From Promethearchaeum syntrophicum (GTDB taxonomy: Archaea > Asgardarchaeota > Lokiarchaeia > Sigyniarchaeales > Promethearchaeaceae), in the NCBI RefSeq assembly GCF_008000775.2, contig NZ_CP042905.2, positions 1,620,001 through 1,652,000 on the forward strand: 32,000 bases of DNA. The letters are read 5' to 3'. The notes below the pieces were generated by a model. That model was not told the origin of the DNA, made no database searches, and saw only the letters and a list, made by a program, of their open reading frames with translations. Position numbers and translations under genes: made by a program. How positions within the stretch are numbered: position 1 is the first letter of the stretch; the number at the start of each line of letters is the position of its first letter. Shown here in pieces: positions 1 to 32,000 of this stretch.

Positions 1-2
1 TA

Positions 3-74
3 GGATTTTTACCGAAAGTATCATTTGTAGAAGGCGTCCATCGCTATTGCGAATGGTTAAAGAATAATGCATAA
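3..74 (+). CDS. 3' end of a CDS entering from the left edge; possibly the C-terminus of an SDR-type NAD-dependent sugar epimerase/dehydratase
   Basis: The frame is open from the window edge to TAA at 72-74 and translates GFLPKVSFVEGVHRYCEWLKNNA*. This resembles the ...EG(L/V)xxxxxW(Y/L)xxN tail of GalE/RfbB-like enzymes. Only 23 residues are visible, so the family call is weak. Confidence 0.3.
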   Translation, partial: GFLPKVSFVEGVHRYCEWLKNNA

Positions 75-89
75 AAAAAACTATTTTAT

Positions 90-344
90 TTATTCAGGAA
101 TTCGATATTTCTTAGTTGCTTCATCATAAATATAGATTCCATTGTGAATACCTCTTTCTATTATTTTTAATGTCTTGCTTTTATATCTTGGAATCCCTTT
201 GCTATTTAAATCCGAAGAACCGCATAATTCTTCCCCAAATCGCTCAAAAATTGCTGTATATATCTGTTCTATGTTTTTCCCAAACCCTAAAAATTCAAAT
301 AAAAAACCCTCGATCAAATTTGACCTAAGTTTGCATTCACCCAT
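90..344 (-). CDS. Small hypothetical protein (84 aa), possibly a stand-alone winged-helix domain
   Basis: ATG-initiated ORF, convergent with the edge CDS, with non-low-complexity composition. The pattern FLxFL...IYTAIFERFGEEL...PRYKSKTLKIIERGIHNGIYIYDEATKKYRI loosely resembles Mrr_N-type winged-helix modules. No strong motif. Confidence 0.4.
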   Translation of the reverse strand: MGECKLRSNLIEGFLFEFLGFGKNIEQIYTAIFERFGEELCGSSDLNSKGIPRYKSKTLKIIERGIHNGIYIYDEATKKYRIPE

Positions 345-454
345 CTCATTTAAAATTTGGATTTGGAAAATTTAAAACTTGAGTTTTTAATAGAAAATTA
401 AAAAGTTCGTAAAAATAGAGAAAAAAATAATGAATTTATTAATTCTTATCTAAG

Positions 455-1771
455 TTAATTGAATATTTCAATTCCATCTTCGGTTACAATAAAGGTTTTT
501 TCAAATTGACTGACATAAGCACCTTTTTGCTCTCTTAATTCATAATGCTTATGCAATTTGCCCGCAGTAGTTAGTTCTCGTAAAGCCATTTTTCCAGTGC
601 GAAATTCTTTCAATAATTCACGTGTGGAAAACGGAAGAGTTTTCTTTATGTTTGCGATCCACCCAATTACTTGGCGAGTTATTTTCATACGGATTGGAAC
701 ACGCTCAGAATTTAAATCATATTCATAGATATTGCAATTTGTTCCATTGTGAATATTTCCTAGCCCAGTAGATGCAAAACATTCTAACGCAAATACATCC
801 CCTTCTTCGAAAACATCTCCGCTGGAAATTCCTACACTAGGGATGGATTTAAAGCCATGTACTTGCCATTTCTCTAAAGAATGTCCGCGTAAATCTTTGA
901 TTGGATTATACCCAAAACCTCTGATTATTTTGGCAGTCGTCTTTCCCACTTCAATTGTTTTAACTCCGGGTTTAATTATAGATAATCCTTTCATAACTGC
1001 GGTTTCTACAGCAGTAACTAAATTTGCTGTGGCTGGATCTTGATTAAAGGAAACAGAAAATGCGCCATCTGCAACGTATCCCTCCACTGATACTCCAATA
1101 TCAACTTTTACCACATCTCCTTCTTTTATAACTGATTCATCATTTGGAGGGCTTGAGTAATGAGCTGCAATTTCATTGATACAAACATTCGTTGGGAATC
1201 CGATTTCCCCCCCAAGTTCTATAAGTTTACTTTCAGTTTGTTCACAAATATCAAGTAACTTTGCCCCGATCTTGACTTTTGGTTTAATAAATTTTATTAC
1301 CTGTTTATGGATTTCCCCCGCTTTTTTAAACGAATCATAACGCAATTTTTTTTCTTTTTCTTCTTCTTCTTTTTGGGTTTTTTCTTCTTCAGTTAATTCC
1401 TTTTCTGCCTTTTCTTCCTTCTCTTCTTTCTTTACTTTTTTAGTTTGATTTTTAGGTTTTTGAACCTGTTTTTTAGAAGAGGTTTTACTTACTCCTTTCT
1501 TAACTACAGCTTTTGAAGTTTTCGCTGTTGATGGCTTTTTAACTACGCTTTTTGTAGTTTTTTTAGTTGAAGTTTTTTTTGAAATTTTTTTTGTAGTTTT
1601 TTTGGAAGTTTTCTTCTTGACAGACTCTTTAATTACTTTTTTAGTTGAACTCTTTGCTGGTTTTTTAACATCTTTCTTAGAAAGCTTCTTTGTTGTCTTC
1701 TTAGTAGTCTTTTTTTTTGTAGACTTCTTTACTGCTTTACTCGATTTTTTAGGAGGAGTCATTATTTTCAT
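455..1771 (-). CDS. map: Methionine aminopeptidase, type 2 (archaeal/eukaryotic class), with a ~140 aa Lys/Ser/Thr-rich then Glu/Lys-rich N-terminal extension
   Basis: The C-terminal ~296 aa reads as a pita-bread MetAP: FKKAGEIHKQV, FPTNVCINEIAAHYSP, and the metal ligands D..D in VKVDIGVSVEGYVADG, H in LRGHSLEKW, E in FALECFAS and E in SQFEKTFIV. The type-2 helical insert is present (RMKITRQVIGWIANIKKTLPFSTRELL...LRELTTAGKLHKHYEL). I prefer the start at M44 (1771) or M47 (1762). The first 43 codons of the tracked ORF are hydrophobic junk and reach into the start of the divergent gene at 1890. Confidence 0.9.
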   Translation of the reverse strand: MKIMTPPKKSSKAVKKSTKKKTTKKTTKKLSKKDVKKPAKSSTKKVIKESVKKKTSKKTTKKISKKTSTKKTTKSVVKKPSTAKTSKAVVKKGVSKTSSKKQVQKPKNQTKKVKKEEKEEKAEKELTEEEKTQKEEEEKEKKLRYDSFKKAGEIHKQVIKFIKPKVKIGAKLLDICEQTESKLIELGGEIGFPTNVCINEIAAHYSSPPNDESVIKEGDVVKVDIGVSVEGYVADGAFSVSFNQDPATANLVTAVETAVMKGLSIIKPGVKTIEVGKTTAKIIRGFGYNPIKDLRGHSLEKWQVHGFKSIPSVGISSGDVFEEGDVFALECFASTGLGNIHNGTNCNIYEYDLNSERVPIRMKITRQVIGWIANIKKTLPFSTRELLKEFRTGKMALRELTTAGKLHKHYELREQKGAYVSQFEKTFIVTEDGIEIFN

Positions 1772-1874
1772 TATTTTTAAAGAACGATAAGATTTTAAAT
1801 TTCGCACAAAAGTAATAAACAAAATTAATAAACAGAACAATACAAAATATAAATTAATTATTAATTTTGGATAG

Positions 1875-2285
<411 letters not shown>

Positions 2286-2350
2286 TAACACATAGAAATA
2301 AAACTCTAAGGCGCACCATTTAATTTCTTCTTTGATCATTCAAATCTTTT

Positions 2351-3019
2351 TCATTCTACCTTAAAATCATTCTTTATATAGGATTTAATTACCAATAAAA
2401 TATTTTTAAAAACCTCTCCCTCTGATTCGTTTCCATCAATTAAAACATGAATTCCTTCTTCAGAAACAATGCTATTTTTTGCAATTTTCTTAAATTGTTC
2501 CCGAATCAAATTTTGAAATTCATCAACTTCAAATTTATCTAAAGATTGATTATTCGAATTGGTTGCTTGATTTCGTTTTCTTCTCAGACCAATTTTGGGA
2601 TCTATATCAATAATTATTGTTAAATCAGGAATTAAACTGAATTTGTTTAATTTTTTAATCCAATCGATTGAAACGCCCTCATTTCGTCCTTCTATTGATT
2701 GATAAATATAGGATGAGTCCCTATATCGATCTGAAATAACTATGAAACCTTTATTTAAAAGTGGTAAAATTTTTTTATTACAATGTTCAATTCTATCTGC
2801 GGCAAAAAGAAGCGCATCTACCGAAGCGGGAACTTCGGGATTTTGCAGATAATTTCTTAAAATTTTTCCTAAGTCATAATCTGAAGGTTCTGCAGTTAAA
2901 AGAGTCTTAATATCATTTGATATAAAATATTCACTTAATTTTTTTGCCTGCGTACTTTTTCCACATCCATCAATCCCATCCAACACAAGGAAAAATCCGT
3001 CCCAATCAATTTTCTTCAT
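2351..3019 (-). CDS. tmk: Thymidylate (dTMP) kinase
   Basis: P-loop LVLDGIDGCGKSTQAKKL, TAEPS, the LFAADRIEH motif and the DRY-type segment ISDRYRDSSYIYQ. The length (222 aa) is typical. Confidence 0.9.
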   Translation of the reverse strand: MKKIDWDGFFLVLDGIDGCGKSTQAKKLSEYFISNDIKTLLTAEPSDYDLGKILRNYLQNPEVPASVDALLFAADRIEHCNKKILPLLNKGFIVISDRYRDSSYIYQSIEGRNEGVSIDWIKKLNKFSLIPDLTIIIDIDPKIGLRRKRNQATNSNNQSLDKFEVDEFQNLIREQFKKIAKNSIVSEEGIHVLIDGNESEGEVFKNILLVIKSYIKNDFKVE

Positions 3020-3089
3020 AAAAATCCCAATAACCTAAATTGTAATTCTTTAAAATTAGATTTTATGTATATATTTAGACCTTAATAGC

Positions 3090-3121
3090 TTCGATTTCGG
3101 GCCAAAACACTTGAAATCGAA
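3090..3121. promoter_or_regulatory. 9-bp perfect inverted repeat (TTCGATTTC-N14-GAAATCGAA) in the 334-bp divergent intergenic region between tmk and the giant gene
   Basis: Read directly: ttcgatttc at 3090-3098 and gaaatcgaa at 3113-3121. It could be an operator or an RNA hairpin. The function is unknown. Confidence 0.3.
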
Positions 3122-3365
3122 ATTAAATTTATTCTTATTAAATCACATTTCGTTTCAAATTTTGTCGATATTTGTTGTAAATTTCACCCTATTAAAGTTC
3201 TATAAGTATTTTTCATAAATTCAGATTATATTTCTTTTTAAGGCCTTATATTTCCTTAAAAAAAATCATCATGAGCAATCCTTTTAAGTTTGAAATAAGA
3301 ATTCTTTCTTATAATAATATAATAAGAATTTCGAAATTATATTCAATTCTAAAGTGAATCATTAT

Positions 3366-6300
3366 ATGGCAAAAATTTCTCGGTCTCAACGACAAAATAT
3401 TTTCAAACTATTAATTGTAGCATCATTGATATTGGGTGGATACTCAATATACTCCTTACTTTTTACGGTTTTCGGAACTAATTACCCGATTTCAAGAGAA
3501 GGGAATAATACAAGCCAGATAAACGCGGATTTAACTGAGATTAATTGGGATTATCAAACTTACCTTGATGAACTCTTTAATTCAGATTATTTTGAAAATC
3601 TCACCGAAGGGGAACAATTAGCTTTCTTTGAGGATTTACTTGGAACTGACGCATTGGGTTTTTTAGATGATAGTGGTTTGTCGGCTGAAGAAGTTTTGAC
3701 TGAATATGGTGATGAATTAGGGGGAGTATTTGCTTCTCTAGCAGGGGGAGAGACATTCGATGGTTCCATGCTTGATTCGCTTCCTCCCGAATTAGCATTA
3801 GCAATATTAACCCGACCTATGTTTTATACTTATTTAACTAATCCTTCAGATGATTGGGATGATCGAAGTGATACTTTGTTTAAAATTGCTGCGTATGATT
3901 TTTTTAATACAACTTCTTATGATTGGGAAGTTTCTGATACGTTGGATAATTCTCAAAGTCTAGCTTTGGAAGCGGACTCAACTGATGAGAAATGGAAGAT
4001 AAAATATCCAATTATGGCAAGTTTACAAGCTTCTAGCGGTCTTCCTGCAGTATCCCCATTTCCCCGGGTATTAGAAGGTACTCCCGATTCTTATCCTTTA
4101 ACCTCCGCGGGTGTAGACTTAAAAAGTCAATTATATTTAGGTGGGATGCAAGGTGAAGCAAGTTATTCTGAACCAGATATTGGTGATTTTACCAATTTAA
4201 CATATAATTTATTGTATGATAGTAATGATTACCCAAATCCCAATTATTATAGATCTTTAGGATACACAATGGCAGAATATACAGGTGCTAATTTGGGTGT
4301 TACCGAATGTATGAAAGGACCAAATGGTGAAACAGGGTGGATTAATTATCGAAATGCAAATCCATTTTTTGCTGCAGCTGTTGCTGAATTAGAAGCTACT
4401 TCCGCTTTTATAAGTGCTGGAGATGATATTTATGACAAAACACAAGCTATTGTAGATTATGTGGGGGCAAATTTCGTTTATAATCCATTGGGAACAATGC
4501 GGCCTCCTACAGATGCGGATCCAATTGAATGGTTGAGTGAAGTACGGGAAACCGCATATCCTTTTGAGATAACATCATTAACCGTTGCTTTAGCTCGTTT
4601 GGAGGGTTTAAGTGTTCGGTATGTCTCTGGATATAAGTGGGATGATTACATCGCTATTGAATCCAATACAATTTATGCAGATCCTTCTGAAGGTTATGAT
4701 ACTGTTTATACTTATATTATGGCTAATATGTACACATATATTGAAGTTTTTATACCTACGTCAGTTTCAGCTGGAGATTGGGTGGAATTTGATAATAATT
4801 TTTCCGCAGTGCCTGATCAACCTACACAAAATGATTTAGAATATATCTTAACGTTCGATGGGTCTTTTACCCCTAATTCTGCAGGATATGATAGAGGTTC
4901 TGTAGCAACTCCCACTGAAATAAGTATTGGAGTGTCTGCAACGCTTAATGGCAATCCTCTAAATGCCATAGATGTAGAAATGAAAGATGTTTCTTATGAT
5001 ACAGTCCTTGATAGTGCATATACTGATATAAACGGATTAGTAACCTTTACTTTGTCTTTACAAAATATGGTCTCAGGACCACATATTTTAAATTTCTCCT
5101 CCTCATATATGGGTGTGTCATTTGGGAATGTTTCAGTAATAAACGTTGTTGAAGATTTTGATATATATTTAACAAGCGCGTCTCCCTCCACAGTAGATTC
5201 TTCTATTGATCCCCAAGCAATGCTTTCAATTCAAGGTTATGTTTGGGATCCAATAGTGGACGCACCCGTAAAAAATGCCCTTATTGTTCCTAAAGGAGTA
5301 GAAGAGGGAAACTTTTACCCTGTTAATGCCATAGATTTTATCCCTAGTGCTGCTAATGTTTCTAATATAAATGGGAATTTCTCATTTAATATTTCTATGA
5401 TTGGTTGGCAACAAGCTAATTATACTATCTACAGTCAATTTGAGGGTGTTTTTAATATTTCTACTGATTTAATTCTATTTGATCCTTTATACCAATTTTA
5501 CTTAATACCTTATGAAACGTCCTATCTTCATGGGGCTTATACAGATGAAGATCATACATCAAGTTTTGTTGAATTTCTCGATGCTGATTTTATTGAATAT
5601 ACTTTCACAGTAAATAATACAAGTTCCATAAATGGCGCAAATGGAAATTATCCTACTGGACCGACAATAGGATATCGGAATAATTTAACTCTTGAATTTA
5701 CTGCCACTACATTGTGGGCATCTAACTTTGCCTCAGGAGATATTTCTGTTGTTGATGAAACAGAAGGGAGGACTTTAACCAGTTTCATCACGAACTCCGG
5801 AGATGGACAAGGGTCAACAACTTATGATGTCTTTTCAGATCTGGATTCCGATTGGACAGTTGGACCCCATTTGATTGCACTTAATTGGACAAATGCTTCA
5901 CGTACCGCAATTGGACGTTTGTGGGTAGTTATTATTGGAGAAGTGGTAGTAGATCAAACTTCCGATGTATTTCTCGAAGGACGGGGTGGACCATCAAGAG
6001 ACAAATATTTCATAAATTCAAGTTCCTCTTCCGCTTATGCTGATATATTTAATATAACGGGCAATTTACGGGATGCAGGTACGAATGAACCCCTTCAAGA
6101 TTATGCTATCAATTATAGGATATTTGATAATACTTGGACTGAGATAAGTCCCTTCCTCATTCAATTAAGTTGGCTAGGTGATTTAATTCCTGACACTGGA
6201 GGATTTTTTGCAGATTTCATGTTCAGTGGCTCTACTGATGTAAATATTGGACCGATTCACACTGATTCATCTTTTACAGGAGAATGGAATCCTTGGGTAT

Positions 6301-8426
6301 ATGGTTGGGAAACTTCCTGGAATAATCTTTGGGATGCTTATTATGTTACTAATTTTGCTAATGACTCAAGCACAGGATCGTTTGAACTATCTGATCCAAC
6401 AGATTTCAATTTTACTCCTCATTTAGATAACGTAAAATTTGTAGATACTGTGCCAATTGATGATCGTCGTAAAGGAACTGGAACTGAAATCCAAATTTCC
6501 TGTGAACTCCTACACGAAAGTGTTGGTTTATCGGGAACTCAAGTGTATTTGTTGAATTCCACAACAAACACAACTATTCTAGGTCCCTTTGCTACTGATA
6601 TTAATGGATATGCAAACTTTACATTTTCCTTTACTTTATCCGATACTGAAGGAACATATTCATATAAGATATATTTAGATACAGGCGTGGGAACTTATGA
6701 AGGAACTATTGATATCTATTATGATCCCAACGCTAATTATTATCTTGAAGGACGATATAACCTAATTGCGTTTGATGTTGCGACACCGGCTGACCGAGGT
6801 GTTGGGGAATCTTTTCAACTCTCGGGTGAATTCACCGATAGTGGTGTGGGTCAATCTGGATATAACGTAGATCTTATTGATAATGGAGCTATAATAGATT
6901 CAGCTTTAACAGATAGTAATGGGTATGCTAATTTCACCGTATTGTTCGATACTAGTTTTATTGCAGGAAATCATTATTTTGAATTGAAAGTAACCTACCC
7001 TGGAGGAACTTATTCAGACACATTAACTGTTAATTTTGATCCTTATCTAAATTATACTTTTTCACCAATGTTTGATGGAACATTATTTTCAGCTATTGTC
7101 GTGCCACCGACTAGAGGAATAGATGATATTCTCAATTTCTCATGTATATTAACTTTTGAAGGATCTCCGAAAGTTGGAGAAACTGTGTATTTATATGATG
7201 TTACATCAGGAGAAACACTAATTTCCTCAGATGTTACAGATGGAAGTGGTTATGCTGAAATTTTAATTACGCTAAATGATGGTATTTTTCTTGGATCACA
7301 TGACTATGAAATACGAACTGATTTCCTTACAAACGAAACGACAGTAATTTTCGATCCAGAACTTCATTATGGTTTTACTGCTCGTTTAGATGATATTGCT
7401 TTTAGCAGTACTGCTTCCGCCGAGACTCGTATCGAAGTTTCTGGAGGATCGGTTGAAATATCATTATCCTTATTACATCTTTCAACAGGTCAGAGTGGAG
7501 CAACAGTCACTCTCACTGATATGAGTAACGGCACAATTATTGATACGGGAGTTACAGATGGAAGTGGATACTATAATTTCACTGTTAATTATGGTGTTGG
7601 AGTAAATCCTGGACCGCATTATTATCACATTTCATTAACTTATAATGGTGGATATTTCACATTAACCGGTAGTAATTATGAAGATTATATATGGGTTATT
7701 TATAATAATCCTACACTCGGGTGTTCAAATATAAGACCTGATTGGAATGAAGTATTAGGAATCGGTGATACAATTCAAACGATTACAGTAACAGGAACAC
7801 TTCTTGATGAAAATTCATTGGGTTATAATTACGCTGAATTAACTTACTGGATAAAACAAGGTGCTTCGGTTATCGATCCTACTGGAATTTTCTTTGTTGA
7901 CCTATCATGGGATACTAATTCCCAAGTTGGATCTTTTACTGCCTTAATTTCATTAATTGGCACGATTGAACCTGATATCGGAAATTATTCAATTATTATT
8001 GGTTTTGATGGTACTTTGGATTTTACCGATCCTGGATTGATTTATAATGCAGCAATATTAGCTGATAATGCTACAGAATTACAGTTTACCATCTTTGATA
8101 AACCATATTTAACTACATCGTATGAGTATGATACTGAAGGATTTGGTTTTATCATAGGAGGAACAAATCTAAACATCTCTGGGACTCTATATTACTCAAA
8201 TGGTACTGCTATTGCCATTGCTGGACAAACGATAACTATTGAATTTTATGATGAAAATGATCAATTAGTTAACTCAACCACCGTAGTAACTGATATATTT
8301 GGAAATTATGTACTAAATGATTACCTAATGGATTGGGATGCTACATATTTTACCGTTTCCTATGATGGAAATGATTCAGAAAGTCTTGATGCTGCAAATA
8401 CAAAAACGGAACCCCTTATAGAATAA
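3366..8426 (+). CDS. Giant N-terminally membrane-anchored surface protein: acidic linker, transglutaminase-like core with a degenerate catalytic triad, then many beta-sandwich (Big/CarboxypepD_reg-like) repeats
   Basis: Uninterrupted ORF of about 1686-1690 aa (GTG 3354 or ATG 3366). There is a single N-terminal TM (IFKLLIVASLILGGYSIYSLLFTVF). TGase-core signatures are KTQAIVDYVGANFVYNP, LTVALARLEGLSVRYVSGY and YTYIEVFIP...GDWVEFDNN. Repeats carry TDxNG(Y/L)(A/V)NFT motifs. I count roughly 40 N-x-S/T sequons by eye. Confidence 0.8.
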   Translation: MAKISRSQRQNIFKLLIVASLILGGYSIYSLLFTVFGTNYPISREGNNTSQINADLTEINWDYQTYLDELFNSDYFENLTEGEQLAFFEDLLGTDALGFLDDSGLSAEEVLTEYGDELGGVFASLAGGETFDGSMLDSLPPELALAILTRPMFYTYLTNPSDDWDDRSDTLFKIAAYDFFNTTSYDWEVSDTLDNSQSLALEADSTDEKWKIKYPIMASLQASSGLPAVSPFPRVLEGTPDSYPLTSAGVDLKSQLYLGGMQGEASYSEPDIGDFTNLTYNLLYDSNDYPNPNYYRSLGYTMAEYTGANLGVTECMKGPNGETGWINYRNANPFFAAAVAELEATSAFISAGDDIYDKTQAIVDYVGANFVYNPLGTMRPPTDADPIEWLSEVRETAYPFEITSLTVALARLEGLSVRYVSGYKWDDYIAIESNTIYADPSEGYDTVYTYIMANMYTYIEVFIPTSVSAGDWVEFDNNFSAVPDQPTQNDLEYILTFDGSFTPNSAGYDRGSVATPTEISIGVSATLNGNPLNAIDVEMKDVSYDTVLDSAYTDINGLVTFTLSLQNMVSGPHILNFSSSYMGVSFGNVSVINVVEDFDIYLTSASPSTVDSSIDPQAMLSIQGYVWDPIVDAPVKNALIVPKGVEEGNFYPVNAIDFIPSAANVSNINGNFSFNISMIGWQQANYTIYSQFEGVFNISTDLILFDPLYQFYLIPYETSYLHGAYTDEDHTSSFVEFLDADFIEYTFTVNNTSSINGANGNYPTGPTIGYRNNLTLEFTATTLWASNFASGDISVVDETEGRTLTSFITNSGDGQGSTTYDVFSDLDSDWTVGPHLIALNWTNASRTAIGRLWVVIIGEVVVDQTSDVFLEGRGGPSRDKYFINSSSSSAYADIFNITGNLRDAGTNEPLQDYAINYRIFDNTWTEISPFLIQLSWLGDLIPDTGGFFADFMFSGSTDVNIGPIHTDSSFTGEWNPWVYGWETSWNNLWDAYYVTNFANDSSTGSFELSDPTDFNFTPHLDNVKFVDTVPIDDRRKGTGTEIQISCELLHESVGLSGTQVYLLNSTTNTTILGPFATDINGYANFTFSFTLSDTEGTYSYKIYLDTGVGTYEGTIDIYYDPNANYYLEGRYNLIAFDVATPADRGVGESFQLSGEFTDSGVGQSGYNVDLIDNGAIIDSALTDSNGYANFTVLFDTSFIAGNHYFELKVTYPGGTYSDTLTVNFDPYLNYTFSPMFDGTLFSAIVVPPTRGIDDILNFSCILTFEGSPKVGETVYLYDVTSGETLISSDVTDGSGYAEILITLNDGIFLGSHDYEIRTDFLTNETTVIFDPELHYGFTARLDDIAFSSTASAETRIEVSGGSVEISLSLLHLSTGQSGATVTLTDMSNGTIIDTGVTDGSGYYNFTVNYGVGVNPGPHYYHISLTYNGGYFTLTGSNYEDYIWVIYNNPTLGCSNIRPDWNEVLGIGDTIQTITVTGTLLDENSLGYNYAELTYWIKQGASVIDPTGIFFVDLSWDTNSQVGSFTALISLIGTIEPDIGNYSIIIGFDGTLDFTDPGLIYNAAILADNATELQFTIFDKPYLTTSYEYDTEGFGFIIGGTNLNISGTLYYSNGTAIAIAGQTITIEFYDENDQLVNSTTVVTDIFGNYVLNDYLMDWDATYFTVSYDGNDSESLDAANTKTEPLIE
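6394..7700 (+). repeat. Four tandem ~105-aa (~315-325 nt) protein-level repeat modules inside the giant gene
   Basis: Module boundaries recur: DPTDFNFTPHLDN (~6394), YDPNANYYLEGRYN (~6720), FDPYLNYTFSPMFD (~7035), FDPELHYGFTARLD (~7351). Each module contains G(L/Q)SG..V.L.D...G..I.....TD.(N/S)GYANFT and ends in a ...G.H(Y/D)(Y/F)E/H(L/I)... strand. More diverged copies occur at ~4940-5100 and ~8200-8330. Confidence 0.7.
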
Positions 8427-8473
8427 CGGGCCCAAAATACAATATCTTATATGAAAATGGAGGAAAATAACTA

Positions 8474-10258
8474 ATGAGCGCAAAATCTGATTTAAAATTG
8501 TCTAATAAAAGGCTATCAATTATTGTTATCTTTGTAATATGTATTTCTGTGATTTCTATTGCCGGAATATTTCCAAATTTAATTCCTAATGATACAAAAA
8601 ATCCATTTGATAACGAATCCAATCTAACAACTCCTCAATCTGCAGCATATAATACTTTGTTATTCATCACAGGTGTTGATCAAACTCACACAGTAAGAGG
8701 ATCAAATTTCAACCTTAATGGATATGTTCAGAAATTTGATGGAAGTTGGACAAATACAAGTGGAATTCCTGTCTACCCGATTTTAGACGGTCATTTATGT
8801 GATGGTTCTGATTCGAATACGTCATTATATCCCAATTTAACAGTATTATCCTCAGAAATCAATTCAATGCAAGGGCAGTTCAGTATTTCTATTATTGTTC
8901 GAAGTGATTATGATTATTCTTTAGATTTAGAAGTATTAGCAAATATTACAGAAATTGCCGCACAAAATATATATGTTGATGAACATACCGTGCAAAATAC
9001 AACTCTTTATCACGATATTACAACACCCACTCAAATTATTCTCGATACTGGAACAGATTTAAATCCAGTTATCCCTGGAGATCAATTTACCCTTTCGATG
9101 ACTTTTCAAGATTCAACAGGAACTGATCTAACTTCCCCCTCAACTAATTTTAATGTTCTCACGAATGGAGCAGTAAATGGAGGGTATGTTATCTCTACCT
9201 CAGGAGGGTCTGGAGATGTCTTAATTACTACTCAATCAGGGTATACCTCTGTGGGAGTTGAATTTTTGGGAATGATTCCTACAACGGTAGGGCTTGAAAC
9301 CTATTATGAGTTTGAAAGTAGTTCACAATCAACGCCAATTGTTCGGGTAGAATCCATTAACGGAGATGTTAATATTACTAATTCAAATGATACTTCGCGT
9401 GCCTATGTCTACACAAACGGGAGTTTTCTAGTCAAAGGGAATATTTGGGCAAATGGAAACTCAAGCTTTAAACTTTCGAACAGGAATATTGAAATTCTTT
9501 TCAATGGGCAATCCCTCTTAACAACCACAACAGGGGCTGATGGATTAATAAATGAAATTGTAAATCTAGAAGAGATAGGTTTTTACGAATCTGATATCAA
9601 TTTTACCATTACAATTAAATTATTGGGTTATGATGATACACTATATACCAATCCTAGTTCCTTTAGAGTTATTCTCTCTTCTCTTGTTCAAGATGCACCA
9701 CTTCCGCTATCTCAAGCACTTCAAAAATGGGGATTAATAGTCTTACCTATCTTAGCTATTGCTGGAATTGTTGTGGGGATTGTTATTTTTCAACGAAAAC
9801 GTATGGAAGCTGCCCAAAAACTTGATCAGCGCTTCCGAGCAGTTGATAAAACTGCAAAATTCGCGATTATTACCATGCTTTATTCTCAAGGTCGAAGAAG
9901 AGAAGCAATTGCATATACGTATAAAATATATACTGATCTGATTAATGAAAAATACTCATTACAACGAACTTCTGCACAAACACTCAGGGAATTTGCAATA
10001 GTTTGTGTAATGAAATATGGGCTAGATCCACTTCGGGTGTATCCATATATTTCTATGATTGAAGATGTAATTTATGGAGCGTATGATGTTGATAGAAAGA
10101 TCTTTGAGAAATCGATTACATTATTTGGAAGAATTTTCCAAGAAATAACTGGAATTTTGCTTACCTACGACCTATCTATTTCAGAACATTCGAATCTCGA
10201 ACAAATGACCCTCAAAGTGTCCGTACCGGATGTTAAAACAAAAAAAATAGGTGAATAA
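8474..10258 (+). CDS. Bitopic membrane protein: N-terminal TM, ~400 aa sequon-rich ectodomain, second TM, cytoplasmic DUF4129-like helical tail
   Basis: GGAGG at 8459-8463 lies 10 nt upstream of the ATG. TM1 is LSIIVIFVICISVISIAGIF, preceded by K/R. TM2 is WGLIVLPILAIAGIVVGIVIF, followed by QRKR. The tail REAIAYTYKIY...TLREFA...DPLRVYPYISMIEDVIYGAYD...LFGRIFQEITG fits the DUF4129 pattern (helical, ending in a (R/I)YG motif). Confidence 0.7.
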   Translation: MSAKSDLKLSNKRLSIIVIFVICISVISIAGIFPNLIPNDTKNPFDNESNLTTPQSAAYNTLLFITGVDQTHTVRGSNFNLNGYVQKFDGSWTNTSGIPVYPILDGHLCDGSDSNTSLYPNLTVLSSEINSMQGQFSISIIVRSDYDYSLDLEVLANITEIAAQNIYVDEHTVQNTTLYHDITTPTQIILDTGTDLNPVIPGDQFTLSMTFQDSTGTDLTSPSTNFNVLTNGAVNGGYVISTSGGSGDVLITTQSGYTSVGVEFLGMIPTTVGLETYYEFESSSQSTPIVRVESINGDVNITNSNDTSRAYVYTNGSFLVKGNIWANGNSSFKLSNRNIEILFNGQSLLTTTTGADGLINEIVNLEEIGFYESDINFTITIKLLGYDDTLYTNPSSFRVILSSLVQDAPLPLSQALQKWGLIVLPILAIAGIVVGIVIFQRKRMEAAQKLDQRFRAVDKTAKFAIITMLYSQGRRREAIAYTYKIYTDLINEKYSLQRTSAQTLREFAIVCVMKYGLDPLRVYPYISMIEDVIYGAYDVDRKIFEKSITLFGRIFQEITGILLTYDLSISEHSNLEQMTLKVSVPDVKTKKIGE

Positions 10259-10354
10259 CAGAAAAATTCAGAATCAAATTAAAAACAAATACGTTACGTG
10301 AAAGGACTAAAACATTTAAGAATAAAAAACAAGAAAAAAAATAAGTGATTTATT

Positions 10355-10726
10355 ATGGCAAAAAAGAAAAAAGGAAAATCCACTGGTCAATCATTTGACC
10401 TTAGCGGTAAATTAAAAAATATCCAAACTCTTGTTCTGACTAAAAGACCGAAAGAAGCTATCGCATATCAATATATGTTGTTTACTATGATATGTGGTAT
10501 GAAATATCGTGAGGCAAAACATCCCTCCCAAAGTATTCGTGATTTTGCTATGACTATGGTAAGAAATCATTCGTTGAACCCAGCGAACGTTTATCCCTTT
10601 GTCCAAGAAGTTGAACATATTATCTATGGGGGACGTCAACCTGATAACGAAGCTTATCAACGGAGTTTAGAACGATTTGGAGAAGTTTTTCGTGAAATTA
10701 CAGGTAAGAAATTACCAAAACTTTAA
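10355..10726 (+). CDS. Stand-alone soluble DUF4129-like protein, paralogous to the cytoplasmic tail of the preceding gene
   Basis: 123 aa. It aligns without gaps over ~88 residues to the tail of 8474-10258: KEAIAYQYMLF / REAIAYTYKIY; SIRDFAM / TLREFAI; NPANVYPFVQEVEHIIYGG / DPLRVYPYISMIEDVIYGA; RFGEVFREITG / LFGRIFQEITG. Confidence 0.7.
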   Translation: MAKKKKGKSTGQSFDLSGKLKNIQTLVLTKRPKEAIAYQYMLFTMICGMKYREAKHPSQSIRDFAMTMVRNHSLNPANVYPFVQEVEHIIYGGRQPDNEAYQRSLERFGEVFREITGKKLPKL

Positions 10727-10762
10727 GATAATCAGCATATATTGAAGAAGGTTTAAATTTAA

Positions 10763-13294
10763 ATGGCAGTAAGAAATTATGGAATTATAGTAACGCCCAT
10801 TGGATTACTTTTTATAATAATAGGAGGTATTTTAGGGGGTATAGGTGGAAACAACGACAATGACATTTTACTAACCATTGGAATTTTTACTGCAATCCTT
10901 GGTGTTATCACATTATTTATTGGAATTTCTCGTCTGGTGCAAGGAAAAGATCGGAAAATAATGGGGCAAATAGTTCGTCCTAAAGCAGCAGCTAGAGGAT
11001 CAGCAATATGGGCGGCATTATTTTTCAATATCACTCCTTTATTATTGAATAATCCCGGTGTAATGGAGCATGGTCCACCTTTTCCCCTGGCAATTGTGTT
11101 TAATTCAGATATTGATCTTCAATCGAATAATTATTTATGGGTACCTTTTGTAGTAATCTTGTTTACGCTACTGTGGATTGTAGGATTTTTGTTCTCAGGA
11201 AAATTTCCAAAAACAGTGAATATCTTTTTCAATTGGATCATAACAATCTGTTTAACTTTCTACGTAAATTTTGGTTTATATTTCTTTTTAAGCACATTTT
11301 ATGCAGATAAAACGGGTAACTTCTTGCTTGAACCCTGGGCAGATGCTACTACAATAGCTGAATTAACGGCTCCGCTAATAATATCCATATCAATATTAAT
11401 TATATCAATATTTTTCCTAACGAGAATGATTAAGAATCTAAAAATTTCTTTTTCAAATTTAAACGTCAAGAAGAAAAATGCGTTAATTGTGAACATCATC
11501 CTTATTACCGCTTATATCTCTGCAATAAGCCCTATCGTTTTTGGGATTTGGCTTTGTTTAACCACAACTACTCCCTATATGGTAAGCCCATATATCGCAT
11601 ATTTTGGATTTATATTCGTTGGAATTGTTATCTATTATGCAATTTCGACTTTGATTAGCACATTTAAAGATTTAGGCAAATCCCAAGCAGGTGAAGGAAA
11701 AGCGGCTCACACGGGATTTAGCTTAAGTGGTGCAATTTTTATCGCTTTATTATTTCTTACCTGGTCGCCTCTCTTCCTACCAATTGTAGATCAAGGCATG
11801 AACAATAAGAATAATTCCATCTATAATCCGGATTGGAATGGATGGTCAAATTTTGCAGAGGCTGTAAGAGACGAAGGTTATGATGTAATGAGCATACAAT
11901 CTTCAATTAGCACGGTTGATCAACTTGATCCTAATAAGCAGATTATATTAGTCATAGGGGGACCGAATGTTTTCTATAATCCGCTTTCTGAAATTCCCTA
12001 TTTCTTAACGGCTTTTCGGAGAAATTTCTCCATGTTTGTAAATGAAGATCATGGACAAGCGGGAAATTTGTTGTTTTCAACCTATGCTGCTTCATTATTA
12101 ACAAGCCCAACACCTCTAACCTTATTTGCTCAAGGTGTTTTAAATGATAACGCATCATATTGGAAAGATCCAACTTTTCCCATTATAAAAAATTTTCCAG
12201 ATGCAGGAATACTCACACAAAATGTTAATGAAGTATGCTTATCTTCATCAGGAGGATTTTTAGGGGGAACTCTTTTTGGTCAATTAGGGTGGAATTTCTT
12301 AGGAAGCACATCCTCCCAATACAGTTGGATTGATAGGGACAATAATGGGATATATAATGCAAATGGAGATACTTATAATTTACCAGATACATTTACCAGC
12401 GTTCTTCAAGACCAGGAATCAATGGTAAGCGTATTAGGTAATATATTAGAGGTTGGTTTACAACTCGGTGGGTACTCGCAAACGGTTTTTGGAATGAAAG
12501 AATTAGCACTCAACTCACCAATTACAGTGGGAAATCAAACTGGAATACATTCTAGCAGAATGTTCGTTTCAGCCGATGCATCATGGTTAAATAATGAACT
12601 AACTTCGGATGAATCACGTGAAATTAGGGTCGATGGTTCACCACAAACAATTAGTGGTTTCGACAATTTACAATTCGGATTAAATATTATTGAATATTTA
12701 GCATGTGGGCGGGATACAGATGAATGCATTGTCGTTTTTGATGAAGCACATATTAGACCTGAAATAGGTTATACTGAAATTTCATCCGCTTCCTCATTCG
12801 GTGCAACTCAAGGTTATGTTAATTGGTTATCGACTAATCCCATTTTGGGCCTCGTTTACCCCTTATTTGCACTTCAAACCCTTCGAAAATGGATACCGAA
12901 GGAAGGGGATAAGAAAAAGGTCCAACTTCGTGATCTTGAAGAAGAAGAACGAAGATTGTCCATGTTATCATTCAGAAGTTCTTCCTTTTTCGCACAAAAA
13001 ATCAATTGGTACCGTCAACATCATAAATTTAGACAAGCGCTAATCCAACTTTATAGACGCTTGGAGCGTAAAGTCAATCGATTACTCGGCGATGCTCCAG
13101 ACCGCTCTGTTACCGCCATTATGAAGGCAATAGAACGTGAACGAGGAAAGTATATGTCTAAAGATAATTATAGAAGAATCCAGGCTTTCTTTGAAAAAAT
13201 GGTTAGCTTGAAAGCTAATAAATCAGATATCAAAAATGAACATGAATTTGAAGATCTATTCATGGAAATGAGTTGGGTTTCAGACCATGTTTGA
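10763..13294 (+). CDS. Polytopic membrane protein (~9 TM N-terminal half) with a DUF4350-like domain and a C-terminal helical tail
   Basis: Multiple hydrophobic helices span aa 1-340. DUF4350-type segments are GWSNFAEAVRDEGYDVMSI, QIILVIGGPNVFYNPLSEIPYFLTAF, FVNEDHG and, later, CIVVFDEAH. A late hydrophobic segment (NPILGLVYPLFALQTL) is followed by a charged helical tail (FRQALIQLYRRLERKVNRLLG...). Confidence 0.65.
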   Translation: MAVRNYGIIVTPIGLLFIIIGGILGGIGGNNDNDILLTIGIFTAILGVITLFIGISRLVQGKDRKIMGQIVRPKAAARGSAIWAALFFNITPLLLNNPGVMEHGPPFPLAIVFNSDIDLQSNNYLWVPFVVILFTLLWIVGFLFSGKFPKTVNIFFNWIITICLTFYVNFGLYFFLSTFYADKTGNFLLEPWADATTIAELTAPLIISISILIISIFFLTRMIKNLKISFSNLNVKKKNALIVNIILITAYISAISPIVFGIWLCLTTTTPYMVSPYIAYFGFIFVGIVIYYAISTLISTFKDLGKSQAGEGKAAHTGFSLSGAIFIALLFLTWSPLFLPIVDQGMNNKNNSIYNPDWNGWSNFAEAVRDEGYDVMSIQSSISTVDQLDPNKQIILVIGGPNVFYNPLSEIPYFLTAFRRNFSMFVNEDHGQAGNLLFSTYAASLLTSPTPLTLFAQGVLNDNASYWKDPTFPIIKNFPDAGILTQNVNEVCLSSSGGFLGGTLFGQLGWNFLGSTSSQYSWIDRDNNGIYNANGDTYNLPDTFTSVLQDQESMVSVLGNILEVGLQLGGYSQTVFGMKELALNSPITVGNQTGIHSSRMFVSADASWLNNELTSDESREIRVDGSPQTISGFDNLQFGLNIIEYLACGRDTDECIVVFDEAHIRPEIGYTEISSASSFGATQGYVNWLSTNPILGLVYPLFALQTLRKWIPKEGDKKKVQLRDLEEEERRLSMLSFRSSSFFAQKINWYRQHHKFRQALIQLYRRLERKVNRLLGDAPDRSVTAIMKAIERERGKYMSKDNYRRIQAFFEKMVSLKANKSDIKNEHEFEDLFMEMSWVSDHV

Positions 13295-13421
13295 AAATGA
13301 ATAATATTAACATCTATGTTATATTTTACAATCATTTTTTTTTAGTAAAAATTTAGAAATGAAATACAAAATAGAAATAAAAAAAATAGGAAAAAAGTTA
13401 AAACAAAAAAAGGTTATCAAA

Positions 13422-14378
13422 ATGGCAGAAGTTGAAGAATTGGACATTGGCGTTGTTAGAGAAATAACACAAGACGTCCTAGCAGAAGTTTCCAGAGTTA
13501 TCGTTGGAATGGGATATGAACTCCAAATGTTGTTCATTGGTTTGTTAACAAATGGTCATATCTTGCTGGAAGGCGTACCTGGGCTCGCAAAAACAGTTAT
13601 GGCAAAAACATTCGCAGAAGCATTAGGTATCTCGTTCAACCGAATACAATTTACTCCTGATTTATTACCATCCGATTGTACGGGATCTATGGTTTTCGAT
13701 CAATCAAAGGGAGATTTCGTAATTCGGAAAGGACCCTTATTCGCAAACATCGTACTGGCTGACGAAATCAATCGTACAGCCCCTAAGACTCAAGCCGCGT
13801 TGCTTGAAGCTATGGGAGAAAAGCAAGTTACCATAGAAGGTCAAACTTATACTCTAGAAAAACCCTTCCAAGTTGTAGCTACACAAAACCCAATCGAGCA
13901 AGAAGGAACATACCCACTACCTGAAGCTCAACTTGATCGATTCATTTTCAAATTATGGCTAGATTATCCTCCAGAGGATGATGAAATTGAAATCATGGCA
14001 AGACAACTCAGTGGTGTTGCGATTCAAATCGAACCGATTACGAACGCCGAGGAAATAATTGAATTACAGCATTTGGTTGATGCTGTTTATATGGATCATA
14101 TAATTTTAGAATATATTAAGAATATCGTATTTAAAACTCGAAATGATCCACAGATCGGAATCGGAGCTGGACCAAGGGCTAGTTTAAATCTTATGAAAAC
14201 TGCAAAAGCCCGTGCTGCTATTTTAGGGAGAGATTATGTGACTCCAGATGATGTAAAAGAGTTATGTGTTCCAATTTTGAATCATCGACTCGCTCTTAAG
14301 CCAGAAGCAGAACTTGAAGGTCTAACAACTACGGCAGTAATAAATCGGATACTTTCCGATGTAGAGGTTCCAATGTAA
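13422..14378 (+). CDS. MoxR-family AAA+ ATPase
   Basis: GHILLEGVPGLAKT (the MoxR-type Walker A), VLADEINRTAPKTQAALLEAM (Walker B/sensor region), VVATQNPIEQEGTYPLPEAQLDRF, and the C-terminal lid GAGPRASLNLMKTAKARAAILGRDYVTPDDV. I prefer the start at M22 (ATG 13422, with AGGT upstream). The 21 upstream codons are A-rich, K-rich filler. Confidence 0.9.
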   Translation: MAEVEELDIGVVREITQDVLAEVSRVIVGMGYELQMLFIGLLTNGHILLEGVPGLAKTVMAKTFAEALGISFNRIQFTPDLLPSDCTGSMVFDQSKGDFVIRKGPLFANIVLADEINRTAPKTQAALLEAMGEKQVTIEGQTYTLEKPFQVVATQNPIEQEGTYPLPEAQLDRFIFKLWLDYPPEDDEIEIMARQLSGVAIQIEPITNAEEIIELQHLVDAVYMDHIILEYIKNIVFKTRNDPQIGIGAGPRASLNLMKTAKARAAILGRDYVTPDDVKELCVPILNHRLALKPEAELEGLTTTAVINRILSDVEVPM

Positions 14379-14505
14379 TTCTTAATTCCTATTTTTTTAT
14401 TTCTTCTATTTCTTCCCTTGGAATTCTTATTACCACATTTCTCCGATTTTTGTAAGGTAGAGCTACATTGTTAAGTTAAAAAGATCATATTTCTTTAAAC
14501 AAAAA

Positions 14506-16188
14506 ATGGATCTTCAGCAAAAATTATCGCAATTGTATTCATGTCAAACCAAAGATTATCACCAAATTGCGATCAATCTCCTAACTAATTTACGTAAAAG
14601 TGAAGAATTTTTATTGGTATTAATTAAAAAGTTTTTGAATTCACCGTTATCGATGAATTCGCAACGATTTTTAGAAATTGCGAATCAAATCCCGCTGCAG
14701 GTGTATAAAAATCTATTAAATAAAGCTGAAAGAAAACAAAAATATGACGTTGATCCTTTGATTCATCATCAAATTTCAGGTTTTATTCAATTAATGCTTA
14801 GAAATTACACTCAAGCAGATAGTCTTTTTCAAAAATCTGAAGAAATCATGAAAAATAACATCCATACTCAATTTCTCCAATCAAATTCGGCGCGTTTGAA
14901 TTTTGATTTCACTTTAGCTGAAGCAATATTAAATCAATTGTTAGAAAAAGACCCTGAAAATGCAATTTTTTGGGATCGCCGTGGACAAATCGCCCTCGAT
15001 CGCCACCATTTCAGTAAAGCAGAAGAATTTTTTACGAAATCCTGGGAAAAAAATTGCGTTCATCAAATTGATAGAAGCAAAAAAAAGCAAAATGCTACTA
15101 AGCACGATATCTTAGCAAACTGTCATAATTATTCATTGATGCAACTTATATGGATTAAAATTGAGTTTCAACAATTTGATCAGGTACAAGAACTCATCGA
15201 AATCGCGAAGAAAAATGATCTTAACGATCCATATCTTTCCAATTCTTTAGGAGATCTAAACCGCTTTAAACAAGACTCTCTTGGTAGCATTAATGCCTAT
15301 ACTAATGCAATTGAAATGAATCCGTTTGAACCTCTATTTTGGAAAAATCTCGCCTTAATTTACATGCAAATCGGAGAATTTAAGCAAACTCAAATTGCAC
15401 TCGAGGAACTCATGACCTTAGATCCGGATAAAATCGACCCATGGATTACATATGCTTGGTTTTATGAAGAAAAAAATGAATTTGAAAGCGCAATTAAGAA
15501 AATCAAAGAAGGTCTTGAAAAGATTCCGAACTGTGCAGAGCTTTATATTGAACTTGCAAGGTGCTATAATGAAATTGGGGAGGGTTTAGGAGAATTTAAA
15601 TATCTTCAAAAAGCTAGAGAAGTTTCCCCTCGAAATGTTAACGTCCTCAATGGTCTTGCTTATTATTTCCTCAATAATGATGACTATGAAGCATCTGAAG
15701 AACTTTTTCAACAAATACTCAAAATAGATCCAGCCAATATCACGGCTTTAAATGGACTAGCTACTCTTAAATATGAAGAACATCATGACCCGGTTTCAGC
15801 AGAAAATTACTTAAAACAATCGATAGAAATTGATCCATCTAATCTACAAACCTGGATTCAATATGGGCAACTAATTTTTCATGAGGAAAAATATGTTGAA
15901 GCGGAAAAATACTTCAAAAAAGCCCTCGATATTAATCCCCATCATATCAGCGTACTTCATTATTTGGGGCTAATTGCTTGGGGAATTCATGGAGATCTCA
16001 AACAAGCTGAAAGTTATTTTAAGCATGCCCTAAGCTTTGCAGATGATAATATCTCAATCTCGCTAGATCTCATTGAATTATATAGAACTGATTTGAAACA
16101 AATAGAAAAAGCAAAGGAAATCACGAAAAATTTATTGAAAATTCTCCCTGATGATAAATATTTGAAGGAAATCCTCAAAAACTTATGA
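14506..16188 (+). CDS. TPR repeat protein (560 aa)
   Basis: Repeated 34-aa TPR-like units in the C-terminal two-thirds, for example AYTNAIEMNPFEPLFWKNLALIYMQIGEFKQTQIALEELMTLDPDK, YLQKAREVSPRNVNVLNGLAYYF and FKKALDINPHHISVLHYLGLIAW. A T7 tract after MoxR (14393-14399) suggests it may have its own transcript. Confidence 0.8.
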   Translation: MDLQQKLSQLYSCQTKDYHQIAINLLTNLRKSEEFLLVLIKKFLNSPLSMNSQRFLEIANQIPLQVYKNLLNKAERKQKYDVDPLIHHQISGFIQLMLRNYTQADSLFQKSEEIMKNNIHTQFLQSNSARLNFDFTLAEAILNQLLEKDPENAIFWDRRGQIALDRHHFSKAEEFFTKSWEKNCVHQIDRSKKKQNATKHDILANCHNYSLMQLIWIKIEFQQFDQVQELIEIAKKNDLNDPYLSNSLGDLNRFKQDSLGSINAYTNAIEMNPFEPLFWKNLALIYMQIGEFKQTQIALEELMTLDPDKIDPWITYAWFYEEKNEFESAIKKIKEGLEKIPNCAELYIELARCYNEIGEGLGEFKYLQKAREVSPRNVNVLNGLAYYFLNNDDYEASEELFQQILKIDPANITALNGLATLKYEEHHDPVSAENYLKQSIEIDPSNLQTWIQYGQLIFHEEKYVEAEKYFKKALDINPHHISVLHYLGLIAWGIHGDLKQAESYFKHALSFADDNISISLDLIELYRTDLKQIEKAKEITKNLLKILPDDKYLKEILKNL

Positions 16189-16733
16189 TAATTAAATGAA
16201 GGGTGGAATAAATATCCCATAATATAACTCGTATATCATAAAAAATAAAACAAATAAAATAAAGTTCAAAATTGGGTAAAAAAGATTTTTTTTGCTTAAC
16301 TGTATTTATCATAGGGAGTTTTAATATACTATTTTTCTCCCAAACCTTGATTATGAGAGAAAAAAATTACAATATTATTGACCACAACACTTACGGTATA
16401 AAAAAACGTTATTGTAAAATCCATTTAAAAATCCCCACAATCAACGGGAAAAATCTTTTTTACTTAAAAATCTATAAAAAAAAATAATTTTTTTTATGTT
16501 TGCGGAATAATAAAACACAAAATTATATTCTTAGGATCAGCTGTATTGAAATGTTGTTAAAAATTCATGCACATTTCATTTATTATGCTGATTCAAATGA
16601 AAATAAAGATCGAATTAATAATATCGAGTAAAAATTAGTTGAAAAAGCAAGAAAATACAAGCGGAATTATGATATATTCACATTGAACGAGATTTTTTCT
16701 AATGAAAAATTAATCTTGGAAAAAAAAGGGAAT

Positions 16734-17183
16734 TTATTTTATTGATATTTTTTTCTTAAAATCTTCAAAAAAGACATAATCGCCATTTTTTAATTCATCT
16801 AATGATTCTGAAATTGATTTAACAACTTTTGAATTACGTAAATCTTTGGGGAGATTTTTAATAGTTAGCTCTTTGCGAGTTTCATAGTAAAAATCATGAT
16901 ATTCGTTAATTTCATCTAATATTTCCCGATCATCAATAGAAGATTTTAAACTTAACACACTTTCATAAAATTTAATAAAGGCTTCTTGATATGTTTCAAG
17001 ATTTTTAGGGATAATTTGATCATTTAATTCTTTACGCATTATCCCTAAATCACGATTCGACATTCCCGAACCATATTTTTCTTTTAATATTTCTTGGATC
17101 TCGCCATAAGGGAGATGGTTCTTTAGTAATTTCAATGTAAAATCTTTTTTTTCTATTTTATCTTCTTTCGTAAGTTGTTGCAT
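16734..17183 (-). CDS. Hypothetical helical protein (149 aa), possible DNA-binding or antitoxin-like regulator
   Basis: ATG-initiated, and the only minus-strand gene within the 3354-21652 block. The N-terminus LLKNHLPYGEIQEILKEKYGSGMSNRDLGIMRKEL is HTH-like. The C-terminus SISESLDELKNGDYVFFEDFKKKI resembles the C-terminal segment of some ParD/RelB-type antitoxins. Both are weak, motif-level impressions only. Confidence 0.45.
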   Translation of the reverse strand: MQQLTKEDKIEKKDFTLKLLKNHLPYGEIQEILKEKYGSGMSNRDLGIMRKELNDQIIPKNLETYQEAFIKFYESVLSLKSSIDDREILDEINEYHDFYYETRKELTIKNLPKDLRNSKVVKSISESLDELKNGDYVFFEDFKKKISIK

Positions 17184-17205
17184 ACCATTTTTTCACTTTT
17201 TTTTT

Positions 17206-17338
17206 GGTAATTTTTTACCTTATAATTACCATAAAATATTCTTAAGAAATTCTTAAGTTATTCTTAAGATAATTAAATAATTTTAAATATATAAATATAA
17301 TTAATATAATTATAAATAATGGTAAATTTATGGTAAAT
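17206..17338. promoter_or_regulatory. Operator-like repeat field in the divergent intergenic region: three ATTCTTAAG units at exact 11-bp spacing plus five GGTAA/TTACC half-sites
   Basis: TTCTTAAG occurs at 17239-17246, 17250-17257 and 17261-17268; each contains the palindrome CTTAAG. GGTAA at 17206-17210 faces TTACC at 17215-17219, with TTACC again at 17226-17230. TGGTAAAT occurs at 17320-17327 and 17331-17338, again 11 bp apart. Confidence 0.5.
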
Positions 17339-17367
17339 ATTATAAAAGAAATTTTCCTTTTATATAT

Positions 17368-17628
17368 ATGTCTTGGCAACTTAGACTTCCAAAAAAATGG
17401 CAAAACTTCATTGATAAATTAGAGAAAATAGATCAAGAAAAAATTAATCAAGTTTTAGATGAAATTAAAATAAATCCTTATGAAAATGATGGAATAGTCC
17501 AGAAATTCTCACCTACTAAAGTGTTTAAAAGGCGAGCAGGTGATTATCGGATTTTATATTTGATAACTAAGAAAATCAAAATTATTGATATCGTTAAAAT
17601 TGGTCATCGAAAAAATGTTTACAATTGA
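17368..17628 (+). CDS. RelE/ParE-family type II toxin (mRNA interferase-like)
   Basis: 86 aa. The pattern WQLRLPKKWQNFIDKL...INQVLDEIKINPYEN...FKRRAGDYRILYLI....IIDIVKIGHRKNVY matches the ParE_toxin/RelE signature (...vGdyRiiY.i......i..ighRk.vY). Confidence 0.8.
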   Translation: MSWQLRLPKKWQNFIDKLEKIDQEKINQVLDEIKINPYENDGIVQKFSPTKVFKRRAGDYRILYLITKKIKIIDIVKIGHRKNVYN

Positions 17629-17634
17629 AATATC

Positions 17635-17654
17635 ATTCAATTTTTTTTTTGAAT
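17635..17654 (+). terminator. Hairpin/oligo-T terminator after the RelE-like gene
   Basis: ATTCAA (17635-17640), then a T10 run (17641-17650) running into TTGAAT (17649-17654). It starts 7 nt after the stop codon. Confidence 0.5.
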
Positions 17655-17754
17655 TAAGGGACGACAAGTTCAAACAAATCTAAATAGTTTTCATATTAAT
17701 TGGGCATAGTTTTAATTCCAAAACCCATTAAAAATTATAGAGATCGAGATCAAT

Positions 17755-18612
17755 ATGATTTCCGAAATTCCAGAATCTGAAAGAGATATTATAAATTATT
17801 TCGATAATCCGAAATATGTTGTAAAAAATGGACACATTGTTGAATTTTCTCTTTCATCTAAATATATAACATCTCTTCCCGATTGTATTGGAAAATTAAC
17901 ATCGTTAATTAATTTAGATCTAAGAAGGAATAATCTAACTTCACTTCCTAAAAGCATAGGTAACTTGACTTCTTTGGTGACTCTAAGTTTATTTAGTAAT
18001 AATCTAACATCTCTTCCTGAAAGTATAGGCAATCTAACTTCACTCACAATTCTAAATCTATTTAATAATAATTTAACGACTCTTCCTGAGAGCATAGGCA
18101 ATCTTACCTCACTCAGGACCTTAAATTTGAATAGAAATATTCTAATCTCTCTTCCCGAAAGTATTGGAAATTTGAAAGCGCTTAAAACCTTAAATTTATA
18201 TGATAATAGTTTAGCTTCTCTTCCAGAAAGTATAAGCAAACTAATTTCTCTCGGAGAATTAGATTTAGATAAAAATCCAATTAAAACTCTTTCAAATTTA
18301 TCTATAGATTTATTGAAACGGGGACATTTCCAAAGCAATAATCTTACTCCTAAGGGTCAAAAATTATTTTCATTTCATGGATCTCGCGAGATCTTCAAAT
18401 ATTACCGAAAATCACCATTTGAACTCGCCAATCAATATCTTTCTGACCCAAAATCTTTAACAGATGATGAAATCGAAAGATTGATACATGAAACAAGTGG
18501 TAGGGAGCAAGAAATGCTCGAAAATCAATTGCCGCCCGAAAATCCAATTCTATGCAAAATAATTAAACAAAATGCTATTGAACTTCAAAATGGATTTAAA
18601 ATTCTCTTATAA
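17755..18612 (+). CDS. Leucine-rich repeat protein (about 6.5 x 23-aa LRRs) with an uncharacterised ~100 aa C-terminal domain
   Basis: The consensus L(T/I)SLPESIGNLTSLxxLNLxxNN repeats from aa 38. The C-terminal part (FQSNNLTPKGQKLFSFHGSREIFKYYRKSPFELANQYLSDPKSLTDDEIERLIHE...) has no motif I recognise. Confidence 0.85.
   Translation: MISEIPESERDIINYFDNPKYVVKNGHIVEFSLSSKYITSLPDCIGKLTSLINLDLRRNNLTSLPKSIGNLTSLVTLSLFSNNLTSLPESIGNLTSLTILNLFNNNLTTLPESIGNLTSLRTLNLNRNILISLPESIGNLKALKTLNLYDNSLASLPESISKLISLGELDLDKNPIKTLSNLSIDLLKRGHFQSNNLTPKGQKLFSFHGSREIFKYYRKSPFELANQYLSDPKSLTDDEIERLIHETSGREQEMLENQLPPENPILCKIIKQNAIELQNGFKILL
17866..18300 (+). repeat. 69-bp periodic coding repeat (LRR units)
   Basis: Six full 23-codon units plus a partial seventh. 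The amino-acid consensus is kept while codons differ (SIGNLTSL is encoded agc ata ggt aac ttg act tct ttg, then agt ata ggc aat cta act tca ctc, then agc ata ggc aat ctt acc tca ctc). Confidence 0.85.
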
Positions 18613-18747
18613 CAAAGGCAAAGAACGCAACGAAAGTTTTATTTATTAAACCCTAAACTATATAGGTAACAACAATCAACTTGTAATGTAAATATTAGTT
18701 CCAAATTTTTTTCATGCATTTAAAAACTTTTCAGGAGAAAAAATAAT

Positions 18748-20076
18748 ATGTTAGGGGGAAAAGGGCGCTCGCTTGTTGTAATGGGGACATTTTTTCTAAC
18801 CTCTGGATTCGGCTTCAAAAATTGGTACATGATCATAATCGGGGTATTTTTTCTATTCTCTACATTCATTAGTCGACCGGCTTTTGAGTCATCGCAAAAT
18901 ATCGAGGAACTAAAGGTAACACGAACGCTAGATAATACTCGAATTTTTAGGGATGATTTTATGCACATTGTGGTCACTATCGAGAATACTGGGGGCAATC
19001 GGTTCGATTTCTTAGACATTTTTGATGAATTTCCTGTAGGTGCTTTCCGATTAGTTACAGGAGAAAACTACATTAGTACTCGAATCGATCCGCATAAAAC
19101 AATTAAGTTTTCATATATCCTTGCTCCACGGGTTCGTGGAGAATTCGAAATTGGCCCTCTTAATGTAACCATTCATGATAGGTTGGGTTTTAATGCCGAG
19201 AATCGAATCGTTCCAGACTCAATTACGGACATAATTATCTATCCTCCATATGAATTGATTAAAAGGTTAGAAATCATGGGAGCTCGCCGGGCGATAAGTA
19301 TGAGTTTCGGAGTTCACCAGACGAAAGTGAAAGGCACTGGAACAGACCTGAGAACCTTGCGCGCCTACGTCGAAGGTGATCAATACAGGCATATAGATTG
19401 GAAAGCGAGTATGCGCGTACAGAAGTTGATTGTTCGCGAGTTTGAAACCGAGAGAAACGTGTCGACCGTAATTTTAATTGATTCCAGCGAATCGATGGCA
19501 GGTGGTGCCGTAGATTACACAAAATTTGAAATGTCGGTAAAATCTGCAATGTTTTTAGCAAAAATTGCCATGGAACAACAAGATAAGGTAGGTATTGCTA
19601 CATTTAGTGACCGTAAAAGCTTTAGATGGCTTCGACCTTCAACTAAAAGTACGCATTTTTATGATATTATTTCATTCTTAGGGGAGGTTAGCCCTCGAGG
19701 GAGCAAAGAGATATTCTGGTCAATGGAAGAGTTTTCACGTCTCTATACCAAGCGTAGTTTGGTTTTTCTAATTACGGATTTGGAAATCGCAGCAATAGAT
19801 GTTATGGCTGCGGTTAGAAAATTAAGAACATACGGACATGCAGTTGTGATAGTTAGTCCTTTTAGCCCATGGTTCGAAATTCATGAATTAGAACTTACTC
19901 CAAGCGATAAAGCTCTCGCTGAGGCGATATCAGAAGAAATGATGTTACATATCTTGACTATCAAGAAAGACTGTCAGAAATTTGCAGTACCTGTAATTTC
20001 TGTTGCTCCGGATGACATGTTAAACGTGATTGCAAATGAGTATCAAGAAGCTAAGCGTGTAGGGAGGGCAGATTAA
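18748..20076 (+). CDS. DUF58 family protein (two N-terminal TMs, Ig-like domain, vWA-like domain with intact MIDAS)
   Basis: TM pair SLVVMGTFFLTSGFGF / WYMIIIGVFFLFSTFI. The DUF58 hallmark is LRAYVEGDQYRHIDWKASMRVQKLIVREFETERN. It is followed by the MIDAS DxSxS motif in VILIDSSESMAGG (~19469-19500). CAGGAG lies upstream of the ATG. Confidence 0.85.
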   Translation: MLGGKGRSLVVMGTFFLTSGFGFKNWYMIIIGVFFLFSTFISRPAFESSQNIEELKVTRTLDNTRIFRDDFMHIVVTIENTGGNRFDFLDIFDEFPVGAFRLVTGENYISTRIDPHKTIKFSYILAPRVRGEFEIGPLNVTIHDRLGFNAENRIVPDSITDIIIYPPYELIKRLEIMGARRAISMSFGVHQTKVKGTGTDLRTLRAYVEGDQYRHIDWKASMRVQKLIVREFETERNVSTVILIDSSESMAGGAVDYTKFEMSVKSAMFLAKIAMEQQDKVGIATFSDRKSFRWLRPSTKSTHFYDIISFLGEVSPRGSKEIFWSMEEFSRLYTKRSLVFLITDLEIAAIDVMAAVRKLRTYGHAVVIVSPFSPWFEIHELELTPSDKALAEAISEEMMLHILTIKKDCQKFAVPVISVAPDDMLNVIANEYQEAKRVGRAD

Positions 20077-20077
20077 G

Positions 20078-21652
20078 ATGGCACGATCAAACTGGATGTT
20101 ACCGACCTTACGAGGTGTTTCCATTGGCTTTTTGGTAATTTTAATCCTAATGCTTAATACGATTTATGAAGGGGATATCTTTAATATATTTTCAGTATTC
20201 GGTTTAATTGGTCAGCTCAGAGACATCTTATCATTTTTAATATTTATTGCAGTTTATTATGTTATATTCGGCATCGCATCGGGGGTTGGAATGCTTTTCT
20301 CATTATTTGGTTCGACGTATTTTAACTATAGTTACTTTGTTAATCTTACAAATGAAATAGTGCATAATGTAATTGGTGGATGGTTTTACTTACCTGATCC
20401 AACAACTGGTAATGCAATGATTGCTCCTACCGTTTCTGAGGCACTTGCAGGAGCGCAAGCAGTATATGGACTTATTAGTATGGATCTTTATCTTGTAATA
20501 CTTCAGATAATAGTTGCAATCATGTTCTTTTATGCGTTAAGGGCTTCATTTACCAGTAATCCAACAGATAGCATTACTACGGTTACTTTAATCAACTTAG
20601 TAATTATAATTCCTTTATTTTTCAACCAACTAAATAATGTTCTTTCTATATTCGTTCCAACAGGCAATGTTGGTTTCTTAAATAATATATTAAGCCATGA
20701 TTTACTCAAAGATGCGATATTTGTGAATGTAATTAATTTGAATTTCGGGGAATTTCTCATATCCCCTATTTTCTTAGTAGCTTTGGTTATGTTTTTGTAT
20801 TTGGAGTTTGTTTTCCAAGTTTCATATATAGATAAAGTAACCGCACCTTCAATTGAAAGGGAAGAGCGTTTAACGCGGCAGATTGAGGTAATGAAGGTTG
20901 AATCCTTGAAAGCGATATCAAGGATTAAAGCGGTAGAGGAAAAGAAGCGAGAAAAGAAGTTATTACAGCAAGCTAGTATGACACCAGAAGAAATGGAGAT
21001 AGAAAAAGAGAAGAAAAAACGGTTATCTTTACGTACTATGATGTCTGAAAAAGGACAAGCCGGATTTTCATTTATTTCTGAGTTAATTGAGAAGAAAAAA
21101 TTAGAAAAAGAAGAAGAACGCATGATGGAAGCCATGAAGGATACAAGAAAGGTTTCCAACTATTTAGAAAAACTTTTTAAGCAAGATCCTGAAGCAAAGA
21201 ATACATTAACTGCAAAAACTTCCGCTCCAAGTTCTACTCGCTTAATAGTATCAACATTTATAAGTTTGGGATCTCGAATTTTTCTAATAATTTTGCTCAC
21301 TTGGGCATGCGTTCATCCCTTTGCAATATATTCGATAATTTCACCTGATTCTATTGCATCCAGCGTCGAGCTTCAGACTTATGAAGCAGTTTTATCCATT
21401 TTAATTCCATTCTTGCTGGTAATTCCCTTTATTTCAACAATAATCAAAATTTCAAAGCATGCAAAATTAGAGGAAATTTTAAGACTTGAAGAAATTCGAC
21501 GTTCGGGACTAACCGAAGAAGAATTAAAAGAGTTACAAGCAAAACGTGCCAAGGCTGCTACTCAAGAAACCCAATTAGCGCGAGACCAAGATGCAGCTGC
21601 CGATCAAGCAAAAAAAACGGCGCAAAATGCACCAACTGGACAAAATCCATAA
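20078..21652 (+). CDS. Polytopic membrane protein with a long charged coiled-coil loop and a charged C-terminal tail (unknown family)
   Basis: The start is 1 nt after the DUF58 stop, with GGGAGGG at 20062-20068. There are about 6 TMs in aa 1-250. A ~120 aa E/K-rich segment follows (EREERLTRQIEVMKVESLKAISRIKAVEEKKREKK...), then two more TMs, then the tail EEILRLEEIRRSGLTEEELKELQAKRAKAATQE.... Confidence 0.7.
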   Translation: MARSNWMLPTLRGVSIGFLVILILMLNTIYEGDIFNIFSVFGLIGQLRDILSFLIFIAVYYVIFGIASGVGMLFSLFGSTYFNYSYFVNLTNEIVHNVIGGWFYLPDPTTGNAMIAPTVSEALAGAQAVYGLISMDLYLVILQIIVAIMFFYALRASFTSNPTDSITTVTLINLVIIIPLFFNQLNNVLSIFVPTGNVGFLNNILSHDLLKDAIFVNVINLNFGEFLISPIFLVALVMFLYLEFVFQVSYIDKVTAPSIEREERLTRQIEVMKVESLKAISRIKAVEEKKREKKLLQQASMTPEEMEIEKEKKKRLSLRTMMSEKGQAGFSFISELIEKKKLEKEEERMMEAMKDTRKVSNYLEKLFKQDPEAKNTLTAKTSAPSSTRLIVSTFISLGSRIFLIILLTWACVHPFAIYSIISPDSIASSVELQTYEAVLSILIPFLLVIPFISTIIKISKHAKLEEILRLEEIRRSGLTEEELKELQAKRAKAATQETQLARDQDAAADQAKKTAQNAPTGQNP

Positions 21653-21680
21653 TTTTTTCTGGTAATTGGATTTTTTTTTT
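21653..21680 (+). terminator. Oligo-T terminator region ending the plus-strand cluster
   Basis: A T6 run lies immediately after the stop (21653-21658) and a T10 run at 21671-21680. The region is convergent with the minus-strand gene ending at 21777. Confidence 0.5.
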
Positions 21681-21776
21681 CTTCTTTCTTACAAAACATT
21701 TTCTAACTGGCAGATTAGTCTATAGAAATTTCTAACCTGTTGATTAGAATAAAAAAAAATGGTGGGCAATACTTTC

Positions 21777-22655
21777 TTAAATTTCTTCACTTTCATCATT
21801 ATTGGAAATATTCATATATTTTTCTTGTATTAATTCTATAACCATTGAATTTGGTTGTTTTGGTGAAGAAATTTTGTTAGAATTGAAATTTAATGATTTT
21901 ATGGGTAATCCTTCTTTCGCTCGTAATCTATCATAAAACCAATATAGAATACGTTCTAAATTTACTGCATCCTCAATATTATATGCTAATAGAGTATCTA
22001 AATAACGTTTATCGTTTGTCAGTAGATATTCTTTCCATAGATAAATGGCTGTTTTACCATCTATTCCATCTAAATTCTTAGTATTTCGTGAAATTCCTAA
22101 ATAATTTTCAATCTGTTTTAATCCTCCAGATATACCCAGTTTTCTACTTATTTTAAATAGATCGAAGTGAATATGGTAGAAATTAAAACCAAGTTTACTC
22201 TCAATAAACGGAAGATCCATCTTTTCTCCATCAAAAGTTGCAATTGCATCAAATTTTTCCAGATAGGGGATAAATTCTTTCAGATTTTGGTCTTTTACAA
22301 AATATCTTATTTCAGTGCCATCGAACGTTGAAATTGTAGTGATTGAATCTTTGGTTATATCCAAACCTGTTGCTTCGATATCAAAATATAAAATTTTACC
22401 CTTTAAATTCGGAATTAAACGCCAAAGAAGGTCTTCTGGAAATTTTGTGATAAAGAAGTCATAATCTTCGTTTTCCAAAGCTTTTTTACACTGAATTACG
22501 TCTGTTCGTAATCGATTCCAAAGTTTTTTCGTAAAATTGGGATGATGTTGTGGAGTCTCTAATAATTTATCCCAATTAGTTATTCCGGATTGCCACAATC
22601 TTAATTCCCCTTTTCTGTAAACACCTGTAACTTGTTGAAATGTGCATTGAATCAT
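21777..22655 (-). CDS. RNase H-fold 3'-5' exonuclease-like protein (YprB/COG3359-like, related to the PolB exonuclease domain)
   Basis: The Exo I-like motif is ILYFDIEATGLD and the Exo III-like motif is LLAYNIEDAVNLERIL. The size (292 aa) and N-terminal helical region are compatible with the family. Confidence 0.65.
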   Translation of the reverse strand: MIQCTFQQVTGVYRKGELRLWQSGITNWDKLLETPQHHPNFTKKLWNRLRTDVIQCKKALENEDYDFFITKFPEDLLWRLIPNLKGKILYFDIEATGLDITKDSITTISTFDGTEIRYFVKDQNLKEFIPYLEKFDAIATFDGEKMDLPFIESKLGFNFYHIHFDLFKISRKLGISGGLKQIENYLGISRNTKNLDGIDGKTAIYLWKEYLLTNDKRYLDTLLAYNIEDAVNLERILYWFYDRLRAKEGLPIKSLNFNSNKISSPKQPNSMVIELIQEKYMNISNNDESEEI

Positions 22656-22777
22656 AATTGAAGCAAAATCCGGTTCTTTGTAGGGTATAGTTTTCTGGTC
22701 AATGAAAGTCCATTTTTATATCTATTATGTTAATCTAGATTAGAAAGAAAATAATATTTATCTGTAGGTGATCAAGA

Positions 22778-23335
22778 TTGAATGAAAATATTTCCCCATT
22801 ATTTATTGTTGATGCGATGTTTGGAAAACTGGGAAAATTTTTACGTCTTTTGGGATTTGATACGGAAATTGCGAATTCCGATTTGAAAGATTCACAAATA
22901 TTTGAAATAGCACTTAAAACTAACAGGATACTTATAACACGAGATAAAAAGTTTTACGAAACTGCTCAATCACAATTAAAAAAGCGAAATTTATCCCCAA
23001 ATATGGCCTTATTCATCCCCTTTCAAGAGATTGTTGAAGAATTAGTGGAAATTTTCTCAATTTTAGGAATAGATCCAGAATCGTTTATATGGAAAGAGGG
23101 TGAAGATATTCCTTTTCAGTCATTTCAGTCAAGATGTTCAATGTGTAATCATGAATTAATAATTGTTGAAAAAATTTCAATTATCGAAAAAATACCATTA
23201 AATTCTGCTACTAATTTTATGAAGTTTTGGCAATGTACCAATGATAATTGTGGAAAAATCTATTGGATAGGCCGACATTGGGAAGATATCAGAAATAAAC
23301 TGATTAAAGTTAAAAGAATTATGCAAGATAGGTAA
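22778..23335 (+). CDS. Mut7-C (PIN-like) RNase domain protein with a C-terminal zinc ribbon
   Basis: The N-terminus FIVDAMFGKLGKFLRLLGFDT and ILITRDKKF are Mut7-C/DUF82 signatures. The C-terminal ribbon is CSMCNHEL...CTNDNCGKIYWIGRHWE. The only in-frame start that keeps the conserved N-terminus is TTG at 22778. Confidence 0.8.
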   Translation: MNENISPLFIVDAMFGKLGKFLRLLGFDTEIANSDLKDSQIFEIALKTNRILITRDKKFYETAQSQLKKRNLSPNMALFIPFQEIVEELVEIFSILGIDPESFIWKEGEDIPFQSFQSRCSMCNHELIIVEKISIIEKIPLNSATNFMKFWQCTNDNCGKIYWIGRHWEDIRNKLIKVKRIMQDR

Positions 23336-23368
23336 TAATTCCATCATATAATAATTATAAAAAAGGAA

Positions 23369-23755
23369 TTATTCTTGATGTAATAGCTTTTTGATAAATC
23401 CTGATGACATTGGTCGACTTTGAACCGATTGGAGTGTTTTTTGCTGAGCTGTCATAGATTGCTTCCAAGTTCTATATAATGCCCTTAAATACTCCGTTCC
23501 ATCAATTGTAAGGTCATAGAAGCCATAATCCGGTTTTTGAATTAAATTAACTTGCGCTAAGTGAGTGAGATGATTTGCCAAAGCCGTTTTTTGGAGATGA
23601 GTATGAGAGAGCAATTTTTGGAATGAACATGGACCGTCTAATAATACAATTAAAAGTGAAAACCGTTTTGGGTTTCCAAGTGCTTTTAGAATTGGAAATA
23701 AATCTTGAGCAACCTGTTCAATTGATATTTTTAATGTATTTCGTTCAATACTCAT
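23369..23755 (-). CDS. ArsR-type winged-helix transcriptional regulator
   Basis: ILKALGNPKRFSLLIVLLDGPCSFQKLLSHTHLQKTALANHLTHLAQVNLIQK is the ArsR/SmtB HTH pattern. I prefer the start at MSIERN (ATG 23755-23753), which overlaps the upstream stop as ATGA. Confidence 0.75.
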   Translation of the reverse strand: MSIERNTLKISIEQVAQDLFPILKALGNPKRFSLLIVLLDGPCSFQKLLSHTHLQKTALANHLTHLAQVNLIQKPDYGFYDLTIDGTEYLRALYRTWKQSMTAQQKTLQSVQSRPMSSGFIKKLLHQE

Positions 23756-24282
23756 CGTTTTCTCACCGGAATTAACCAATCTATCTCTGAATCAGGATTA
23801 TCTAAACCCTTAAACTTTATTCCATACCGTTGAATAACGTAAGGATAAGCTTGAGTATATTCTGATTTATCAGACCCAAGCCAATCTTGAAAAATATATT
23901 CTGCTATTGTATTTTCTGTCATTTTAGTAGTAAATTCTGCATATTGAGTACTGGGAAATTGTTTGATCATAAATTCCAGGGGAATTTCATCGAAGTAATC
24001 AATTAGAATTCCAACAAATACATAAAATTTCTTTGTTTGGGAGAAATTATCTGGTTCAAAATGGATTTCATAAGAATAATTCGGATGTTGATTGAGTTTT
24101 TCAAATATGAATTTATATTTGTTTGCGTAGCGCAAGAAACGTTGCCAAAGAATACCAATTTCATTTTCCGATGACCATTCACCAGCTGATTGAAAAGGAT
24201 TTCCATAAAATTCGCACCCTAAAAGCCGAAGTTGTATGGGTTCTGTGATTATTGGAATAAAATCTTTGTTTTGAGTTCCCAT
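23752..24282 (-). CDS. GyrI-like / effector-binding (Cass2/SOUL-type) small-molecule-binding domain protein
   Basis: 176 aa with two-lobed beta-alpha-beta-beta repeat features of GyrI-like domains: IQLRLLGCEFYGNP...ILWQRFL..., YEIHFEP...FYVFVGI...IPLEFMIKQFPSTQYAEFT, IFQDWL..S.Y....PYVIQRYG..F......DSEIDWLIPVRK. Confidence 0.6.
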   Translation of the reverse strand: MGTQNKDFIPIITEPIQLRLLGCEFYGNPFQSAGEWSSENEIGILWQRFLRYANKYKFIFEKLNQHPNYSYEIHFEPDNFSQTKKFYVFVGILIDYFDEIPLEFMIKQFPSTQYAEFTTKMTENTIAEYIFQDWLGSDKSEYTQAYPYVIQRYGIKFKGLDNPDSEIDWLIPVRKR

Positions 24283-24540
24283 GTTATAATTAAATTATAA
24301 GAATTTTAAATAAATAAACATTCCTAAAAAAAATGAATAGATTCACATAATTTAAATATCTTTTTTGCTGATTGTAACTTACTGCAATTCAATGGTTAAC
24401 AAGAAATAACATGAAAATATATTGAATCTGTTCGCTTTCGTTTAAAATTTATATAATTCGATCCAAACAGATGCATATTGTACTCTGAATTCAGTATACT
24501 CCAAGAAAATATAGAATTAAAATTAATAGTGAAAAAAATC

Positions 24541-25038
24541 ATGGTAAACGAAAATAAAAAAATTGTTTTGAATCCTATAGGATTCGTAAAAATGAATGAG
24601 AAAGAGGGTAAATTTTGGATTGAAATTAAGGAACAATTCAGACCTGCTCTTAAAGAATTGGAAAATTTCACCCATGCAAATATATTTTGGTGGGCTGATA
24701 AAAATGATACACCGAAAAGACGAGAAGTATTAGTATCGGATGATCTTCCTCCATTTTATGGTGAAAATGCACCTTCTATGGGAGTATTCGCCAATCGATC
24801 AGAATTCAGACCAAATCCAATTGCACTTACAGCATTACCGATAATTAAGGTAGATATTAAGAAGGGTGTCATTTATGTCCCTTGGATGGATGCCTTCCAA
24901 GATACTCCAGTTATCGATATCAAACCTTATCTCCCAATGACCGATATAATCGAATCTGCTGATTATCCTTCTTATTTGCAACATTGGCCGAAAAGTCAAG
25001 AAAAATCTGTAGAATTTTGGTCTCAACAAGAAAATTGA
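24541..25038 (+). CDS. tsaA: TsaA/YaeB-family SAM-dependent methyltransferase (UPF0066)
   Basis: LNPIGFV...I.I...F.PALKELENFTHANIFWW, GVFANRSEFRPNPIALT, G.IYVPWMDAFQDTPVIDIKPYLP. I prefer the start at MVNENKK (ATG 24541). Confidence 0.75.
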   Translation: MVNENKKIVLNPIGFVKMNEKEGKFWIEIKEQFRPALKELENFTHANIFWWADKNDTPKRREVLVSDDLPPFYGENAPSMGVFANRSEFRPNPIALTALPIIKVDIKKGVIYVPWMDAFQDTPVIDIKPYLPMTDIIESADYPSYLQHWPKSQEKSVEFWSQQEN

Positions 25039-25118
25039 TAAAAAATCAGAAGTAACATTAATTAAGAAAATATTTTTTCTTTTTCTTTGAAAGTGTTTAT
25101 AGCTAAATAGTAAAAAAA

Positions 25119-26456
25119 ATGGAACCCATCAAAAAGCAAGAAAATCTTGACATTCATCTTGATAGCAGTAACGAGATTATCGTTGAAAGAAAAGTTACTG
25201 ATGATTTTAATGAAATGGTTAAAATTGTGTTTTGGAATAGCTTGGGGTTCCTATTTTATATTTTTATCATTCCCTATGTTACAGCACAAATTTTTGCTAT
25301 AGATGAAACCCTTGTCGGTTTAATAATTGCTGCCCAACCTATTGGACGTTTATTTACAACTCCCTTTGTTGGGTATTTAATAGATAAATCTTCAAAGAAA
25401 CGATTAGTATTGATAGGTTCATTAGGAAGAACAATATCTTATTCTATTATGTGGGTTTCAATAGGATTAAATTCACCTATTGGATTTGCTTCAGGGGTTT
25501 TTATTCAAGGTGTATTAGTAGGCTTCTTTTGGCCGCCCTTTAATACGTTAGTTGCAGAAAAATCTTCAAAATTTTATCGTTCGGAAGCTTATGGAAAAAG
25601 AGGGGGAATGATTGGTTATGGTGCAATTGTGGGAGGTCTTATTAGTTTTTCAATATTCAATCTTAGTGCAGAATTTTTACCCGGAAATGTCTGGATTCAA
25701 TATAGCCCTTTAATTCTTTTTGCATTATTGAATGCTTATGCAGGATTTAGATTTTATACTAAAGTAGATGAGAGTTTAAAATTTTATACCAATCCTCTAA
25801 TTACAGATTCTGAAACGCAAAATACTATGACAAAAAACTCAAAATCAAAAAAAATGATTGTAGGGTTTCTATTTCTATTTCTTGCAACTATGGTATCGGC
25901 AATGAATAAAGAGATTGGAGATCCATTTATTCAAATATTTATGCTTGAAGAAGTTTTTTATAACACTACTTGGGTAATGTTAGCCCTTTTCATAGCTCGA
26001 ACAATATCACTAATCCTTGCTCCGAAACTTGGAATAATGGGTGATCGACTCCCTCCACTTCTTGGAATTTCTATTTTAAGTATAATAGGTGCTCTATTAA
26101 CATGGTTCCTGATAAATACAGACAATCTCATAATTTTCTCATTATTATTGATTTTAGATTTTGCGGTTGCCCAAGCGGGATCGTTAATAATTCAAAATCT
26201 AATTAGTCGGATTTCTACCCGGAATCGAGGTAAAATCTTTGCTATCATCGAATGGATGAAATTATTGGGATGGATAATTGGTCCAATTATAGGGGGTGCA
26301 ACTTGGCAATATATTAGTCCACGAGCACCTTTTATTACATCAATTTTTATGGAACTTTCATTAATTCTGATTTATTATCTCGCAATTATGAATTTAGCAA
26401 GGTTCTTAGCAGAAAAAGTAAGAAAACCTCAAAAAGTAATAGTTTTAGATGAATAA
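25119..26456 (+). CDS. MFS-type transporter
   Basis: About 12 predicted hydrophobic helices in two halves separated by a polar loop (~aa 215-245). The motif-A-like segment is GYLIDKSSKKRLVLIG. Confidence 0.75.
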   Translation: MEPIKKQENLDIHLDSSNEIIVERKVTDDFNEMVKIVFWNSLGFLFYIFIIPYVTAQIFAIDETLVGLIIAAQPIGRLFTTPFVGYLIDKSSKKRLVLIGSLGRTISYSIMWVSIGLNSPIGFASGVFIQGVLVGFFWPPFNTLVAEKSSKFYRSEAYGKRGGMIGYGAIVGGLISFSIFNLSAEFLPGNVWIQYSPLILFALLNAYAGFRFYTKVDESLKFYTNPLITDSETQNTMTKNSKSKKMIVGFLFLFLATMVSAMNKEIGDPFIQIFMLEEVFYNTTWVMLALFIARTISLILAPKLGIMGDRLPPLLGISILSIIGALLTWFLINTDNLIIFSLLLILDFAVAQAGSLIIQNLISRISTRNRGKIFAIIEWMKLLGWIIGPIIGGATWQYISPRAPFITSIFMELSLILIYYLAIMNLARFLAEKVRKPQKVIVLDE

Positions 26457-26470
26457 AAAAAAAAGGAAAA
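26457..26470 (-). terminator. Oligo-T tract (minus strand) after the downstream acyl-CoA synthetase paralog
   Basis: The plus-strand A-run at 26457-26464 and AAAA at 26467-70 read as T-runs on the minus strand, 14-27 nt past the stop at 26484-26486. Confidence 0.4.
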
Positions 26471-26483
26471 ATAGTGAATTAAT

Positions 26484-28277
26484 TTAAGATTTTTTGTAAA
26501 GGTTTTCTAAATGTTCTCCATATTTCTTTAGAACGTTTCTTCTTTTCAATTTAAATGTTTGAGTTAGCATACTGTTTTCTAAAGTCATATCTTCAGTTGT
26601 AAAATAAAATTTCATTGGAATTTCGTAACCCCCAAACTTCCCTTTAAGGTGGGCTTTAATTTCTTTTCCTATGAGAATTTGGACTTCTGGAATTTGGATG
26701 ACCTTTTCTGGTGGAAGTGATAAATTTACTGCTTCAGCGTAAAGTTTCGCCTTTTCCATATCTGGAACTATTAAAGCAACATTATATTCCTTTCCGTCTC
26801 CATAAACCATGCAATTCGCTACCCAAGGGATTAATTTAATATACTCCTCGATGGCTGCTGGATGAACATATTTACCATTTAACAGTTTGTATTCGTTTTT
26901 TATTCGACCTGTGATAAAAACATAACCTTCTTCGTCAAAATGGCCAATATCTCCTGTTTTTACACCTTTAATTCCATTTTCATCTTCTACCATTATTGCT
27001 GCTGTTTTTTCTGGTTTATTTAGATATCCTTGCATTACAAATGGTGCAAAAGCAATAATTTCGCCTTCTTTCGTTATTTCCAACTTAACTTTTTCTATTG
27101 GTTTCCCAACACTTCCAAGTTTATGAAAGGAAGGACAATTCATACATAATGCAGGAGATGTTTCACTTAATCCGTAGCAATCGTAAATGGGAACACCAAT
27201 ATCATAGAAGAAATTTGCAATTTCAAGCTCTGTCTTAGCACTTGCTGTTAGAGAACATACCAATCGTGTTCCAAATCGTGCTCTAACCTTTCCGAAAACA
27301 ACCTTATCTAAGAGCTTAAATTTTAATCCCGCTTTTCCAGTTTCTCTCTTCTTTTTTGCAGCCTCTTTTGCCATATAGAATAATTTTTTCTTTATTCCAC
27401 CCTCTTCATCCATCAAACGATGGATTCCATCATAAATTTTATTAAATAATCTGGGAACAGAAATTAAATGAGTTGGATTGACCGTACTCAAATCTTCTGA
27501 CATATGTTCTACATCAGTAATCCCAATGGATGCACCTAAATAAGTAAATAGGCAGAGTTCCGCTGTCTGGGCGTATGAATGGGCCCAAGGTAATATACTT
27601 AAAGCTACACATTTCTCATTCAATTCAGGATAGATATTTCTTCCTGCCATCATATTATTTGTGACGTTGCCGTGAGATAGAATTACTCCTTTTGGATCTC
27701 CCGTGGTGCCTGATGTATAGATTATACATGCAATATCAGAAAATAAAGGTTCTTTTGGTGGTATTGGATGTTGCTCTCCCATTTTTTCTAAGGTTGCTAA
27801 ACTATTGTCAGCCTCACTTTCGATAATGTAAATTTTTTCTAAAGTGGGTATCTCATCAGCAAAATGTTTCATTTTCTCGTAAATTTCATTATTCGCTACA
27901 AAAAGTACTTTTATCTGACTGTCCTTAATAATATATTTCCAAGTATCTATCAATTCTTTCTCATACATAGGCACCCATTTTGCAATTAATCCAAAAGTTG
28001 CCATAGCACCTAGTATCCACTCCATTCGATTATTTGCGATTATTCCTACTGAATCTCCTTTTATAATACCAATTTTTTCTAAAGCAGCGCGCAAATTGTC
28101 AACACGTTTAGAAAAAATTTTATAGGTTATCCATTGGAAAACCCCTTTTTCATCTTTTTGTCCAATATAGGGTCGATCTGGGAATTTCTTTACCGTATCT
28201 TCTAATAATTTTACCCAATTATTGGGATCATCATATCGCATAATTGCAATATTTTTTCCATATTCTTCGTAAACCAT
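26484..28277 (-). CDS. Long-chain-fatty-acid--CoA ligase / AMP-dependent synthetase (paralog A)
   Basis: The AMP-binding motif is IIYTSGTTGDPKGV. Other motifs are YGLSETSP, TGDIG...G.VFITGRIK and YEIPMKF...LTQTFKLKRR. I moved the start to MVYEEYGK (ATG 28277) by comparison with paralog B. The tracked ORF begins at an upstream TTG. Confidence 0.85.
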   Translation of the reverse strand: MVYEEYGKNIAIMRYDDPNNWVKLLEDTVKKFPDRPYIGQKDEKGVFQWITYKIFSKRVDNLRAALEKIGIIKGDSVGIIANNRMEWILGAMATFGLIAKWVPMYEKELIDTWKYIIKDSQIKVLFVANNEIYEKMKHFADEIPTLEKIYIIESEADNSLATLEKMGEQHPIPPKEPLFSDIACIIYTSGTTGDPKGVILSHGNVTNNMMAGRNIYPELNEKCVALSILPWAHSYAQTAELCLFTYLGASIGITDVEHMSEDLSTVNPTHLISVPRLFNKIYDGIHRLMDEEGGIKKKLFYMAKEAAKKKRETGKAGLKFKLLDKVVFGKVRARFGTRLVCSLTASAKTELEIANFFYDIGVPIYDCYGLSETSPALCMNCPSFHKLGSVGKPIEKVKLEITKEGEIIAFAPFVMQGYLNKPEKTAAIMVEDENGIKGVKTGDIGHFDEEGYVFITGRIKNEYKLLNGKYVHPAAIEEYIKLIPWVANCMVYGDGKEYNVALIVPDMEKAKLYAEAVNLSLPPEKVIQIPEVQILIGKEIKAHLKGKFGGYEIPMKFYFTTEDMTLENSMLTQTFKLKRRNVLKKYGEHLENLYKKS

Positions 28278-28393
28278 TTTAAAAATCTCTTCTATAGTAA
28301 TAAGATTTAACAATCGGATAGAATAAAAATAAAATTATTTCGATTCTTTATAAAAAAGTGAAATTGTAATTCAAATTAATTATTAAAATGGAG

Positions 28394-28431
28394 TAAAAAA
28401 AACCACATTACATCAATTATTTGTTATGTGG
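28394..28431 (-). terminator. Hairpin plus T9 terminator between the two synthetase paralogs
   Basis: On the minus strand, CCACAT (28431-28426) pairs with ATGTGG (28408-28403) around a 17-nt loop. A T9 run follows (plus-strand A-run 28394-28402). The structure lies 17 nt after the stop of paralog B. Confidence 0.55.
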
Positions 28432-28447
28432 TGACAGTGTTTAACAA

Positions 28448-30238
28448 TCATTCTTTGTAAAGCCCTTCTATTTTTTCACCATATTTCTGTAGAACATTTC
28501 TTCTCTTCAATTTGAAAGTTTGGGTTAGCATACCATTATCTAAAGTGAAATCCTCCGTGGTAAAAATAAATTTCTTTGGTATTTCATAACCTCCGAAATT
28601 TCCTTTAAGGTGAGCTTTTATTTCTTTTCCGATGAGGGCTTGAACTTCAGGCATTTCAATAATTTTTTCGGGTGGGAGTGAAAGATCTGCCATTTCTGCA
28701 TATTTTTCCGCTGTAGCCATATCAGGAACAATTAGGGCAACATTATAATCCTTACCATCACCGAAAACCAAACAATTTGCAATCCATGGAATCAATTTGA
28801 TATATTCCTCCATCGCTGCGGGGTGTACATATTTACCGTTTAGTAGTTTGTACTCGTTCTTTATTCGACCTGTAATAAAAAGAAATCCATCTTCATCAAT
28901 ATGGCCGATATCTCCTGTTCTAATACCTTTAATTCCCTTTTCATCTTCTACCATAATCGCAGCTGTTTTTTCTGGTTTATTTAAATAACCTTGCATTATA
29001 TTTGGGCCATACGCAAGAATTTCACCCTCATCGGATATAACTACTTTTACTTTTTCTATCGGTTTACCTACACTTCCCAGCTTATGAAATGTGGGGCAAT
29101 TTATACTTATTGCGGGAGCAGACTCTGTTAATCCATATGCGTCATAAATGGGAAGACCGATATCAAAGAAGAAATTAGCTATTTCTAGTTCTGTCTTAGC
29201 GCTAGCAGTTAGCGAACATTCCAATTGAGTTCCAAATCTTGCTCTTACTTTTCCAAAAACAACCTTATCTAAGAGTTTATATTTAAATCCCGCTTTTCCT
29301 GTTTCTCTCTTCCTTTTTGCAGCTTCTTTTGCCATATAGAATAGTTTTTCCTTTATTCCACCTTCTTCCTCCATTAATCGATGTATTCCATCATATATTT
29401 TATTAAATAAACGAGGGACGCAGATTAAAAATGTTGGATTGGTCTTAACTAAGTCTTCTGACATATGATCTACATCAGTAATCCCAATAGAAGCCCCTAT
29501 CATAGTAAAGGCGCAGAGTTCAGCAGTTTGGGCATATGAATGAGCCCACGGTAATATGCTTAAAGCTCTAGATTTTTCATTTAAAGAAGGAAATACATTC
29601 TTCCCTGCTAATGCATTATTGGTTATATTTCCATGGGAAAGAAGAACTCCTTTTGGATCACCCGTTGTTCCTGATGTATAGATAATGCTACAGATATCAT
29701 TAAGCTGTGGTTCTTTTGAGGGAATTGGATTAGCTTCTCCAAGTTTTTCCAAAGATTTAAGGCTATTATCTGCATCGCTTTCTATTATGTAAATTTTCTC
29801 TAAAGTGGAGATATTATCAGTAAAATGCTTCATTTTCTCGTGAACTGCATTATTTGCAACAAAAAGCACTTTAATTTTCGAATCTTCAATTATATATTTC
29901 CATGTATCTACAAGCTCTTTTTCATACATTGGAACCCACTTTGCAATTAATCCGAATGTCGCAAATGCTCCAAGTGCCCATTCCATTCTATTTCCCGCTA
30001 TTATACCTACACAATCTCCTTCTACAATTCCAATTTTTGCCAAACCAGCGCGTAAATTATCAACTCGTTTTGCAAAATCCTTGTAGATTATCCATTGGAA
30101 GACTCCGTTTTCATCTTTTTGTCCAATATAGGGCCGATCTGGGAATTTCTGAACTGTATCTTCTAAAACTTTTACCCAATTACTGGGATCATCATATCGC
30201 ATGATTGCGATGTTTTTTCCATATTCTTCATATACCAT
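28448..30238 (-). CDS. Long-chain-fatty-acid--CoA ligase / AMP-dependent synthetase (paralog B)
   Basis: It is collinear and gap-free against paralog A, with roughly four of five residues identical by eye. Motifs are IIYTSGTTGDPKGV, YGLTESAP and TGDIGHIDEDGFLFITGRIK. Confidence 0.85.
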   Translation of the reverse strand: MVYEEYGKNIAIMRYDDPSNWVKVLEDTVQKFPDRPYIGQKDENGVFQWIIYKDFAKRVDNLRAGLAKIGIVEGDCVGIIAGNRMEWALGAFATFGLIAKWVPMYEKELVDTWKYIIEDSKIKVLFVANNAVHEKMKHFTDNISTLEKIYIIESDADNSLKSLEKLGEANPIPSKEPQLNDICSIIYTSGTTGDPKGVLLSHGNITNNALAGKNVFPSLNEKSRALSILPWAHSYAQTAELCAFTMIGASIGITDVDHMSEDLVKTNPTFLICVPRLFNKIYDGIHRLMEEEGGIKEKLFYMAKEAAKRKRETGKAGFKYKLLDKVVFGKVRARFGTQLECSLTASAKTELEIANFFFDIGLPIYDAYGLTESAPAISINCPTFHKLGSVGKPIEKVKVVISDEGEILAYGPNIMQGYLNKPEKTAAIMVEDEKGIKGIRTGDIGHIDEDGFLFITGRIKNEYKLLNGKYVHPAAMEEYIKLIPWIANCLVFGDGKDYNVALIVPDMATAEKYAEMADLSLPPEKIIEMPEVQALIGKEIKAHLKGNFGGYEIPKKFIFTTEDFTLDNGMLTQTFKLKRRNVLQKYGEKIEGLYKE

Positions 30239-30380
30239 TATAATACTCTCTTTTTAATGATAGTAAGATATTTTGTCCATAGAGCATAAAAAAGATGGTA
30301 TTTTAAATATAAAAAAATAAAGTACCTTTATAAAGTCAAAATAATTAGTGAATGGGATTAGAAATAAGAATAAAAACGGA

Positions 30381-31298
30381 TTAATTCCAAAACTCTGCTG
30401 AGAGATATCTTTCTCCGGTATCTGGGAATATAATTACAATTTTTTCTTGATCAGGATTTTTTTCGCAATATTTTAATGCAGCAGCCATTACTGCACCAGC
30501 AGAGATTCCAACGAATATACCTTCATAGAATGCCAAATCTTTAGTCATTTTAAAAGCTTCGTCTTCATTTACAGTGATAATCGATTGAAAAATATTAGTA
30601 TTAAGGACTTTCGGGATAAATCCAGCGCCTATACCTTGAATTTTATGTTTATTTGGTGTTCCTCCAGAAAGAATGTGTGAATTACTTGGTTCAACGCCAA
30701 TTATCTTAATCTCTGGGTTTAATGCTAACAATTTTGTTCCTACTCCTGTTATTGTTCCTCCTGTTCCGATTCCCGCAATAAAAACATCAATGTTATGATC
30801 CATATCTTCCCATATTTCCAAAGCTGTGGTTTTTGAATGAGCTTCTGGATTGGCGGGATTTTTAAATTGATTGGGAATATAAGAATTTGAACAATTCCGT
30901 GCCAATATTTCTGCTTGTGCTATAGAACCTTTCATTCCATCTCTACTTGGAGTAAGAATTACTTCCACACCGTAGGCTTTTAGAATTTTTTGCCGTTCAA
31001 TACTCACAGAATCAGGCATTACGATTTTTAATTCATAACCTTTAACTGCACAGACCATTGCTAAGCCAATTCCAGTATTTCCTGATGTTGGTTCAATTAT
31101 GATGGTGTTTTTATCGATTAAACCTTTTTTTTCAGCAGATTCGATCATGTTTAAAGCAATTCTTGATTTAATGCTTCCTCCTGGATTTAGTGCCTCAATT
31201 TTTGCGTATATTTCTGAAGACACGTGTTGAGTCAATTTATTTATTCGAATTAGTGGTGTTTTTCCTATTGCCTTTAAAATATTGTCAAATTTTGCCAT
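30381..31298 (-). CDS. cysK: Cysteine synthase (O-acetylserine sulfhydrylase), PLP-dependent
   Basis: TPLIRINKL, the PLP-lysine region LNPGGSIKSRIA, EPTSGNTGIGLA, GIGTGGTITGVG and ISAGA. GGAGA lies upstream of the ATG, 18 nt after the cysE stop. Confidence 0.9.
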   Translation of the reverse strand: MAKFDNILKAIGKTPLIRINKLTQHVSSEIYAKIEALNPGGSIKSRIALNMIESAEKKGLIDKNTIIIEPTSGNTGIGLAMVCAVKGYELKIVMPDSVSIERQKILKAYGVEVILTPSRDGMKGSIAQAEILARNCSNSYIPNQFKNPANPEAHSKTTALEIWEDMDHNIDVFIAGIGTGGTITGVGTKLLALNPEIKIIGVEPSNSHILSGGTPNKHKIQGIGAGFIPKVLNTNIFQSIITVNEDEAFKMTKDLAFYEGIFVGISAGAVMAAALKYCEKNPDQEKIVIIFPDTGERYLSAEFWN

Positions 31299-31316
31299 TT
31301 TTATTAATCTCCTTTC

Positions 31317-31997
31317 CTATTCATTTGTCAAATCTTTTTTTTCTTGATTATCTAAACGTTTTTCTAAATTGGAAATTTTCATTTCTAAATTTGTAATTAA
31401 TTTTAATACTGGGTCAGGAAGGATTCCATGTGAAAGAGCACTAATTTGTTCAATTACATCAGAGTCCCCTTTAATAATTCTACCAGGTACACCTACAACA
31501 ATGCTATTATCTGGGATATTTTTCGTTACTACACTGTTTGCTCCAATTTTAACATTATTTCCAATATTTATTGGTCCCAATATTTTCGCTCCTGCTCCTA
31601 CTTCAATATTATTACCGAGTGTAGGATGTCTTTTTTTCTTTTTTAAGCTAACTCCCCCGAGTGAAACCCCCTGATATAGAGTCACATTATTTCCAATTAC
31701 CGCTGTTTCTCCAATTACTACACCTGTTCCGTGGTCAATAAAAAAATTTTTACCTATGCTAGCTCCTGGGTGTATATCAATCCCTGTAATTTGCCTAGAG
31801 AGATTTGATATATATCGGGGAACAAAAGGTAACCCAATTTTCCAGAAAAAATGAGCAACGCGATGTAAAAGCACTGCTTGAATCCCCGGATAAGAAGTTA
31901 ACACTTCGATCATATTGTCTGCGGCTGGATCTTTACTAAACGCTTCAGTAACATCTGAAATAAAGAATTTTAGAATCTGTTCGATTTCGGTTATCAC
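31317..31997 (-). CDS. cysE: Serine O-acetyltransferase (hexapeptide-repeat family); the start is at or just beyond the window edge
   Basis: DPAA...[22 protein letters not shown], the core [64 protein letters not shown], and the C-terminal LPDPV helix. The tracked start corresponds to GTG at 31997 and the frame stays open to position 32000. Confidence 0.85.
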
Positions 31998-32000
31998 AGA

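Follow-up and report, generated by a model that had tools for sequence, protein, structure and literature searches.

In a closed Promethearchaeum (Lokiarchaeia) genome of 31% GC, the window analysed here (the whole stretch of 32,000 nt) carries a gene whose product, to judge from its family, its intact active-site residues and its predicted fold, is an active methionine aminopeptidase of type II (MetAP2). The catalytic domain is preceded by a tail of 142 residues, lysine-rich in its first part and acidic in its second. The conservation of the reading frame and the substitution rates indicate that this N-terminal extension codes for protein and is maintained by purifying selection. An extension of this length and order on a complete MetAP2 had been described in an earlier, sequence-only reading of the window, and the ORF and its translation match that description exactly (table 1). 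The same reading had attached particular interest to the gene in the event of an Asgard-related host, which agrees with the 98% identity of the protein to QEE16206.1 of Prometheoarchaeum syntrophicum. A literature search combining MetAP2 or methionine aminopeptidase with Asgard found no published description of the extension.

Table 1. Features of the MetAP2 locus (positions in the window; residues in the numbering of the 438-aa form)
Feature	Position	Strand	Basis or remark
Long type II methionyl aminopeptidase paralogue, complete CDS	455..1771	(-)	ORF and translation, TIGR00501, PF00557
TATA-like box TTTAAAAT	1792..1799	(-)	Starts 28 nt upstream of ATG 1771; conserved in the genus
Distal polybasic tract, K/T/S-rich and predicted to be disordered, residues 1-113	1433..1771	(-)	Composition, AF2, dN/dS
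Proximal acidic E/K segment, residues 114-142, KKEEKEEKAEKELTEEEKTQKEEEEKEKK	1346..1432	(-)	AF2 helix, dN/dS, conserved motif
Catalytic pita-bread domain with type II helical insert, residues 143-438	458..1345	(-)	Alignment, Foldseek, ligands

Start site and identity of the enzyme

The stop codon of the CDS is located at positions 455-457, and the protein has 438 aa when read from the ATG at 1771 or 435 aa from the ATG at 1762. At its maximum length the ORF spans 455..1900 (-). Since this form overlaps the divergent Roadblock gene and lies upstream of a conserved TATA-like box, the realistic start is one of the two ATGs. A 42-nt block, AATTTAAAATCTTATCGTTCTTT(A/T)(A/T)AAA(T/A)AATGAAAATAATG, is conserved in all four Promethearchaeum species, one of which departs from it at three positions, and upstream of this block the sequences of the four species diverge. 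The TATA-like box and the ATG with which the long form begins are both conserved in the four species. The position of the box predicts a leaderless mRNA, or one with a very short leader, which would include the whole extension.

In its own frame the 426-nt extension is free of stop codons; the two other sense frames have 10 and 15, and the antisense frames 6, 2, and 17. The frame stayed open in none of 20,000 mononucleotide shuffles. Every orthologue has an open frame across the extension despite many indels, all of which comprise whole codons. The comparison of the four species (dS of about 1) gave dN/dS values of 0.01-0.08 for the acidic part and 0.07-0.09 for the catalytic domain, so that the acidic segment is as constrained as the enzyme itself; for the basic part the values were 0.20-0.51, which are approximate because the sequence is of low complexity and its alignment was guided by the protein.

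It could be argued that the K-rich region is untranslated and that translation starts at the TTG of Leu143 (nt 1343-1345), giving a 296-aa enzyme of archaeal size, and this codon does fall exactly at the boundary of the catalytic domain. The chance of such a start is very small. The 29 codons upstream of the TTG show the constraint of the catalytic domain (dN/dS 0.01-0.08), the frame stays open in all orthologues through their whole-codon indels and in none of the 20,000 shuffles, and the long form has the conserved TATA-like box and ATG at its 5′ end.

The protein matches PF00557 and scores 272 bits against TIGR00501 (cut-off 222.65; profile positions 5-292 of 295), and its catalytic region can be aligned over the full length with the 295-aa enzyme of Pyrococcus furiosus (residues 5-291 of the latter). 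The sequence-only reading had claimed all five metal ligands and the type-2 insert, and both were confirmed by the alignment and by Foldseek comparison with 1xgs: the columns of P. furiosus D82, D93, H153, E187, and E280 are occupied by D, D, H, E, and E, and the helical insert of roughly 60 residues, which distinguishes type II from type I within the pita-bread fold, is present. Among 30 sequences of the Asgard "long" clade, the only departure in these columns is one Asp at that of E187. The AF2 model of the catalytic domain has pLDDT values mostly >94 (with one 10-residue block at 86) and superposes on 1xgs with a TM of 0.93 and an rmsd of 2.0 over 296 columns. Type I enzymes fit the model far worse (TMq 0.48-0.50 vs 0.64 for 1xgs).

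In size and insert pattern, the catalytic domain is that of an archaeal type II MetAP (P. furiosus, PDB 1xgs; TIGR00501), which is also the best match in sequence and structure. It is nearer to Pyrococcus than to human MetAP2 (174 vs 149 bits; 36% vs 30% identity; TM 0.93 vs 0.72-0.78). The 142 extra residues set it apart from the Pyrococcus enzyme and from generic archaeal MetAPs, which start no more than about 7 residues from the domain. The Arg at the insert's apex, which in human MAP2 (R395) docks on the ribosome (PMC10808355), is present in the window protein. It was found in 30/30 long-clade sequences and 15/15 generic archaeal MetAPs, and in none of eight short paralogues.

Architecture and distribution of the tail

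The distal tract contains 46 Lys, no Arg, one Glu, one Asp, and 34 Ser and Thr, with a net charge of +44. The lysine richness claimed from the sequence is therefore upheld, but homopolymer blocks are absent: the longest Lys run is three, and the pattern is of the KK[TS][TS]KK kind. At the DNA level, the tract has imperfect repeats of 9, 12, and 39 nt. The disorder that the sequence-only reading proposed to check is predicted by AF2, with pLDDT of 42-54 and no secondary structure for the tract; over residues 1-120 the pLDDT is given as <50, again with no secondary structure. The charge and composition of the basic part are preserved while its sequence drifts.

The proximal segment contains 14 Glu and 10 Lys, and Lokiarchaeia share its conserved motif ELTEEEK..EEEEKEK(K/Q)LR. 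AF2 predicts a helix over residues 125-162 in the numbering of the 435-aa form (from residue 128 in the window numbering). Its part in the second half of the acidic segment is continuous with catalytic helix 1, and the block-mean pLDDT rises from 70 (residues 121-130) to 89 (residues 131-140).

No Pfam family matches the tail at E values up to 1. A resemblance of the basic part to histone H1 tails had been remarked upon, and it holds for composition only; membership in the histone H1/HC2 families was rejected, as no Pfam match was obtained and the tail of the orthologue P0020 reached 31 bits, where the cut-off for HC2 is 40.

Two type II MetAP paralogues are encoded in each of the 41 Lokiarchaeia-order genomes searched. 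The charged N-terminal extension is limited to one of them, the Asgard "long" clade, in which all 89 rows have at least 12 extra residues. This clade, which includes the window protein, is dominated by Asgard sequences and is separate from the generic archaeal MetAPs. Seventeen of the 19 rows of the latter have 7 residues or fewer before the catalytic domain and the other two about 20, in line with the earlier statement that archaeal enzymes normally lack the extension.

The polybasic block has a narrower distribution than the extension as a whole. It was found in 30 of 109 sequences, every one inside the long clade, where its patchy occurrence needs at least 4-9 gains or losses on the tree. 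For instance, many long-clade orthologues, including that of Lokiarchaeum ossiferum, retain the acidic part only. In the Promethearchaeum-level clade the block is kept in all 11 sequences, and its length within the genus is hypervariable (75-115 residues).

Relation to the eukaryotic MetAP2 extension

A charged extension separates eukaryotic MetAP2 from the prokaryotic enzymes, contributes to keeping it at the tunnel exit of the ribosome and has been linked to eIF2 regulation. As for the ribosome association which the sequence-only reading stated for it, the eukaryotic enzyme (MAP2) has alternating poly-basic and poly-acidic N-terminal stretches modelled against ES27L, with the poly-Lys stretches in contact with it, and once the extension is removed the ES27L interaction is lost and occupancy of the tunnel exit drops (PMC10808355). 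In a study of Asgard rRNA expansion segments, only supersized ES9 and ES39 are reported and ES27 is unmentioned, which leaves ES27L, the partner in eukaryotes, without a counterpart among the Asgard segments described there.

Eukaryotic MetAP2 (human PDB 1b6a/8ony; Chaetomium thermophilum 8onz; p67) and the window protein share the type II fold with its helical insert, as well as the five metal ligands and the Arg of the insert apex. They also have in common a long, disordered, charged N-terminus with basic and acidic segments and a helix immediately before the catalytic domain, and in both groups the length and the sequence of the extension are highly variable between species. However, the Asgard tail consists of one K/T/S tract (113 aa) followed by one E/K segment (29 aa), with no alternation and Lys runs of three at most, whereas in eukaryotes D/E blocks alternate with short homopolymers of Lys, the longest of about 13 residues. 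The eukaryotic beta-insert (EVEIDGKTY) and DCSR insert are gaps in every aligned Asgard sequence, and no similarity between the two extensions was detectable beyond composition. In eukaryotes the poly-K blocks are themselves patchy (10 of 27 cluster representatives).

In the phylogenetic tree, the eukaryotes are a clade of their own (support 100%), and the window protein is located in a separate Asgard clade. Unrooted, a branch with 98% SH-aLRT divides the generic archaea and short paralogues from the eukaryotes and the long clade. Rooting was attempted with the M24B paralogues of one genome (G000), which has no type I MetAP. The eukaryotes then grouped with the long clade (support 63) and the root fell inside the generic archaea; with outgroup branches of 2.6-3.4 substitutions per site, this rooted tree is suggestive only. 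A sister relation of the eukaryotes and the long clade is weakly indicated by it. Several proteins of 300-350 aa with 42-50% identity to human MetAP2, considered as eukaryote-like archaeal enzymes, were rejected as such: they fall inside the eukaryotic clade and one of them is named Streblomastix.

These relationships bear on the proposal that the Asgard tail is the direct ancestor of the eukaryotic extension, homologous and not convergent. In its favour, besides the 98% branch and the grouping under the M24B outgroup, the long paralogue outscores the short one against human MetAP2 (149 vs 116 bits), in a published marker tree for MetAP the Eukarya stand beside an Asgard order (PMC12395588), and both phmmer and MAFFT align ELTEEEK with human RTTSEEKK (residues 149-156), just before the catalytic domain. 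This last match was persuasive in pairwise and MAFFT alignments, but as evidence of homology it failed a profile test controlled with 200 composition-preserving shuffles per segment. Against a profile of the eukaryotic pre-catalytic region ([WFY]R.T.EEKR.LER), the window protein did no better than its shuffles (39 of 200 reached its score). The same holds for the Lokiarchaeial segments in general (e.g., 167/200 beside the 39/200 just given), and only those of the Hodarchaeales type were marginal (5-16/200). The T-x-E-E match may be a mere helix N-cap, as the Thr is followed at once by the start of the predicted helix. Moreover, the long clade does not enclose the eukaryotes, the rooted support is weak (63) over long outgroup branches, the beta-insert and DCSR insert are absent from the Asgard sequences, and poly-K is patchy in both groups, a pattern which favours repeated independent gains. 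Direct ancestry is consequently given a low probability. The homology which the sequence-only reading had entertained is not supported, given the profile test, the missing beta-insert, and a catalytic domain nearer to Pyrococcus; a shared origin of the two tails cannot be demonstrated from the sequences.

A wider scenario is likewise doubtful. In it, Asgard archaea would have split Met excision between two paralogues before the origin of eukaryotes, and one paralogue, together with other components of translation and transcription, would have gained disordered polycationic tails as tethers to ribosomes or rRNA. These tails would be ancestral to the eukaryotic MetAP2 extension, and perhaps to other eukaryote-specific Lys-rich appendages, and may have co-evolved with the enlarged rRNA expansion segments of Lokiarchaeia.

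Possible role of the tail and similar tails in the genome

By analogy with the eukaryotic enzyme, the tail probably acts as a polycationic tether to rRNA or the ribosome, a reading held with moderate confidence. The polycation would provide a low-specificity electrostatic attachment to rRNA which holds the enzyme on or near ribosomes and keeps the removal of the initiator Met co-translational, while the insert domain with its apex Arg would dock specifically at the tunnel exit. The acidic helix may serve as a spacer and partial counter-charge; some 15 residues at the end of the acidic segment are predicted to extend catalytic helix 1 as a rigid stalk. Such a tether would do the job assigned to the poly-Lys extension of eukaryotic MetAP2. 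We infer the attachment to rRNA or ribosomes, the use of the helix as a spacer and any evolutionary link to the eukaryotic extension.

K/T/S tails occur on 22 ORFs of this genome, and the MetAP2 tract is the longest of them. Most of the tailed proteins of known function belong to the nucleic-acid machinery (uS3, uL30, aIF2-gamma, ProRS, RNAP A′/A″, Rrp41, RadA, and a RadA paralogue). Others, that is, a MoxR ATPase, an FKBP-like protein, an FHA-domain protein, and a ThiF/E1-like enzyme, have no obvious nucleic-acid role, and for this reason the tail may be a generic module for solubility, localisation or condensates. From genome to genome, the tails of different proteins vary independently of each other. 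For instance, three genomes have an aIF2-gamma poly-K tail of 49-95 aa, yet no poly-K in MetAP2, and the uL30 tail is restricted to this genus. The presence of the MetAP2 tail does not follow GC: relatives at 0.27-0.29, the lowest values, have none and relatives at 0.36-0.40 have one. AT-richness as a single driver of the tail was rejected on these two grounds. The sequence-only reading had allowed that such extensions might prove common and compositionally trivial in the lineage; common they are, being the rule in the long clade and with 22 tailed ORFs in the genome, but trivial they are not, since they neither track GC nor co-vary between proteins.

The distribution of the tails is where the tether has to be weighed against a tolerated expansion of low-complexity sequence, in which slippage in an AT-rich genome would grow AAA/AAG/ACN repeats at protein termini as near-neutral baggage and only the short acidic helix would matter. 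The hypervariable length in the genus (75-115 poly-K residues), the 4-9 or more gains or losses on the tree, the imperfect 9-, 12-, and 39-nt repeats, the tracts on 22 unrelated ORFs, the limitation of the uL30 tail to the genus, and a distal dN/dS 3-6 times that of the rest of the protein are all consistent with such growth. Yet this dN/dS is still <1 (0.2-0.5) with charge and composition preserved, the tail is kept in 11 of 11 Promethearchaeum-level sequences, its presence does not track GC, the tails of different proteins vary independently, and the tailed proteins of known function are mostly nucleic-acid machinery, which makes neutral expansion rather unlikely. The tether has its own difficulties: the polybasic block is dispensable in evolution, many orthologues having the acidic part only, some of the tailed proteins have no evident connection with nucleic acids, and ES27L lacks an identified counterpart.

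If the tether reading is right, ribosome-associated factors of Asgard archaea could carry polycationic tethers of the eukaryotic style, and the closest cultured relatives of eukaryotes would offer a tractable prokaryotic system for testing the function of such tails. The case bears on whether co-translational recruitment by charged tails preceded eukaryogenesis or arose convergently. If, on the other hand, the tails result from neutral growth, they are a caution against reading eukaryote-likeness into composition. The genome-wide pattern (aIF2-gamma, ProRS, ribosomal proteins, RNA polymerase, exosome, and RadA) may be of more interest than MetAP2 alone.

Lys-rich elements are also known from eIF2-beta, as its K-boxes, and from eukaryotic aminoacyl-tRNA synthetases, as N-terminal helices. 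Lys-rich tails on proteins that handle RNA include the KKE/D domains of snoRNP proteins (PMC11528048). The Asgard tails are similar to these eukaryotic tails in being disordered, Lys-dominated, often with acidic stretches, and placed at the termini of RNA-related proteins; they are K/T/S-rich, whereas the KKE/D domains are K/E/D-rich.

The catalytic domain and the extension that precedes it

The type II methionyl aminopeptidase (MetAP2) is read from a single long ORF as 438 aa from ATG 1771, or 435 aa from ATG 1762. Residues 145–436 correspond to positions 5–292 of the 295 in the TIGR00501 profile (272 bits; cut-off 222.65), PF00557 of Pfam also matches, and all five metal ligands are present, in agreement with the complete catalytic domain described in the sequence-only reading. 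In phmmer comparisons with PDB sequences, window residues 147–435 align to residues 5–291 of the 295-aa Pyrococcus furiosus MetAP (174 bits), and residues 125–429 to residues 149–464 of human MetAP2 (149 bits). The NCBI name of the protein is only "type II methionyl aminopeptidase". It shares 98% identity with QEE16206.1 of Candidatus Prometheoarchaeum syntrophicum, and the closest relatives that have a name are Promethearchaeota/Lokiarchaeota MAGs, so that the Asgard affiliation, which had been held to make the extension particularly noteworthy, applies. The genome (G000) is closed, with a size of 4.32 Mb.

The composition of the 142 preceding residues bears out their earlier description as a basic tract followed by an acidic segment. 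The distal tract (residues 1–113) contains 46 Lys, no Arg, one Glu, one Asp and 34 Ser+Thr, with a net charge of +44, and the proximal segment (residues 114–142) contains 14 Glu and 10 Lys. The tract is not a polylysine block: its longest Lys run is three residues and its pattern is a KK[TS][TS]KK-type repeat. The disorder prediction proposed in the same reading was obtained from an AlphaFold2 model built on a 65-sequence alignment, in which residues 1–120 have no secondary structure and a pLDDT mostly <50. A single predicted helix (125–162 in the 435-aa numbering) begins right after the Thr of LTEEEK and runs into the first catalytic helix; pLDDT exceeds 94 over most of the catalytic domain.

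An alternative raised earlier is that translation starts near LRYDSFKK and leaves the K-rich region untranslated; the internal start would be the TTG codon for Leu143. Over its 426 nt, the extension contains no stops in its own frame and 10 and 15 in the other two sense frames, and the open frame was retained in 0/20,000 mononucleotide shuffles. A 42-nt block (AATTTAAAATCTTATCGTTCTTTAAAAATAATGAAAATAATG) is conserved across four species of the genus, except for three positions in one of them, and upstream of it the sequences diverge. The TATA-like element TTTAAAAT starts 28 nt upstream of ATG 1771, the spacing expected of an archaeal TATA box, which would imply a leaderless or short-leader mRNA. 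Among the four species (Nei–Gojobori, dS ~1), dN/dS is 0.01–0.08 for the proximal segment, 0.07–0.09 for the catalytic domain and 0.20–0.51 for the distal tract, the last being approximate because low-complexity sequence aligns ambiguously. Length differences among orthologues are whole codons in all cases. Thus, the open frame, the conserved box, the dN/dS values and the whole-codon indels speak against an untranslated K-rich region and make the internal start very unlikely; as evolutionary evidence for translation of the extension they are strong.

Distribution of the extension and of the paralogues

In 41/41 genomes searched of the Lokiarchaeia order, type II MetAP is encoded by two or more genes, among them a long form and a short paralogue. 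Two MetAPs per cell are commonly described as a eukaryotic trait. The short paralogues (~300–330 aa) are tail-less and retain all five metal ligands (G000 copy and loci L022–L030); the G000 copy, outside the window, is 33% identical to the long form. The eight examined form one clade, adjoining sequences labelled DPANN archaea. The catalytic-domain tree shows three clans: eukaryotes, generic archaeal MetAPs joined by the short paralogues from Asgard (98% SH-aLRT), and the Asgard long clade (91%).

The survey of related genomes suggested earlier took in 109 complete homologues. In the long clade, the extra charged residues number 12 or more in every member, typically in the form of an acidic ..TEEEK..EEEEKEK.. 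stretch; of the generic archaeal MetAPs, 17/19 have ≤7 extra residues and the remaining two ~20. A polybasic block of ≥30 residues is present in 30/109 homologues, all within the long clade, and needs at least nine changes on the tree, four of them forced by well-supported branches. The acidic module therefore extends across the clade, and the basic module is patchy and changes quickly. Imperfect DNA repeats of 9, 12 and 39 nt in the tract fit growth by slippage.

The metagenomic homologues P0068, P0071 and P0074–P0077 form a distinct long-clade sub-clade with a K/T/S tail of 66–122 aa ending ..KKVVKKK..EKEGP. The acidic block is essentially missing, which shows that the two modules can occur independently.

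A Roadblock/LC7 gene (PF03259) neighbors MetAP2 in 12/20 loci across two families of the order (including L002–L004, L010, L012, L013 and L015–L019). In the window the two genes lie head-to-head across a 118-bp spacer, and no GTPase gene stands beside the Roadblock/LC7 gene.

Relation to eukaryotic MetAP2

The top Foldseek match of the model is the P. furiosus MetAP (TM 0.93, 36% identity), with human MetAP2 behind it (TM 0.72–0.78, 30% identity), and the eukaryotic beta-insert and DCSR insert are absent from the window protein. Against human MetAP2, the long paralogue scores 149 bits vs 116 for the short one. Rooting with a distant M24B outgroup puts the root inside the generic archaea and makes eukaryotes and the long clade neighbors, but this arrangement is weakly supported and the branches to the outgroup are very long. 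MetAP is also among the marker proteins placing an Asgard order sister to Eukarya (PMC12395588). Homology of the catalytic lineage with eukaryotic MetAP2 is plausible.

As for the extension itself, its likeness to that of eukaryotic MetAP2 holds as a functional analogy, which appears well founded; homology is unproven. ELTEEEK aligns opposite the conserved eukaryotic R-T-T-S-E-E-K-K motif in pairwise and multiple alignments. However, when Asgard segments were scored with a profile of 32 eukaryotic pre-catalytic segments, they did not outperform shuffles of their own residues (39/200 shuffles reached the score of the window protein), and only Hodarchaeales-type sequences were marginal (5–16/200). 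The likeness may simply reflect a helix N-cap, Thr followed by Glu-Glu. Poly-K runs are themselves patchy among eukaryotic MetAP2 (10/27 cluster representatives).

In eukaryotic MAP2, poly-Lys stretches near the core were modelled in contact with ES27L, loss of the extension abolished the ES27L interaction and lowered tunnel-exit occupancy, and a conserved insert-apex Arg stacks on H53 (PMC10808355). This ribosome-docking Arg is kept in 30/30 long-clade and 15/15 generic archaeal MetAPs and in 0/8 short paralogues. In the mechanism considered most likely, the disordered polycation would tether the enzyme to rRNA by electrostatic contacts of low specificity and so enrich it locally at ribosomes; between this tether and the catalytic domain, the conserved E/K helix would serve as a stalk or counter-charge, and the insert domain would supply specific docking. 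The literature searched contained no account of an Asgard MetAP2 with an N-terminal extension.

Lysine-rich tails elsewhere in the genome

A strict whole-genome scan of G000 detected K/T/S tracts of 30–114 residues on 22 ORFs, the longest (114 residues) being that of MetAP2. Those of known function belong mostly to translation, transcription, RNA decay or recombination, and several of the tails parallel eukaryote-specific Lys-rich appendages. K-rich C-terminal tails also occur on a RadA paralogue and a ThiF/E1-like enzyme, both assigned from sequence alone.

Coordinates of the MetAP genes, the neighboring gene, the K/T/S-tailed proteins (assigned by Pfam unless indicated) and the interrupted matches
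Feature	Location	Strand	Remark
MetAP2, long ORF	window 455-1900	-	
Roadblock/LC7	window 1890-2285	+	
Short MetAP paralogue	G000 C1:1333186-1334055	+	
uS3	G000 694324-695289		nucleic-acid machinery
uL30	G000 687142-687807		nucleic-acid machinery
aIF2-gamma	G000 957386-958858		nucleic-acid machinery
Prolyl-tRNA synthetase (ProRS)	G000 829583-831148		nucleic-acid machinery
RNA polymerase A''/A'	G000 3655732-3660187		nucleic-acid machinery; A'' by Pfam, A' by its sequence
Exosome Rrp41	G000 19111-20157		nucleic-acid machinery
RadA	G000 3503369-3504535		nucleic-acid machinery
MoxR ATPase, FHA protein, FKBP-like protein			no obvious nucleic-acid role
Several orphans			K/T/S tract
aIF2-gamma match	G019:C142:3480-4832		7 in-frame stops
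aIF2-gamma match	G033:C450:7029-8348		6 in-frame TAA
aIF2-gamma matches	G026:C43; G032:C53		in-frame stops
uL30 match	G012:C1:4174028-4174591		in-frame stops

The possibility that such tails are common and compositionally trivial was therefore half right: they are common, but they do not follow GC content as a by-product of AT-richness would. The MetAP2 tail is absent in the most AT-rich relatives (GC 0.27–0.29) and present at GC 0.36–0.40. The tails also vary independently; three genomes have an aIF2-gamma poly-K tail of 49–95 aa without one on MetAP2, and the uL30 tail is confined to the Promethearchaeum genus. AT-richness is thus ruled out as their simple cause.

Multiple in-frame stops interrupt some otherwise strong matches to aIF2-gamma, and likewise one to uL30, in relatives' genomes; possible causes are assembly errors, frameshifts, gene interruption and read-through of an adjacent region. 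In the sister family f3 (loci L046–L058, e.g., L050 and L053), aIF2-gamma has no poly-K tail and carries instead an N-terminal extension of ~110 aa (LEDISGIGKATAE..) that resembles a helix-hairpin-helix nucleic-acid-binding motif. One and the same position on this factor thus seems to host different appendages.
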